The notes under the pieces: model-generated
What the model was told of the DNA's origin: nothing
What the model saw: the letters and a program-made list of their open reading frames with translations, nothing else
Database searches by the model: none
Virus record (IMG/VR): IMGVR_UViG_2595698832_000001
Coordinates: 118,834-182,833 of that record
Strand: one strand, 5' to 3'
DNA: 64,000 bases
Source of the DNA: a virus
Lineage: Duplodnaviria; Caudoviricetes
Shown here: one piece after another, positions 1-64,000 of the stretch
How positions within the stretch are numbered: position 1 is the first letter of the stretch
Layout: each line of letters begins with the position of its first letter
Program-made: the position numbers and the translations under genes

Positions 1-59
1 TAGATTGTGCAGAATGTTCAGAATGTTCTAACATTAAAACATTAAAATGTTATAGCTAG
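1..59 (+). CDS. 3' end of a Cys-x-x repeat protein (partial, probable paralog of 124..978)
   Basis: Frame 3 reads DCAECSECSNIKTLKCYS*, the same CxxCxx periodicity as the next ORF. Confidence 0.6.
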   Translation, partial: DCAECSECSNIKTLKCYS

Positions 60-65
60 AACTTC

Positions 66-123
66 AGAAATTTTTAAGTTCAATTATATTATAATTATTT
101 CATTAAAATATAAAGGAGCAAAA
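66..123 (+). promoter_or_regulatory. Early-type promoter and RBS cassette (TTAAG...TATTATAAT...AAGGAG)
   Basis: TATAAT box and AAGGAG before ATG 124; closely related copies on the minus strand at 33612-33674 and 39641-39703. Confidence 0.7.
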
Positions 124-978
124 ATGGAACTAATAGACGGTTATTATATAGATTCTGACAACAATAAATGGGATGCTGAATTATATTCTGAGGACCAAGC
201 TAAAAAAGCTTCAGAATCTTTAGTAAATTGTAAAGACTGTGTTAATTGTTTTAACTGCGAAGATTGCTTTGGTTGTGAAGACTGTGAAAAATGTAGCGAG
301 TGTATAGATTGCGAAAACTGCGAAGATTGCTTTGGTTGTGAAGACTGTGTCAGATGTAATGGTTGTGCTGAATGTTATGAATGTTTTGTTTGTGAAGGTT
401 GTAAGAACTGCACAAAATGTTGTGACTGCGAAAGTTGTGATTGTTGTTATAATTGTGTCAGATGCAAAAAATGTGGAGATTGTGAAGACTGTACAGATTG
501 TGAAGACTGTACAGATTGCGTAGAATGTTATAAATGTGAAATTTGCACAGATTGTAAAGAATGTGAAATTTGTAAAAACTGTGCTTATTGTGAATCCTGC
601 AGTAAATGCACAGATTGTAAAGAATGCACAGATTGTAAAGAATGTGAAATTTGTAAAAACTGTGGTAAATGTACAGATTGCATTAAATGTTTAGATTGCG
701 CAGCTTGTCAAAATAGTAATTCATTAATTGAATGTGTCAATTGTGTAGAATGTGAAATATGCACTAAATGCGAAAATCTTAAAGATTGTAGAATTTGTGG
801 GAATTGTAATGACTGTGAAAACTGTAGTGAGTGTGTAGATTGTAAAAACTGTAAAAAATGTAAAGAATGTGATTGTTGTTTGAATTGTGTTGATTGTACC
901 GACTGCTATGGCTCAATGGATTCTAAAAAACGAGAAAATGCACGATTTAATAATTTTTTAAGTTCTAATATATTATAA
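124..978 (+). CDS. Cysteine-rich (CxxCxx)n repeat protein
   Basis: 284 aa with Cys at nearly every third residue after a ~35 aa N-terminal segment shared with 22580..23005; good RBS. Confidence 0.85.
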   Translation: MELIDGYYIDSDNNKWDAELYSEDQAKKASESLVNCKDCVNCFNCEDCFGCEDCEKCSECIDCENCEDCFGCEDCVRCNGCAECYECFVCEGCKNCTKCCDCESCDCCYNCVRCKKCGDCEDCTDCEDCTDCVECYKCEICTDCKECEICKNCAYCESCSKCTDCKECTDCKECEICKNCGKCTDCIKCLDCAACQNSNSLIECVNCVECEICTKCENLKDCRICGNCNDCENCSECVDCKNCKKCKECDCCLNCVDCTDCYGSMDSKKRENARFNNFLSSNIL

Positions 979-996
979 TTATTAAAAGGAGATCAA

Positions 997-2287
997 ATGC
1001 AAATTATAACAGATTTTTTTAAATGAATTAAATGCTTCAAATAGTTCTAATTATAAATTAGAAGTTCTTAAAAAATATAACAATGAAATCATTAAAGAAT
1101 TTCTTTCATTAGTTTATGATAAAGTCAAATATTCTTACGGAATTAAAAAAGTACCAGAATTCCAAAATAATAATGAAACCATAGATTTCAATACAATTAA
1201 AAATACGTTCATAGCGTTGCATAATCGCGATTTTACAGGGAATAAAGCAATTAGTGTTGTTCAGTCATTACTTAATAATAAAACTCCAGAAATAACCAGG
1301 ATCATTACTTGTATTTTAGACAGAGATATTCATTCAGGTATTTCAACTAAACAAATTAACAAAGTTCATAAAAAACTTATAACAGAATTTCCATATATGC
1401 GTTGCTCACTAATGGATAAATTTAAGAATATTAGATTTCCAGCAATGATTCAAATAAAAGCGGATGGAACTTATAGAACTTTTATTAAAAAAGGTGATAG
1501 TGTCCAAGCATTTTCAAGATCTGGTGAAAGTTATGATCACCCTAAAGTATATTCAGCATTATTGAATCTGCCAGATGGTGCTTATATTGGTGAATTAATT
1601 TGTAATGAAGTTGAAGGTACTAATTCAACTGAAATCAGATATAAATCTAATGGTTTACTTAATAGTTTAACACCACCTGAAAATGTAACTTTTTATATGT
1701 GGGATTATTTGACTTTAGAAGAATTTGAAAATGGAAATAGTAAAACACCATATAAAGAAAGATTTGAGTTTGTTTGGAGATTAACTGAATCTTTAGAATC
1801 TAATACATTAACTGTTGTTAGAACCAGAGTTATTGATAATATAGAAGCTGCTAATGAGTATTTAAATACTTGGTTAAAAGAAGGTGAAGAAGGTGCTATA
1901 TTAAAAAATTGTGACGCTGTATTTAAGAATGGTACTAGTACAGAACAAATAAAATTAAAACCAGAAATAGAAGTTGAAGTTCGTTGTATTGATTTTACAG
2001 AAGGTAATGGTAAGTTTAAGGATACTTTTGGTGCTATTGTTTTTAAAACAGATGATGAATTAATTCAAGGTAAAGTTTCTGGGATTAGCGATACTGAAAG
2101 AGCTGAAATATTTAAAAATAGTTCTAAGTATTTAAATAAAGTTTTTACAGTTAAAGCAACAGCATTGACAAAATCTGAAGATTCTGAAATATATGCTTTA
2201 ATGCATCCAAGATTTAATGGATTTAGAGAAGATAAAGATTATACAGATACTTTAGATAGAGTTAAAAATATGGGATTAAAATTTTAA
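997..2287 (+). CDS. lig: ATP-dependent DNA ligase (T4 gp30-like); apparent +1 frameshift in the T run at 1014-1020
   Basis: KADG adenylation motif, EGAILK, KLK and HPRF motifs; AAGGAG then ATG at 997 gives MQIITDF-LNELNASNS once one T is removed. Confidence 0.92.
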
Positions 2288-2296
2288 GAAATCAAT

Positions 2297-3496
2297 ATGA
2301 AAGTAACGGTTATTGGTAAAGGTACTGCTGGTATTTTAACAACTAAATCTTTAAGATTTAATTTCCCAGATCTTGAAATAGATTGGATATATCCAGAATC
2401 TAATAAGTTTATAGGTGTAGGAGAAGCATTAGTTCCAGCAAGTTCAAAGTTTTTAAAGACTATTGGTGTTGATAATAAAATGATTCTAAAAGATTTTAGA
2501 GGTTCAATCAAAGCAGGTCTTAAAATGATTGGATGGGCTGATAAAACATTTAATTTACCTTTTGATAATTCAGTTTTATTAAATAGATATATGAATAAAG
2601 ATTTATTTCCAGAAAATTTTATAAATTTTGAAAATGTTAGTCACCACTTCAATACATTTTCTTTGCAAAATTTATATGTAGAAAATATTAATAATATTAA
2701 TAAAACTGTTACTTCGTTTAAAGATATTGATAGTGATTTAATTGTAGATTGTAGAGGTTTTCAAGATTCTGATGATTTTATTGAACCCGGTATACTTAAA
2801 AATAATATAGCATTAACAACTAGAATACCAGTTCAAAATTTTTTAAATCCATATTCATCGTTTTTTGCTAGGGATTTTGGCTGGTGTTGGACTATACCGT
2901 TACAAGATTATATAAGTATCGGTTATGTCACAAATGATAGCTTTATTAATCAAGCATCTGAAGATTTAAAGAAGCATTTACAAGAAAATTTTAAAACTGA
3001 TTTAAAAGATTATAATACTATTAAATTCAAAACAGGTTATAAGAAGCAACAAATAGCTAAAATTGAGGGTCATAATGTATTTTCAGTAGGTTTAAATGCT
3101 GCATTTGTCGAACCATTGCAATCAACTGGGTTGTGGCTAGCAAGCCAGCAAATACAAGAATTGATTAATTATATTAAAAATGGTGATACTAACTGGAATC
3201 AAAGATTTGAAGATATGTATAATAGAGTATATCAATTTATTTTAAATCATTTTATATTATGTAAAAAATCTAACGAATATTGGGATTACTATAAAAATTT
3301 TAATTTTAAAGATTCTTTGTTTACCGGTTCTAATGGAAATAACGTTTTTGATGGTGAATTTGAAAATTTTTTATATGATAGTTTTCAAGGCAAATCTGTT
3401 AAATATAATATAGATAAAAATATAGTGGGGGGGAAGGCGGCTCTTACTAAATTAAAGAAATTTGATGAATTATTAAGGGATTATTTAAGCAAATGA
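2297..3496 (+). CDS. Flavin-dependent halogenase-like protein (tryptophan halogenase family)
   Basis: GxGxAG FAD motif, IGVGEA, SIKAG (catalytic Lys position), WCWTIP (WxWxIP) and FVEPLQSTG. Confidence 0.85.
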   Translation: MKVTVIGKGTAGILTTKSLRFNFPDLEIDWIYPESNKFIGVGEALVPASSKFLKTIGVDNKMILKDFRGSIKAGLKMIGWADKTFNLPFDNSVLLNRYMNKDLFPENFINFENVSHHFNTFSLQNLYVENINNINKTVTSFKDIDSDLIVDCRGFQDSDDFIEPGILKNNIALTTRIPVQNFLNPYSSFFARDFGWCWTIPLQDYISIGYVTNDSFINQASEDLKKHLQENFKTDLKDYNTIKFKTGYKKQQIAKIEGHNVFSVGLNAAFVEPLQSTGLWLASQQIQELINYIKNGDTNWNQRFEDMYNRVYQFILNHFILCKKSNEYWDYYKNFNFKDSLFTGSNGNNVFDGEFENFLYDSFQGKSVKYNIDKNIVGGKAALTKLKKFDELLRDYLSK

Positions 3497-3995
3497 AATT
3501 CCAAGATTTAAATTTAGAAAACGCTAAGTTATTAAATCCGAAAAGATATAAAAATCCTAAATATCTTTTAAATAATAAAATATATAGACGTTTGGATGAG
3601 CCAATTGTTTTTTTATAATTAAGTATTATTTAGATGGTTTTAAAAAATACTACAATAATTTTGAATTACATTCCGACTACATAACCAGGGATTTCACCAA
3701 GGGGTATACTTCAACCTCTGTCAAAAATATACAAAAAATTAAATCTTATTTTTTCAAATGTTTTGGTGATGGTGACATCTTCCTCTTCAGTGATTTTCTC
3801 AAAGCGTCGAATATTATTTGTAACATATGTATTGATGAAGAAACATTATGTGGTTTATTATTAAAAAGAATTAAACTTCTGGGTAGTGATATGGTTTGTC
3901 GAAAGTTAGATATTAGTGAATTTGAATTTAAAAATGCTATTGATTTATGTAGAGATTTTTTAAGTCCGCAAGAAATTATCAGGTTATATAGATAA
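3493..3995 (+). CDS. Hypothetical protein, frameshifted near 3607-3630
   Basis: ATGA overlap with the halogenase stop; MKFQDLNLEN... continues in another frame as ...YLDGFKKYY...EIIRLYR*. Confidence 0.45.
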
Positions 3996-5537
3996 CTCGC
4001 TAGCTGCTTGAATTCTAAATACAACTTCTTCAATTAAATATTTAGGTTTATAATAAACATCTACATAAATGTTATTATCCTGAGTAGGATTATTAGAAAT
4101 ATCACAAACTATTTTAAAATCTTCTATATTATTATCTGCAACATAACTTCTACAAATTTCTTTTATTTTTGAAGCTAAATCATTTCTTGTATATTCATCA
4201 TTATTTTCAAATACATAATATAATGCAGCATTTTCACATTCTCGAACTAAATTGAAATGTATTATTCTATTTGTTAATTTAGATCCTTTTAAGGTATTTT
4301 CACTTAAAGCGTATATACCGGAATATCCTTTTTTAACAATATTAATATTTAAATCATATAAATCTTTTATTTGTGATTCTGTTAAATATATATCCAAATC
4401 TATTGTATTTAAGAAACTATAAATTGTTTTACAGTGAGATACTGATAATTCTTGTGAATTAATTAATCTGGTTCTTAAACCAACAATATCGCCTATGCAA
4501 TTAACATATATATTTTGATTATTAAATGGATTTAATTGTAATTTAGAACCATAGTAGACAACAGCATTGTTTGAAATTTGTAATTGTTTAATATATTCTT
4601 CAGGTTTGATACCTCTAGGTATGCCTACGAAAGCGCAGCAATCACCACGAGTATCTGCTAAATTGATAGCAGAATTTGGACTTTGTGTATTAGCAATTAT
4701 AAAATCAAATATATAATCGTTAGATTCGCCTACATTTTTATATGTTTCATCTATTTGAGCTGCACTTGGTAAACTTGCGTACCCGTTACTTAATTTAAGA
4801 CTATTAGAACCGTAAAAAACTGTTTTATCTGAGTTAGGTTCATTTCCATCAGCTAAGCGATTTAAGCCATCCACATAGTGTATATTACCATCATATAACT
4901 TGTATTTTTTAGGATCGAAAATAATGAATATATAATTAGAATTTTCATTAATAGTATCTACCATATCCTCAGCTTCTTTTAAGATATATTTTTCCATTAA
5001 TGTATCTTTTAAGAACACACAAATACAATATTGATTTGAACTCATTGAATTTTGAATATCTTTTGCTAAATAATTGCTGTGTATTAACATATTATTAAGA
5101 ACTTCATATTGTGTAAAAATACAAACTGTTAAATCATTTCCCCACTCTCCTGGGTTTCTAGCAAGGATTCTCAAGAAATTATTTTCAGAAATTATACGTT
5201 TACTTCTAAAATCATCTAAGTTATCTATTCTGACGTCAAAGTCATTAAATGGATAGCTAATACTAGCATTAACTGAATTTTCACCAATAGATCTCGAAAT
5301 AACTATTTCATTATTATCATATAAAAAATAATTATAAATTTGAAACCAGTCATTTATATTATTTTTGTTTGGTTTACCAAATTTTGTTTTAAAATCTAAT
5401 ATAGAATAAACGGGTGTTAAAGTATCTGGTGAACCTTTATCGAAATATCCAGCATAGAATACTCTTCTTGGTTGCGAATAATTTGATGTTGAACTGGTAT
5501 CACTATCAATAAATCTAACACTTGGGACTGGCATCAT
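3984..5537 (-). CDS. Tail sheath protein (gp18-like)
   Basis: MPVPSVRF N-terminus, ARNPGEWGN, FENNDEYTR and C-terminal VCDISNN...VDVYYKP typical of T4-like sheaths. Confidence 0.88.
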   Translation of the reverse strand: MMPVPSVRFIDSDTSSTSNYSQPRRVFYAGYFDKGSPDTLTPVYSILDFKTKFGKPNKNNINDWFQIYNYFLYDNNEIVISRSIGENSVNASISYPFNDFDVRIDNLDDFRSKRIISENNFLRILARNPGEWGNDLTVCIFTQYEVLNNMLIHSNYLAKDIQNSMSSNQYCICVFLKDTLMEKYILKEAEDMVDTINENSNYIFIIFDPKKYKLYDGNIHYVDGLNRLADGNEPNSDKTVFYGSNSLKLSNGYASLPSAAQIDETYKNVGESNDYIFDFIIANTQSPNSAINLADTRGDCCAFVGIPRGIKPEEYIKQLQISNNAVVYYGSKLQLNPFNNQNIYVNCIGDIVGLRTRLINSQELSVSHCKTIYSFLNTIDLDIYLTESQIKDLYDLNINIVKKGYSGIYALSENTLKGSKLTNRIIHFNLVRECENAALYYVFENNDEYTRNDLASKIKEICRSYVADNNIEDFKIVCDISNNPTQDNNIYVDVYYKPKYLIEEVVFRIQAASELSI

Positions 5538-5645
5538 AATCCTTCATATAAAAATATATAAAATGAATGTAACTACTAAAAGTAGTATTAATAAATCTAC
5601 TATTATTAATTGTTCATATTCTTGGTCATTATGTATCAACATATT

Positions 5646-6849
5646 TTATACTTTAGTGTTTACTAAGCCAACTAGTTCAGATTCTTTAGATTCTAAAGCT
5701 ATACCTATAAAATATTTTTCTTCTTTTTTGTCTTGGGTTTACACAAGCATAACCGTCATACTCAGCGTATAATTCATCACCGGCTTTTACAGAACCTTTA
5801 ACAATTACTGGTGTCTGACCCTTTAAAGCTATTAACACACCTTTACAATCTTTATTAAGAATAAATCCTGGTTTATCTGAAACTACACCTAAAGGTCTAT
5901 TATGTTTATAGATGTCGAAATATTCAATTTCTGAATTTTCATTAATACCTAGAACAGCTCCAACTTCAAACTCTTTATCGGTTTCGTAGACCTCAGCTAA
6001 GTCAGCGTATTTTGCTTTTAAAGCAGTTCCTATAAAATCTTGAGCATACATAGCTTTAAATTGTTGCGTTGTTGAGCCAATTGTAGATATTAAGTTTAAT
6101 CCTGGTAATAATCCGGCTTCTGTGGTTAACCAAGCTTCTTTTTTACTTTTACGAGTTTGTAATTGTTTAGATTTAGAATCAACAAATACATAATCCGTTA
6201 ACAAATCATCTATATTAGCAACACTTTGTTTCACTTCATCTATTAAAACGTCGACATATTTTTTAGTTGTTACGTGAGTAGGTTTAGATACTTCTAAATC
6301 TATTTTATTGTCTTGTTTAATATAGATGCCTGCGAGATAACCATCTAAGAAATCTTTAAATTGTTCTAAAGACCATTTAAGATACTTTAAGTTAATAACA
6401 TCGTAATCATCGACAATAGGCCAATCTTTATCATTGTCAGTTTTAGTAGGGTAATTATCTACATCTAACCAAGGATATAATTCATTTAAAGTGACTTTTT
6501 TCCACATATCAGAGTTAGCATCTGGATAATACCCTTGATTTTCGATATCACTAGGCAATGCTAAATAATATGAATTTTTAATGGTTTCCACATCTGGATT
6601 ATCTTCTGTTATATAAGAAACTATTTCACCTGCTTCATAAATTATGCTAGCATCCCATCTGATAGATTCTTTTGAAGTTAATATTTTAAATTGACCGATT
6701 AATTGATTAACCTCTCTTTTGAGTTTATTAACCGACTTGTTTAGTGCGTCTGCGCTAGCTCTTTGGTTATCCATAATATTGAATTCCTGAACGAACTCTC
6801 TAAAACTAGTTAAGTTAAAATTGTAGCCTTGGTATCTAAAATCAGACAT
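5646..6849 (-). CDS. Virion structural protein (fibre/baseplate-type) with a C-terminal ADLAE domain; frameshift near 5715-5730
   Basis: AKYADLAEVY...GVVSDKPG...IALKGQTPV...GIALE domain seen in T4-like virion proteins; late-type TAAATA upstream. Confidence 0.65.
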
Positions 6850-6912
6850 TAAATCTCCTGCTTATATTTTTAGTATTTATTTTTGATCAGAGGCTTAAAT
6901 AATTTAAATAGA

Positions 6913-7275
6913 TTAATTAGTATTTAAGGTTATTGTATAAGTTTCAAAGCTTGAAGTTTCTACGCCTGTAAAATTATAATTAATACTTAATATAACCCTG
7001 TTGAATTCTGGTTGTGAATAAATGTCTACACTTTGAACTTTGATTCTAGGTTCGTAAACTTTTAGACATCTTGTAATTTCGGTTTGCATACTATTAATAG
7101 TAATATGGTCAATCATTTCAAACAAATAAGCATATAAATTGCAACCAAATTCTGGTTTACCAGCTAAGGAACCTTTTCTAGTAGTTAATATATTAAAAAT
7201 ACTTTGTTCTATAGCTCGTTTATCTATAACTACATCATTCAAAGAATCATTATGAAAATCTTTATAAGTTGCCAT
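6913..7275 (-). CDS. gp25: Baseplate wedge subunit (gp25-like)
   Basis: AIEQSIFNILTTRKGS...PEFGC...YEPRI signature. Confidence 0.92.
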   Translation of the reverse strand: MATYKDFHNDSLNDVVIDKRAIEQSIFNILTTRKGSLAGKPEFGCNLYAYLFEMIDHITINSMQTEITRCLKVYEPRIKVQSVDIYSQPEFNRVILSINYNFTGVETSSFETYTITLNTN

Positions 7276-7350
7276 TTATATACCTATTATATTATTTTAA
7301 GGTATAAGCCGATTTAATACCGACTTATTTTTACCTTAATTTTCGCTATG

Positions 7351-7768
7351 TTAATCTTCAGACTCAGTTACTTCAACACTTAATTTAACAACTTTTTCAG
7401 AACCACCCTTAGCTGTAGCTTTTACAGTAATTTCAGAAGTTCCTTTAGTTGCAGCAGTTATAGTGAATTTACCTGAATTTTTTTGTAACTGTAGCATTAG
7501 TATTGTTAGACTCAACTGTGAAATCACTAGCATTTGTAGTTACAGTGATATCTTTAGTCTGGCCTTTTTCAATAGTTTGTTTATCAGCTGGATTTAAAGA
7601 TAAAGTAGTTTCTACTGATGGTGATTCTGGACCACTTTCTTCATTATCTGCTAAGTTTGCTTCAGTTCTTTCAGCTATGATAGCTTTAACCTCAGCTTGC
7701 GATTTTTCATAGATTGAACCATTTATGTCAACTTTAACTGGATCTGCAGTAATATGTTCTAATGCCAT
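7351..7768 (-). CDS. Ig-like domain virion protein; two ORFs joined across the T run near 7478-7484
   Basis: Beta-rich T/V pattern (TTLSL...ITVTT...FTITA...GTSEITVKAT) continuous across the frameshift. Confidence 0.65.
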
Positions 7769-7869
7769 AAAATACCTTTCATAATTATTAATTATTAGAT
7801 ATTTATTTTACATTCTAATGTTATATGTTTTTTAAAACTAACATTAAGTATATTCAAAATCTTTGAATG

Positions 7870-8199
7870 TTATAATTTGGAATCTTTATCTTTGGGAGAT
7901 ATGTTATCTAATAATCTATCAATTATACTTTGTATTTTTTCATATCCAGCGAATGCTATAAAAATAGACACACCTATTCTGCTCGAATACGTTAAATCAA
8001 AATTATCAGTTATTAAAAAAGAAGATAATGCTAAAACACCAGAAGTTGATGATGTTTTTATAAAAAGTTTAAATCTCGTTAAAAAATTGGTTTTAGATTT
8101 AGCAGCTTTATCTATATGTAAGAATTGAACAGTACCTATAACAGCACCTATAAGTAGTATAGGAAGGGAGCCAAATAACACATCGTAAATATTCAACAT
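7870..8199 (-). CDS. Small membrane protein, holin candidate
   Basis: Two to three hydrophobic segments, charged C-terminus, late-type TAAATA upstream. Confidence 0.5.
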   Translation of the reverse strand: MLNIYDVLFGSLPILLIGAVIGTVQFLHIDKAAKSKTNFLTRFKLFIKTSSTSGVLALSSFLITDNFDLTYSSRIGVSIFIAFAGYEKIQSIIDRLLDNISPKDKDSKL

Positions 8200-8256
8200 T
8201 TTACTCCCTTTAAAAATTTATGTTATTTATAAACATAAATGCTGATGATCAATGGG

Positions 8257-8469
8257 TTAACCAACATAATTAAAAAAACTAGCTATTGCATATATTAACG
8301 AAAATGTAATAACTCCCCATATAGTTCTATTACATATTTTCCAAACAGTTCTCAACGAAATGGTATAATGTTCACCACTGGAACAATGGTATCTACCTAT
8401 TAAAAACCATCTGAAAATAAACCAATAATATCTTAGTTTCTTTTTTAAACCTTCTGTGCGTTCACCCAT
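8257..8469 (-). CDS. Hypothetical membrane protein
   Basis: 70 aa ORF with RBS and a C-terminal hydrophobic segment. Confidence 0.55.
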   Translation of the reverse strand: MGERTEGLKKKLRYYWFIFRWFLIGRYHCSSGEHYTISLRTVWKICNRTIWGVITFSLIYAIASFFNYVG

Positions 8470-8477
8470 TTTAAACC

Positions 8478-8630
8478 TTATTTATTGTCATATTTTTCTT
8501 TTAATTCATCATATTCTTTTTTAAGAGCTTCATAAAGAGCTTCAGCTTTTTTAGAGCCGTTAACACGAATACAATAACCTATAGCAAGGCCAACAACGAA
8601 TATAGCAACATAAATAGCAACACTTAACAT
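8478..8630 (-). CDS. Small membrane-anchored coiled-coil protein (50 aa, not in the ORF track)
   Basis: AAGGA RBS; MLSVAIYVAIFVVGLAIGYCIRVNGSKKAEALYEALKKEYDELKEKYDNK*. Confidence 0.6.
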   Translation of the reverse strand: MLSVAIYVAIFVVGLAIGYCIRVNGSKKAEALYEALKKEYDELKEKYDNK

Positions 8631-8719
8631 TCATAATCCTTTAATATTTTTTATTATTTATTAAACAAAAAATTGGTCATAAAAATCAAATAAATATTAC
8701 AAAAAATCAGGATTTTCAA

Positions 8720-11700
8720 ATGGCTATTATAAAAGAAACATTGCCTTTTACATACGATGAAATATACCAAGATATAGCTAAAAGATTAATTGAAAAAGGC
8801 TGGGATGGAGGAGCTTATGAAGGCTCTAATGGGGCAATCTTAGCATCTGTTTTATCTTATATTGTAAGTTCTTTGAACTTCAATACCGCAGTAAATGTTA
8901 ATGAGAATGTTTTAACTTTGGCGACTAAACGTAAAAATGTTATACAAGATGCTAGGGTTTTGTCTTATGAACCTTCTCATAAAAAATCTACAATACTCGA
9001 AATAACATTAAGTTTTACCAGAACTGGCTATTTTAAAATACCAAAATATAGCACATTTACCATAAATGGGTTTACTTACAATTATTTAGGTGATGATTTA
9101 GAATTTAATATAGATAAAATAGGAGCTACAACTACAATACAAGTAAAAGAAGGTACATTAATTAAAAACGAAGAATATCCTGATATTTTAACTTATAAAA
9201 TAGATGAAAAATTTGAATACATTGATATACCTTGGAATGATGTAGAAGATGATGGTGTGGAATGTTATGTTACTTATTATGATACTTTTGGAAATTTATC
9301 GGATAATGCAACTTTTGTAAAATCTTCTTTTAATTTAATTGATATTAAGGATAGCACCAATAATAAGTTCTTTAGAAAAGATGATGTGGATACTGGCAAT
9401 GCTAGGATATATTTCCAACTAGGGACTGCTGGTACTAAGTTGCCTTCTAATACGAGAGTTTATATTAATGTTTTAAGAACTTCTGGAATAGACGCATATT
9501 ATGAGAGATGTGATTCAGCTTCCGTTAACGGTGATCTTGGCTCTTTTTGTAAAATATTGACTTCTGGTAAAGATGCACCTGTATTAGTTTCCCAAGCTCA
9601 GGATGAAGAAAGTATAGAGTCTATTAAAACAAATGCACCAATGTTTTATAATAGTGCTTCAAGAACAGTAACGATACACGATTATAATTCAGTTATAAAA
9701 ACACACTCTAGTGTTAAAAATGTAGTGACTTGGGGAGGTGAAGATGAATATCCAGTTGCTCCAGGTAATTTGTATTTTTCAGCTGAACCCCGAAGAAAAG
9801 AACCAGAATTTACAATCTTTAAAAAAGTTCAACAAAGTGATGGAACATATACTTACAAAAAAGAAAACTCTACTTTAGCTAACGGCGAATTATTGAATAC
9901 TACTGAAATGAGCACCAATCAATACTACATAAAAGAATCTTATAATGATCCTGACACATTATATTTAAATGATGGTGAAGTTGTTTCTGCAGAAAAAGAT
10001 GCTAACGGTTATAAAAACCCAGGTATTTTTGACTTAGTAGATACATATAATTTACCAGCACTTAAGAATAATCTTAAAAATCCAACATATGTTAATATAG
10101 ATTTACAAGTTCTTATTAAACAATATCCATTTGGTACTCCAAAATCAGATATTCGTAAAAAAATCTATGCAAAGATTCGTGAAAAAATGGCGGAAATTGA
10201 AAAATTTGAAGGCGAATTTATTCATTCTAACTTAGTTAGACATTTAGACAATGAATTGGGTCTGGGTAATGGTATAGAAGTAAATCCATATTTTAGTTTA
10301 TTACTAAGCGAAGAAAACTGTGTAAAACAATTTAAAGAAAATAAAGACTTTAGTAAAGTAAATTGTTTTTATGCTAAATCATATGACAAATTATCTAAGA
10401 ATTTAGTTCTTAGTGTTTATTTTAGTTTATTGGCTAGTGTAGGTGATAAATTAGAAGTTTATTTTAATAAAGAAAGTTTGCCGTTTATTTTAGACAATAC
10501 AGATCATTATACTTATGAATTAACGGATACTGATATCAACCAATCTTATAAATCTTTTTATTTTAAAGATGTGGGATTTGATGAAGAATCATTAAATGTT
10601 AGAATAGTATCATATGATGGATTGACCACCTATGGTGGAAACGACATTAATTTATACAACTTAAAAAATAAAACCGTATTTTTTAATGTTAATATAGGTA
10701 ATGAATTATCAGTTATTAAAATAGCATTGCCAAGATTTGTTAGTGTAGGTGATAGTTTTAAAGTTTACGGTTTATATGGTTCTCGCAAAGCAGAACAATT
10801 AATATATGATTTCTATATTACTGAAGAGATACTTTCGCAAGGCTATCTACAATGTGATGATTTACAAAGGGGTAAATATGCAGGTTTTGTAGGAGCAAGT
10901 GATTATAAAGTTGTTTATACTTGTAATAGAGAATCTTTAAAACCAAGTGATAGTGAAGAACCTGATAGCAATGGGTTAAAATCTAATCAATTATTAGGAA
11001 CTGCCAGTGGTTCTTGGGAATCTGCAGTCAACCAAACTGAAAGTCAAGATAATGTTTTTGGTGATATAGAAACTTCTAATTTATATTATAACTGGTATGA
11101 AGATTCTGATGGTCAAATAGATATTAGAGTTTGGATACCAAGCTCAGTAAAAGCCAATGATACATTATTAATAGATTATGCTCAAAAAACTACAAGTATT
11201 GTTATAACAGACGCTATGATAGCTCAAAGGCAGTTTGATACAAAAATAGATGGTATATTATTAGATATTACAAAAATTTCATTTGGTAGTGCTGATGGTT
11301 CTATCGGTATATATCCTACTTACGTAGAAAGACAAAATGAATTAACACCTGTAGAAGATGATAGAATTCAATTTGTTGCTAAACAGTTTGAAAATATAAC
11401 AGAATATACACCTACAACCACATTTGATAGAGAAGTTCAATTAAAATCTAATGAAAAAATTACATTTTATGTTAATTATAATAATAAATTCGACGTCAGG
11501 AATTTAATTGCAAATCACGATGATTCATTAGATTCATATACAGTTAGTATACCAGAAGGTTCTCCATTAAAATACGAAGCGCCATACGTAGTATTAAATA
11601 ATTATAGAAAAACAGGAACTTTTAATTTTAATTTAGACGTTCAAGTAAAACGTGGTGATTTATTATATCAAAATCAAATAGTATATGTTAAAGAAGCTGC

Positions 11701-12364
11701 GGTAGATTTATCAGTAGATGAAGGCCCAGGAGGAGCTTATGTATATTTAGATTTACCAATTGAAGGTATATATGATACCAAGGGTCAAATAATACCAGAA
11801 AATATACCCACAATAGAATGGGCTTTATTTGCTAAAGCTAATCCTGCAGAAGGTGAGGATAATGAACCTATTTGTTTTGAGGAAATACAAGAACCTAGCA
11901 AAACACATAAAGTTATCCCAGCAAATTTAACAAATTATGTAGCGGAACAAAAAATAGTTGCTAACTATGTTATAGATGAAGAATCTGTTAAGACTATGTT
12001 ACCATTTTATACAACAGTTGAAGAATATATTAATTTGGATCTATCTAAAGTTGCTTATATAAGAATACCTATTAAATTAATGAATAGAAGTGCTGCTACA
12101 CCAGAAGAAGGTGAACAAATTGTGGGTTCTTATACAATATTTAATTCAAGGATACCTTATATTAGAGTTAAATTCCAAACAAAAATTTTTCAACCTGGAT
12201 ATAATTATGAATTTATGTTAAATTATCCATCACATAATTTTAAATTAATAAGAAATTCAATATTTAGACTTAGATCTGTAGTTTTTGATGATTTATTGGA
12301 TTATCAAGAAGTTAGAGATAGTTTAAGAGCTGGTGATATTGATATGAGCGCGATGAGTGTTTAA
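8720..12364 (+). CDS. gp6: Baseplate wedge protein (gp6-like) with a long C-terminal extension
   Basis: YEGS...LSYEP, ESIESIKTNAP, RTVTIHDY and WGGEDE motifs. Confidence 0.88.
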   Translation: MAIIKETLPFTYDEIYQDIAKRLIEKGWDGGAYEGSNGAILASVLSYIVSSLNFNTAVNVNENVLTLATKRKNVIQDARVLSYEPSHKKSTILEITLSFTRTGYFKIPKYSTFTINGFTYNYLGDDLEFNIDKIGATTTIQVKEGTLIKNEEYPDILTYKIDEKFEYIDIPWNDVEDDGVECYVTYYDTFGNLSDNATFVKSSFNLIDIKDSTNNKFFRKDDVDTGNARIYFQLGTAGTKLPSNTRVYINVLRTSGIDAYYERCDSASVNGDLGSFCKILTSGKDAPVLVSQAQDEESIESIKTNAPMFYNSASRTVTIHDYNSVIKTHSSVKNVVTWGGEDEYPVAPGNLYFSAEPRRKEPEFTIFKKVQQSDGTYTYKKENSTLANGELLNTTEMSTNQYYIKESYNDPDTLYLNDGEVVSAEKDANGYKNPGIFDLVDTYNLPALKNNLKNPTYVNIDLQVLIKQYPFGTPKSDIRKKIYAKIREKMAEIEKFEGEFIHSNLVRHLDNELGLGNGIEVNPYFSLLLSEENCVKQFKENKDFSKVNCFYAKSYDKLSKNLVLSVYFSLLASVGDKLEVYFNKESLPFILDNTDHYTYELTDTDINQSYKSFYFKDVGFDEESLNVRIVSYDGLTTYGGNDINLYNLKNKTVFFNVNIGNELSVIKIALPRFVSVGDSFKVYGLYGSRKAEQLIYDFYITEEILSQGYLQCDDLQRGKYAGFVGASDYKVVYTCNRESLKPSDSEEPDSNGLKSNQLLGTASGSWESAVNQTESQDNVFGDIETSNLYYNWYEDSDGQIDIRVWIPSSVKANDTLLIDYAQKTTSIVITDAMIAQRQFDTKIDGILLDITKISFGSADGSIGIYPTYVERQNELTPVEDDRIQFVAKQFENITEYTPTTTFDREVQLKSNEKITFYVNYNNKFDVRNLIANHDDSLDSYTVSIPEGSPLKYEAPYVVLNNYRKTGTFNFNLDVQVKRGDLLYQNQIVYVKEAAVDLSVDEGPGGAYVYLDLPIEGIYDTKGQIIPENIPTIEWALFAKANPAEGEDNEPICFEEIQEPSKTHKVIPANLTNYVAEQKIVANYVIDEESVKTMLPFYTTVEEYINLDLSKVAYIRIPIKLMNRSAATPEEGEQIVGSYTIFNSRIPYIRVKFQTKIFQPGYNYEFMLNYPSHNFKLIRNSIFRLRSVVFDDLLDYQEVRDSLRAGDIDMSAMSV

Positions 12365-12429
12365 TCATCTAATTAAATATATTTTAAGTTATTTTATAAT
12401 ATAATTATGCAAATTAAAATAACGAGGCT

Positions 12430-13101
12430 ATGATGAAATTTTCAGATTTTTTAGAAGAGCAAGCAATTGCTAAATCAGGTGATTACGATTTTGGTAACTT
12501 GGATTACATAGGCGCTGGAGGTTTGATATCAAAGAAAGTTGTGAAAGTTCTCCATAAGTTCAATTTTGATATAAATGGTGATAATACAGAATTATTCATT
12601 ATTGAATGTAATGCTAACCATCCTAAACAAAAATATTATTGTGTAGCTAAAGAAGAAATAGATAAAAGATTTGAACCTTATACAACAAGATTTAAGATAT
12701 TAGCTGCTATACTTTTGGAATATACAACAAAATACAGAGGTTTAGGTTATGGTCCTCTTAGAATAGTTAAAGGTGTCGAAACTTTAAGATCATACAGAGG
12801 TGGTGGGATAGGTAAAAAATTATATACTATTTTAGTGGATGGTTTTAAATGGGTATTGATGGGTGATGAAGAACAATATGAAGGTGCAAGAAACTTATGG
12901 ACTTTCTTGTCTAAATCACCTGGGTTTAACGTTGATATAGTTGAGTTAGCAACAGGTAAAATTATTGCTAAAAATGTTAAATTAAAAGATGCTTTAGATC
13001 CAAGAATTTGGACCGACGAAGAACTATTTTTAACAGGAACTAAAGAAGAAAGAATACGAGGTAGATTCAATAGATTGGTATTAACTAAAGTTACAAATTA
13101 A
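12430..13101 (+). CDS. GNAT-like acetyltransferase with a capsid-targeting-like N-terminus
   Basis: VETLRSYRGGGIGKKLY acetyl-CoA binding motif; GARNLW; N-terminus MKFSDFLEE. Confidence 0.65.
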   Translation: MMKFSDFLEEQAIAKSGDYDFGNLDYIGAGGLISKKVVKVLHKFNFDINGDNTELFIIECNANHPKQKYYCVAKEEIDKRFEPYTTRFKILAAILLEYTTKYRGLGYGPLRIVKGVETLRSYRGGGIGKKLYTILVDGFKWVLMGDEEQYEGARNLWTFLSKSPGFNVDIVELATGKIIAKNVKLKDALDPRIWTDEELFLTGTKEERIRGRFNRLVLTKVTN

Positions 13102-13111
13102 AGGAGCTAAA

Positions 13112-13760
13112 ATGGAAGATGACACAATTGCTAAATCGGGTGATTATGATTTTGGAAATTTAAACTATATTAATAAGTATGGTCTGACTTCAATAGAATA
13201 TACATTTGATAAATCACCTTTTGTATATAAAGTTTATTATAATGGTAAAGAATATTTTTTTTTATCGTAGAGAATCTTACCATATTTTAGCTACTAAAGT
13301 ACCTGAAGATTACCCGACTAAAGATAACCCTAATGGTACCAAAGATAGATTTAGTCCTATAGCTATGATTAGATTATTGCCTACAGATAAAATTAAAAGA
13401 ATGGGTTATAAAAATGTTTATACAGTTAGTGCTGTAGAAGTTGATAGAGACCATAGAGGTATCAGATTAGGCAAATTATTATATTATCTAGCAACTACCG
13501 TTCTTAAATATACTTTATTAGGTGATTCTGAACAATATGAAAATGCTAGGAGAATATATTATTCTTTTAGTAATAACCCAGGATTTACAGTGGATATAAT
13601 TAAATTAGGTCAAGGTATCTTAGCAAAGAATGTAAATCTAAACGATCACAACGATGAAAGAGTTTGGAGTACAACACCCGATAAAGTAGGAACTTTACAT
13701 AGGGTGGTCCTTAAAAGTGTTCATATGGAATCTAAGGTAGAAGTCAAAAAATTAAAATAA
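13112..13760 (+). CDS. GNAT-like acetyltransferase, tandem paralog; frameshift in the T run at 13255-13263
   Basis: AAGGAG and ATG 13112 give MEDDTIAKSGDYDFGNL, matching the paralog's IAKSGDYDFGNL; VEVDRDHRGIRLGKLLY; GDSEQYENAR. Confidence 0.65.
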
Positions 13761-13817
13761 TTTAATTTAAGACTAAGAACCAAATAAATATACTAAAACG
13801 AGAAATAAAGGTTTGCT

Positions 13818-16800
13818 GTGTTTAAAAGTATAGCTAAGAACTTAGTACCAGAAAATTACAAATCTAATAAATTTATTATGGACGTCCTTGACGTTTTTGT
13901 AGATTATATCTATGATAATTCAAGCCTAGCGATTGACATCAATAATTTATATAATTCTAAAAATGAAGTTCTATATGAAGAAATTATTAAAACATATGCT
14001 GCAAACTTTTATAAGACTATAACCGATGGTTCAAAAAATCATAAACTTGCAGAAGCTGTTAGAAAAGCACACAAAAAATATGGTTTTGATTTTAGTGAAA
14101 CGCAATTAGATATAAATGTAATACACTTATTATCACAAGAACAATTAGAATTATTTAAAAACTTTCAACAATCTAAAGGAACATTAAGATCTATTGAGTT
14201 TATATATCGTATTATAGAACAATTAAATATTGAAAGTTTTGTATTAGAAACCGATGGTCAATTAACAATAGAGCCCGGTGAAAATATATTTGAATACCGC
14301 GTTTACGGATCTATGTTACCAGAAATATTTGAAGCATTTGTTAAACCATTAGCTCACCCAGTGGGTTGGACTTACTTATTTACAAGAACTTACGTTCTTA
14401 AATTCGAAGATTATTTCTTATGCAAAGAAGTTTACGATGTAAATGTTTTTAGAGTAACTTGTGAAGATTCTGATTGTGAAGATAATTTTAAAACAAATAC
14501 TGGATATCTTTTTGAAACTGACATTAATAATAATATAATATATGAAAATAATAAACCAAAAATAGTATAAAGCTGATGGAAATCCAGTATTTAATGTTAC
14601 AAGATTTGGCGTCAATTACCCAGAATTAACATTAGAATCTGAATTAAAATTAGTTAAAGATCCTACTATTAGAACTATTGAAAAATCCAGCATAAAAGGT
14701 AATGACAAATTAATTGTATATTTTGAATCTGGTGAAAGATTAGAACAAAATTCAAACCCTAAGAATTTAATATTATATTATTATAAAGGTATTAACTCAT
14801 TAAATCAAGAAATTAAAAAAGATTATACTGATTTCTTAAGCAAATGTGCTTTGGAACTTAATTATGTTAGAAGAGTTGTAACCACAGTTAAAGACAAATA
14901 TCAATTTCAAGTAGATTTTGGTTTAGCTAGCACTACTGGTAAATTTGCAGCTATTGGCGCTGGTAATATGTATCTAGGTTCAGATACTTGGGTTCTTGGT
15001 AAAAATAGAATCAATGCAAATACACCAGTAACTTATGGAACTAGAGTTCGTAATAAAGTTTTACAAACTTCTGACTTTAAAGCATTATATAAGAAAAATG
15101 ATAATTCTATTAGACAGGTATTTGATAAAGTTTATTCTGGTTTTGATGATCACGTAAAATCAAGTACTTGTAATTTTATTTTAGAATCTGACAATTTATA
15201 TCATTATAGATTATATAATCCAAATGCAATATTTTTTGAATTAATTAATACTTACGGGTATAGAGTTCGCGCTAAAATAAAATATAACGAAGATTCATTA
15301 GAAGTTATAGCTGAAGATGAACTTAAAAATACACAATTATTATATATAGATAAAACATTATTCAGTAAATACAATTCACAAGTTTACAAAGATTTTAAAG
15401 AATCTATGAATAAGCCTTTAGGTCAATATTATACAGTACCTTAAAAAAGGTGTTAATTACTTGAATATTGTAGATTCTAATGGTTATATAGTTAAAGGTA
15501 ATTATAGGCTTGTAGATTCTGAATATAGGCTTTATTTAAATATAAAAGATCCTGTAACTATTCAATTTATTGATGATACTTATGAATACGATTCAAGACC
15601 ATTTCAAATTATTGATGCCGAATTAAGTTATAATAAAGATTCTAAATTATATGAATATACTACACCAGAAAAAGAATACTATTTTGTCAGCGTAGCTAAT
15701 CGTATTAGCAATGTAGATTTGGACATTATGTATATTGCTGGTTTACAAAAAGGTTTTAAAATAACTTCAAGTACTGCTACAAAAAATAAGAGTATATGTT
15801 ATAGATAATACTTCTAAAAGATTTCCGATAACTATACTGAGTGCAACTAATGAAACTATACAAGCAAAAGAAAATAGTATATTCTTAGGTTTAATCAATG
15901 CTAATAACCAATACGTTGAAGGACAAATAGTTTACGATTCTGAAGGTAAATTAGCAACATTAGATTGTAATGCAAAAACAAATAATTTAAGTTTATTATA
16001 CTTAGATTATTCTGCAAGTATTAAAAATCCAATAACTATTAAATCTACAACATTTGATATTGCTGGAAATTTTTCAGAAGTTAATGATAAAAGAGGTAAA
16101 TTCCTTTATAATTTTAGAATCGAAAATATTATGATTGTTAATATATTCGATAAAAATAATCAAAGAATACAATTAGACTATGATATTGAAAATACTGGGG
16201 TATCTTTTTATACTGATACAAATGAAGCTATTACAATACAATACTTTGATAATATAGATGAAGGTATACCAAGAACATATACAATAGATGCTGAATTTAA
16301 ATTAGATACTAGTTACATTAATTATAACGCAAAAATATTTAAATATAAAGATATATTATTAAATATGGATACTAGTACAAACAAATATGTTTATAAGCAC
16401 AACGAAATGAAAACTTATCCTTTAGTTGTTATGGATACTGATGGAAATGTTTTAGACGTTGAAATAGGTATTTTAACTACTGGATTTAAAATATCTTATT
16501 CTGAAGGTATAAAAGTAAGAATATATTATTTAGATGATACTAAAAATAGGGCTGATGTTACTTATAATAAAGCTGGAGACCTGGACCCCACAAAATTATT
16601 ATATGCTATTAAAAATGGTGTCATAGTTAAACAAGATATCAATACAGTGTCTACTGAAGATTTTTATTCATTTTCAAGATTAAAAACTCTTAAAATTAAG
16701 AAAGCTGATTTAAAAGCTGTGGAAAGTAACGACTCAGATTCAAAACTAGGTAAATATAAATTTATTAAAAATATTGAATATGGTTTGCCAGTTATGGCCG

Positions 16801-17981
16801 GTTTTAACAATGATTTAAAATTCAAAGTTAATGAAGATTCTATAACAATTTACACAGCAACTAAAAAAGATATTAATATTAGATACGTAGAAAAAGTTAA
16901 CGAAGAAAGTTTCTTATATACTTATAGTATAAGAAAAGATGATGATTTATTTATAGATGCGCAAAAAGATTCTATAAAATATTTAATAGATTATCAATAT
17001 GATTATTTAAATAATAGAATTATTTTTACAAAAGAAGACGATGATATTGTCAAATTGTTTTTCTTAAAGAATAAACACAATAAGAAAACAATACTTAGTA
17101 TTAATAACGCAAACTTTGAGGATATTGATTTTCCAATTAAAATTTATTTAAATGACGACTTTGTTGAGTTTGAAAATAAGGAATCTATGCAATTAGATGC
17201 AAATCCATTAGATCTTAAATTCAATCAAGATATTAAAAATAGAAATTCAACAATTAGAGCTATTAATAAAGATCTTGAAGTATTGGAACAAATAGATTTT
17301 AATTTGGCACCACAATATACCTTTAAAGCACTTGGTGATTATCTCTATGAGATAGATTTTAATAAGATTAAATTCAAAGAAAATAAACTTAATGAAGAAT
17401 CCTTGTGGTATAGAGAAAGTTCAGTTTATCATAATCATTATGTAGGATATTTTGCAGCTAATAATGTTCAGCCAACTCAGGTATTTACTGGTACGTCAAA
17501 CAAATTAGATTATGAACTCAGAGAAACAAACCCTTGGGGATTAACAGCCATAGATACATTTGAATTAACAGGAACTGCTGCAAATGATGGATTTGATGTT
17601 AATTTTGAATTTATTGATTCTTGGCCAAAAATCACAGAAGTCTATAAAAATGATTATACAGGATTCTATCAAAATAAATGGGGTTGGCAATCGGGATATG
17701 TTGACGTTTATAAAACTACTAGGGATCTTGAAAGATTTAATGAAAAATACGAAAGATTAGAACACGCCAGCGTATACCAAATGGATGATTATATTGTTAT
17801 AGGATCTAATGATATAACAAAAGATTATATGTTTAAATGGTATCCAACTAGTAAGTCAAATGATTTTAGTGATAGTTTCTTAAGAAATGGTCAAGTCTCT
17901 GAACCAGTAACACCTAATAAAATATATACTAGAAAATATGATAGAGAACCTGATAATATAATTAATAAAACAAATACTTGA
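13818..17981 (+). CDS. Large baseplate protein (gp7-like N-terminus), broken into four track ORFs by indels near 14565, 15443 and 15783
   Basis: SKGTLRSIEFIYRI and LAHPVGW motifs; reading frames stay open across the junctions; lies downstream of gp6. Confidence 0.6.
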
Positions 17982-17996
17982 TTATAAAGGATTTAG

Positions 17997-18755
17997 ATGG
18001 CTGATATTATTCAAAATAAAATGAATCAAGTGATGGGTGATTTAGCTCGCCCCACTAAGTTTAAATGTCAAATATTTCCACCTAAAGAAATTAAGTGTGA
18101 ATTAAGTATTTTAAACGAAGGAGATTCTGCAACATCCAGTACTTCTGAAATAGGACAATATTTAGACTATTTTTGTCACGCTACAAGTTTTCCGGGATTG
18201 ACTGTAGAAACAATAGATTTTAAATATAGAGGTAGAACCCTACCAGTCAAATCAGTACAAACTTATCAACAAAAATGGACAGCAACTTTTTATAATGATG
18301 AAAAACACGCAGTTAGAAAGTTATTTTTAGATTGGATGACTTATGATCAAGCTCACCAATTTGAGGATAAAACTAAAGGTAATTTTGAAGGTATATTACC
18401 AAGCATTTCTATATACCAATTAGATTTTGAAATGTCTAAAGATTGTGTTGTGTATACTATGATGAATGTATTTCCAACAAATGTAGGAGAAATTTCAGTT
18501 CAATACGACGGGTTAAATCAAATTGAAACTTTTACAGTTGAGTTTGCATATACGCATTTTGAAATTAATACAATTTCTGGGGAGGGGTTAACGAGTTCTG
18601 AAGTCACTAGTTTGATCAAGAATACTATACAGAATACTATTAATAGTGTTACCAATACTTTAAAGGATGCTGTTTTTGGTGCTTTAGATGATTTGATTTC
18701 ACCCGTATTAGATTCAGTTTCAGATTCATTTGAAAATTTTATAAGTACAAAATAA
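17997..18755 (+). CDS. Tail tube-fold protein (gp19/gp54-like)
   Basis: LARPTKF, WTATFYND, FPTNVGEI and IETFTVEFAY. Confidence 0.82.
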   Translation: MADIIQNKMNQVMGDLARPTKFKCQIFPPKEIKCELSILNEGDSATSSTSEIGQYLDYFCHATSFPGLTVETIDFKYRGRTLPVKSVQTYQQKWTATFYNDEKHAVRKLFLDWMTYDQAHQFEDKTKGNFEGILPSISIYQLDFEMSKDCVVYTMMNVFPTNVGEISVQYDGLNQIETFTVEFAYTHFEINTISGEGLTSSEVTSLIKNTIQNTINSVTNTLKDAVFGALDDLISPVLDSVSDSFENFISTK

Positions 18756-18815
18756 GGTTTTTTATTATATAATATATTTTTGATCTTTTTAAATTGTATT
18801 GTTACGAACTTTTTT

Positions 18816-19180
18816 TGAGTTTTTACAGTTTATACTATAGTATTAAGTCTAAAACTTAAAGCAATATTAAAAAGTATAAAAAATACTTGAGTTTTTAGTA
18901 TTTTATATATATGCTAGTACTGCTAAAACTTAAAGCAATATTAAAAAGTATAAAAAATACTTGAGTTTTTAGTATTTTATATATGCTAGTACTGCTAAAA
19001 CTTAAAGCAATATTAAAAAGTATAAAAAATACTTGAGTTTTTAGTATTTTATATATGCTAGTACCGCTAAAACTTAAAGCAATATTAAAAAGTATAAAAA
19101 ATACTTGGTTTTTACAGTTTATACTATAGTATTAAAGCTTAAAGCAATATTAAAAAGTATAAAAAATGCTTGGGTTTTTT
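18816..19180 (+). repeat. Tandem repeat array 1 (5 cores, period ~65-74 bp)
   Basis: Core CTTAAAGCAATATTAAAAAGTATAAAAAATRCTTG repeated with two kinds of linker. Confidence 0.95.
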
Positions 19181-19260
19181 TAATTTTCACCATAATATAT
19201 GTAATTTAAGTTTACTTTAAGTTTAAATATGCAAGACTAAAGCTTAATAAATACTTAAAA

Positions 19261-19686
19261 ATGAAGTTCAAACAAGGCATTTATATACCAAAAAACCCAG
19301 AGAAATATATACATAGTTATACAAAAATGAATGAACACACTGAATATCCTGTTTATAGGAGTTCTTGGGAGCTTAGTTTCTTCAAATTTTGTGATTATTC
19401 ACCCTCTATTACTAAATGGTCTTCTGAGCCAGTCGGTATAAAGTACTTTAATCCCGTCAAAAAACGACAATCCACATATTATCCCGATGCTATGATTATT
19501 CGTAACGATATAACATTTTTAATAGAGATTAAGCCTAAATCTCAATTACCAGGTTCTAACTCAAAATCCAGTTATGATAAACTTTCAGCGGCAGTTAACG
19601 AAGCCAAGTATAATGCCGCAAAATCTTATTGTGAAGCAAACAATATGCAATTCATAATCTTAAGTGATTCTTTCTTTAAATCTTGA
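19261..19686 (+). CDS. gp4: Head completion nuclease (gp4-like, TnsA-like fold)
   Basis: PKNPEKY, YRSSWE, WSSE, YYPD, IEIKP and NEAK motifs. Confidence 0.9.
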   Translation: MKFKQGIYIPKNPEKYIHSYTKMNEHTEYPVYRSSWELSFFKFCDYSPSITKWSSEPVGIKYFNPVKKRQSTYYPDAMIIRNDITFLIEIKPKSQLPGSNSKSSYDKLSAAVNEAKYNAAKSYCEANNMQFIILSDSFFKS

Positions 19687-19851
19687 TTTTAAAGTTTTAA
19701 GCTTTTTTTTTGGTTTTAAAACTTAAGTTTAGTATTCAAAAATTTTTGACCTTTTTAATATAATATATTATAATATAAAAACTTTTTTCAAAAATTTTAG
19801 TAGTTTTACAGTTGTTTAGAATTTGTTTTAAAATCTAAACTAAAGTTTCAG

Positions 19852-20124
19852 TTTAAAACTTAAAGCAATATTAAAAAGTATAAAAAATGCTTGGCTTTTT
19901 AGCAGTATATAACAATGCTATATATCCTAGCATATGCTTAAAACTTAAAACAATATTAAAAAGTATAAAAAATGCTTGGCTTTTTAGTAGTATATACTAC
20001 AGTATTATATCTGAAACTTAAAGACAATATTAAAAAGTATAAAAAATGCTTGGCTTTTTAGTAGTATATACTACAGTATTATATCTGAAACTTAAAACAA
20101 TATTAAAAAGTATAAAAAATGCTT
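19852..20124 (+). repeat. Tandem repeat array 2 (4 cores)
   Basis: Same core as array 1; preceded by a leader shared with array 4. Confidence 0.95.
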
Positions 20125-20672
20125 CAAGTTTTTAATCTCTTAAAAATACCAGCATTTGAAATCTTAAAATCTAAACAATTATTACAAAGAATCTTATAAT
20201 TATCAGAAACAGTGATAATATCGGTATAACTGTGTGTAGCACAAGAACTGCCACAATTTTCACATATACTAGTTAACAATCTAATATCACTACAAAATGG
20301 CATAATTCTATTGACATTTCTAAAGACTTCTACATTATAAGGTTCATTGATATTATTAGTACCACTTTGTAAAGCACATAAAACAAATGTTTTATTAGAT
20401 TCTAATATATTATTAATAATTTCAGGTTCAAAAAATTGAAATTCATCTAATAATATATAATCATATTTGGATTCACTGAAGTTTTCATTGTTATAGTATT
20501 GTATATTTAAGTCTAAACTAGGTCTAAAACTTCTTGATATAAAATCCCTTGTATCAGTTTTGGGTCTATATAAAACATAAGGTTTGTTACTAAAATGAAG
20601 TTTCTCTGCTTGTCTTAACAATTCAAGTGATTTTCCAGATCTCATAGGTCCTATAATTAATGAAATATCCAT
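20124..20672 (-). CDS. tk: Thymidine kinase
   Basis: GPMRSGKS P-loop, LDEFQF and two CxxC zinc pairs. Confidence 0.88.
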   Translation of the reverse strand: MDISLIIGPMRSGKSLELLRQAEKLHFSNKPYVLYRPKTDTRDFISRSFRPSLDLNIQYYNNENFSESKYDYILLDEFQFFEPEIINNILESNKTFVLCALQSGTNNINEPYNVEVFRNVNRIMPFCSDIRLLTSICENCGSSCATHSYTDIITVSDNYKILCNNCLDFKISNAGIFKRLKT

Positions 20673-20792
20673 TACACTCCTTTTAAAATGTTAAAAAAAA
20701 TAAAACTATAGTTTAAAATCTAAAGTTTAAGGTCAAAAACTATAAACTAAAAATTAAAGAATGATTTTCTAAATGTATTAACATCTTTTATT

Positions 20793-21768
20793 TTAGAACC
20801 TTTGAATAGGTTTAAACTCACAACCTGCTTTAAGAACTTGAGGCTCAATACCATCACAAATATAAAAATACTTACAAGTTCTACAAGCATCACATTTCCT
20901 ATAACTTTTTTTGTCTATTAGATGCAGCTTGTTTTGCTAAATTTACTAAATTAGGTTCTAAGTATTCATACATAGCAATATTCCAATCGTAAATATCATA
21001 GATGTGCTGATAATATCCTACAACGTATTTCTCATACCCAGTCATATAACAAAACGGGACATATCGGACATTGATCAAAGGTATACTTGATGAATCTATA
21101 AATCTTTTTATAGGTTCTAAAATCTCAGAATAATTAACACCTTTTGATTTTGAATTCTGACTAAAATAATTCAATGGTAGAAAATTCATTTCAAGTGGTT
21201 CTAATTTTTCAACAACTTCGAAATATTCAGTATCAACTAATTTATAATTTACATCAGTAATAGTTGAATTTAATCTAACAACAATATCAAGATCCTTTGC
21301 ATTATGAATAGCTTTAATTATATAATTATAAGAATTTTTTATCCCAGTTATTTTATCGTGAGTTTCATTAACACTATGTAATGAAAATAATATTTCAGAT
21401 AACCCAAGATCTTTTGCTTTTTTAAGAAAATCTTTATTCTGAAATTTAGATCCATTTGTCAAACAAGATATTTTATTATCTGGATTCAAAGATTTAATAT
21501 ATTCTAGGATTTTAAAGAAATCTGGGTGTATGGAAGATTCACCTCCACTTAAATCAAAATCTCTACAACCTATACTATACAAAGTATCTATTCTTTTTTT
21601 AATGACTTCAAATGGTGTCTTTTTATCTAACTCATTTTGGTAATAGCAAAAATAACAACGATAGTTGCAGTATGTGCCAGTGTCTAGTTTTGCTCTAGGA
21701 CATATAGTGTCATTAGGTAAGTAAGCGCCTGCTGAACTTAGAGTTTGGATAACATCACTATGCATCAC
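20793..21768 (-). CDS. Radical SAM enzyme with a C-terminal Cys cluster (SPASM/twitch-like); frameshift near 20905
   Basis: CNYRCYFC, SGGE and TNG; the shifted frame continues KCDACRTCKYFYICDG. Confidence 0.88.
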
Positions 21769-21789
21769 GAACCTTGGTAAGGTCTTTTA

Positions 21790-21975
21790 TCAAAGACCAG
21801 AGATAAGATTATGTTTAAGTAAGTAATCTGCTAATGGCTTCAGGTCACCTGGATTTTGAATATCAACTGTACAAGGCACAAATTTATTAGTATCATTCCA
21901 ACGAACTAAACAATCATACACAGATTTTCCCTGGAAAACTCTTGTAACTTTTTTAACTTCAGAAACTTTATTCAT
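21790..21975 (-). CDS. Small hypothetical protein directly upstream of the radical SAM gene
   Basis: 61 aa ORF with AAGGA RBS. Confidence 0.55.
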   Translation of the reverse strand: MNKVSEVKKVTRVFQGKSVYDCLVRWNDTNKFVPCTVDIQNPGDLKPLADYLLKHNLISGL

Positions 21976-21999
21976 TTAATATCCTTTTATTTTAAGCTT

Positions 22000-22551
22000 T
22001 TAAGTCTTAGGCTCGAATGGTATCAAAGCACCAATAACTTCTGGATTTCTGTCTATACAACAATTAATTCTTTCAATACCATCTTTAGAATCCACTATCC
22101 AATTATTGTGAGTATGGCCGTGATATATTTTTTTAATACCAGTTAAATCATATGATTTTAAAAACTCTGGAGCTTCTTTAGGTATTACTGATTTTGAATC
22201 TAACGGATAATGACAAAACAAAGTATCTTTATATCTAATGATATCAGAAACTGCACTAAATCCAATATATAAAATACTTTCAGTATCTAACCACTTGTCG
22301 TGGTTACCTCTTACAAAAATTTTTTTGCTTGGTAATGAACTAATAAAGTGTCTTAAGAATTCTATATTTTTATTAGGACCACAATCTAAATCTCCTAAAA
22401 ACATTAAAATATCAGAATCTTTTAAAACAGATTTAAAATACTTATGAACTTCTTTTGAATATTCTAAAGCATCATCAATATACCTACCAGTATATTTTAT
22501 AATATTTTGATGAGATATATGTAAATCACTTGTAATATAAATCATTATCAC
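22000..22551 (-). CDS. Calcineurin-like metallophosphoesterase
   Basis: SDLH, LGD, GNHD and HGHTH motifs. Confidence 0.9.
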   Translation of the reverse strand: MIMIYITSDLHISHQNIIKYTGRYIDDALEYSKEVHKYFKSVLKDSDILMFLGDLDCGPNKNIEFLRHFISSLPSKKIFVRGNHDKWLDTESILYIGFSAVSDIIRYKDTLFCHYPLDSKSVIPKEAPEFLKSYDLTGIKKIYHGHTHNNWIVDSKDGIERINCCIDRNPEVIGALIPFEPKT

Positions 22552-22579
22552 CTTTTAGTTTATTTATGAATCTGTGATT

Positions 22580-23005
22580 TTATGCATTTAAGATTTTATA
22601 TATTTTTAATACTGTATGTGATTTTCGAGTATGTGATTCATTCGAAGTATTCGCACACTCAATGCAATTCAAACAATCTATAGAAGCTCGACATCTCTTG
22701 CAATCCACACATTCGTGACAATCCAAACAATAAACGCATTTATGGCATTTAAAGCAACCTTGGCATTTATAACAATCAATACAATCAATACAAGATTTAC
22801 AATCAATACAATCTTTAGAAACGCGGCATTTATAACAATCAATACAATCAATACATTTATAACAATCAATACAATTGAAACAATTTAAACAATCTTTACA
22901 AACTACTAAAGACTCAGAAGCTTCTTTCGCTTGTTCTTCAGTATACGTAGAAGAATCCCATTTATTGTTATTAGAATCTGTGTAATAGCCATCTATTAAT
23001 TGCAT
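22580..23005 (-). CDS. Cysteine-rich (CxxCxx)n repeat protein, short paralog
   Basis: MQLIDGYYTDSNNNKWD...EQAKEASESLV matches 124..978; own TATAAT and AAGGAG. Confidence 0.85.
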   Translation of the reverse strand: MQLIDGYYTDSNNNKWDSSTYTEEQAKEASESLVVCKDCLNCFNCIDCYKCIDCIDCYKCRVSKDCIDCKSCIDCIDCYKCQGCFKCHKCVYCLDCHECVDCKRCRASIDCLNCIECANTSNESHTRKSHTVLKIYKILNA

Positions 23006-23063
23006 TTTAACTCCTTTTTATGTTTGATTTTTTAATTATAATATATTTGGACTAATTTTAAAC

Positions 23064-25344
23064 TTAAACTAAAGCTCGGAATCTTTCGAATCCTGTATTT
23101 TAATATTCATTAATTTCAAAATATCACCACCTATTTTTCTTAATTCAATAGGTATCTTACTGAAATTAAAACTTAATAAAATATCAAAAGATTTTTTATA
23201 GTCACATAAAGTCATATTGTTAAAAACGTCTACTTTTAGACAAGCTTTACCAATATGGCTTAATTCTTGATAATCTTTGCCAGGTGGTACGTGAAAATGA
23301 TATAAAAGATTTTTAACAGTTCCCCTCTTATATTCAACATCTCTGTCTTTAGAATCATCAGTATGCTCCTTAGGTCTTTTTTTCTACAGTAGTTTTTAAT
23401 AAATCATAATTAATACAAGCATTATATTTTTTGTTCATAACATAGTAAATTATCTTTTTGGAAAATCTTGCTCTGCCTAACATTTGTAAAGAACTAATAA
23501 CGTCTGTAGAACTCGCACTATCATAATGAAAATGTATATCAACATCATTCAGAATGTTGACTCCCACAGTTAACACTGGAGTGTAAATAAAGACATCACA
23601 ATCTAGTGCTTCTTTAGACCTAATTTTATCATATATAATATTTTTTGATATTGAGCTAGTTTCTTTATTAAAAATAATTATTTTTTTATTTAGTATATAA
23701 CACATTTCTTTAATAATATCAACAACTTTTATACTAGTTGTAGAAATAGTTATTTTTTTATTAGAATCTAAAGCATTTTTAATTAATGTATAAAAGGTAT
23801 TGCTGTCATTGCAACTATAAAGTTCTGTATTATTTTTTGTATAGCTAACAACATTTAAAGGTTTAGTAAACATATTGTCCACAATGTATTTACTTAAAAA
23901 TGCATCAGCTACAACAACTTTTTTATTTAAAGCAGTATAGAATTTTATTAAGTTCTCTGTTTTACTATTCAATGCAGATCTTGTATGCATTAATAAACTC
24001 ATAAACTCATCGAGTATAATTAGGTCGTAGTCATCTAAATCAAAATGTCTAAAACTGTCGTATTGACAAATTAAGGATTTACCTTTTGATCTAACTATTT
24101 TTGGTTTTTTGGTTTTTGTGACAAAACTAGTATTAGCATTATTTAAATTACTAACGTTGTCAACATTACTATAACTTTCAATAAGTCTGATAGCTTCTTC
24201 ACCACTTATGTTGTTAGAATTCTTAGAATCCTTGGCTTTAATAGCATCAGTATAATCTTTATAATATAAAAACTTCTTATATTTTCTTTTGTAATCTTCT
24301 GCTAACGTAACTCTATTGGTTATAATTGCAACCTTAAAATCTCTCTCTAGTGCTGCTTCTATAATTCTATCTATAAAAGTTGTTTTACCCGAACCCATAG
24401 GAGCTCTCAAAGTCAGAGCACCATTATGTTTAAACAAAAAAAGCTTCTACAATTGAATCTAATTCAGACTTAATTTCTGTAAAGTTTCTATCAACTACAA
24501 TATCTGCTTTATAATCTATATAAGGAGTTATATCAAAAGTAGGTTCATATTTTATAGCTTCTTTCCAAATATTTACTGACATATAACTTTCAGTATGATT
24601 CATAATATATGGATTATTTGGGTACCAAATATAATTTTCAGAATCTTTTGTGTATTTTATAGAACCATTAGCATTGATATCTACTAAGATAAAACCCAGG
24701 TTCTTAAAAATTGTTTTGCATATTTCAGTAGTTTCTTTAGAGGTAATATTAAATTTACAATCTAAATCTATGTTATTATAGTAATCTGTAACATTCGTAC
24801 CTATAGGCATTAACATAGAACCGTTTGGGTTATCCAAGAGTATATTATCTTTATTCAAAGGCGCTGTATAATAAGTTATTCTTAATGTATCAGTAGTATA
24901 TTTACCATACTCAGAAAGTTCTTTTTGAATTTTAGCTTGCAAAACTTTTAGTTCTTTTAAGCTCATTGGAGCTGTTTTAATAATACCTTTTAAATTAAAA
25001 TTATTAACACCATCATAAGATCTGGATTGACCGATAGTGCATTGCGTGCTCTTAAAATAGTCTAATGCCATATTTTTATTAAACTCTGATTTGCATTCAA
25101 AATCAAATAATAAATGATCAAATGTTTTAATTATATGAGGTTCTAAATCTGTTTTTAATCTTCTGGATTTGCCAGGTCCTTTTAAGTCTAAGGTAATATT
25201 TAAACAAAAATTATTAACAAGTAGTTGAAATGCTTGGTAAGTCGTTTGGACTTCAATTGTTTCAAAAATAAAAGAATTGTCATCGTATGGTGACTTAGCA
25301 AACTTTTCATTTTTACTTGCAGTTCCAAAGATTGTTATTTTCAT
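23064..25344 (-). CDS. Origin-binding-protein-like (UL9-type) SF2 helicase with an N-terminal extension; frameshifts near 24435 and 23380
   Basis: APMGSGKT, ILDEF, TVGVN and QMLGRAR; the 24430..25344 and 23370..24437 ORFs abut at a homopolymer. Confidence 0.7.
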
Positions 25345-25480
25345 ATTTTATTACCTTAGGTGTTATATATGATTATAATATAGCTGAACTAAAAAGATTC
25401 TTAAAGCCTAAAGATCTTAGCTAAGATCTTTAGACTCAATTTCATTATTAGTAGTGGTTTTAGTGGTTTTAGCCTTCGGC

Positions 25481-26281
25481 TTAGATTCTACAGCTTTTTT
25501 TAGTAGTTTTAGTAGTGCTGGCTTTCTTAGCATCTTTTTTAGCTTGTTCTAACTCAATTTCAGCCCTTTGTAAATCAATAGAATCAAGGTCACCTTCTTT
25601 AATAATATATTCAAGAAACTCTATTCTATAATCTAAATTATCTATGTACTCACAATAAGCATCTGCTTTCATACTTAAACCAAAAACATTAATATGAGTA
25701 GCAATACCACGTTTACACATTTCATAAGCATCGAACCAAAACTCAACACCATCTATTAATAATTCAATTTCTTTCTTGGTAAGATATGGATTTAATAATG
25801 ACTTCATATATTCATTCCAATACTTATTAGAAAAATCAAATTGCGTTTTAACATCCGAATGTTTACCAGAAACTCCAAAACTTACTGAATGGAACATAAT
25901 ACTTGAGTTCTCATAAATTACACGTGAGTTACCAATTAAGAACATCATAGCACCACAAGAATATCCAAATGGGTTTAATACTGTTGTTACATTACCATAG
26001 AACTTTGTTCTAATTATATTTGTAAATCTATTAAGTTCATCAGCAAAACCACCCACACTGGCTATAAAGATTTGTATAGAATCACCTTCATTAGCGTCAT
26101 TAAGATCAGCAAAAATATTTTCTAATTCACCTTCTTCGTGATCAAATGAATTGATATTTAAAGTATAATTAGTATAATTAAAACTTTTTTTGTACAACGA
26201 ATGCCTTGTATCTTTTGTAGATATAATATCCAATTCAGAATCCTCCATTTTTGTTTTATTGTTTGCAGCTTCATATCTCAT
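25481..26281 (-). CDS. ClpP/crotonase-like serine protease family protein
   Basis: IASVGG, GYSCG (Ser), IMFH (His) and EFWFDA; basic tail probably extends past a frameshift. Confidence 0.72.
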   Translation of the reverse strand: MRYEAANNKTKMEDSELDIISTKDTRHSLYKKSFNYTNYTLNINSFDHEEGELENIFADLNDANEGDSIQIFIASVGGFADELNRFTNIIRTKFYGNVTTVLNPFGYSCGAMMFLIGNSRVIYENSSIMFHSVSFGVSGKHSDVKTQFDFSNKYWNEYMKSLLNPYLTKKEIELLIDGVEFWFDAYEMCKRGIATHINVFGLSMKADAYCEYIDNLDYRIEFLEYIIKEGDLDSIDLQRAEIELEQAKKDAKKASTTKTTKKSCRI

Positions 26282-26292
26282 TTTAACTCCTC

Positions 26293-27623
26293 TTAAGCTT
26301 TAGTTAATATGTTCTTAATAGAATCTAAAGATTCGACATAATTTTTAAATGTATCCAGATTTTTTTAATGTTTCAAATTTAGCTTTGATTTCTTTAGCAT
26401 TTTGTACTAATTTTTCAAAAGTTTCGTTTGTAAACGAATGTATTGGTAACTTAAGCAAATAATCATAACTATTCTCAAACTTAATAAACCCTTTACTTTC
26501 AAGATCCAATTCAATATCCTTTTTAGATCTTTTCATAATTTGTAACTCTGAATCAATGATTAATTTAACAAATCTTAATTTTTGAATATTAATATTTAAA
26601 TCATTTTCAAGAACTTTTAAATCAAAATCTTTTTGTTTAACCAAAAATCTTTTTCTAACATCTATGTAATAATCAATTATAGATTCAATATTTTCAAAAG
26701 TTCTGACTTGATTATTTTCATCCAAAGCATTATATATTTCTGTTTCTCTTTTAGATAATTTTAATATATCGATAGCTTTCTCTTTAGAGATATTATCGAA
26801 AAATATAACTTCGAATTTAAATTCTTGGTTTCTTTGGTCTGAAAAGTCTTTATAATTTTTTAATCTTTTTAGTCTCTACAAGATTATCTAATATTTCGAG
26901 ATATTTTGTATACTCGATAAATGGTGGTATTTCTGTTATAATTGCTTTATTTTTATTGACTTCAACAACACCTATAAAGTTCCATTGTGTATTATTAGAA
27001 CTGGTATCTTCTACTAATTCAACAGTCCCTTTAAAACCTGCAATATACGGCTTTAAATCAACTTTATTACCTGTCTTAATATATTTTATTACTGAATCCA
27101 AAGATCTTGGTAAAATATTCTGTTTAAAACCACTAGCAAGACCATTCATTGAACCATTTAAAACTAGTATAGGCAAACTTGGAACATAAAATACTGGTTC
27201 TATTTCTGAACCTTCAAAATTCTGAGAAATCAAGACATCTTTAATATCAAATAAATCATTAATATATTTTTTATTTTTAACATAAACATATCTTGGTGCT
27301 GCTGGCTCATTAATAAACCTCGAACCAAAATTACCTTTACCTTCAAGCAATGGAATATTATTAGAACCAGTATAGCTTGCAGCCATATTTTGAATAACAC
27401 CTGAACACGAACCGTGCAAGTATTGTGTATAACTTTGAACCATATTATCAAATATACTAACTTTAGTTTCTGTATTTAATTTTTTGTCTAATGCTGTGTT
27501 AATGATTTTTCTGCTTGAATTTTTTAAACCATCAATAGAACTAGCTATCATTCTTAAAGTACTATAACAAGAATAATTAGTTAATTCATTTAGAAAATAA
27601 TCTTGAACACTTTTGTGAACCAT
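26293..27623 (-). CDS. gp52: DNA topoisomerase II medium subunit (gp52/GyrA-like); frameshifts near 26855 and 26362
   Basis: IDGLKNSSRK, YLHG, GNFGSR, AAPRY (catalytic Tyr) and ITEIP. Confidence 0.9.
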
Positions 27624-27790
27624 ATATCTCCTTTTAAACTTTAGTGTATTATAATATAAAATATCTTAAAATATTATTAAACTTTTAGATTGATGAATTA
27701 ATAATTGAACAAATTCTTCCTAATAAATTAGAATCATTATTAATTCTTTCTTGGATTCTATTTTCATCTTTAATAATATAACCTTCTTTT

Positions 27791-28417
27791 TTAGTCGTCT
27801 TTGGCTGCTTGTTTAACTGCTTTAATAACTAACCTAGTCTGAACACCTTTTGCTTGATATTCTAATGTATTAAGTTTAAAACGACGTTTAAGATCTTTTA
27901 ATTCTTCTTCATAACTTAATATAATATCAATATATTCAGTTTCTAATTTATAAACATTATTTTCAGAATCGTCAACATCTGGTACCCTTTTGATAGTTCC
28001 CTTGATATCTGGGACTTCGTAACCACTTGGTTTTGATTCTTGTGTTTGATTTGTATGTTCACTAGGTGCTTCTGGTATTAAACTTGGTGCTTCTTCTAAA
28101 TGCATTGTATCCACTAAATCAGGAACTTCAATATCTGATTCATTTTTAATATTTCTGAGATCTATATATTCCTTAAAAGCTTCTGAATCTGAGCTAGCTA
28201 CCATATTTTTGTTATTATTGCTGGTATTACTAACACCTGATTCGATGCTGTTAAGAACATCACCAAAATCATTTAAATCTGCATTTTGCCCGTTTACTCC
28301 ATTAACTTCTATGTTGCTTGCAGGTTTAACAACTAATGGTTCTTGATATTCTATTTCAGGTTTCTTAACAGGTTCTATTGACAAGCTTGCTAACAAATCA
28401 TCAAATTCATCTCTCAT
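27791..28417 (-). CDS. Acidic hypothetical protein (probably extends to ~27675)
   Basis: 208 aa ORF with AGGAGG RBS; stop lies in a homopolymer. Confidence 0.6.
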   Translation of the reverse strand: MRDEFDDLLASLSIEPVKKPEIEYQEPLVVKPASNIEVNGVNGQNADLNDFGDVLNSIESGVSNTSNNNKNMVASSDSEAFKEYIDLRNIKNESDIEVPDLVDTMHLEEAPSLIPEAPSEHTNQTQESKPSGYEVPDIKGTIKRVPDVDDSENNVYKLETEYIDIILSYEEELKDLKRRFKLNTLEYQAKGVQTRLVIKAVKQAAKDD

Positions 28418-28427
28418 TTTTACCTCC

Positions 28428-28857
28428 TTATTTTGAAATATTTGTAATAGCTTCTAAGATTTGTTCATAAGTAGAATCTAAATCTTCAGGTTTGGTTCTA
28501 ATATACATATATTCGGGTGCAAATGCAAAAGATTCGACATTATGTCTTAATACACTATGACTAAAACCAATTACCACTTTTGGGTAATTTGCGTAATCTT
28601 TTTTAATAAAGCTTACAAAATCTGTGTTAATATATATTAATCTATCAATACCACGAACTGCTATGTAATTTTTCTTTGAAGTATTTAGAATTTTGATAGT
28701 TTATATTACTATTATCTACATAATAATAACCACTCATTGCTCCTTTTTTATCTGTGAAAGTATAACACATATTGAAAACTTGTTTGTCTTTCAAAACATT
28801 AATATTACAAACTGCTGATAATTTAACAGTTGTATTTTCGTTAACTTGTATTAACAT
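28428..28857 (-). CDS. Hypothetical protein, frameshifted near 28670
   Basis: AAGGAG RBS; another frame stays open to 28428. Confidence 0.55.
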
Positions 28858-28957
28858 TGTATCTCCTTTTAAAATTAATTCTAAGTTTAAACCTAAAGTA
28901 CATATTTAACACTATAGCAGCAAGTTTAGATCTAAGTTTAAAATTAATCTAAGCCGT

Positions 28958-29052
28958 AAAAAAAGGTTTGAGCTACTAGGAAGCTCTTAGGTCTACAATA
29001 CCCTTATTGTATTTACCGTCACCGTGACTATCAATCCCCTTTTAAACAGCTA
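28958..29052 (-). ncRNA. Putative structured small RNA, copy 1
   Basis: Own TATAAT (29059-29064), three hairpins and a U7 tail; homologous to 47728-47815. Confidence 0.65.
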
Positions 29053-29166
29053 TGTAGAATTATAATATATTTGAACTTAATTCTTGCTGAAATTTTAGAA
29101 CTTTAGTTTAAAATTAAAATATAATATTTTATAATATTTTATAATATTTTATAGTAGTTTAGTTGG

Positions 29167-30585
29167 TTATATATTGTAAGTAAATCTTTTTATTTCATAA
29201 CCTTCAGGTTCATAAGATTTTGTTATTCTAGCATTTATTTGTTTCTTAAAAAAACCATTGTGATCAGCAATATCATATATATTAACAATATCTTTAGAAT
29301 CGTGAAGTCTTAATAATCTACCAATACTTTGAGTTATTGTGACATAACTTTTGAGTGGACTAGCAAGCACTAAATTATGTAAATTCTTAATATTTACTCC
29401 GGTTGAAGTTGTCGCATAATTAGCAACTACGATAGCATTGTTTACTGAATCTATTAATTGTCTAATAGTTTCCCTTTGTGAACCTTCTATCATTCCGTTA
29501 ATAAAAAATACATTATTTCTTTGTTGAAACGCCAAATCTTTATAAGTCTTTTTATCGTAGTTTAATCCTCTGGATTTCAAGAACTTATAAAATAAAGTTA
29601 GACCGTGTTCAGTATGAGAAAATAATACTAAAGTGTTACCTTTGCTGACTACAGTATCGCCTATTCTTTGAATTAAATTATTTCTTGGGTCGTATTCTTT
29701 TAATTGTTTCAATTGGCTTGAATATTCACCTTCAAAATTAAATTTATATTTAAGATCTATTATATTAATAATAGCATTTGTAGCCAGACCTCTATCTATT
29801 AAACCTCTGGGTGTAATATATGTTCTTGGTAAACCAAAAATACTTATTAATCTCATAGCATCTATTTCATTATCTGGAATAGTCCCTGTCAAACCTATCT
29901 TATACTTAGCATTAATACACTTATTGCAAATATCAAATATTTGATCTGCTTTGGCTGTATGTGCTTCATCTACAATAATAAAATCTAAATCATTTAAGGC
30001 TTCTTTAAAGTTTTTAACAGATTGCCAAGTACTAATTGTTAATGGTTTATCAAAAGATTTAATATTATTTTCACCACCTATTAATCTTGTTTCTATATCC
30101 AATTTATAATTTATTAAATCATTATTAAATTGATTTGTTAGTGAAATGTTAGGAACAAGTATCAAACCTTTTAATTTTTTTAATATTAGAATCTTAGCAA
30201 TTAATCCAATAATGACGCTTTTACCAGCACCTGTGGCTGCTCTAATGAATAACTTATGAAATTGCATAGCATCTTTTATAGCTTGTTTTTGATAATCATA
30301 AACTGGAAATGGTTCTAAATGTTTTATAATTATTTCCAATTGCGAATCTAATTTTTCATTAATTTCTGGTTTAGTTGTTATACCCAGGTATTCTAAAACA
30401 CCGTTTGGTACAATTTGTTGGTTGTTGAAATCTTTATAGAAGTATTCATAAGCTAATTTTGGATTCATTTGAGCCCATATATTATAACGAATATCTTTCT
30501 TAAATATTAATTTAGCTTTTTGGTCATCAGTTAAAGATATTAAACTAAATGATTCGTTTAATTTTTTAAAATTATTTTTTAACAT
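29167..30585 (-). CDS. uvsW: UvsW-like SF2 DNA helicase
   Basis: YQKQA, ATGAGKS, DEAH, GLTGT and QSIGRLLR. Confidence 0.92.
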   Translation of the reverse strand: MLKNNFKKLNESFSLISLTDDQKAKLIFKKDIRYNIWAQMNPKLAYEYFYKDFNNQQIVPNGVLEYLGITTKPEINEKLDSQLEIIIKHLEPFPVYDYQKQAIKDAMQFHKLFIRAATGAGKSVIIGLIAKILILKKLKGLILVPNISLTNQFNNDLINYKLDIETRLIGGENNIKSFDKPLTISTWQSVKNFKEALNDLDFIIVDEAHTAKADQIFDICNKCINAKYKIGLTGTIPDNEIDAMRLISIFGLPRTYITPRGLIDRGLATNAIINIIDLKYKFNFEGEYSSQLKQLKEYDPRNNLIQRIGDTVVSKGNTLVLFSHTEHGLTLFYKFLKSRGLNYDKKTYKDLAFQQRNNVFFINGMIEGSQRETIRQLIDSVNNAIVVANYATTSTGVNIKNLHNLVLASPLKSYVTITQSIGRLLRLHDSKDIVNIYDIADHNGFFKKQINARITKSYEPEGYEIKRFTYNI

Positions 30586-31271
30586 TTAGGTTTACCTTTA
30601 AAATCTGGACATAATCCTGCATAAGGACACCAAGGACATAATTTATTTGGTTTGCTATTCCAAGTATTAGATTCAATAGAATTTTCAATAGATTTTATTT
30701 GATTATTAAGATTATCTTGCCAATAAATTGCAGAATCTTGAGACAAACTTAAAGTATTTTCTAAAAGATGTTCAACATAAACATATCTTATTTTTATTTC
30801 ATTTAGTTTAAGTCTTTTAAATATATATAAACTATATAAAATTAATTGTGTAAAATCTTGATAAGATGGTTCTTTATATTTACCTGTTTTATAATCTATA
30901 AGCTCTAATCCATTTTCAGTCGTATTAATTCTATCAATATAGCCTACAAAAATAGCAGTATCTTTGCTACAAGGTTCATAATTAGAATCTAAGAATAATT
31001 CGTATTCCCTTAAAGATTTTCTGGATAGTATTTCTTTTCCTAATTCAGAATCAATAAATCTTAATGCAATATTTTGTATTTCTGGATCTTTTGAATTAAG
31101 AACTTCATTGTATTTTTCAGTGTTATGAAACTCAAGTATTTCGTGTATATCAGAACCTTTTTTTAATGCTGGGTTCTTTTGAGTTTCTGGAACCTTTTCA
31201 ATATATCTATAATAATATTGTTTTGGGCATTTTTTATATGTATCTATTTTCGAAAAACTATATCTTGTCAT
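30579..31271 (-). CDS. Cas4-like / RecB-family PD-(D/E)xK exonuclease with Fe-S Cys motif
   Basis: N-terminal CP, GYIDRI, DYKTG, QLILY and C-terminal CPWCPYAGLC. Confidence 0.85.
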   Translation of the reverse strand: MTRYSFSKIDTYKKCPKQYYYRYIEKVPETQKNPALKKGSDIHEILEFHNTEKYNEVLNSKDPEIQNIALRFIDSELGKEILSRKSLREYELFLDSNYEPCSKDTAIFVGYIDRINTTENGLELIDYKTGKYKEPSYQDFTQLILYSLYIFKRLKLNEIKIRYVYVEHLLENTLSLSQDSAIYWQDNLNNQIKSIENSIESNTWNSKPNKLCPWCPYAGLCPDFKGKPKC

Positions 31272-31957
31272 TTAGAACCTTTGTTTACATTTTACTAGTT
31301 ATATAATAAACACCTTTAATATAAGGCTTGTGAGAATCCCATTCAAACAAGCAATTATCAGATTTAATTAGAACTTTAATTTTAGATTCTTTATGTAGAT
31401 CTTTCAGAACTTGTATCAAGAAATCGGCATCAACACCTTCATCTACGAACATTTTATGAAGAATTTCTTCTTCTATATTAGTTACTTTTAAGATTTTTTA
31501 GAACTTGTTTTTTAATAAAGCTTTTTGAATCCATTTTTACTCCTTTAAATAATCAAAAACAAATGAAGTAATTCTTTGAAACTTGAATTGAATTTAAGCT
31601 AGCAACCTTACTTGATTCTAATTCAGTAGCTTTTAATAATTTTAAAATACTAGGGTCAAATGCAAAAAAATCTTTTTGAATTGTTCGATTTCTATGTGTT
31701 TTAAAATCATAACTTGTTTTATAACCAATATTATATTTTTCACAATATGCAACATTAATTTTAAAATTTTTAATCATATAATTCAATGGTAATTTATTAC
31801 TCCAATCTATTCTGGGTTCATTAAAAATAATTTTCATATTCTTAGTTAAATTAGGAAAGTCTCTGTGAACAAACACACAATTACCTATTCTTACTAAATG
31901 TTTATTAGTAACAGACTCTGGAAATTCTGTATACCATTTTGAAATATTAGTCATACT

Positions 31958-32115
31958 TACCAACTAAACCATTATAAAATATTATAAAGAACTATAAAAT
32001 TCTTTACATTTTTAATAGTTTTTCTTGCTTCATAGTTCTTCTCAGACTTTATCTGAGTTTTCTTAGAACTCCACAAGCTTTGATTTTTTAAAGTGGTTCC
32101 AGCTGTTGTATCCGT
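31958..32115 (-). ncRNA. Putative TnpB omegaRNA scaffold overlapping the tnpB 3' end
   Basis: GCTTGTGGAG...TGAAGCAAGAA motif typical of tnpB 3' ends, with hairpin CTCAGA-TAAAG-TCTGAG. Confidence 0.6.
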
Positions 32116-33289
32116 AGCCACTATTTTATTTAATCCAGTATTTAAAATATTGATACTAGCATTTAAATCTCTATCAATAGAAAACCCACATTCAGAACAA
32201 TGGTAGGTTCGTTCAGAAAGTTTTAAACTTTCTTTAATACATCCACAATTTGAACAAGTTTTAGATGATGGATAATAAGTATCAATCTTAATTAAACAGC
32301 CTTGGTTTTCGGCTACTTTATAACTTATTTTTTCAATAAAAGAACTCCAGCTAACATCAGATATTGCTTTTGAAAGCCTTTTGTTCTTAACCATATTCTT
32401 GACTTTTAAAGTCTCAAGACAAATAGTTCTATACTTATCGGCTATCTCTCTTGAAACTTTATGTTGATAGTCATTTCTTTGATTTTTAACTTTTTTATGT
32501 AAGCTTTGAAATTTTTAATCTTTGTTTTTCTCTATTATTAGAACCCTTTTGTTTTCTACTTAGACTTCTTTGAGAAATCTTAAGTTTTCTTAAAGATTTT
32601 TCAAGAAATCTTTTATTTTCGAATACAACCCCATCACTACAAATAGCAAAGTCTTTGATACCAAGGTCTATACCGACACTTTCTGATGTTTCTTTAGATT
32701 CTATATCTGTATAGAAGGTAAAAGAAATATAGTACTTATTGTCTTCTCTACTTATTGTAAATCCGGTAACTTTTTCAAACTCATACTTGATTTTATGTCT
32801 TTTGAATCTTATTCTAAGATCATCTTCTGCATAATCTGATGCTCGAGGTTTTCTTAAAATAATATAATCTCCTTCTATCTTTGCACCTTTATAACAGTTA
32901 AAACTCTGAGTACTTGATTTCTTAGCTTTGAATTTAGGATAATTAAGAGTTATATAAAAGTTATTAAATGCTCTACTAAGATTCCTCATTATAGCCTGAG
33001 CATAGTCAGCAGGAAATAAAGCTAGATAGCTATATTCTTCTTTTAGTCTCGGAAGTGAATTGTTTAGATCAATCTCTGTAGGAATTTTTGAAACTATATT
33101 ACCTTTATTCTTTCCGTTTTGAATTTCATAAGTTCCAAACTTGGAGTCTTTGATATTATAGAGTGAGATGTTATAAATGGCTCTAGATAATCCAAAGAAT
33201 GATTCAAGTATCTCTTTTTGTTTAGAATTTGGTTTTAATACAAATTTAGCACTTCTGATTGTGCTATAAATATTATCAGTTTTATTCAT
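31972..33289 (-). CDS. tnpB: TnpB RNA-guided endonuclease; one extra base near 32500
   Basis: N-terminal HTH, RuvC GIDLG / ICLETL / DRDLNA all intact, zinc finger CSNC...CSEC. Confidence 0.92.
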
Positions 33290-33611
33290 AACTCTTACTT
33301 ATGTTTAAAATTAGAGATTTAAAAGAACTGCAATTCTTTTACTTCTCGTCTATTATATTTATACTTCAAAACTTTTAATTTCTGAAAATTCTAAAATAAT
33401 TTCTATATTTATTTAGTTTAATATACTTTTAAGCTTAGAAATATATTTAATTTATCCGCTATTTCTGCAGTTAACATATAATCTTTGGTTACGAAGTTCA
33501 TTTTAACCCCAAATAAAATAAGCTGGGTATGCTATCATCATTACTACGGCTACAACTATGTAAACTAAGTCAAATGTAAATCTATTATCACCTAATTTTG
33601 ATTTAAAGTTT

Positions 33612-33674
33612 TTCATTTAATCTCCTTTATCTTTTGATGAAATAATTATAATATAAAATAACTTAAAAGTTTCT
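33612..33674 (-). promoter_or_regulatory. Duplicated promoter-RBS cassette
   Basis: Near-identical to 39641-39703. Confidence 0.75.
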
Positions 33675-33745
33675 TAAATAATCTAAATACTAAATATCGA
33701 AGTTAATTAAGATAATAAATAACCTAAAAATACATAGAGGCCAAA

Positions 33746-34660
33746 ATGTATAAACTATTATTAGAAAATTCTCTTAAGGAGACTACAAACTTAATTAGCG
33801 AAGGTATAGATGCAGATTTTTACCAAGTTATGTTAGGTGATATCTTAAAAGATAAAATCAAATCGTTTATAGGTCATCATATTGCTGAAGTTCAACCTAT
33901 GATGCAACCATCTGGATATGTTTTCGCAAGACAAGAAACTCAAGATACATTTAAAATTATTAAAAAACAAATTGATGTGGATACTAATAAATCTATTATC
34001 AAAATATCACAGGAAGCTTGGGAAGATTTATTAAATTTAAGTAATCTTAATAAAGCCGGAAATGAACAAACACCAGAATTATTCATTAACTGGGTCAAGT
34101 CTTCTGCAGCACACAAAGAAACTGAAAAAATTATAAATCTTATTAAAGAAAATGCAGTTGAATCAGAAGGTATTACGTTAGATGATAACAACGATTCTAA
34201 ACAAAATGCCGAAACAAACTTATTTCATATATCTAAAAAGGTAAATGATTTAGTTATTAAAATGAATTCACCTAATTTTAGAACATACGATAGTTTTTGT
34301 ATACTTCCGCAAACTGGTGTAGGTGGTATATTATCATTAAGTTTTACTTATTCAAGAATAGATGACTCAACAGATGAAAATAGAGCGAATGATTATTTCT
34401 TAGGTAAGATTAATAATACAAGATATTATTTAAATCCAAACCCTGACGATAATAATGCTTATGTGGGTTTAAAATCTCATAAAGAAAAGGGTGTTAATTC
34501 GTTGATTTATAGCCCATATTGTATGAACTTAACAACTGCTTATAATTATAAATCCGGCGAAAGAACTGTAGGTATATTTACAAGAAATGCATATACAATA
34601 CACCCTTTACATTCTGCAACTACTCCGATGTTATATAAGTTTGCAATTACGGAAGCTTAA
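33746..34660 (+). CDS. Capsid-fold protein (gp23/gp24 head vertex-like)
   Basis: IAEVQPMMQPSGYVFA and LIYSPY motifs; ATAAATA late-type promoter upstream. Confidence 0.75.
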   Translation: MYKLLLENSLKETTNLISEGIDADFYQVMLGDILKDKIKSFIGHHIAEVQPMMQPSGYVFARQETQDTFKIIKKQIDVDTNKSIIKISQEAWEDLLNLSNLNKAGNEQTPELFINWVKSSAAHKETEKIINLIKENAVESEGITLDDNNDSKQNAETNLFHISKKVNDLVIKMNSPNFRTYDSFCILPQTGVGGILSLSFTYSRIDDSTDENRANDYFLGKINNTRYYLNPNPDDNNAYVGLKSHKEKGVNSLIYSPYCMNLTTAYNYKSGERTVGIFTRNAYTIHPLHSATTPMLYKFAITEA

Positions 34661-35058
34661 GAGATTCTTAAGCTTCTAAGTTTTACACTATAGTGTTAAC
34701 ACATAACACTTTATAGTTTCAAGTTTTGCATTGTAGCTGAAACGTTAGCTTCTCTTTCTATATCCGGGATTACAACTTTATCAATAGGTTCTATGTTTGA
34801 TGCTTTTACTGGTTTAGAACCAAAATTAATATCTAAAACAGGTTCAGTTTCAGTCATATCAGCTGAATCATTTTCAACTTCTTTAATAGGTTTAGAAATC
34901 TTAGTATTTTTTAACTTTTGTTTCTGGTTCTATCGTACAAGCACCAGAATCATCAAATTCTAAAACTACTCTCTTAACATTTAATGGAAAATCTTTTATT
35001 TCAATAATCATCTTAAATCCTATATTTAGTTTAAAATTAATTTAATATTAATTTAATA

Positions 35059-35310
35059 TTAATTTAATGGTTGTGTTGCATCTATAACCGAGTTTTCTTC
35101 TTTCATTATTTCTAAGGAAACGTCAACTTCTTTTATACAATTTTTTATCATATTGGCTCTTTGAATTTCATAACCTATAGTTGATCCACGATCTTCGAAA
35201 TACCATTTAGTCATAAAAAATGTAAAAGCTATACCTGAAAAAAATCCTAATAAAAATAACGTTATTGTGTATTTAATAAAACCTGAAGTTGCAGATTTAA
35301 TTATTTCCAT
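35059..35310 (-). CDS. Hypothetical membrane protein
   Basis: AAGGAG RBS and one hydrophobic helix. Confidence 0.6.
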   Translation of the reverse strand: MEIIKSATSGFIKYTITLFLLGFFSGIAFTFFMTKWYFEDRGSTIGYEIQRANMIKNCIKEVDVSLEIMKEENSVIDATQPLN

Positions 35311-35335
35311 TTTAAGCTCCTTTGACTATAATTAA

Positions 35336-35877
35336 TTATAAACTTTTATTAATAAAATCTAAATATTCATTAGAACTTTTGATAAAATCTTTAAATAAAT
35401 CAAAGTTTTTTGTTAAAAAATTCTTAAGTTTAATCTTAGTCATAAAACGATCATTAAAACGATTTAAATCATTTCTAAAAGTGAAAGCTCTTTTTCCTAA
35501 ACAATCCCAAGCGTAATAGTTTTCATAGAAAATATTACGATCTTGCAAATCAAATCTAATTTTGATTCTGGTTTCATTATCCTCAATAAGTTCTATTGCC
35601 AAACCATTAGGTACACCATTTCTAAAAAATTCTATTTTATTGTGAGATATTGAGATGCCATCTGAAGCATCTTCATCTACTTCAATTACACCATCTTCAC
35701 AAGTAGCTATTTTAGTAGGATAATAAGCACTTTCTATTATCGAGTTGTCTTTAAAAACTACAAATTGAGTTCTATAGTCTACTTTTAAGTCAAAATGTGG
35801 ATTATTTTTTAACATTTTAGATATTAAATCATTGTTAAAATCTTTTATTTCTTGTATTTTTGTGTTTTTAATCATTT
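35336..35877 (-). CDS. Hypothetical protein (likely start MIKNTKIQE)
   Basis: TATAAT and AAGGAG precede the internal ATG; N-terminus resembles 36013..36198. Confidence 0.6.
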
Positions 35878-36012
35878 TATCTCCTTTTTTATTTCTGTTA
35901 TTGTATAATAATAATCTTAAAATAAGATTAAAATTATACATCATTGCTTATGAATTTGGTTTTTATACAAGAAAAAATATTTTAATGTCTAAATCTAATT
36001 TTTTATTTTCTT

Positions 36013-36198
36013 CTAAAAATTAGTTTCACTTAATATTTCTATCTTAATATTTTCTGATTTTTCAATACCCTCATTTATAATAGATTTGATATATTCTCTT
36101 TCTTTTCTTATTTCTTCTAATTTCTCATCCGTATATTCATTTTCTTTTTCCTTCAAAACTTTTTCAAAAATTTCTTGTATTTTTGATTTTTTAATCAT
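36013..36198 (-). CDS. Hypothetical protein
   Basis: TATAAT and GAGG RBS; starts MIKKSKIQE. Confidence 0.5.
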   Translation of the reverse strand: MIKKSKIQEIFEKVLKEKENEYTDEKLEEIRKEREYIKSIINEGIEKSENIKIEILSETNF

Positions 36199-36946
36199 TT
36201 TACCTCTATTATATAATAATCTTAAATAACTGATTTTAAGCTTATTTAAAACAAGTTTATTTTACGATTTTATATTATTTATTCGTTTTAAACATTTTTT
36301 AAGCTTTGGTGCTAATTCTTGACTGATATTTGCATAATGAGCAAACACCATAGTATTAAAATTGAAACCAAAGGTATTATTGCAAACAAATAAACACTAT
36401 TAACTTTTTTACCATTAATATAATAAAAACCAACAACACTAATAATAAAAAGAAAAAATAATAATAAATGAACAAATCAATAAATTTAAATTATTTAAAA
36501 TCATTAAAATCCCGTATTGTGTATCAAACTAAATAACTCACAGAATTAGTAAATAATTTATAATTTTTATCGTACATTTCTTCAGCAAGAATTACTTGAT
36601 TATTAATATAAGAACAATAAAAATAACCTACTATACTGCGCTACTTTTTTATTATTTGTAAATTCTACATAAATAAACAAATAATTACCATCGGTATCTA
36701 TTCCAATAATTTTTGCAGTTATAAATTCTTTAACTATACTTTTTGTATTCAATGATTTAACAATATCATCGAAATTTTGACTCAAGTCTATACTATTCAA
36801 TAAGTCAGTCAATTCATTACTAAAATCTTTAAAATCTGAATCCATTTTATCTCCTTGTAATATTATATAATATAGAATCTTAAAAATCAATTACAAATTA
36901 TATTTTCTAATATATTCATCAATTAAGTCTGGTGTTATATCTGAAT

Positions 36947-36995
36947 AATTATTAGAATTATTAGAATTATTAGAATTATTAGAATTATTAGAATT
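36947..36995. repeat. 9-bp microsatellite (AATTATTAG)x5
   Basis: Five exact tandem copies. Confidence 0.9.
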
Positions 36996-37060
36996 TTTTT
37001 AGATTCTCAAAGAATTCAAGTAATTCAATATCTTTTATGGTACCAATCCAACTTAACAAA

Positions 37061-38071
37061 TCAATATTTTTCATAGTCTTCTACTCCGTAAAAATTCAAA
37101 CAATCTAATATTTTTATTGTTTCTTCATCATAATCAATTTGAGGTGTTATACAATTAAAATTGATATTCTTTAAGTATTTAACATTGTATTTATTAAAAT
37201 AATTCAAACACATACCAACATTACAACTTTTGAATTTACAAACTTGATAATCTTTTAACTTTAGAACTTCTTCTACAGTCAAAGTTTTTCTTGAACAATT
37301 TTCAATGATTCTATCTGGGTAAACGTGAAGTCTCAAACCATTGCAGACCATACCGAGATAATTTTGACTCGCAAACTCAGATTCATTCATATATTTCTTA
37401 GTTCCTTGAGAAATCGTTACGTAGTCTCTATCTGCATTAAGGTCAACGCCTGCTACATTTTTATTTGGATTACTAAAACCAAACCCTGAAATATGAGTAC
37501 AAATAATATTAGTAAATCCTTGAGATTCTAAGAAATCTTTAACATTTTGAGTTCTTTCTATTAAATCTGGTTTTTTATGGTTAAAAAATAATTTAACTTC
37601 TTTTGGTAAATCTATGTCTAAGAAATATTTAAGTCTTTCAATATATTGATTAGAATTAATTTGAGAAGCGTGATAAGTTGTAACTAAATCTAGGTTTCTA
37701 TATTCTTTTAGACGTTTATAATGATCTTTTATATATAATAGATTTGTTAAAATTGTTACGTCTTTTAGATCCTTAAATAAGTCTAAATAATCATAAAGAT
37801 AATCACACATTAGTGGTTCACCACCACATAAAACTGCGGATTTTAATCTAGGAAATATAGCTTTAACCAAATTAAAACATTTTAAATCTGCTTCGCTTTT
37901 AGTATTTTTAGCAGCATTAAAATCTGTAAAACCTGAATTACAACAATATTCACAACTAAAACAACATTTATCGGTTGTCATTATCGCAGCTCGAATACCT
38001 TCAAACTCTAATGTTCCATTTAGTAGTTTTTCATATGAGCATTCAGAACCCGAGAAGTCTATTTTATTCAT
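37061..38071 (-). CDS. Radical SAM enzyme
   Basis: CCFSCEYC, GGEP, LTNL and extra C-terminal cysteines. Confidence 0.88.
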   Translation of the reverse strand: MNKIDFSGSECSYEKLLNGTLEFEGIRAAIMTTDKCCFSCEYCCNSGFTDFNAAKNTKSEADLKCFNLVKAIFPRLKSAVLCGGEPLMCDYLYDYLDLFKDLKDVTILTNLLYIKDHYKRLKEYRNLDLVTTYHASQINSNQYIERLKYFLDIDLPKEVKLFFNHKKPDLIERTQNVKDFLESQGFTNIICTHISGFGFSNPNKNVAGVDLNADRDYVTISQGTKKYMNESEFASQNYLGMVCNGLRLHVYPDRIIENCSRKTLTVEEVLKLKDYQVCKFKSCNVGMCLNYFNKYNVKYLKNINFNCITPQIDYDEETIKILDCLNFYGVEDYEKY

Positions 38072-38097
38072 TTTAAACCTTTGTGGGCTTTTAAACT

Positions 38098-38928
38098 TTA
38101 AACTAAATAATTTATAATTGTGTCGGACTCACCCAATATAAATTGATCCAGATCTGTTTCTAAACGTCTTTCTAAACCAGGATCTTTATAATTGATATTC
38201 CATAAATCAAAATCTATACCTAATATTCTACATTCTATTATAAGTCTAGGTGAACAATCAAAATGTCTCATAATAGGCGTATACACATACTTACTAAAAT
38301 TAAAATTCTTGATAGGTTTGTTTGTTGAATTCTGTATATTCAAATAATCACTATACATTACAATATCAGGATAATCTCTTATTAGATCTTTTATTTGAGA
38401 TTCTGATAATGCCCTACAATTTTTAGTAATATGAGCAAAAGGTTTATCTCCTGGTATATGATTTAAATGGGGTAACACCTTCTTAGTATAATTTATTCCC
38501 AAACCAGGATATATTTTATGATCTGCTAAAAAAGTCACATATTCTGGCTTATCTCCGGATTCTAAAAAACTAGGACCACAAGCAAACGAAAACACTTTGC
38601 CTAGTAATTTAGACTTATATTGATTTAAAAACCAATACCCACCATCGGTTACTAGTATATTTCTAGCTTTAATTGCTAATATCTTAGTATCTAAAAAATA
38701 TATATCATTTAAATCAAAATCTACACTATAGTGTCCTTTTATGAAATCATTAAAAGTTTCTTTAGTTACTACTTCTGGAATTAAACATTTAACATTAACA
38801 CCTTTATTTTTAAAATACCAGTAATAATCTAATACTTCAAATAAATGTCCGGATAATCCGTGCATTTTAGTATTATTAAAGTGAAAACTATGAGTTACTA
38901 ATATATCTGCTTTAGTATCTAATATCAT
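38098..38928 (-). CDS. Glycosyltransferase-like hypothetical protein (paralog of 55382..56162)
   Basis: FDCSPRLIIECRILG resembles the GT-B C-terminal E/D...E.M..G motif. Confidence 0.5.
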   Translation of the reverse strand: MILDTKADILVTHSFHFNNTKMHGLSGHLFEVLDYYWYFKNKGVNVKCLIPEVVTKETFNDFIKGHYSVDFDLNDIYFLDTKILAIKARNILVTDGGYWFLNQYKSKLLGKVFSFACGPSFLESGDKPEYVTFLADHKIYPGLGINYTKKVLPHLNHIPGDKPFAHITKNCRALSESQIKDLIRDYPDIVMYSDYLNIQNSTNKPIKNFNFSKYVYTPIMRHFDCSPRLIIECRILGIDFDLWNINYKDPGLERRLETDLDQFILGESDTIINYLV

Positions 38929-39210
38929 CGTTTAATCCCAGTTTTTGTGTGATTATGAATGTATTTCAAATCTTTAAATTTATAATAGCATTCATTAGTT
39001 TTTCTTTTTGTGCTTTCAAAATAAGGTTCATCACAAAATTTATATTTTTCATTCGCAATATATTTTTTAGTATAATATAACAACTCTTTCATAAAATCAA
39101 TTTGTTTTTCTAAATTATTAAAATCTAAATCTTCAATATTGTTTACATTTAGATTTAAATTACTAACACTTTTTAATTTATTTAAGCAATATTTGTTAAA
39201 ATCATTGATT

Positions 39211-39645
39211 TTAGATTTTTTTATATTCTGCTAAACGATCTTCAAGACTAGGTTTCGAACCTATGGATTTACGTTTTCTATCATATAAGTAAGTATTACA
39301 TTTCCATATTCTAACACCAGCTCTAAATAATCTTTTAAGCCTTGATATTTGTAGACTTCTTTCTACACCAAAATCAATATTTTTATAATCTAATGTGATA
39401 TTACCACGCCAATCACTATTGGCTACAATTACATATTGTTTGTCTGTAACAGCAATATAAAGTATATTTGGGTTTGTTTCAATTTGTTTAGCTTCGTAGA
39501 TTTCTTCAAATCTAGCTTCGTTAATATTAAATGAAGGTTTTAAACGTTCAAGATTTTTGATAGCACACGTAATTTGTCTTTGTGTTCTATTGAAATATGC
39601 TTTGTCGTTTTTATATCCTAAAAATATTTTTGTAATGTGTTTCAT
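39211..39645 (-). CDS. Hypothetical protein
   Basis: 144 aa ORF behind the duplicated promoter cassette. Confidence 0.65.
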   Translation of the reverse strand: MKHITKIFLGYKNDKAYFNRTQRQITCAIKNLERLKPSFNINEARFEEIYEAKQIETNPNILYIAVTDKQYVIVANSDWRGNITLDYKNIDFGVERSLQISRLKRLFRAGVRIWKCNTYLYDRKRKSIGSKPSLEDRLAEYKKI

Positions 39646-39703
39646 TTTATCTCCTTTATCTTTTAATGAAATAATTATAATATAAAATAACTTAAAAGTT
39701 TCT
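39641..39703 (-). promoter_or_regulatory. Duplicated promoter-RBS cassette
   Basis: Near-identical to 33612-33674. Confidence 0.75.
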
Positions 39704-39767
39704 GAAATACAAACCGAATCTTAAAGTTTAAGCTTAAAAAGTCTTAAAAGCTTAAACCTAAAAGTTT

Positions 39768-40269
39768 TTAAACGCTACAACCTCCAGACCCACAACCTTC
39801 AATTACTTGATCACCATCTGCATCATCTGTAGTTCTAAAATTAGCATAATACAATGATTTGACACCTAAATTGAAGCATTCTATAAATTCTTCTATAACA
39901 TCTTCAATATTAACTTTTTTAGTTTCTACGATATTATAATATTGATTTGTACTAATACTTTGATCTACATATCTTTGTATTGTACTCACTAATTTAAGAT
40001 AATCTTTATTATTAAAGTCAACACCCCAAGCAGTCGTATAATATTTTTTGGCTGTTTTATAGAAAGGAACCAACTGTTTTACAGTAGAACTTTTTTTCTG
40101 TTTTAATAGTTACTAATTCTCTTGGAGGTTCGATACCAGGTGTTGCTGAGCTTGGCTTTGAACTGTTGTGTGAAATAATACCATCATTAAGAAAATAATT
40201 ATGATATTTTTCAACTTCTAAATCCCAAGTCTTAATTTTTTTACCGATTTTAATGTTTTTAACGACCAT
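39768..40269 (-). CDS. nrdA: NrdA C-terminal part preceded by a 35 aa C-intein; frameshift near 40090
   Basis: WDLEVEKYHNYF...IISHN|SS, then ATPGIEP, DQSIS, VKSLYY and terminal CGSGGC. Confidence 0.9.
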
Positions 40270-41381
40270 TAGTTATTCCTTTAAAATAATTATTAAATAA
40301 TTCATCTATATCTATAGAATTCTTTGTATTTTTACTTATGTTTTTGTCTAGCATCTATTACATCAAGATTGTAAACACTGCCTATAATTTGTGGCAAGAT
40401 ATTATTATGAAATCCAAAAAAATTTTGAGATCATATGATCAACGTGTACGACTTCATCTTGTCTTTTTATTTTTAGATGCTGGACCCCTTCTCTCTAATA
40501 ATTTTTGTTTTTCAGGAGGTAATTGTTTGATAGCGCGCTTAGTAAATCTTTCTACCATTAACTTATAATGTTTAAAATCATCCAAATTTTCTTTAGCAGT
40601 CCATCTACCAATATTTTCGAAGGTCTTTCTGGTTTTCAGTATATTTTTCTGTTGTATATTCACATACTTTTTTAGAACTTATATTATTATATATCTCAGT
40701 ACCTTCATCTACACCATAATCTGCTATATAACGTTCTAACGTATTTTGATATTGTCTAATTGTTTTTATCTCTTGGTATCTTATATACCCTAAGACTGGA
40801 CCTAATCTTAACATTGTGCTATTTAACGACGTAGTATCCGCTTGTTTTGACAATATTTCACGAGCTTCATCCTTAGTGTAGCCTAATTTCAACCAATATT
40901 CATAACAAAAATTATTTTGTTCCTTAGTTTTTTGTAATCTTTCATTGTATTTAATTTTACCTAAATCTACCCCGTATTTTTTAATATAATGCTCTAATTT
41001 AAAATTAGCAGATTTATCCTTGAAATTAGCCCAGCGTATTTCCCAATCATCACCATAACGTTTTTTAAAGTTTTCTGGTGTTGTAATACATTTATCTACA
41101 AAATTATTAAATAGCACATTTCCATATTTTTCACCAAACCTTAGTACATAATTTTCTAGTGAACTTTTGAATATATTTTTATGTATGATGAAGTGAGTAA
41201 CACCAATTTTGAATTGATCTAAATTTTGGTTTGGTAGTTTATTTAAATTGTATTTAGTATAATTAAATAACCTATTATCACACTCGATATCATTTTTTAG
41301 AATACCCAAAATATATTTTAAATAATCATCCTTTTCAGGATGATCTGCTAAAATACGCTCATATTTTTTTAATTTTTGCAT
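40260..41381 (-). CDS. Free-standing HNH homing endonuclease between the NrdA halves (several frameshifts)
   Basis: Starts MQKLKK overlapping the N-intein stop; KYG repeats; re-framed C-terminus LDHMIS...IGSVYNL...QNISK overlaps the C-intein ATG. Confidence 0.75.
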
Positions 41382-43558
41382 ATTATTGAATCTCCTGGTT
41401 CCAACAATGAAGCTGCTACCCATATATTATTACCATTTCTTTCTACTAACAATTCGTGATTAGCTGTCACTTCAATAACACCAGAATCTGTTTCTATTTC
41501 AATTACCTCAACTTCGCCGTTATAATAAAATCTATTAGATATCGAATCTCCTTCAAACGTCGGGACTTTTAATGGTGATTTGAGATCATACCAACCAGGT
41601 TTTAAATCAGTGTAATCTATTGATTCTCTATTACAAATATCTTTAAGATTAAAATTACCTTCGTAAGTCTCTATTGTATGATCTTCAGAAATGCAATTCC
41701 CAGCGGGCGGTACAGCTGACAAGCTTGAATGACGCATACCGTATTTAGATAATTCTTCACGAAGTGACTCCCAATCTAATTTTGTTTTAAATTCAGGTTT
41801 AATTCCAGCTTCTAAATATCTTTCGAATATAAACTTATTACCACTATAAAAAGATTCATTATATAATTCACAAGCACCTCGTTCTTTTGCTAAATCTATT
41901 GAAGTTTTAACTAAGTTAAAATAAAATAATTCCATTAAATCATTAATATGTTCGCGTGCTTCTTTTGTATTGTAAAATAATTTCGATTTAGCAAGATATC
42001 CAAATAAGTTAGAAACGCCAATTCCTAATGTTCTACGTTTTGTAGCTGAGTATTCAATTTCTGGCATAGCAAAATCAGAAATATCAATCATATTATCTAA
42101 GAACCTAACTAAGAAATCAGCAACTTTTGGAATGTCAGATTCTTTAGAATGTCCAAAATTTATATTACCTAAGATACAAGTTCCGAGTTCTCCTGGTATA
42201 CCCCTATAATTATCTAAACTATGACTAGGCACAGATATTTCACAGCACAAATTTGTCATATATAGATTTTCTTTAAAACTTGAATTAACGAAGTTATCAG
42301 CAAAAACAATATAAACTCTACCAGTAATCATTCTCTCATTTATAATTAAAGATAATAAATCATAAGCATTAATTTTCTTTTTACTTTTATTAGGAACTTT
42401 AGCGCTATAATGTTTATATAATTCATCGAATCTTTTATAATCACCTAAGGCATCATATAAATCTAATTTGGGATCCTTATTACCTACAGCATTCATATGG
42501 AATAAAAATATATCCTCTTTATTAAGAGCTTTTTCTAAGAACCATTTATTGATGATAATAGTTTGATCAGTATGTCTAGCCCTATTTTCTAAAGATCCTT
42601 TAGAATCACCTAGTTGTGAAAATAATTCTATTTCGTAGTGAAAGAAAGGCATTGACAGATTGCTTGCACCGCCCCTGCCGTGCTGAATCAGCGCAGACGT
42701 AGCAGATTCAATGGCTTTAACGATCGGCAGCATACCAGTATGATCTAATCTTGAAGGTTTACCTACTGGAGCTCCTAAACCTCTGATGAAACTTGTATTG
42801 ATACCTAAACCACTTTTAGCACTGGTGCATTTTAAAACAGCTTCTAAACCCCTAGCAAAGCTTTCAACTGAATCACCAAAGTTTAATAAATTACAAGATA
42901 TAAATTTCTTATAACTTGTTCTTGCTCCATTCATAATCGGAGTAGGTAAAGAAATTTTACGCTGTGATAATAATTCATACCCAAGTTTAACATATTTTTT
43001 TCTATATTCTATATCGGTATTATAAAAAATAGCCATTGGTATCAATATAAAAACTTCTTGAGGAACCTCAATGCATTTTTTATTATGTTTGATCAAGTAC
43101 TTAGAATACATTTGATTTAATGCGCTGTAAGGTAGTTCGTTATCTAATTCATAATTAATTAAAGATCCAAAATAGTCAAGCTCTTCATCACTATAAGCAT
43201 TAAGATCTTCAGTATAGAAACCTTTTTTAATACGTTCTTTAACTTGTGATTTAAAATCTAATGGTGTGTATTGTTTATAAACTTCTTTTCTGAGTTTTTG
43301 ATTTAATAATCTACCAGCAACTAACTCATAATCTGGAGAATCTTCACTGATTTTTTCTTGTGCAGATTTAATTAAAGAATCTTGTATGTCTACACTTTTG
43401 GCACCATCAAATATTTTTAATCTAGCATCTTTAATAATGCTAATAATATCTACATCGAGGTTTTGACAAGCAAAATGTAAGTGTTTATGTATTTTTTCAG
43501 CATCGAATATTTCACGTTCTCCGTTATTTTTAACAATATGTATAGTGTCTAAATTCAA
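41369..43558 (-). CDS. nrdA: Ribonucleotide reductase class Ia alpha, N-terminal part ending in a 108 aa N-intein (41372-41695)
   Basis: ATP cone, SLPTP, ISC, TNLCCE and RTLGIGV; PPAGN|CISEDH...TANH. Confidence 0.93.
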   Translation of the reverse strand: MNLDTIHIVKNNGEREIFDAEKIHKHLHFACQNLDVDIISIIKDARLKIFDGAKSVDIQDSLIKSAQEKISEDSPDYELVAGRLLNQKLRKEVYKQYTPLDFKSQVKERIKKGFYTEDLNAYSDEELDYFGSLINYELDNELPYSALNQMYSKYLIKHNKKCIEVPQEVFILIPMAIFYNTDIEYRKKYVKLGYELLSQRKISLPTPIMNGARTSYKKFISCNLLNFGDSVESFARGLEAVLKCTSAKSGLGINTSFIRGLGAPVGKPSRLDHTGMLPIVKAIESATSALIQHGRGGASNLSMPFFHYEIELFSQLGDSKGSLENRARHTDQTIIINKWFLEKALNKEDIFLFHMNAVGNKDPKLDLYDALGDYKRFDELYKHYSAKVPNKSKKKINAYDLLSLIINERMITGRVYIVFADNFVNSSFKENLYMTNLCCEISVPSHSLDNYRGIPGELGTCILGNINFGHSKESDIPKVADFLVRFLDNMIDISDFAMPEIEYSATKRRTLGIGVSNLFGYLAKSKLFYNTKEAREHINDLMELFYFNLVKTSIDLAKERGACELYNESFYSGNKFIFERYLEAGIKPEFKTKLDWESLREELSKYGMRHSSLSAVPPAGNCISEDHTIETYEGNFNLKDICNRESIDYTDLKPGWYDLKSPLKVPTFEGDSISNRFYYNGEVEVIEIETDSGVIEVTANHELLVERNGNNIWVAASLLEPGDSIICKN

Positions 43559-43658
43559 ATTGAGTCCTTTAATCGTTGGTTAAATATTTATGATTCAATC
43601 ATTTGTGTATTTAAAGCTTTGATATAATCGGGTATAAATTATATCAAAGCCTGTTGTT

Positions 43659-44117
43659 TTAAAATCTATCCCTTAGTTCTGGATATTTTTCAAAAGACTT
43701 GAATGACTTTGTTAATATCTCACTTGACAATCTTTTAAAGATTCTAGCTAGTCTGAAATGTATCTCATTTTCTGATAGCTTAGATTTTTGAAGAGAACCG
43801 TAATTAATCTCTAAATCCAAGATATATTGTTTCAGATTCGAATCTTCTTCAATATTTCCATAGAAAATATGATACAAATCTTCCGGTGTTATTTTTGATT
43901 TGATAGTTTTGTTTTGTAAAGATCTTACTATTCCTGACATCTCTCTTAAATGTTTTTTATCATTTAAATTATCATCATATACTAAGACTTTTAAAATATG
44001 ATTAAAAATGTTGTCTGAATTGTTAGTAAATTTAGAGATCATTACATCTTTACTAAAAGCTTGTTCATATAAGTATTCTCTAAAAGATGTTGAGGAAATG
44101 GTTTCTTTTATTATCAT
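43659..44117 (-). CDS. Hypothetical protein with an FREYLYE capsid-targeting-like segment
   Basis: 152 aa ORF, RBS, 13-bp hairpin downstream (43616-43650). Confidence 0.6.
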   Translation of the reverse strand: MIIKETISSTSFREYLYEQAFSKDVMISKFTNNSDNIFNHILKVLVYDDNLNDKKHLREMSGIVRSLQNKTIKSKITPEDLYHIFYGNIEEDSNLKQYILDLEINYGSLQKSKLSENEIHFRLARIFKRLSSEILTKSFKSFEKYPELRDRF

Positions 44118-44248
44118 TTTAATTTCCTTAACTTTTTAATTGAAGTTATTATAACTAAACACCACTTAAAAGAAGCTTAAATTATGGGCTTTAAACGACA
44201 AATGTTAGCTCCAAAAAGCGAGAATAAATATACAAAAAAGTAGGATAA

Positions 44249-44938
44249 ATGGCAACTGTTACCTTAAATAAACTTGCTAGTGTTATTAATACTATCAAAT
44301 GGAGTAAAACCTCTGATTTTATGGTTATTATGAAACCTATTAATGCTACTTTCCAAAATCTTATAAACTGGGGTAACCCTACCGAAACACAAAATAGTAT
44401 AGATATTTGTTTAAAAAGTATTAATTTACCACAATATACCGGTAGATTTGAAGAATTATTAATTGGAGGGACTTGGGTTTTAGCACGTGGTGCAGACCCA
44501 GTATACCAAGTGGATATGACCTTCAGAGATTTTGATAATGCTAGTATGTATCGCAGATTTGTCAATGCTTTTCAAATTTCAAAAGGTAACTACAATGATG
44601 TCTGTGCTTGGCTAATTCAGGTTTATTTAAGCAATGGTTCTAAAAACATCTTAGTAATGGAGACACAGGACGCATTGTTGACAGATGTTTCACAAATACA
44701 ATTATCTCAAGACAATAATGAAATTATAGAATTCAATGTTAGTTTTAAAATGAACCAACCAAATCACGATAATACAGATATTAAAAATATTCAATTAGCA
44801 AGCACTTCCAACACGACCGGGAATGATAGTGTACAATCTAAAGCAAGTTCATTCTTTAGTAATATGTTAAAAAATGGATTAAGCGCAGCGCAGAATGCAG
44901 TTCAAGATACTTTTGAAAATTTAGTATCTAAATGGTAA
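44249..44938 (+). CDS. Tail tube-fold protein (gp19/gp48/gp54 family)
   Basis: SINLP, MTFRD, VSQIQLS and IIEFNVSF; ATAAATA upstream. Confidence 0.65.
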   Translation: MATVTLNKLASVINTIKWSKTSDFMVIMKPINATFQNLINWGNPTETQNSIDICLKSINLPQYTGRFEELLIGGTWVLARGADPVYQVDMTFRDFDNASMYRRFVNAFQISKGNYNDVCAWLIQVYLSNGSKNILVMETQDALLTDVSQIQLSQDNNEIIEFNVSFKMNQPNHDNTDIKNIQLASTSNTTGNDSVQSKASSFFSNMLKNGLSAAQNAVQDTFENLVSKW

Positions 44939-44958
44939 AAATATACAAGGAAAATTAA

Positions 44959-45222
44959 ATGGCATTAGAAGCATCTAAAATAAAAATAATAGATTTCGTA
45001 TACGAAACAACTAAAACATTAAATCAAATTACAAAAGAAGCTGTTGATGAAATGCAGGGATTAGTTGCTAAAAATGATGGCGCACCAGTATATGTTAGAG
45101 TAACAGACGTAGATCAAGGTAGAGTTATTTTAATAAACTCTGATGGTAAGATCATAAATAATACTAGTAATAATATCGTTCAGGATAAAAGAATAGATAG
45201 ACTTATAAAATCTTTAGTTTAA
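44959..45222 (+). CDS. Hypothetical protein
   Basis: 87 aa ORF in the late operon. Confidence 0.6.
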   Translation: MALEASKIKIIDFVYETTKTLNQITKEAVDEMQGLVAKNDGAPVYVRVTDVDQGRVILINSDGKIINNTSNNIVQDKRIDRLIKSLV

Positions 45223-45231
45223 AGGTGAAAA

Positions 45232-47037
45232 ATGCAATTTAAAAAAGTTGATGTTTTAATATCAGAAAATCTCACAAAAGAACAGTTAAAAGAAAAAGTT
45301 CTAACAGAACTTAATAAAATAAGCAAAGAATCAAATCCTAGTATTAGTTATATCGCTAATATTCACGATATAGTTAATGGTAAATATTGGATTTGTATGG
45401 ATTCTGAAACTAAAGAGACTATGGAAGCAGCAGACGAATTAATAGACCTTCAAGCAATTTTTAGACATACAACTGAAAATCCAGAAGAAGCTTCAAAAGA
45501 TTTATTATACAGTTCTAAATATATAGAAGATAATTTCCTTCGAAAAATAATTTTTGAAACTTATAAGGAAGCTAATGATTCTAGGCTTACCAAATTAGAA
45601 ACTACAGTAGGTACTAATGAAAAAGATATAGAAGATAAACATTATAAATTAGAAAGAAGAGTGACAACTGCTGAAAATACCATTGTCGACAATAAAGAAT
45701 TAGAAGATACTAGGTATAGTGAGTATACCCAATTTAAAAAAAATATAGAAAATAACATTCTTGGTATTAATAATAACTTAAATACAAAAGCAAATCTGGG
45801 TGGTTCTGAAACGCAAGTATTTAATGTTGCAGACCCAACAAGTGATTGGCACGCTATTAATTTAGCTTACGCCAAGAAGAATTTTAATGTAGATTTAATT
45901 AATGCGCACACTGCAGACTTTAATAACCCACATAAAACAAGTATTGCTAACTTAATTGATACAAGTATTGTTAACCCGACAAACAATCATATTTTACAAT
46001 ATGATTCAAATACTAAAAAAATGGAAAAATAGCAGTTCTAAGTGTAGATTTATCTAATTATTATAATAAATCTGAAGTAGATTCTAAATTAGATACTAAA
46101 GCCAACACAAGTAATGTTTATAATAAATCTGAAATTAATACTAAATTTAATTCATATTATAATAAATCTACTATAGATTCTTTTATGGAACTTAAAGCAA
46201 GTGCCGAATCTGTTTATGATAAATCTGAAATCGATACTAAATTGCAAGATGTGCTGACACAAGCTGATAATAGATACCCTACATTATTAACACAAAATTT
46301 AGAATGGACAGTAGGAAGTGGTGGTGATTATGAGGATTTACAAACTGCTATTAATGAGGCTAGTAAATATAAATCGATTTCTAATTATAAAATAAATATC
46401 GTTTTAAAATCTAGTTATATAATAAATTCAACTATCTTTTTTTATGGTGATTTAAGTTTTATAAATATAACTGCAGAAAGTAATTCTGAAATAACGGTTG
46501 ATTTATCAAATATGAGTTATTTTTATCCAAATGAAGGAGGAATGTTTATTTTAATTAATTGTAATAGCCCTATTTTTTAATATTAAATTAAATTTAACAG
46601 GAGCTGCTCCTAGTAACTTAACAACATCTAGTATTTTTCTCGTATTATATGGTTCAAGTTTTATTAGACCAATTATAACGATAACAGGAAATAATCAACC
46701 GGTTACTAGAATGTTTACAATAAGAGAAAAATCAAATTGTGTAACAGCAATTTTATCAATACAACAAAATAATATTTGTAATATTGGAATATATATATCT
46801 CAATGTTCTGATTGTGATTTGTTTACTGGAACAATTTTAAAGGGAAACACAAACTCTATCGATATATATGGATTAAGTAGATTAAATTTAGCTTTTGATG
46901 TTTCTAACTTTGAAGGAAGTGTATCAATTAATCAAGGTTCTTTGGTTACACAATTATCAGGACAGAATTTAAGTTCAAATATAGCAAAGAATACTTTAAC
47001 TAGTAATGGAATTTTTATGACAGGAGTAAGAGAATGA
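45232..47037 (+). CDS. Tail fibre / receptor-binding protein; frameshifts near 46015-46030 and 46575
   Basis: Coiled coil, NPH motif, YNKSE(I/V)D repeats and LEWTVGSGGDYEDLQTAINEA followed by a beta-helix-like C-terminus; chaperone-like gene follows. Confidence 0.75.
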
Positions 47038-47660
47038 AAATAGTATCAAAAAATGGAACAATTTATCAAAATTTAACAGTATCAATTATAAGAGACCACA
47101 TTTATAGTGTTAAACAACCTTTAACATTAATTAAAGATGATAGAAAGTTAAAATTTAATGATGATTTTAGTTTTGTCGACGATATTACGCCTGAAGAAAT
47201 TCAAGCAGGAACGCAAGCAGTTAAAGAATACTGTTTAGCTAATAATCTTATGGATTTATATTATGAATATGTGCTAAATACTGCAAGCGAATCTGAAAAA
47301 CTTAATATAATTAAAGAAAAGAAGAAGTTTGAAATACAAACAAAAAGGGACGCAGCTTTAGAATCTGGTTTTATATTCAAAGGCCATACATTCCAAACTA
47401 GGGAAAAGGATAAACTTAATATTAACGGAATGGCCGCTAATATATTGTTAGATATACAAAGTGGTACTAATTCAATGACTGAGATTACTTGGATTGACTT
47501 GAATGACGAAAAGGTTAATTTCACACCTCAAGAATTTTTAACATTTGTTTCAAAAGTAACCGAATATACTCAGGAAGTAATATTTAAAGCGAATACATTA
47601 AAAGAAAAAATTAATTCATCTGAAACTGTTAAATCTGTCGATAAAATTAAATGGGAATAA
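47034..47660 (+). CDS. Tail fibre assembly chaperone-like protein (DUF4376-like)
   Basis: EIQTKRD...FQT...ITWIDLND...LKEKI...IKW pattern; ATGA-coupled to the fibre gene. Confidence 0.72.
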   Translation: MKIVSKNGTIYQNLTVSIIRDHIYSVKQPLTLIKDDRKLKFNDDFSFVDDITPEEIQAGTQAVKEYCLANNLMDLYYEYVLNTASESEKLNIIKEKKKFEIQTKRDAALESGFIFKGHTFQTREKDKLNINGMAANILLDIQSGTNSMTEITWIDLNDEKVNFTPQEFLTFVSKVTEYTQEVIFKANTLKEKINSSETVKSVDKIKWE

Positions 47661-47727
47661 TTAAGTTTATTAGTAAATGTGGGTCATATAAAGCTATATG
47701 GCTCTCATTATGTTTATGTCTATTTAT

Positions 47728-47815
47728 AAGGTTTTTGAGCTACAAGGAAGCTCTTAGGTCTGTAATACCACAACGATCATATTTACCGTTACCTTAACTA
47801 TCAATTCCCTTAAAC
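47728..47815 (-). ncRNA. Putative structured small RNA, copy 2, just 3' of tRNA-Thr
   Basis: Homologous to 28965-29047 with a compensatory change in the first hairpin. Confidence 0.62.
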
Positions 47816-47842
47816 GTAGATTAATTCCCACATAAAGGACAA

Positions 47843-47918
47843 TGGAGCCTAATGAGAGACTCGAACTCTCAACCTTTCGCTTACAAGGCGAATGCTCTAC
47901 CAGTTGAGCTAATCAGGC
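47843..47918 (-). tRNA. tRNA-Thr(TGT)
   Basis: Full cloverleaf GCCTGAT...TTCGC-CTTGTAA-GCGAA...GTTCGAGT...CCA. Confidence 0.97.
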
Positions 47919-47927
47919 ATTATATTC

Positions 47928-47962
47928 AGTCATCGTATAGAGTTTAATTCTATACGATGACT
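47928..47962. terminator. 13-bp stem hairpin (terminator or processing site)
   Basis: AGTCATCGTATAG / CTATACGATGACT inverted repeat. Confidence 0.6.
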
Positions 47963-47973
47963 CTTTAACTTTA

Positions 47974-48396
47974 TTAAAATGATAAATTATATTTAAAAAC
48001 ATAATTCAAAGGGCTTACACCAGCTTTTTTTGCATTTCTTGTTACTAAGTTATTAGCAACTCTGCTTATTTTTTTAAGCTCGTCTAGTAAAGATTCTCGT
48101 TTTTTATAAAGAGGTTCTAACTTTTTCTCAATATTCTCAATTTCACTGTCGTATTGTTCTAAACCTTTGTTGAGTTTTTCATTATCAACGTTATCGGGCG
48201 CAATCTGTGCAGCTAAGCCACCTAGTTTAAAGTAAGCTGTAGTCTGCGCAGCTTCTAGTTTACTTATTTCGGCTTGCAATTCCATCTTTTTTTTGGCTAC
48301 TTCTTGATATCTATTTCTGAGTTCCTCTATAGCAGACACATCCGTCTTTAACGCTTCATTTATAGGAATATTGTTTAAATAATCTTTAAATGTCAT
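47974..48396 (-). CDS. Coiled-coil protein with a capsid-targeting-like N-terminus
   Basis: MTFKDYLNNIPINE; ATAAATA upstream. Confidence 0.65.
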   Translation of the reverse strand: MTFKDYLNNIPINEALKTDVSAIEELRNRYQEVAKKKMELQAEISKLEAAQTTAYFKLGGLAAQIAPDNVDNEKLNKGLEQYDSEIENIEKKLEPLYKKRESLLDELKKISRVANNLVTRNAKKAGVSPLNYVFKYNLSF

Positions 48397-48582
48397 TTTA
48401 ACCCTTCAAAATATATTTAAATATATTTATTGGTTATATAAACATATAGCATCACAATTTAATAAACATGGGTAAAACTTACAAATGATTTTTAATTGTG
48501 TTTACAATCATCAGTTTTAGTTATATAATATAACGCTGACATCATAAACACATTTAAAACTTCTACTGAAATCTTAAATGTG

Positions 48583-48621
48583 TTTACAGTCTGGTGAGTT
48601 ACCAATTACCCGAATGCTTAC
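48583..48621 (-). pseudogene. 5' half of a tRNA-Tyr(GTA)
   Basis: GTAAGCA-TT-CGGGTAATTGGTAACTCA-CCAGA-CTGTAAA, then unrelated sequence; starts 11 nt after the tRNA-Pro CCA. Confidence 0.6.
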
Positions 48622-48632
48622 TAATGTTAGAA

Positions 48633-48710
48633 TGGTCGGGGTGAAAGGATTCGAACCTTCGGCCCCTTGGTCCCAAACCAAGTGCGCTAACCAGACTGCG
48701 CTACACCCCG
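48633..48710 (-). tRNA. tRNA-Pro(TGG)
   Basis: Full cloverleaf CGGGGTG...CTTGG-TTTGGGA-CCAAG...GGTTCGAATCC...CCA. Confidence 0.97.
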
Positions 48711-48782
48711 AAAATTATAAATTTTCAATCATATTTATAATTAAAGATTTTTATATAATATTTAAACTTAAAGTTTAATTAA

Positions 48783-48914
48783 TTTAAAAAGGATTCGAAC
48801 TGCAACTTTTACATTAACAGTTTGAAAATCCTGGTTAGAATCTAACCGTTTAAAAAGGATTCAAACTGCAACTTTTACATTGACAGTTTGAAAATCCTGG
48901 TTAGAATCTAACCG
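48783..48914 (-). repeat. 66-bp direct tandem repeat x2, each unit with two hairpins
   Basis: Units start at 48783 and 48849 and differ at 2 positions. Confidence 0.9.
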
Positions 48915-49121
48915 TTTAAAAAAACTTTTTAAACATTATAATTATATAATATTTAAACTTAAAGTTTAATTAAAAAACTTTTAAACTTTACTTAAGAGTT
49001 ATCGATTAACACCAAAGTGTAAAATGTTTAAATCTCTTAAACAATATAATTATATAATATATAAACTTAAAGTTTAATTAAATTTAAAACATTTAACGCT
49101 GTAGTGTCAATCTTTATGAGA

Positions 49122-50471
49122 CTAATTAAAGTTCCAATCAGTTTTAGGTTTTTGTATTTCTAATTGTGGAACGTTTTTAATATCAGTATTACTTAACATT
49201 TGTATATCATTTGAAACTATATCTTCTATACGCATATTCATATAATTAATATGCATATCAAAACTTGAAGTTCTACCATTATAACGATTCTTAGTTATTT
49301 TAAATCTAATAGTATTTTTCTTTTTAAGATCTTCAGTTTGCAATAAGAAACAAATCCAATCAGCAGTCATAGCAGTGCCCATAGAATCTGAAATAGCTTC
49401 ATTGTTAGAATCTGTATTATTTACAGCTGATCTATTTAATTGAGAACAAGAAAATATCGGAATATTTTCTGTGACTGCAATAGCACGAACTTCTTCACCA
49501 ATGGCCTTAATATAACTATATAAACCTGCACTTGCAGAAACTCTATCAGATTTCATCAAGCCTAAGTAATCCAAGAATATTGCATCGAATTTTATATTAT
49601 TAGCTTTATACATTTCTAATAAAGATTTTAAATCATTTGAACTAAAAGAACCAGCTGGGAAGTTTTGAACATATAAGCTACCAATACCAGATCTTTTTAG
49701 TTCTTCAAACTTAGTTCTGATAACACTAGGGTCTACGTCTTTTAAAGCATTAATTTGTATATCTAATAAGTCAGCATCTATTCTTTTTAAGAACTCAAAA
49801 TTAGATAATTCTAAGCTGACTAATAATACATTTAAACCTTGTTTAAGAAAATCACCAATGCTGGTACTCATTAATAAACTTTTACCAATACCTGCAGGAG
49901 CCATAAAAATATTCAAAGTTCCGTTAAGAAAGCCTTCTCCGATATACTCATTTAAAGTATTGAATCTTAAATATTTGATACCTTTTCTTGGATTTTGATA
50001 ATAATCAATGCGTTCTTCTATATTATTATATTCATTACCAAGATCTTTATGAATATTCACAAGTTGTGAAGCATCTATAAGATCTTTGGCTTTTTGTTTA
50101 TAAGTTTCATCTTTTTTATCAATGAACTCAGCACCTAACATTAATGCTTTTGTGAACATTTGGTCCTTAATGAATTTAACAGTTAAATCATCTAAGAATT
50201 CTTTGTTGATATTTTCTGAGTTTCTAGCATCATTAAGTTTAGTAGCAATCTGGGTTCTTGCTTCTTTATTAGGAATATCTTTAATTTGAAGTGCTATTTC
50301 TTGAATACTAGGAGTTGTATTATAATTAGAATAAAAATTATCTATTAATTCATAGATTTTTTGGTTACCAAAATCTGTGAAAATACTAGGTTTTAAGATT
50401 GGCCTTACTTTATTAAAAAAATCTTTAGATTCTATAATATTTTTTAGAAGAACCGATTCAAAATTATCCAA
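49122..50471 (-). CDS. gp41: Replicative DNA helicase (gp41/DnaB-like)
   Basis: APAGIGKS, SLE, LDYLG, SQLNR, TAD and KNRY. Confidence 0.92.
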   Translation of the reverse strand: MDNFESVLLKNIIESKDFFNKVRPILKPSIFTDFGNQKIYELIDNFYSNYNTTPSIQEIALQIKDIPNKEARTQIATKLNDARNSENINKEFLDDLTVKFIKDQMFTKALMLGAEFIDKKDETYKQKAKDLIDASQLVNIHKDLGNEYNNIEERIDYYQNPRKGIKYLRFNTLNEYIGEGFLNGTLNIFMAPAGIGKSLLMSTSIGDFLKQGLNVLLVSLELSNFEFLKRIDADLLDIQINALKDVDPSVIRTKFEELKRSGIGSLYVQNFPAGSFSSNDLKSLLEMYKANNIKFDAIFLDYLGLMKSDRVSASAGLYSYIKAIGEEVRAIAVTENIPIFSCSQLNRSAVNNTDSNNEAISDSMGTAMTADWICFLLQTEDLKKKNTIRFKITKNRYNGRTSSFDMHINYMNMRIEDIVSNDIQMLSNTDIKNVPQLEIQKPKTDWNFN

Positions 50472-50626
50472 ATTAAACTCCTTTGATTTAGACTTTTAAA
50501 ATTTAAATTTAAATTTTTAATATGATATTATATATAAAGAACGATTAAAATTTAATTAAATTTTTTACTAAAGATCTAGCAAATTACACTAAAGTGTTAA
50601 ATGCTAAGATCTATAGTGTATTAACA

Positions 50627-51408
50627 TTAAACTCGGATTTGAACCTGTTTTCTTAATTCAGGATCACCAAAAGCACCCCCCGTAGAATTCTGAAGTAAAT
50701 CCCCCCCTCAGTGTTTCTTGCACCTCTAATCCATTCACAAGTATGTTTAATATTACATAACTTAACATAAACATCTTCAGTTTGTGCTGCTTCTTTAATT
50801 TTATTATAGATTTCTTTAGTCAAATCTTCTTGCAACCAATAACGCCTCGAGACGAAATCTGCTAATCTTTGTAACTTAGAAATACCCAGAACATAATCTT
50901 TAGGTATATAACTAACTATTGCATAGGAATCTTCCGCAAAATCTGTATTAAATGGTAATAAATGATGACTACAATTGCTTGCTATGTTAATCCTTTTAGT
51001 AATTGGAATCTTAGCTGCGTCTTTATTTGGAAAAGTTGCTATTCTAACAGGTTTCATAAATCTACCAGAGCCACACTCAGTATCATCATCAGTGTTGGCA
51101 CCAGCCATTAGCTTAATGACTCTGCCTGGTGTTCCTAAATTACCATTTTCAAAATCTGCTTTAACATTTGGGTCTTCTAAATCAATTTTAAGTATTTCAA
51201 AAACTTCTTGTAATTTTTTAGTAGCTAATGCTCTCATAATAAAATGAGCTTCGTTTGAAATACTTTGATTGGTTTCAAATATATTTTCGCTAGCTTTAAA
51301 TGGTTTGATATTTAAATATTCTTCTACAAAATCTTCATAAGCTTCTCTTGAAACTTCTGGAAATTTTTTCTGAAATAAACTCCAAATAAATTTATCTTCT
51401 TTTAACAT
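50627..51408 (-). CDS. folE: GTP cyclohydrolase I; frameshifts in two G runs near the 3' end
   Basis: TPGRV, SNCSHHLLPF, LGISKLQR, LQE and HTCEWIRG. Confidence 0.9.
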
Positions 51409-51417
51409 TATACCTCC

Positions 51418-51849
51418 TTAACTTTGCATAGATTCGAGCATCCAAATATATTTTTGGAGACGAATTCTAAATGTTCTTAAGATGTCTTCTGTAACAGTAT
51501 CTTCAATTTTAATAGCTTCTTGAATAAGAACTGCTACTGAATTGTCAACTAATTTAAAATCATTTATTAATGCGCTAGCTATAGTATCCAAATCAAGTTT
51601 TGTAGCTTGTAGATCTAAAATATATGGATTTTTCAGATCGTGGATTTCTTGTATATTAACACAGGGTGTTAAACTCAATTGAACCAATCTTTCATTGAAT
51701 GTATCAAACGACTCTTGAAAAAATTCATAATATTCTTGTGTTATTTCGTGAAGTCTGTGAAATTGATTGCCTTTGGCTAAGTAATGCATTCCATTTAATT
51801 TAATAAAGATTTGCATACACGTAGCTGAAAGTTGTTTTAAATTATCCAT
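51418..51849 (-). CDS. dps: Dps / ferritin-like protein
   Basis: HYLAKGNQFHRLH...DTFNERL...KYIWML matches the Dps pattern. Confidence 0.78.
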   Translation of the reverse strand: MDNLKQLSATCMQIFIKLNGMHYLAKGNQFHRLHEITQEYYEFFQESFDTFNERLVQLSLTPCVNIQEIHDLKNPYILDLQATKLDLDTIASALINDFKLVDNSVAVLIQEAIKIEDTVTEDILRTFRIRLQKYIWMLESMQS

Positions 51850-51873
51850 TTATTGTTCCTTGGTGTAAAATCT

Positions 51874-52567
51874 TTAATCTGCAATTTTTGAGATCAAAAT
51901 CTTAGAAAACTCAGATTCAAAGAGAATTCTAAATGCGTTTTTACTCTCATTATATTTAATCTTTAAAGTATAATTTGTTACCGGCAGTTTAACAAAATTT
52001 TCAATATTGATTTTCAGTTTAAAATCCATAGTTGAATGATTTAAAAACTCTTTGCTAAATGTATTGTTAGAAGAATTAAATCTATTATGTGCATCTAAAT
52101 ACAAATATAAATCATTTGATTTACCTTCTATACTTAAAACATTTAATTCGTTGTAAATACTTGAAGCTTGTTTAATTTGTTTTATGACTTCAATACTAAT
52201 GTCAACTCTGGCAACTTCTGGAAAATTATCTAAACTTTCAATAATTGAAGCTTTTTGATCAAAGTTTTCCATTACAGACAAATCTGAAATTGTATAAACA
52301 CTTTTTGTCCCCGGTGTTTCAAATTCTATTGCATTGTTTGTTCTTGTAATTTCTGGATTATCAAATAATGCGAACATATGAACAAACTTATTTAATTCAT
52401 ATATACCAGTATCTGGGAATTCTTGGCATCCTAATTTAGACGCATCTATATTTACAAGCATATCTATAGCTTCAGAATTTAATGTTGTTATTGGATACTT
52501 AAGAATAACTTTATCAGTTATGCTCGACTATTTTTGAAAGTTCTTTAATGAAATCTTTTGTGATCAT
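51874..52567 (-). CDS. gp45: DNA polymerase sliding clamp (gp45-like); frameshift near 52530
   Basis: GIYELNKF and INIENFVKLPVTNY patterns, fitting size; AAGGAG then ATG at 52567. Confidence 0.68.
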
Positions 52568-52875
52568 TTAATCTCCTTTGGATTTTGTTTGATTCTTGGT
52601 TGTAATTCTACTCGGTTTCCTGCAAGTTGTATATTTAAATTATCCGCACCTAAAACAATGTTTTCACTTTGTATGATTAAAGATTTATTGAATTTTATAT
52701 GAACTGCAGAATCTGAAATCTTGACAGAATCTATCATACCTAATAATGTACCTAATATGAGGTCTTTAGAAACTTCTTTTGTTTCTTGAAATACAATATC
52801 TTGGCATTCTTTAATACAAGTTTCTTGTGATTTATTAAGAATTTCTGATTTTGGTACAAAACTTAATTCATTCAT
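52564..52875 (-). CDS. Hypothetical protein
   Basis: 103 aa ORF with promoter and RBS. Confidence 0.6.
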   Translation of the reverse strand: MNELSFVPKSEILNKSQETCIKECQDIVFQETKEVSKDLILGTLLGMIDSVKISDSAVHIKFNKSLIIQSENIVLGADNLNIQLAGNRVELQPRIKQNPKEIK

Positions 52876-52994
52876 AGTTCTCCTTTCTATTGAAATCTAA
52901 CAATATTATAACATATTAGCACTTAAAATGTACTTAATTATTAGACAATCATATCGGTTCAAAATCGTTATTTAAACCCACTTTAATTTCAGCA

Positions 52995-53670
52995 TTAAGA
53001 GTTTAGTTCATTAAATTTTGACATTGTTTTATTCACGTAATTTGCTTGGTATTTTCCATAGTATCTTGAAGCCGCTGATTCATACTTATTTTTTGTATTA
53101 GATACCTTTGGTAAAGATTTCAAATAACTAAGTATATATGCAGTTCCTTCTATATTCTTTTTCCAATTTTTTAAGATCTTTTTTAGATTTTAAACTTGTA
53201 TTAGATTTGAGTTTATCTCCCCAGAAATCCCAAACAATAGCACCCATACCTTGAGCTTGTATTTCTTTTTTAAGTGTTCTAACATAAGTAGGTTTATGAA
53301 TAACGTCGTTTCTAAATCTTGATTCTTTCCACAGTATTGCGTATAAGAATGCTGGATTTATTTTGTATTTTTTAGATTGTTTCCATATTTCATCAAGTAT
53401 TAGAGATTGTTGTTTATCACTTAAGTGATACATTGACGACATATCTTTCATTAAAGATATTTTTAAATCTTGAACTTTAGAACTTAAATGATTTAAATTA
53501 ATTTTGGTATCATTTAATTCTTTTTTGGTTTTATTAAGTTCTGTTTGGAGATCTTGAATTTTAAATTCTAAATTTTTAACTTTTGTATTATTAATATCAA
53601 GCATAAAATAAACAACTGATAAAATAATAATCAAAATTATTCCAATTTTATTTAGTTTATCATAATTCAT
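52995..53670 (-). CDS. Membrane-anchored lytic transglycosylase (SLT domain); frameshift near 53160
   Basis: N-terminal TM helix and coiled coil, AILWKESRF (catalytic Glu), GMG; re-framed NIEGTAYIL...YV. Confidence 0.78.
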
Positions 53671-53980
53671 TAAAATCTCCTGTTAATGAAGCTTTATATT
53701 CGTCAATAGTTTTTAGCATAGGATAAGCTTCTTTTATAATTTCTAAAGCAGTATCAGTGAGTTTCGATCTAAGTATTAAAACATAATCATATCTAAGATT
53801 TAATTCAGGGTCTTTGAGTTTTTTAACATCGATAATTGCATTATCTTTTAAGAAGCGTTCTCCAAACTCGTTAAATTCTTCTAAATCTATTTTAGATTGT
53901 GGGTATTTGTAATTTGTTAAAACTAAGTTGTATTCTGAGTCTTTTAAGGAACTCAACATTTTGTATTTAGAAACTCTCAT
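53660..53980 (-). CDS. Hypothetical protein
   Basis: 106 aa ORF with TATAAT and AAGGAG. Confidence 0.6.
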   Translation of the reverse strand: MRVSKYKMLSSLKDSEYNLVLTNYKYPQSKIDLEEFNEFGERFLKDNAIIDVKKLKDPELNLRYDYVLILRSKLTDTALEIIKEAYPMLKTIDEYKASLTGDFNEL

Positions 53981-54042
53981 ATTATCTCCTTTTGATAATT
54001 ATAATATAAAATATCTTAAGAGTTCCTTAAATATAAAATTAT

Positions 54043-54753
54043 TTAGCCAACGATAAATACAGCAGGTTCTGTAAATTTATTGGAAAGTTCCTCGTTTAAT
54101 CTTTGTATTTCATCTTGGGCTAATTGTCTAATATCACTATAATTAACTTGCGAACCATTAATTAAAGGTGCTGAATATTTTCCTAAGACTACACTTTGCA
54201 TCAATCTGGCTTGAGCCACAGACATTGCTTTGACCCATTCTTGGTCATATATTTTATCGTGTTCATCTGGTATGTATTTACATTTAGCTTCAATTAACAA
54301 AGGCCCATGGTAATTTTGATATATTGATAATAATCCCTTATGAGAGTTAAACTCGAAATTAACACGTTGACCAAAGTATTTGTCAACTAAGGATCTTGTA
54401 GAACTTAAAGTAACTAAGTAACTTAAAGCAACACCAGAAGTGGATAGTATATAATTAGACAGGTTTTGATCTATTAATCCATTTAAATCAGAACCTACAA
54501 AAATACCACTTTGGCATATTTGTAATATTTCTTCAACTTCAGGATCTACAAAATAATTACCTTGACCTTGACATTCAAATTTTATATATCTTGTTAATTC
54601 TCCATCATAGGCAACATTACAAAACATTTGAACTGTTTTTTCAATACAGTGATCTAATTGATTATCTGTAAGTTCGACTTGTAATTGTGGATATCCAAGT
54701 TCTTCTTTGATATATTGCCTAAGATCTGATAAGGTTAAGATTCTTTTCATCAA
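54043..54753 (-). CDS. gp13: Neck protein (gp13-like)
   Basis: LRQYIKEELGYPQLQVELTDNQLDHCI and WVK...LGKY...GSQVN. Confidence 0.88.
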   Translation of the reverse strand: MMKRILTLSDLRQYIKEELGYPQLQVELTDNQLDHCIEKTVQMFCNVAYDGELTRYIKFECQGQGNYFVDPEVEEILQICQSGIFVGSDLNGLIDQNLSNYILSTSGVALSYLVTLSSTRSLVDKYFGQRVNFEFNSHKGLLSIYQNYHGPLLIEAKCKYIPDEHDKIYDQEWVKAMSVAQARLMQSVVLGKYSAPLINGSQVNYSDIRQLAQDEIQRLNEELSNKFTEPAVFIVG

Positions 54754-55353
54754 GCTTCTCCATAAACTTCTTTGATATTATTAAGTATAAGTTGAATATT
54801 AGGATCTTGTGAACTTAATGTAAAATCATTGGATTCTTTAAATCCTTTAGTATTAATGAATATGATTTCATCTGGATTAATCATATATTTTTCTGATTTT
54901 ATATCGTCTGTAAATTTAAGATCTTTATAATAAAAAGTTCCTAAAAGATTCTTTTTAATAGAAGTTGTAATGTCTTCTATAAAATATTTGAGTGATAAAC
55001 TTGAAATTACAGAAACTCTGATACTTGGTTTATTTAAATGTCCAGTTATTGGATTCCAAAAATCTATACTTTCAACGTGAAATTCTTTAGTAGTTTTGTT
55101 AATTTTCTGAATTTGTTTAGCGTTTTTTGTCAGCGTAATTAAATCTTATCATATAGCCATCAGCACTGGCGAATCTAATACCTATTAATTTTGAACCATT
55201 TGAAGTGCAGTGCTCGACTTCATTAACTAAATAAAATTTTGCATTCAAGATTCTTGTGAATGCTTTGTTGTATTGTTTAACGATGGTTTTAATGTCATTT
55301 CTACTAAATTCTTCAGCTTCTTTTAATCTATAGTATTCTAAGAATCTCATCAC
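54750..55353 (-). CDS. Hypothetical protein with a capsid-targeting-like N-terminus; frameshift near 55125
   Basis: MRFLEYYRLKE; another frame continues HVESIDFW...EVYGEA* and overlaps the gp13 start. Confidence 0.55.
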
Positions 55354-55381
55354 AAACCTTTTAGCTTATTTATTTTTGGTA

Positions 55382-56162
55382 TTAATCGAGCATTTTAGAT
55401 ATAACTATATCGTTGTGTATGGATCTCTTATCAAAATCATATCTATCTTCGAATCTATAATATGAATTATCATTTTTTTGTGAATTTAGAACCTTCAGAA
55501 ATATATTCACAATCAATGCCTTGGTAAGCACATTCTGTAAATTGTCTTGGGTGTCTATCATAAGTTCTACCAGTTTTAACATATATGTACTTATTAAAAT
55601 ACTTGTAAATATCCGGTATAAAATTCTTAGTCATTGTGTAATGTTGAAAATTATTTTTAGGATCTTTGATAATTGCTTTCGGATACATTTTAAGAATATT
55701 TAAATAACTCTTGCAGCAATTATCCATACAATTAACATATACATTATCTAAATGATTAAATATTCTGTGAATCTGATAATATATTTTATTAATATAATTT
55801 TTATTTAAAAAATATTCATCAAAATATTCAGTATTTTCTTTGAACCCTATGGTGCTGTTAGCGATTACATATAACTTATTTAATTTAAGGGATTTTGGGT
55901 GATTTATATTATAGAAATCGTGAGTATCGAATAATAAAACTTTGTTAAATTCTAAATCATATGGATCTTTATATATAAAATTATCAAAACATTTTGGATC
56001 TACGTTGTATTTAATGCTTAAAAAATCTTTATTGATATGACTGTACAATGAAACAAATTTAGTATCAGGATCTAATTCCCAAAGTCTATAAAAATATTCA
56101 AAAGCATCGAACATAGAGCCATTATATTTGAAACACCTAGTTATAACAGCTCTATTAATCAT
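55382..56162 (-). CDS. Glycosyltransferase-like hypothetical protein (paralog of 38098..38928); frameshift near 55475
   Basis: GSMFDAFEYF and YDRHPRQFTECAYQGID align with the paralog. Confidence 0.5.
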
Positions 56163-56398
56163 TATTTTTTAAAATTAATGTCGTCTATTGCAGAATCAAG
56201 ATATGCAAATAAAACAAACGAACCTATTAAAAAGAAAACAATAAAAATTACAGCAAATAATAAATTATAAGCTAACCAAATAGTGCCAAATAATAATATC
56301 ATTATAGTAATAAAAGAATAATTACTTTTTAAATAATTGTATCCTTTTAAAATATAAGATTTAATATAATTGTAAACACCGAGTATATCCATTACCAT
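56162..56398 (-). CDS. Hypothetical membrane protein
   Basis: Long hydrophobic stretch. Confidence 0.55.
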   Translation of the reverse strand: MVMDILGVYNYIKSYILKGYNYLKSNYSFITIMILLFGTIWLAYNLLFAVIFIVFFLIGSFVLFAYLDSAIDDINFKK

Positions 56399-57298
56399 TC
56401 CTCCAAAGTTTCAGTTTCTTTATGTAAATTATAATTAAGTGGGTCTGTCATTATTTCAAGTGGTTTTAAAAAGAACTTATTAAAATTAGTATCCCAATCT
56501 ATATAATCTTTAAATACATTTGCAAATTTTTCATTATTAAAAGCAAAAATGTTAGATTTTAATGGGTTAGGTTCTCTAAGATATAACATACGAACCTTTT
56601 CGCCTAATTCTAATGGTTGAAACTCACCTGTATTTAGACTATTTATATAATGATTTGATACTAAGAAAGCTCTTGAATTAATCGGTATGGATTTGTCCAC
56701 ACCAAGTTTATATTTGCTAGAACTGACCGAAGATATCTTAGCAATATCCATTAGATTTTGACCCAGGTATAATGATCTAATATTTTTTAACCTATTCTTT
56801 AAGTTCTTCTTCTGTACTTTCTAATATAATATTGACGGATTTTTTAAGATATTTTTTAGAAAATGCTGGTGTACTGGATCTGACAATATCGATACCCATT
56901 GTTTTAAGATAAGGTTCACTGAACCTAACACCTTCAGAATCTATAACTTTCATAAAATATCTTTTCTTTGCTACAAACACAGCAGAGCTTGCAATCGCTT
57001 CACGCTTTGCAGAAATTCTTGAAGCATCTAAAGCATTAAAAATAGACCCTAGTTCTTGTGAGCTTGTGTTAATTACCGGTTGTATTTTAGTTTCTATAAA
57101 TTTATCAATTATATCTGTTGCTAATTGTGGGTCTTTTGGTAATTTTTCGTTTATAATATTAGGTACTTGAACATAACAACTGTTATGAACTAATATATCA
57201 TTAGCAAAAAAATTATGATTAGAATCTACTTCAATATCATAGACATCTAATTCTTGGATACCTAAAGATTCTACTTGGAAATTTTCAGTTACTATCAA
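56392..57298 (-). CDS. gp43: DNA polymerase B C-terminal part preceded by a 39 aa C-intein; frameshift near 56790
   Basis: VYDIEVDSNHNFFANDILVHN|SCY, then KRE, AKKRY and MGIDIVRSSTP. Confidence 0.9.
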
Positions 57299-58296
57299 AT
57301 AAACTCCTTTAAATCTAATAAATTATTCGATTTTATATATTCTATAATAATATTACTTAAATTTGTATTAATTCTAAGTTCGTTTTCCCAAATTATTATA
57401 ATTTTATAGCCATTATCTAAAGCGTGATTAATTTTTCTATTATCTGCTTCCCATATTTCCTCAGCAGTCAATGTCTTGTCAAATGGATTGGGATTGTCGT
57501 GGCTATTAAATATTTTAGGATTTGCGTGAAATACATCACCATTAAATTCTATTATTAATTTTAATTCTTTGATATAACAATCATAAAAATACGGAGTTCC
57601 GTTAGAATTTAATACTATTTCTCTTGTTTTTGGTTCATAATAAAAAGTATAATTATTTCCTAATTTGGATTCCAATTCTTCAAATAATTTTGTAGCCATT
57701 TTTGAATAACCTATACACTTTTTGTTATTTAAAAAATTAAGCCACTTTTCATTACCTAGGTATTCACCATATTTTTTAATAAGATTTTCACGAGTGATTG
57801 CTTTACTTGCGTTGATGTTATAATATTTCTGTTCGCCTACAATTTCACCATATTTTTCAACAAAGTATTCTTTTGTATTTGTGTATGCCTGTCTATGTCT
57901 ATAATCCTCCCATTTTTTATTACCTAGGTCTTCACCGTAACGCATTATTAAATTTTTCTTAGTCACCGCTCTGGATTGATTATAACAATCTACTTCATAA
58001 TCACTCATACCCAGCACATTCATTTTATATTCTTTTGTATTTGTATATGCTTGTCTATTACAATAACTTGTCCATTTTTTTAGCGCTCCGGTTTTACCGT
58101 ATAGCAGCAAACATTTATATTTCGTTATACCACCCTTAGTGTATTTGCGTAAACGTCGGTATCGCGCGTATAAATTTTTAGGTCTGTATTCGCTAAACGT
58201 GAGTAAATATTTGTACATAGTTGTATAAGGCAATTTACCATTTTTAACTTCAGATTTTAAAAATTGTTTGAAATCGTTAAAATATGATTCAGTCAT
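57295..58296 (-). CDS. Free-standing Vsr-like (EDxHD-type) homing endonuclease between the PolB halves
   Basis: YFYD...LIIEFNGDVFHANP...D..K...GYKIIIIWE; KYG repeats; overlaps both flanking ORFs. Confidence 0.85.
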   Translation of the reverse strand: MTESYFNDFKQFLKSEVKNGKLPYTTMYKYLLTFSEYRPKNLYARYRRLRKYTKGGITKYKCLLLYGKTGALKKWTSYCNRQAYTNTKEYKMNVLGMSDYEVDCYNQSRAVTKKNLIMRYGEDLGNKKWEDYRHRQAYTNTKEYFVEKYGEIVGEQKYYNINASKAITRENLIKKYGEYLGNEKWLNFLNNKKCIGYSKMATKLFEELESKLGNNYTFYYEPKTREIVLNSNGTPYFYDCYIKELKLIIEFNGDVFHANPKIFNSHDNPNPFDKTLTAEEIWEADNRKINHALDNGYKIIIIWENELRINTNLSNIIIEYIKSNNLLDLKEFI

Positions 58297-60500
58297 TTAA
58301 TATTATTAAGTCTCCATTTTTAATATCTCTTGGTTTAACCTCAATTAATTCAGAATTTCTTAAAACCATAATGCTATGATCTTCGGTTACGACCACTTCT
58401 TTATTATTGACTTTTATTTTAAAAAATTCCTTCTTAACTTTATGTTTCATTATATAATTAATTTTTTTAGTTTCAATTTGTAAGTTTTTATTTACAGATT
58501 CTGTAAAACAATTATCTACTAATTTTACATTATTACCAGATTTTGTAACAATAGGATCAACTTTTATAGAATCATAAAAATCTTCTATTTTAATATTTTT
58601 ACCATTTACTTTAATAATTGAATCCCCAACAACGGAGTCAGTATACATTATAAATTATATAATTTCCAGAACCACATAAATCGCACAAAAAATTATTGAT
58701 ATTTTTACTCATAAGATTTATATAAAATCTTGAATTTCCTGTGATAGCTTTAGCGATTTCTTTATTATATAGAATAAAATGTTTATTTCCGCAAGCCCCG
58801 TATAATGAGTTAATTAAAATCTTAAATGTCAATTGATTGACATCTAATTCCGTTGCTAATGCTTGATATTTTTGTATTAATTCTGGATCTTTAGCATCTT
58901 CAGCCATTTGTTCGTATTTCAACATTTCTTTTTTAGCTGCTTTTCTAAGATTGAAAACTAATTCTGTTAATATTGGTAGAATACCTTTTTTTAGATTTGT
59001 CATACACAGATCCAGTTAATGATCCGCAATAATTATACTTTATAAGTAAATCCGTGTATTTTTTATAAGCTTCGGGATTTTTATAATAATTATTAATATG
59101 ATATTGTTCATCTTCATTAAGATCTAATTCATTTATAGCTTCTTGTAAATCATTTGGCAATTTATAAAATGGTATAAATGTTTCAGAACTTAAATTAAAT
59201 GCCATAATTTGACTAGGATACATACTGGTAACGTCCGCTGAAAAAACCCAATCATATCTACCAATTAATGGTTCAGCTACAAAACCCCCTTTAAATTCTA
59301 CATCACCACTAAATTCACTTGGATTTGGTAATACTATTTTATCTTGCATTGCATAATTTCGGATAAATGTACTCCAAGGAGTTGTTGTCCCAAGTGTTTG
59401 TGGTAATTGAATACCCATAATAGAAGCAATACTAATCATAATATCAGATAATTTAATTGCATTGTCTATTCTATATAATAAGTATGTATCTATAATACTA
59501 TAATGAATAAAATATTCTTTAGAAATTCTTTTTATTTCTTCAGCATCTTTAGCATTATAAAGTTTATATTCTAAAATAGATTCTTCACTAGGTTCAACTT
59601 CTGGTCTAATAAATCCTTCACCTGTTCTAAAACCATCAAAAGTTTTAAAACAATCGTGATTAACTTTTCTTTCGCCTAATTCAACTTCTGCAATATAATC
59701 TAATGAATAAGATTCTCTCGGTTTAAGTCTAAACTTCTTATAGATATCTATAGTATCCATATAGAAAACACCGGGCGCTTTTATACTGTATTTTTTAGTT
59801 CCATTATCTAATTCATTTATTTGAAATTCAGATTTTCCAAATGGACTAAATCCTTCAGTTAAACCTAACTTTTCAGTTCTTCTCCAAAGATAAGCAAAGT
59901 CAAAACCTTCACCATTGTGAGCTAATACTAATAAAGGTTTTAAAGCTTCTATAAGTTTAAATAAAGCAATTAATAAATTATGTTCACCTTCTACTTGATA
60001 GTATTTAAGTTTAAAATCATAAGTCCTATCATCGAAAATATATTTAGAATCTTTAGTATGAGCTTCGGTATCAAAGAACTCATTTGTAAAAATATAATTT
60101 GTATTCGTTAAGTTATGATATACTTGAATTGAAACTATTCTTTCTCTACAAGCTTCGGTGTCAATAGGTGAGTGTGCCGTAGTTTCTATATCCAGATAAA
60201 AAAATACTTATATTTTTATTATATTTTGAATCATTGAGTTTCCAATAGTTCTGCCTAATATGTTCAGCAGCAATATTAGTCTTACCATAAGTTTCTAAAT
60301 TTTTAGCTTGATTAGCTTGAACTTTTGTTAGTTTAATATTTGGATCTAATAAAAAATGTATATTCTCCTTTAGGATCCTCAATAAAAACTTGATTCTTAA
60401 GAAAGACTTTTTGAATTTCAGACTTATTAGTTTCTGTATTATAGAATCTTTCATAAGTTTCAAAATTACCTAAATTGAAGCAAGCTTCGAATAGTTTCAT
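58289..60500 (-). CDS. gp43: DNA polymerase B N-terminal part ending in a 115 aa N-intein (58292-58636); several indels
   Basis: Exonuclease motifs YLDIET and HNGEGFD, DVTSMYPS, KILINSLYG, YN(D)TD|SVVGDS...TEDH. Confidence 0.92.
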
Positions 60501-60619
60501 AATTCTCCTTTGGTTCTAATTTTAAAAATTAACACTAAAGTGTAAAGCTAGAACACTAAAGTGTTATTTGTCAATACTATTGAAATATTATAATATCTTA
60601 AAACTCAATATACAATAAA

Positions 60620-61279
60620 TTAAGAACTAAAATGTTTTAAAACTGTTGTAGCTTCTTGCACTGCTTTATTACGATCAACACAAGCAGAACATTCATTGCA
60701 AGGTTTATTACCACCTTTATAGCAGCTGTAAGTCCAATCTGGGTTTAAACCATTAGATATACCACGGATTGTCAAATCAGTTTTTGTAATATTTGTATAC
60801 GGTGCGAATACCTGAACTCTGTCTTCGGTTCCCGAACCAATGGCTTTAAACATAGCATCGATAAAATCATATCTACAATCTGGAAATACGTTAGAATCAC
60901 CACTGTGGTTTGCTATAGCAATAAATCTACAATCTTCTGATTCTGCTATACCCGTTAAGATACTTAAGAATATACCATTTCTAAACGGAACAATTACATT
61001 TGAAACTTCAGTTGAACCAGCTTCGGGAACTGCTTTAGAACCGCTTAATAAAGCACTTTTAAAAGTTCCAAAAGCTTCTGTTAAATCGATTATTCTATGT
61101 TCGATTTCAGCACCTAATTTATTTACTTCATCCAAGACTTTTTTAGCAGCTGCTAGTTCTTTTTCTTGATGATTTGAACCGTATTTAAAACTTACAGCAA
61201 TCTTAATACGATCTTTAAACTCAAATAGTAAAGCGCTTGAGTCTAAACCACCGCTTAGACTTAAAACTGTATCTTTCAT
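60620..61279 (-). CDS. queC: 7-cyano-7-deazaguanine synthase
   Basis: SGGLDS, VPFRN, FPDCR and TYSCY...CNECSACVDR. Confidence 0.93.
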   Translation of the reverse strand: MKDTVLSLSGGLDSSALLFEFKDRIKIAVSFKYGSNHQEKELAAAKKVLDEVNKLGAEIEHRIIDLTEAFGTFKSALLSGSKAVPEAGSTEVSNVIVPFRNGIFLSILTGIAESEDCRFIAIANHSGDSNVFPDCRYDFIDAMFKAIGSGTEDRVQVFAPYTNITKTDLTIRGISNGLNPDWTYSCYKGGNKPCNECSACVDRNKAVQEATTVLKHFSS

Positions 61280-61371
61280 ATAAATCCTTTTTGATTTGAA
61301 ATATTGTTATTATATAAAATTAAAACTTAAAATGTTATTAATTTTTAGTGAGTTTTTAGTATTATAGTATA

Positions 61372-61820
61372 TACTAAAAAGCCAAGCATTTTTTATACTT
61401 TTTAATATTGCTTTAAGTTTTAGACATTATACTATAGTATATACTACTAAAAAGCCAAGCATTTTTTATACTTTTTAATATTGCTTTAAGTTTTAGACAT
61501 TATACTATAGTATATACTACTAAAAAGCCAAGCATTTTTTATACTTTTTAATATTGCTTTAAGATTTAATCATATGCTAGGATATATAGCATTGTTATAT
61601 ACTACTAAAAAGCCAAGCATTTTTTATACTTTTTAATATTGCTTTAAGTTTTAAGCATATGCTAGGATATATAGCATTGTTATATACTACTAAAAAGCCA
61701 AGCATTTTTTATACTTTTTAATATTGCTTTAAGTTTTAAGCATATGCTAGGATATATAGCATTGTTATATACTACTAAAAAGCCAAGCATTTTTTATACT
61801 TTTTAATATTAGTTTAAGAT
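61372..61820 (-). repeat. Tandem repeat array 3 (6 cores, inverted relative to arrays 1, 2 and 4)
   Basis: GCCAAGCATTTTTTATACTTTTTAATATT x6 is the reverse complement of the core. Confidence 0.95.
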
Positions 61821-61869
61821 TTAATTATGATAGCTGTATTAGTATATAAATAATCTTAAAAGAGGGACT

Positions 61870-62231
61870 ATGCAAAATATGTAGCCATTGCTTTCATCAT
61901 TGTTGCTATGCTAGGATATATAGGATGGCTTAAATATGATAATGCTCAATTACAAACAACTATTTCGAGCTTAGAAGCCAAAAACAAAGGTTTAGAAACT
62001 TCTCTAAACATCCAGGTCAATTTAAATAAAATACAAGACCAAAAGAATCGAGAACTTGTTAACAACATTAAAGAACTTGAAAATAAACCTATTAAAACTG
62101 AAACAAAATATGTAACAGTCAAGGATTGTAAAGTTCAAATATCTAAAGTAGACACCAATATTACCTCAGCTAAAGGTATACCTTTATTTTTAGGAAATAT
62201 AGGTAAAACTCAAATATCTAACCAAAAATAA
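61870..62231 (+). CDS. Inner-membrane spanin candidate (Rz-like); frameshift near 61875
   Basis: Re-framed MQKYVAIAFIIVAMLGYIGW TM helix plus coiled coil, followed by a lipoprotein gene. Confidence 0.65.
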
Positions 62232-62240
62232 GGAATCTTT

Positions 62241-62519
62241 ATGAAGTTTAAAAAGTTTTTATTGGCCTTAATACCTTTTATTTTTATAGGCTGTACCACT
62301 GTTAGAACTGAGTTTGTATACCCAAAAATACCGGATATTAAAGAACCGCCTATAACACAAGATTATAATCTAACTGTAATAAAAATAAATAACATAGAAT
62401 ATTATTCGTTGAGTGCTGAAGATGCTAAGATTTTGTCAGAGAACTGGATCAAGTTTAAATCCTGGGCTGAGACGAATTATGAATTATTAAAAATAATTAA
62501 AAATAAGGACTTAAAATGA
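62241..62519 (+). CDS. Outer-membrane lipoprotein spanin candidate (Rz1-like)
   Basis: Signal peptide with lipobox FIGC and a Pro-rich linker. Confidence 0.68.
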   Translation: MKFKKFLLALIPFIFIGCTTVRTEFVYPKIPDIKEPPITQDYNLTVIKINNIEYYSLSAEDAKILSENWIKFKSWAETNYELLKIIKNKDLK

Positions 62520-63244
62520 GTTTCAAAGACACATTATTAAACCTAGTTTATGAGAATTCTGGCTGTGAAGTGCTGGATTATAAAGACCCTGAAATCAAAG
62601 AAACTGATTCTGGTGATATAGATACAACACCTACCACTAAAGCAGATATTGTTAAACGCAAAGATTCTAAAATTGATGAAGATGATTCTGGTGATGATTC
62701 AGAGCTTGAACCACTATCAAAGGAAGAATTCGACGATATAATTAATTCTTTAGATCCAGATACGATTGCATTAATTATAAGTATTCTTAACGATAATGGA
62801 TATATAGTTGCTTCCAAAGAAGAAATTTTATCAGCAGAAGATTTTGAAGATATTGGCTATCTTGTTTTAGAAGTTCTCGAAGAAATTTCTGAGTATGAAG
62901 CTAACAATTATGAACAATATGGTGCAACTCCAGTAGATGAATCATTTGATGATGCTGAAGTTCTTAAAGAAGCTGCTATGATTTTAGAAGCTAATGATTT
63001 AAGTGATTTAAGTGAACAATTAGTAGATATTGCACATACTAAACAATTAAGACGTGATAGAAAAAGATCAGCTTGGAAAAGATCAGCAGTTTTAAGAGCA
63101 AGATTTAGAAAAACTGGTGAAGGTAGAAGAGAACGCAAAAAAGCGCTTAAATACCTTAAAAAATATAGAAGACAACATAAAGCTCGTATGAAGAGATATT
63201 CACAAAAATATACACAAGTTTGGAAAGGTAATACTAAAAACTAA
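62516..63244 (+). CDS. Prohead core / scaffold-like protein
   Basis: Very acidic N-terminal two-thirds with LxE-type sites and an Arg/Lys-rich C-terminus, as in T4-like core proteins. Confidence 0.55.
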   Translation: MSFKDTLLNLVYENSGCEVLDYKDPEIKETDSGDIDTTPTTKADIVKRKDSKIDEDDSGDDSELEPLSKEEFDDIINSLDPDTIALIISILNDNGYIVASKEEILSAEDFEDIGYLVLEVLEEISEYEANNYEQYGATPVDESFDDAEVLKEAAMILEANDLSDLSEQLVDIAHTKQLRRDRKRSAWKRSAVLRARFRKTGEGRRERKKALKYLKKYRRQHKARMKRYSQKYTQVWKGNTKN

Positions 63245-63468
63245 TGATATTTTGTGAAGATTTAGAACCAATATATGAGGTGGTGAAAAAACTACCTCTT
63301 TATAAACAGAGAGCTAAGGAAGAAGTGTTTTTAGGTATTTTAAAATCAAAATCTAAGAAATGGATCGGATGGAAATACCTAAAAGAACTTAAAAAAGATA
63401 AAAGCTTTGACGACAGCGCTATTTTTATTGAGCTTTATGAGCCTTGCGTTAAATTACTACTGGATTAA
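63244..63468 (+). CDS. Hypothetical protein
   Basis: 74 aa ORF abutting the upstream stop codon. Confidence 0.5.
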   Translation: MIFCEDLEPIYEVVKKLPLYKQRAKEEVFLGILKSKSKKWIGWKYLKELKKDKSFDDSAIFIELYEPCVKLLLD

Positions 63469-63647
63469 ATCTCAAAACGACTCTATCAAATACGATAACC
63501 TTAATAAAAAACTACAAATTTTAAATTTGTTAATATTCTAATTTAATATTAAAGAGTTTGAAATTTTTTAAAAAATTTTTACCCTTTAATATGATATTAT
63601 AATATAAAAAACTTTTTTAAAAATTTTTAGTAGTTTTATTTGGTACT

Positions 63648-63940
63648 TAAAAAAATGCTTGGCTTTTTAGTAGTATATAACAATGCTATATATCCTAGCA
63701 TATGCTTAAAGCTTAAAGCAATATTAAAAAGTATAAAAAATGCTTGGCTTTTTAGTAGTATATAACAATGCTATATATCCTAGCATATACTTAAAGCTTA
63801 AAGCAATATTAAAAAGTATAAAAAATGCTTGGCTTTTTAGTAGTATATAACAATGCTATATATCCTAGCATATGCTTAAAGCTTAAAGCAATATTAAAAA
63901 GTATAAAAAATGCTTGGCTTTTTAGTAGTATATACTATAA
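63648..63940 (+). repeat. Tandem repeat array 4 (3 full cores plus a partial, period ~85 bp)
   Basis: Same core and the same hairpin linker as arrays 2 and 3. Confidence 0.95.
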
Positions 63941-64000
63941 TAACTGAAACTTAATATAAACTTAAACTCTAAAACGACATAAATAATATAAAAGGTTCAT

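What the first reader, a model, noticed from the sequence alone, without database searches (positions are those of the whole stretch)
28958..29064. Structured ~85 nt non-coding element present twice (28965-29047 and 47728-47815) with a compensatory base change
Seen: on the minus strand both copies read GTTTAA..GGG.ATTGATAG-[hairpin]-GGTAAATA-[variable]-AGACCTAAGAGCTTCCT.GTAGCTCAAA..CCTT. Hairpin 1 covaries (GTCA-cgg-TGAC versus GTTA-agg-TAAC). The GAGCT/AGCTC stem is unchanged while its loop varies. Copy 1 has its own TATAAT box and a U7 tail; copy 2 lies 28 nt downstream of tRNA-Thr. Inference: this is a phage small-RNA family under structural selection that I cannot assign. The ACGGUAAAUA junction loosely recalls pistol ribozymes, but the expected 6-nt pseudoknot is not evident.
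Basis: partly seen in the sequence, partly recalled or inferred. Interest (0 to 1): 0.85.

Follow-up and report, generated by a model that had tools for sequence, protein, structure and literature searches.

The report
New structured small RNA, Campylobacter phages
Both copies are real genes for a roughly 100-base folded RNA found only in the large T4-like phages of Campylobacter; it matches no catalogued RNA family and its job is still unknown, though in one phage genus it sits directly behind a Ro60-like RNA-binding protein gene.

Summary
The window is a Firehammervirus (F379-like Campylobacter phage). It carries two minus-strand copies, about 28953-29053 and 47720-47818. Fifteen distinct variants from Firehammervirus and Fletchervirus fold as one four-helix junction: closing helix P1 plus three hairpins. 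97.6% of cells pair, against 36-52% in slid controls, and 7 pairs changed on both sides. These come from only about three lineages, so covariation is modest.

The joining strands and hairpin P4 are invariant. In a 6-kb comparison the element is the only DNA that blastn detects between the two genera. Rfam gives no family even at E <= 10, so the pistol, tRNA and YrlA leads fail.

In RNA libraries holding NCTC12673 sequence, 3 of 4 runs assemble the element as separate short contigs. Their word depth is 13-68 times that of the overlapping neighbours, which fits a discrete abundant RNA.

In Fletchervirus the element starts 10 nt after a gene whose model has a Ro60 fold. The window's genus lacks that gene. 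Copy 1 alone pairs over 17 bases with a Campylobacter-type CRISPR repeat variant.

Best reading: a new trans-acting, protein-binding small RNA, Y-RNA-like in Fletchervirus. Function is unproven. Another first-stage note on this genome described the same stretch.

The parts
28953..29053 (-). Copy 1 of the small RNA. The 5' end is predicted about 5 nt upstream of P1. The 3' end follows the T7 run.
   Evidence: Sequence; alignment A2; covariance model hit at 108.3 bits. The end positions are inferred from the TATAAT box and by analogy with the NCTC12673 contigs.
29059..29064 (-). TATAAT box placed to start transcription about 5 nt before P1 of copy 1.
   Evidence: Read directly. It is conserved in all Firehammervirus copy-1 flanks printed. 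Promoter activity was not tested.
29038..29048 (-). P1 5' strand of copy 1. It pairs with 28956-28966.
   Evidence: 5 of the 9 P1 pairs show changes on both sides.
29029..29037 (-). Joining strand J1/2 (GGATTGATA). It is invariant except for one G/A position.
29018..29028 (-). Hairpin P2. Three pairs are conserved and the loop is 3-5 nt.
   Evidence: at the third pair, C-G in 8 variants and U-A in 7.
28990..29017 (-). Arm P3. It has a GGT/ACC base, an internal loop, and a variable hairpin of 5-7 pairs with a variable loop.
   Evidence: The sequence differs between lineages and the hairpin is kept.
28970..28986 (-). Hairpin P4: GAGCT, a 7-nt loop TCCTNGY, then AGCTC. The stem is invariant.
   Evidence: One search also flags it as terminator-like in copy 1.
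28956..28966 (-). P1 3' strand of copy 1, including the T7 run at 28958-28964.
47720..47818 (-). Copy 2 of the small RNA. It is the last unit of the tRNA-Pro / ORF / tRNA-Thr transcription unit and faces a convergent + strand ORF (47034-47660).
   Evidence: model hit at 95.5 bits. It is present in only 2 of the 13 full-length Firehammervirus-type records (F379, CJLB-13), plus this genome.
47843..47918 (-). tRNA-Thr (TGT), 28 nt upstream of copy 2.
29167..30585 (-). uvsW helicase gene, upstream neighbour of copy 1. It is context only, not part of the RNA.
30579..31271 (-). Cas4-like PD-(D/E)XK nuclease gene, two genes upstream of copy 1. It is context for the CRISPR reading.
   Evidence: PDDEXK_1 at 3.4e-26 and Cas_Cas4 at 1.9e-07.

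Best explanation
The element is a stand-alone gene for a stable structured non-coding RNA of about 95-105 nt. It belongs to a new family restricted, as far as I searched, to the T4-like Campylobacter phages (Firehammervirus and Fletchervirus).

The RNA folds as a four-helix junction. A closing helix is formed by its two ends, followed by a short hairpin, a long variable arm and an invariant 5-bp hairpin with a 7-nt loop. About 35 invariant bases lie in the joining strands and in hairpin P4.

I think it most likely acts in trans as a protein-binding RNA. On this reading the variable helices only hold the fold, and the invariant junction and P4 form the surface that is recognised. In Fletchervirus the likely partner is the Ro60-like protein encoded 10 nt upstream, so the RNA would be a non-canonical Y RNA. 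In the window's Firehammervirus, which has no such protein, the RNA is made from its own promoter (copy 1) and probably from the tRNA operon (copy 2). There it must serve another phage or host partner.

What is shown: the two copies, the conservation, the fold supported by base changes, presence in RNA libraries as separate short contigs, and the Ro60 fold of the neighbouring Fletchervirus protein model. What is inferred: the exact ends, promoter use, trans action, and any binding.

The confidence of 0.4 is for the protein-binding / Y-RNA-like mechanism. That this is a real structured RNA gene I put at about 0.85-0.9.
For: Distribution and conservation:
- blastn with copy 1 hits 51 of 50,697 phage records, all Campylobacter phages. 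13 are full length and 38 cover only the 77-nt core.
- In a 6-kb query the core is the only stretch that matches Fletchervirus records.

Fold:
- RNAalifold on 15 distinct variants gives four helices. 25 pairs are predicted, and 7 have changes on both sides.
- 97.6% of cells pair, against 36-52% when partners are slid. The slid versions show changes on both sides in 1-3 pairs.
- The MFE fold of copy 1 alone gives the same junction.

Expression:
- Four RNA runs from one study and one sample hold the NCTC12673 locus.
- X2 assembles a separate 93-nt contig (L008:2452-2544) at word depth 9279. Its overlapping neighbours are at 474 and 137.
- X4 has 60- and 80-nt contigs at 6613 and 6154, against 154 and 211 for the neighbours.
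- X3 bins reach 19683, against 465-676 for the flanks.

Independence of the module: the element has three different contexts. The downstream genes of the two genera are unrelated (E = 0.34 and 0.028).

Partner in Fletchervirus:
- The element starts 10 nt after a 460-aa gene carrying DUF2828, DUF7788 and vWA, assigned to phrog_850 'RNA-binding protein'.
- The AlphaFold model of that protein (pLDDT 79.7) has Ro60/TROVE structures as all of its 12 listed best hits, over its full length. E runs from 4.6e-07 to 5.4e-05 and TM from 0.37 to 0.58.
- Relatives of this protein in other phages sit among RNA genes. Sub-threshold YrlA matches lie next to them in LeBron (39.8 bits), L192 (42.0 bits) and L184 (34.0 bits).
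- Chen et al. 2014 (PMC4201824, passages read) used 'within 4 kb of Ro60, same strand' as the criterion for Y RNAs.
Against: - The Ro60-like gene is absent from 3 of 3 Firehammervirus genomes searched, the window's own included. tblastn at E <= 10, three Pfam models and the PHROG model all find nothing. TROVE is absent from 25 of 25 genomes of the host-type genus, and phrog_850 is present in only 1 of 25. So the RNA persists, and is even duplicated, without that protein.
- In Fletchervirus a different 158-nt RNA lies beside the short paralogue of the same protein. It has no counterpart in the window's genome, so it tracks the protein better than this element does.
- The element has neither the YrlA T-loop sequence nor the GNCGAA(N)G motif. 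YrlA does not match it at E <= 10.
- Adjacency may only reflect a general clustering of RNA genes: 33 of 77 DUF2828 loci have tRNAs within 2.5 kb.
- The base-change evidence rests on about three lineages.
- The MFE folds of the single sequences are not better than shuffles (z = -1.44 to +0.35).
- Contigs cannot show strand, ends or level. In run X1 the element is not set apart: one 480-nt contig at depth 1391 covers it and its flanks. All four runs come from one sample.
Confidence: 0.4

Rival explanations
1. tRNA-island stable RNA. The element would be a tRNA-sized junction RNA that is co-transcribed and processed with phage tRNAs, like T4 RNAC and RNAD. It would act on, or be recognised by, the tRNA or translation machinery, for example as a decoy for tRNA-directed host enzymes, and would not depend on Ro60.
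For: - Copy 2 lies 28 nt after tRNA-Thr, at the end of a tRNA unit.
- The Fletchervirus copy lies about 1.6 kb downstream of the tRNA cluster on the same strand.
- The overall cloverleaf-like order is a closing helix, a short hairpin, a long arm, then a 5-bp stem with a 7-nt loop.
- This reading explains why the RNA persists in Firehammervirus without the Ro60-like gene.
- T4 RNAC and RNAD come from the tRNA region and have no known role (PMC3014915, passage read).
Against: - There is no tRNA call by ARAGORN and no Rfam tRNA match at E <= 10.
- The junction strand lengths (9, 0, 3 and 3-5 nt) are unlike those of tRNA.
- Position 5 of the P4 loop varies (A, U or C), so a T-loop is not conserved.
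- No anticodon-like loop is conserved.
- The contig boundary in NCTC12673 lies about 5 nt before P1, not at the helix end as RNase P would leave it.
- Copy 1 has its own promoter-like box, away from any tRNA.
Confidence: 0.22
2. CRISPR repeat binder (tracrRNA anti-repeat mimic). The 5' part of copy 1 would pair with the repeat-derived part of host type II-C crRNAs. It would then disturb or redirect host Cas9 function, perhaps together with the phage Cas4-like nuclease.
For: - Copy 1 pairs over 17 consecutive bases (5 of them G-U) with the 36-nt repeat of an unnamed Campylobacter-type genome: 5 of 5 repeats in L117, and 1 of 4 repeats in L134.
- In 375 kb of host-like sequence, runs of 17 or more occur 11 times, 5 of which should be the L117 repeats themselves. 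This gives roughly 6e-4 for a 36-nt target.
- The 17 bases are identical in all 10 Firehammervirus copy-1 variants.
- A Cas4-like gene lies two genes upstream.
- Campylobacter phages with Cas4 have been linked to acquisition of host-derived spacers (PMC4804229, passages read).
Against: - The pairing is not conserved in the family. Fletchervirus copies pair over only 10-11 bases, which chance gives about 0.12 of the time. Copy 2 pairs over 9-10.
- The commoner repeat variant in L123, and 3 of 4 repeats in L134, cut the run to 10.
- The paired bases are the 5' strand of P1. Their changes between lineages are compensated inside the RNA, which argues that P1, not the repeat, is what is selected.
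- Part of the run is an A/T tract.
- There is no similarity to four tracrRNAs beyond 12 nt (local alignment p = 0.05-0.98). No Rfam tracrRNA match was found at E <= 10.
- The idea was formed after seeing the sequence.
Confidence: 0.1
3. Self-cleaving ribozyme or RNA-processing signal. It would free itself, or the neighbouring tRNA or mRNA, from longer transcripts.
For: - A compact junction with many invariant unpaired bases is typical of ribozyme cores.
- In Fletchervirus the element follows a coding gene by 10 nt, and in copy 2 it follows a tRNA by 28 nt, so some processing is needed to give a discrete RNA.
Against: - There is no match to any Rfam ribozyme family at E <= 10.
- RNA contigs run through the whole element without a break, so most molecules are not cut inside it.
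- Copy 1 has a promoter-like box placed where the RNA should start, so no cleavage would be needed there.
Confidence: 0.06
4. DNA-level or cis-acting element. It would be a promoter (TTGATA-17-TACAAT lies inside it), a replication-origin feature near uvsW/uvsY, or a leader or terminator for neighbouring genes.
For: - A sigma-70-like pair of hexamers lies inside both copies (10 of 12 matches).
- P4 plus the T run is flagged as terminator-like in copy 1.
- The element lies within a few kb of uvsW in both genera.
Against: - Promoter-like hits are no more frequent than in shuffles: 8 found against 6.1 +/- 2.1, and 7 against 7.2 +/- 2.4.
- Base changes keep RNA helices.
- The high-depth RNA contigs cover the whole element, including the part upstream of the internal hexamers.
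- Copy 2 has no downstream gene on its strand.
- The downstream genes differ in each context.
- The T run is missing in Fletchervirus and in copy 2.
Confidence: 0.05

Closest known systems
YrlA, the bacterial and phage Y RNAs (Rfam RF02553), partners of Ro60/Rsr
   Same: - About 100 nt, with a closing helix formed by the two ends plus three hairpins. The YrlA consensus is printed.
- In Fletchervirus the element is encoded on the same strand right beside a Ro60-fold protein gene. This matches the criterion of Chen et al. 2014 (PMC4201824, passages read).
- Both lie in a region rich in tRNA genes.
   Different: - No covariance-model match at E <= 10.
- No TTCGA-type T-loop, no D-arm sequence and no GNCGAA(N)G motif.
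- The neighbouring protein is DUF2828, not a Pfam TROVE member.
- The window's own phage has the RNA but no Ro60-like gene.
Phage T4 RNAC and RNAD, the small stable RNAs of the tRNA region
   Same: - Small stable RNAs of a T4-like phage with no known function, linked to the tRNA region (PMC3014915, passage read).
- Copy 2 lies in the tRNA unit.
   Different: - No sequence comparison with T4 was made here.
- Copy 1 and the Fletchervirus copy lie outside the tRNA cluster.
- Sizes and folds of the T4 RNAs are recalled only, not checked.
The 158-nt non-coding RNA of phage NCTC12673 (Sacher et al. 2018, PMC6024767)
   Same: - An unannotated, densely transcribed RNA of a Fletchervirus (passage read).
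- It lies beside the short paralogue of the same Ro60-like protein.
   Different: - It is a different locus: nt 7110-7267, against about 84,170-84,250 in that record.
- There is no sequence similarity. blastn with copy 2 finds a single significant place in two other Fletchervirus genomes, PC14 and CP81.
- It has no counterpart in the window's genome.
tracrRNA of type II-C CRISPR-Cas9, and RNA anti-CRISPRs (the latter recalled, not from a call)
   Same: Copy 1 carries 17 bases that can pair with the 5' half of a Campylobacter-type repeat, as an anti-repeat does.
   Different: - It is not encoded at a CRISPR locus.
- It has no tracrRNA-like 3' part and no similarity beyond 12 nt.
- The pairing is not kept in copy 2 or in Fletchervirus.
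Pistol self-cleaving ribozyme
   Same: A short hairpin followed by an A-rich strand.
   Different: - No Rfam match at E <= 10.
- The architecture is a four-way junction.
- No 6-bp pseudoknot was seen.
- No internal break appears in the RNA contigs.

Membership tests
YrlA / Y RNA (RF02553) | Match to the family covariance model at or above the gathering score (69 bits) | tested here: not met
   No YrlA match on either copy at the gathering score or at E <= 10. As a positive control, sub-threshold YrlA matches were found beside DUF2828 genes of other phages.
YrlA / Y RNA (RF02553) | Encoded within 4 kb of a Ro60 orthologue on the same strand (criterion of Chen et al. 2014) | tested here: inconclusive
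   Met in Fletchervirus: 10 nt after a gene whose model has the Ro60 fold. Not met in the window's genome or in 2 other Firehammervirus genomes, which have no such gene.
YrlA / Y RNA (RF02553) | tRNA-like domain with a T-arm (TTCGA-type loop) and a D-arm, and a GNCGAA(N)G motif near the 5' end | tested here: not met
   The P4 loop reads TCCTNGY and its fifth base varies. No GNCGAA motif occurs in alignment A2.
YrlA / Y RNA (RF02553) | Bound by the Ro60 protein | not testable with these tools
   This needs immunoprecipitation or a gel shift. The complex predictor handles protein-protein pairs only and was not used.
tRNA | Recognised by ARAGORN or by Rfam RF00005, with canonical junction lengths | tested here: not met
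   Only tRNA-Thr and tRNA-Pro are called in the window. No tRNA match on the element at E <= 10.
Pistol ribozyme | Match to the Rfam model, a 6-bp pseudoknot between the P1 loop and the P2-P3 linker, and self-cleavage | tested here: not met
   No match at E <= 10. The hairpin loop is 3-5 nt and variable. Contigs are unbroken across the element. Cleavage itself was not assayed.
tracrRNA (type II CRISPR) | Anti-repeat able to pair with the cognate CRISPR repeat | tested here: inconclusive
   Copy 1 pairs over 17 consecutive bases with one repeat variant (L117, and 1 of 4 repeats in L134). The run is 10 with the other variant, 9-10 for copy 2 and 10-11 for Fletchervirus.
tracrRNA (type II CRISPR) | Encoded at a cas9/CRISPR locus and related in sequence or structure to tracrRNAs | tested here: not met
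   The element is phage-borne. Local alignment to four tracrRNAs found in L112, L117, L123 and L134 is no better than shuffles (p = 0.05-0.98).
T4 RNAC/RNAD-type stable RNAs | Small stable RNA transcribed and processed from the phage tRNA region | tested here: inconclusive
   Copy 2 lies 28 nt after tRNA-Thr, but its transcription was not examined. Copy 1 lies elsewhere. No comparison with T4 sequences was made.

The most novel reading that the evidence does not exclude
Copy 1 is a phage-made RNA that pairs with the repeat part of host type II-C crRNAs, acting as a tracrRNA anti-repeat mimic. It would work with the nearby phage Cas4-like nuclease to blunt or redirect Campylobacter Cas9 immunity. 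This would be an RNA-based counter-defence built onto a structured scaffold RNA that the phage family already had.
Probability: 0.08. Interest if true: 0.9.

Novelty: new variant of a known kind. Interest (0 to 1): 0.6.

Why it matters
Campylobacter phages of these two genera are the ones developed for biocontrol in poultry, and their RNA biology is almost unknown. This element is a conserved, apparently abundant, structured RNA that no annotation or RNA catalogue lists.

If it is the partner of the Fletchervirus Ro60-like protein, the Ro60/Y-RNA pairing would extend to the large DUF2828 branch. That branch has relatives in 709 phage records, and this would be a Y RNA without the tRNA-like hallmarks.

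If instead it works without Ro60, as it must in the window's genus, it joins the unexplained class of tRNA-sized junction RNAs of large phages. The T4 RNAC and RNAD RNAs are the oldest examples of that class. This element would be a tractable case, because cultured phages, a cultured host and existing RNA libraries are all available.

Tried and rejected
- Rfam at the gathering score on the whole window, and at E <= 10 on both copies. Only the two tRNAs and chance-level hits appeared (DUF2815 at E = 8.5, outside the element; RUF3; HOTTIP).
- The pistol, hammerhead, twister-sister, hatchet and HDV-like readings. None matched at E <= 10. I also tried by eye to fit an HDV-like fold and failed, because the 5'-most strand pairs with the 3' end.
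- tRNA: rejected.
- Wider homologues. An exact-pattern scan of IMG/VR found 7 loci, all known Campylobacter phages. Scans of metagenomes (40 loci) and GTDB genomes (28 loci) gave hits that all lack the P4 hairpin and look like chance.
- Covariance model R1. It found nothing in 77 DUF2828 loci and nothing in 4 phage genomes carrying the Ro60-like gene. In 25 host-type genomes it gave one 30.6-bit hit. That hit lies antisense across the junction of two long coding genes and lacks P1 and the conserved motifs, so I rejected it.
- A third copy or scattered copies of the motifs in the genome: none.
- Conserved synteny of downstream genes between the genera: none.
- Homology of the element to tracrRNAs: none.
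- Sequence search of the Ro60-like protein against PDB. The single sequence found nothing. The profile found only weak TROVE/Ro60 hits at E = 0.43-0.63. The fold search settled the question.
- The ESM Atlas returned only DUF2828 clusters.
- The 26 'non-tRNA T-arm' loci came from a crude pattern. Of the 10 I checked with Rfam, most were tRNAs missed by ARAGORN, tmRNAs or an intron, and only 2 were YrlA-like. The count of 26 therefore must not be read as 26 Y RNAs.
- Two error-rich records (PV052264, PV052266; fragmented genes) were left out of the alignment. One of them would have added broken pairs in P4.
- Run X1 shows no separate contig for the element.
- Literature. One search (Campylobacter phage, RNA-seq, non-coding RNA) and passages of PMC6024767 and PMC4804229 describe no RNA at this locus. 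One search (DUF2828) gave 5 papers, none of which by its title or abstract start concerns phage RNA. Searches gave background only. Supplements are closed. Figure S2 and Table S2 of PMC6024767, and Table S2 of PMC4201824 (its list of 22 phages), could bear on whether this RNA or these phages were noted.
Full report
WHAT IS THERE

The window belongs to a 182,833-bp Campylobacter phage genome of the Firehammervirus (CP220-like) type. Its nearest record is phage F379, 98.7% identical over 6 kb.

They align at 81% mean column identity.
- the two versions of the first hairpin;
- the unchanged GAGCT/AGCTC stem with a variable loop;
- the TATAAT box and the seven-T tail of copy 1;
- the 28-nt distance of copy 2 from tRNA-Thr.

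The unit is somewhat longer than described. An outer helix joins the bases on either side, giving about 28953-29053 and 47720-47818.

DISTRIBUTION

blastn with copy 1 against 50,697 phage records hits 51, all Campylobacter phages. Thirteen are Firehammervirus-type records with the full element. Thirty-eight are Fletchervirus-type (CP81-like) records that share only the 77-nt core, at about 82% identity.

With a 6-kb query around copy 1, that core is the only piece that still matches Fletchervirus DNA. So it is far more conserved than the surrounding genes.

Copy 2 is found in only 2 of the 13 Firehammervirus-type records (F379 and CJLB-13), besides the window's genome. CP220 and CPt10 have a single copy.

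I found no relatives outside these phages:
- An exact-pattern scan of IMG/VR gave only known Campylobacter phages.
- Scans of metagenomes and of one genome per prokaryote species gave only chance-looking hits without the last hairpin.
- A covariance model built from the family finds just the two copies in the window's genome.
- The model finds nothing in 77 other phage loci.
- In 25 genomes of the host-type genus it finds nothing credible. The one 30.6-bit hit lies antisense inside coding genes.

FOLD

Fifteen distinct variants were aligned. Two error-rich assemblies were left out. RNAalifold gives a four-helix junction:
- a closing helix P1 formed by the two ends, 6-11 pairs;
- a nine-base joining strand;
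- a short hairpin P2;
- a long arm P3, with an invariant GGU/ACC base and a variable hairpin;
- a three-base link;
- hairpin P4, with five invariant pairs and a seven-base loop;
- an A-rich link back to P1.

Seven of 25 pairs changed on both sides while staying paired, five of them in P1. 97.6% of cells pair, against 36-52% when the partners are slid by 1-3 columns. The slid versions show changes on both sides in 1-3 pairs.

The limits are plain. The 15 variants represent about three lineages: Firehammervirus copy 1, copy 2, and Fletchervirus. The single-sequence folds are no more stable than shuffles.

What stands out is the contrast. P1 and P3 have been rewritten between lineages, yet 59 columns of the 102-column alignment, including the joining strands and all of P4, are invariant. 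That pattern fits a fold whose junction and P4 are recognised by something. It does not fit a mere stable hairpin.

KNOWN FAMILIES

Rfam 15 gives nothing for either copy, either at the gathering score or at E <= 10. That excludes membership of the pistol family and the other catalogued ribozymes. It also excludes tRNA, YrlA, tracrRNA and the riboswitches, as far as covariance models can see. ARAGORN calls only the two true tRNAs.

EXPRESSION

Four RNA-seq runs of one study and one sample hold the NCTC12673 version of the locus. I laid their contigs on 1.6 kb around the element.
- In X2 the element is a separate 93-nt contig (L008:2452-2544) with mean word depth 9279. The overlapping neighbours have 474 and 137.
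- In X4 two contigs of 60 and 80 nt (2438-2547) have 6613 and 6154, against 154 and 211.
- In X3 the bins over the element reach 19,683, against 465-676 beside it.
- In X1 one 480-nt contig of depth 1391 covers the element and its flanks, so nothing is set apart there.

Contigs cannot give strand, ends or level, and all runs are from one sample. Still, separate short contigs bounded within a few bases of P1, at 13-68 times the depth of their neighbours, are what a discrete, abundant RNA of about 95-110 nt would produce. DNA carry-over would not produce them.

The contigs run unbroken through the element, so it is not cut internally. The upstream boundary lies 3-6 nt after the stop codon of the preceding gene, about 5 nt before P1. 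In the window's copy 1 the TATAAT box sits where a start about 5 nt before P1 is expected. That agreement is an inference, not a mapped start.

A published transcriptome of NCTC12673 reports a different RNA as the most densely transcribed feature: 158 nt at 7110-7267 (PMC6024767, passages read). Our locus is at about 84,170-84,250 of that record. It is not mentioned in the passages I read. The supplements are closed.

CONTEXT

The element has three different neighbourhoods.
- In Firehammervirus, copy 1 follows uvsW, which follows a Cas4-like nuclease gene. It precedes two small genes of unknown function.
- Copy 2 closes a tRNA-Pro / ORF / tRNA-Thr unit and faces a convergent gene.
- In Fletchervirus the single copy lies 10 nt after a 460-aa gene and before an unrelated gene.

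The downstream genes of the two genera show no similarity. The element therefore behaves as an independent module, not as a leader of a particular gene.

THE RO60 LINK

The 460-aa Fletchervirus protein carries DUF2828, DUF7788 and a vWA signature, and belongs to phrog_850, 'RNA-binding protein'. I modelled it with an alignment of 26 sequences (pLDDT 79.7).

All of the 12 listed best matches in the PDB are Ro60/TROVE structures: Thermus phage phiLo, frog and human Ro60, and Deinococcus Rsr. They match over the full length, with E from 4.6e-07 to 5.4e-05 and TM from 0.37 to 0.58. So it is a Ro60-fold protein.

Relatives occur in 709 phage records and are annotated 'Ro-like RNA binding protein' in mycobacteriophages. 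They sit among RNA genes:
- directly before the tRNA cluster in FelixO1;
- near tRNAs and a ROOL-like RNA in a Listeria phage;
- in 33 of 77 IMG/VR loci, tRNAs lie within 2.5 kb.

Sub-threshold YrlA (Y RNA) matches lie beside the gene in LeBron (39.8 bits, E = 1.1e-05 in the five-locus scan), L192 (42.0 bits) and L184 (34.0 bits). Chen et al. 2014 identified Y RNAs by exactly this rule, within 4 kb of Ro60 on the same strand (PMC4201824).

The YrlA consensus is also a closing helix plus three hairpins. In Fletchervirus the element therefore sits where a Y RNA would sit and has a similar overall shape.

AGAINST THE RO60 LINK

- The Ro60-like gene is absent from 3 of 3 Firehammervirus genomes searched, including the window's own. 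It is present twice in 2 of 2 Fletchervirus genomes.
- The host-type genus has no TROVE gene in 25 of 25 genomes. It has phrog_850 in 1 of 25.
- So the window's phage keeps the RNA, and its lineage has duplicated it, without that protein.
- The 158-nt RNA lies beside the short paralogue of the protein and has no counterpart in the window's genome. It follows the protein's distribution better.
- The element has none of the sequence hallmarks of YrlA.

I therefore hold the Y-RNA reading as the best concrete mechanism for Fletchervirus only. For the family as a whole I hold the more general reading: a trans-acting, protein-binding scaffold RNA.

THE CRISPR LINK

Another first-stage note on this genome (e1-6232133) proposed that the 5' end of copy 1 pairs with the host CRISPR repeat. 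I had the same recollection and tested it with real loci.

I fetched cas9 loci from unnamed Campylobacterales genomes and read their repeats and tracrRNAs.
- Copy 1 pairs over 17 consecutive bases (5 G-U) with the repeat of L117 (5 of 5 repeats) and with 1 of 4 repeats of L134.
- The other repeat variant (L123, and 3 of 4 repeats in L134) cuts the run to 10.
- Runs of 17 or more occur 11 times in 375 kb of host-like sequence, 5 of which should be the L117 repeats themselves. This gives roughly 6e-4 for a 36-nt target.
- Fletchervirus copies reach only 10-11 (about 0.12 by chance) and copy 2 reaches 9-10.
- The paired bases are the 5' strand of P1, and their changes are compensated within the RNA.
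- The element is not similar to the tracrRNAs beyond 12 bases.

This is an interesting property of copy 1. I rate it at about one in ten as a function, and it is my most novel reading.

OTHER READINGS

A sigma-70-like hexamer pair lies inside both copies. Such hits are no more frequent than in shuffles, and the RNA contigs include the part upstream of the hexamers.

A ribozyme is not excluded by computation. It has no family match, and no internal cut is seen.

VERDICT

The element is a real, conserved, probably abundant structured RNA gene. It is new to the catalogues and confined to Campylobacter T4-like phages. Its mechanism is open. The leading idea is a protein-binding RNA, Y-RNA-like where a Ro60-fold protein is encoded next to it. 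The same stretch was noted independently by another first-stage reading of this genome (e1-6232129). Earlier follow-ups of this scan have reported other unassigned four-way-junction RNAs in unrelated phages. I did not check those.

Noticed in passing
L109:1111-1268 (NCTC12673 nt 7110-7267): The published 158-nt non-coding RNA of NCTC12673 lies directly beside gene 12. Gene 12 is a short paralogue (N-terminal half) of the Ro60-fold protein. The RNA has no Rfam match at E <= 1 and no counterpart in the window's genome. It may be the true Y-RNA-like partner in Fletchervirus.
   Followed up: partly
L136:3535-3643 (mycobacteriophage LeBron); L192:2331-2395; L184:4385-4460: Sub-threshold YrlA matches (34-42 bits, gathering score 69) lie next to DUF2828 'Ro-like' genes. 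This suggests that the DUF2828 branch of Ro60-fold proteins also has Y-RNA partners that Rfam's threshold misses.
   Followed up: partly
L137:464-1015 (Listeria phage AG20): A ROOL RNA match just under the gathering score (90.1 against 99.1 bits, E = 3.2e-17). It lies between tRNA genes, upstream of the DUF2828 gene.
   Followed up: no
window 31972-32394 (-): An ORF with the C-terminal zinc-ribbon/RuvC part of a TnpB-like protein, about 3 kb from copy 1. CP220 carries an annotated ISCaje4 TnpB in this region. Another first-stage note (e1-6232134) treats it.
   Followed up: no
window 28418-28857 (-): The gene after copy 1 is 70 aa here but 142 aa in CP220. PHROG 34988 matches only its first 64 residues. 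It looks truncated or frameshifted in this genome.
   Followed up: no
L008:3158-3265: A second stretch of raised word depth in the RNA contigs (up to 4650 in X3 and 2401 in X2). It lies inside the coding region of the Ro60-like gene.
   Followed up: no
window 47720-47818 compared with Fletchervirus copies: Copy 2 shares the U-A state of the covarying pairs in P1 and P2 with Fletchervirus rather than with copy 1 of its own genome. Its blastn identity to Fletchervirus copies (about 83%) is as high as to copy 1 orthologues (80-82%). It may have come in by exchange rather than by local duplication.
   Followed up: no
G217:C20:126983-128461: One of 25 genomes of the host-type genus encodes a full-length phrog_850 (Ro60-fold) protein, perhaps in a prophage.
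   Followed up: no

Follow-up and report, generated by a model that had tools for sequence, protein, structure and literature searches.

The closest described systems are two insertion elements of Campylobacter phages, ISCaje3 of CP220 and ISCaje2 of CPt10. In the account of Timms et al. (2010, PMC2853527), ISCaje1 to ISCaje4 are IS200/IS605-family elements, TnpB is encoded alone in four of five insertions, and the target is given as ATTTT; the same account raised the idea of biased inheritance in mixed infections for the protein homing endonucleases of these phages. TnpB-driven transposon homing was reported by Meers et al. (PMC10055086), TnpB retention and homing are also treated in PMC10690162, and a 2026 review discusses, as a possibility in theory, that such elements could enter coinfected phages by 'transposon non-restorative homing' (PMC13565253). 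Homing by a phage TnpB is not a new idea. The element described here is a separate, further member of the ISCaje2/ISCaje3 group and a clear but fairly ordinary case of a kind of element already known.

We analysed a window of 64,000 nucleotides, comprising bases 118834-182833 of a virus record of 182,833 bp in total. An element of 1,484 bp on the minus strand, at window positions 31959-33442, splits a conserved 154-codon gene. The 5' part of the gene (33443..33501, minus strand) holds its first ~20 codons, MNFVTKDYMLTAEIADKLNI, and is homologous to F379_052, CPt10_1551 and CP220 gp177; the 3' part lies at 31553..31958 on the same strand. The corresponding minus-strand open reading frames, which lie around both tnpB-like frames, are a 20-codon start (33501-33442) and a 136-codon frame (31963-31553). 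Similarity to the region 31000-34000 was restricted to Campylobacter phages of the genus Firehammervirus (the CP220 group), with identities of 98.6-98.9% to F379, CJLB-12, CJLB-13 and CJLB-14 and of 94-96% to CP220, CPt10, CP20, IBB_35, WX1 and CC_R7. About half of this region was covered in every relative, because the middle 1.5 kb is absent there.

The original prediction held that deletion of 31958-33441 would restore the interrupted gene and that related phages would carry the empty allele. Both expectations were confirmed. F379 and CJLB-14 both have the rejoined 50-mer (25 + 25 bases) without a break. For CP220 and CPt10, the database records contain the intact gene with a helix-turn-helix motif, MLTAEIADKLNISMTNISKWYT, annotated exactly over the predicted junction; F379_052 and CPt10_1551 are both genes of 154 codons. 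Contiguity was thus established by direct sequence for F379 and CJLB-14, by annotation for CP220 and CPt10, and by two-piece matches for the other records. The predicted junction was also present in all four sequencing runs examined, from four studies, the contigs of which skip from 31957 to 33442 (1484 bases, 2 ambiguous). The dinucleotide TA is common to both junctions, as had been proposed, and all 25 bases of the right-side flank are identical in F379, CJLB-14 and CPt10. Thirteen phage records span the locus, and neither these nor the four runs showed the insertion itself; sequencing runs screened for the window stretch did not contain it, the best share being 0.54. We conclude that the insertion is genuine and exact, and this genome is so far the only one in which it was seen. 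A candidate co-conversion tract on the right-end side, where 12 differences from F379 fall within 406 bases, was rejected: only 4 differences separate the same bases from CJLB-14, and this part of the gene is variable.

The product of the interrupted gene belongs to PHROG 26757, of unknown function. Its sole Pfam hit, to DUF2045, was below threshold (15.9 bits against a cut-off of 25), its homologues number only five, each at least 88% identical, and the AlphaFold2 model, with a mean pLDDT of 51, was unusable. The helix-turn-helix label has as its sole support the motif prediction of the depositors. An in-frame ATG occurs two codons past the junction in the 3' part, from which a product without the first helix could be made.

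The limits of the element were set by comparison among copies. All 20 copies compared share a right end that closes with GTTTAGTTG, then G or A, then T, beyond which the next base varies. This constant terminus puts the end of the element at 31959, its start being 33442 given the TA common to both junctions; position 31958 is the first of the flank, which opens with AAGTATGACTAATATT. The insertion had therefore been recognized correctly, but its bounds had been placed one base off. The comparison also fails to support the ISCaje limits of 2010, with their target of ATTTT. Read on its own strand, the element begins ATTTCT and ends TTGGT. It contains tnpB only, with neither tnpA nor any other transposase, in agreement with what had been claimed, and it is the sole full copy in its own genome. 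Full copies in related phages (ISCaje3 of CP220, ISCaje2 of CPt10 and CP20, and unnamed copies in IBB_35, CC_R7 and CJLB-14) share 81.5-83.3% DNA identity with it over 91-100% of its length. With ISCaje3 of CP220 and ISCaje2 of CPt10 in particular, it shares the phage genus, the right end and the RNA scaffold, with 79-80% amino acid identity in the first part of tnpB and ~82% DNA identity over 96-100% of the element; this is below the 95% DNA identity used as the same-element criterion by Timms et al. (PMC2853527). The window element differs from both in lying at another site, inside a gene, and in lacking their IS607-like left end and tnpA remnant.

The left end of this copy is non-coding. 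Its 153 nucleotides at 33290..33442 (minus strand) start ATTTCTAAGC and include the rare motif CTTAAAAGTATATTAA at 33418-33433. They begin ~60 nt inside the left end of the full copies of CC_R7 and omit its 9-bp hairpin, giving a left end shorter than in every other copy examined and a boundary without counterpart; so shortened, the window copy may be unable to move again. In longer relatives TAT stands directly before the internal position that matches the left end in the window, and an internal cleavage site was possibly used. Left ends differ across the group. The ISCaje2 and ISCaje3 copies and a 340-bp derivative in F379 have the left end of the IS607-type element that this genome holds outside the window, with the first 19 codons of its tnpA, the full copies of CC_R7 have another with the 9-bp hairpin, and the short derivatives of CC_R7 have a third. 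Relics of the right end are present nearby, and in other phages the shortest right-end fragments begin right at the scaffold of the omegaRNA-like RNA described below. A scan for sigma-70-type promoters was uninformative, with 20 sites against 14.1 expected.

With the limits in hand, the insertion could be weighed against an assembly artefact, either a chimeric join or a minority variant of a mixed lysate. The assembly contains many indel errors and the junction is absent from the public runs, as such an artefact would have it. Both joins, however, lie exactly where the right ends of the family terminate and at one target position, and the target has neither lost nor gained a base; a chance misjoin would not achieve this, and we judge an artefact of this kind to be very improbable.

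The bases directly 5' of the left end in the window are TAT (33443..33445, minus strand), at the position that holds AAT in related copies. Across the two main left-end types and the window copy, AAT was found at 8 of 10 left junctions, and TAT only in the window and in CP220; the 10 junctions represent 9 sites, one being shared by CP220 and CJLB-14. The background frequency of AAT in this genome is 4.7% of trinucleotides. Six further copies (L039, L040, L042, L043, L037 and L031) were excluded as left junctions, 2-52 bases differing at the junction. One clean pair of occupied and empty sites was available, CC_R7 copy L030 against this genome, which reads AAAAT|ATCTT with no base duplicated. 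We take AAT, with TAT in the window copy, as the candidate target-adjacent motif (TAM) from these alignments. Five MITE-like short derivatives in CC_R7 are preceded by TAA, GTA or TTA, and none by AAT, so the inference is not clean. The motif of ISDra2 is TTGAT. Like ISDra2, the window element is inserted 3' of a short motif without duplication, and it differs from ISDra2 in the candidate motif itself.

An omegaRNA-like 3' end had been predicted, and structural comparison supports it. The putative scaffold occupies 163 nt (31959..32121, minus strand), overlaps the 3' end of tnpB and terminates in GTTTAGTTGGT. Eighteen copies could be aligned well over their final 162-170 nt, and RNAalifold returned 47 consensus pairs, 9 of them with compensatory changes. 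Among the cells of the aligned pairs, 98.7% can pair; 9 pairs and 25 cells are changed on both sides, neither of which was attained by any of 500 shuffles, and when the partner was slid by 1-3 columns only 0-2 such pairs were left. These controls are indicative and do not amount to a probability, the sequences being related and the structure having been derived from the same sequences. In the window copy, the scaffold has a folding energy of -39.5 kcal/mol (z -4.0), and all its helices are intact. The right end is thus predicted to encode a structured, omegaRNA-like RNA, supported by covariation.

A search of 31400-33700 against Rfam with cmscan (E<=1) found no omegaRNA family and no intron family, the one hit, to mir-1, being a chance match. 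This result bears on whether the element could be IStron-like, spliced from the mRNA so that the interrupted gene still functions. The element does lie in sense orientation inside a gene here, as it does inside tnpA in CC_R7, but the group I intron at the 5' end that defines an IStron is missing, only 153 nt separate the left end from the start of tnpB, and splicing of this kind is hardly credible.

As in ISDra2, the predicted guide RNA overlaps tnpB at its 3' end and continues into the adjoining flank. If the guide is 16 nt long, a length assumed from ISDra2 (PMC13565253), it would correspond to 31943..31958 (minus strand), AAGTATGACTAATATT, the same bases forming the predicted target in the empty allele. 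The original prediction places the source of the guide in the flank, which is unchanged in three relatives; the guide should start at 31958, one base earlier than had been proposed.

The protein encoded by the element falls into two open frames in the record. Part 1 of tnpB (32495..33289, minus strand) runs for 264 codons to a frameshift stop and holds the N-terminal HTH_OrfB domain and RuvC-I (GIDLGIKD); part 2 (31972..32511, minus strand), an open frame of 179 codons, holds RuvC-II (LETL), a zinc ribbon and RuvC-III (DRDLNA), and extends ~36 codons beyond the usual stop because TAA reads CAA. Pfam matches were all above their cut-offs (PF12323, 1.3e-06; PF01385, 1.8e-13; PF07282, 3.9e-22), with HTH_OrfB_IS605 and OrfB_IS605 in part 1 and the Cas12f1-like TNB in part 2. 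Both halves align end to end with the ISDra2 TnpB structures (8bf8, 8exa, 8h1j; E 2.6e-11 and 5.2e-26), part 1 with residues 2-248 and part 2 with 248-380, although the sequences are distant. Against an intact relative of 402 aa, part 1 corresponds to residues 1-263 (98% identical) and part 2 to 263-402 (88% identical). The predicted RuvC D/E/D triad is present: GIDLG aligns with GVDLG of a solved nuclease, and LETL and DRDLNA with VETL and NRDINA of LaTranC, and these acidic residues we take to be the catalytic ones.

What separates the two parts is a single extra A at 32500 (minus strand; AAGCTT, the added A, then CATAAAAAAG), a base that had been suspected from the first reading and that is absent from five of five related copies and from a contig of one sequencing run. 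The quality of the assembly is relevant here. In a 45-kb stretch, a single frame accounted for at least 95% of the length of 26 of 50 F379 genes, and 24 were broken; the topoisomerase, the 757-aa helicase, the endolysin and FolE are each split across 2-3 frames at 97-100% identity. One-base indels numbered 83 in an alignment of 41.5 kb, 57 being insertions on the side of this genome. A run is made longer in 25 cases, and in 13 cases the base of a run is inserted 1-3 nt away from a homopolymer of at least 5; all 13 are insertions in this genome. The frameshift at 32500 has the same form as these 13 insertions of a displaced homopolymer base, a type of error typical of flow-based sequencing. Given 24 broken genes among 50 conserved ones and an insertion that fits a recurring pattern, the frameshift is, on this indirect evidence, probably an artefact of sequencing or assembly. 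The second tnpB of the genome, of the ISCaje1 type, likewise carries one extra base (CTAG, an added A, then CGAAAAAG).

Were the frameshift real, the insertion could be a dead relic: one aberrant event with a truncated left end, neither moving nor cutting, its sole effect being the loss of the first helix of the interrupted gene. Such a relic would account for the frameshift in the record, the short left end unique among the copies examined, the non-consensus TAT, the single occurrence, the right-end relics nearby and the frameshift in the second tnpB. Both frameshifts, however, match the pattern of assembly error by which the topoisomerase, helicase and endolysin are 'broken' likewise, the scaffold helices are all intact, and neither half of tnpB has a further stop or indel. 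The substitution rates also argue against decay. Among five intact tnpB relatives (10 pairs) dN/dS was 0.11-0.17, and for the window it was 0.10-0.12 in part 1 and 0.15-0.24 in part 2 (5 pairs each). With dN/dS of 0.10-0.24 in 20 of 20 comparisons and many full-length relatives, TnpB has been maintained by selection in the phage lineage, and we consider a dead relic unlikely.

A protein search listed 618 relatives at E<=1e-20; the best 120 of these share at least 79% identity without exception, with lengths of 400-434 aa in nearly every case. Scans of IMG/VR, metagenomes and genome contigs with the left-end pattern and TnpB part 1 found close relatives in CP220 and CPt10 only, those elsewhere being at most 34% identical. 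A lineage 'confined to phages' was considered and dropped, the larger protein collection listing many close relatives without DNA context.

How the element came to move is a separate question. The description 'transposase-less' suits the element but not the phage, which encodes an intact serine tnpA of 209 aa within a full IS607-type element outside the window. Matches to the Y1 transposase (PF01797) were absent from this phage genome and from those of CC_R7, F379, CP220 and CPt10, in a search whose control was positive in 6 of 14 genomes; the element has neither the Y1 HUH TnpA of an autonomous IS200/IS605 element nor the internal serine tnpA and the GG ends and target of IS607, and the phage, unlike the case of ISDra2, offers no Y1 TnpA partner. 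For IS607 elements, GG is both the terminal sequence and the insertion site (PMC13565253). It is conceivable that the phage's own serine transposase, the tnpA of ISCaje1, moves the element, with the shared TA as a 2-bp crossover and TnpB serving for retention only. The intact tnpA, the TA common to both junctions, the lack of a Y1 transposase in the phages searched, and the movement of ISCaje2/3, with its IS607-like left end and 19 tnpA codons, as a unit to at least four sites would all fit. Yet the window copy lacks that left end, the copies terminate in GGT or GAT and follow AAT, where IS607 uses GG (PMC13565253), and the clean empty site of L030 shows no duplicated base. Movement by the serine transposase is accordingly a doubtful explanation, though one to be kept in mind.

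We favor the reading, at a probability of roughly 0.6, that the locus holds a TnpB-omegaRNA insertion element of the ISCaje2/ISCaje3 group, non-autonomous but with a complete TnpB, and capable by analogy of homing. The sequence of events would be as follows: the element would have inserted recently and precisely into a conserved gene, with no target base lost or duplicated, and would encode a complete TnpB nuclease, the single frameshift being most likely an assembly error. Extended at its 3' end, the 163-nt scaffold would carry AAGTATGACTAATATT, as present in the uninterrupted allele. On the model of characterised TnpB systems, the complex of TnpB and RNA would cleave the allele that lacks the insertion, whether this arises by excision or belongs to a co-infecting relative, after which the element would be copied into the cut allele by recombination. 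Because the guide equals the flank, the empty allele is unchanged and the GGT at the right end differs from the motif, the configuration is that needed for TnpB retention or homing. RNA-guided homing into co-infecting phages is plausible by the same analogy. As in published models of TnpB homing (PMC10055086, PMC13565253), there is an occupied and an empty allele and the guide is the sequence of the empty one; unlike in those models, the partners would here be co-infecting virulent phages. The T4-like free-standing homing endonucleases SegB, SegF and Mob are comparable in the biased inheritance proposed for mixed infection, but they recognize DNA through protein and are located between genes, not within a transposon-like element. 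Several observations count against the favored reading: the extra A, which leaves tnpB without one uninterrupted frame in the record; the TAT 5' of the target, which is not the motif of the family; the MITE-like copies in CC_R7, with other bases at this position; the shortened left end; the absence of a Y1 transposase from the five phage genomes searched and of an Rfam match for the RNA; the flanks, which hold no convincing co-conversion tract beside the insertion; and the single genome in which the insertion occurs, which gives no indication of spread.

The DNA on which TnpB would act may itself be unusual. In CP220, 100% of G was reported as 7-amido-7-deazaguanine (bioRxiv 10.1101/2023.04.13.536721); the genome examined here encodes QueC and also matches FolE of F379, so any TnpB activity would need to work on modified DNA. 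A motif free of G would fit such DNA, though this is speculation. More ambitiously, the ISCaje2/3 TnpB-omegaRNA lineage might be adapted to 7-amido-7-deazaguanine DNA, with its G-free motif (AAT/TAT), acting as an RNA-guided gene drive between co-infecting Firehammervirus phages, re-using a constant right end with unrelated left ends and leaving the choice of target to TnpB and not to a transposase; we offer this only as a tentative and rather improbable extension. The kind of element and the mechanism proposed for it are both already known, and the main value of the locus is as a tractable natural test pair: near-identical phages with and without the insertion (98.6-98.9% identity over the flanks), which would permit a direct test of TnpB drive into co-infecting genomes and of the action of an RNA-guided nuclease on DNA with G fully replaced. 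The phages that carry the empty allele are isolates recorded with Campylobacter jejuni as host.

The guide-RNA scaffold of the element was found alone, without tnpB or the left end, in two related Firehammervirus phages, IBB_35 (14018-14195; locus L031) and CC_R7 (57876-58048; locus L044). These phages are diverged, and the two solo scaffolds occupy the same site; each resembles the full copy of its own genome and not the other solo scaffold. This pattern of sequence resemblance suggests either gene conversion or repeated arrival. In the present genome, the site holds 52 unrelated bases. The CC_R7 record contained 14 matches to the element (loci L029-L046), of which three are full copies (one located within a gene for serine tnpA) and one is a copy with an internal deletion; the remaining 10 or so, 150-770 bp in size, are fragments anchored at the right end or MITE-like derivatives.

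The motif TTAAAAGT[AT]T[AC]TTAA occurs four times in 183 kb, against 0.05 occurrences expected: at window 33418-33433 (-), within the left end of the element, at window 33662-33677 (+), and at C1:21593 and C1:96294 of the phage's own genome. Two of the four copies coincide with the exact positions of related elements in CPt10 and CC_R7. The motif may be a phage regulatory sequence or a favoured landing site.

At window 32083-32085 (-), the usual TAA stop of tnpB is replaced by CAA, a change shared with five other copies among the 18 aligned, which lengthens the frame by about 36 codons, across the RNA scaffold. Relatives of the TnpB protein fall into two length classes, of about 402 and about 430 aa.

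Compared with F379, the whole-genome assembly of this phage shows one-base indels at about 1.4-2 per kb, many of them homopolymer-adjacent insertions; 24 of 50 conserved genes were broken by these indels. The affected genes in the window include those for topoisomerase and helicase, near positions 23000-27600. Frameshifts anywhere in this record call for resequencing before interpretation.

A full IS607-type, ISCaje1-like element lies outside the window, at C1:36.9-38.9 kb (locus L016, 1240-3285), with an intact tnpA encoding a 209-aa serine recombinase; CP220, CPt10, and F379 have kept only its tnpB. In the tnpB of this IS607-type element, one base has been added when compared with CP220 and F379. 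A relic of the right end of the TnpB-only element, about 30 nt long with the terminus ..TAGTTTAGTTGGT, was located at window 29116-29168 (+); it is preceded by tandem ATAATATTTT units and adjoins the uvsW helicase stop codon. At the ISCaje3 site of CP220 and CJLB-14, this genome has a 1.2-kb variable segment with small ORFs (window 35967-37168), the flanks of which are 99% identical to CJLB-14.
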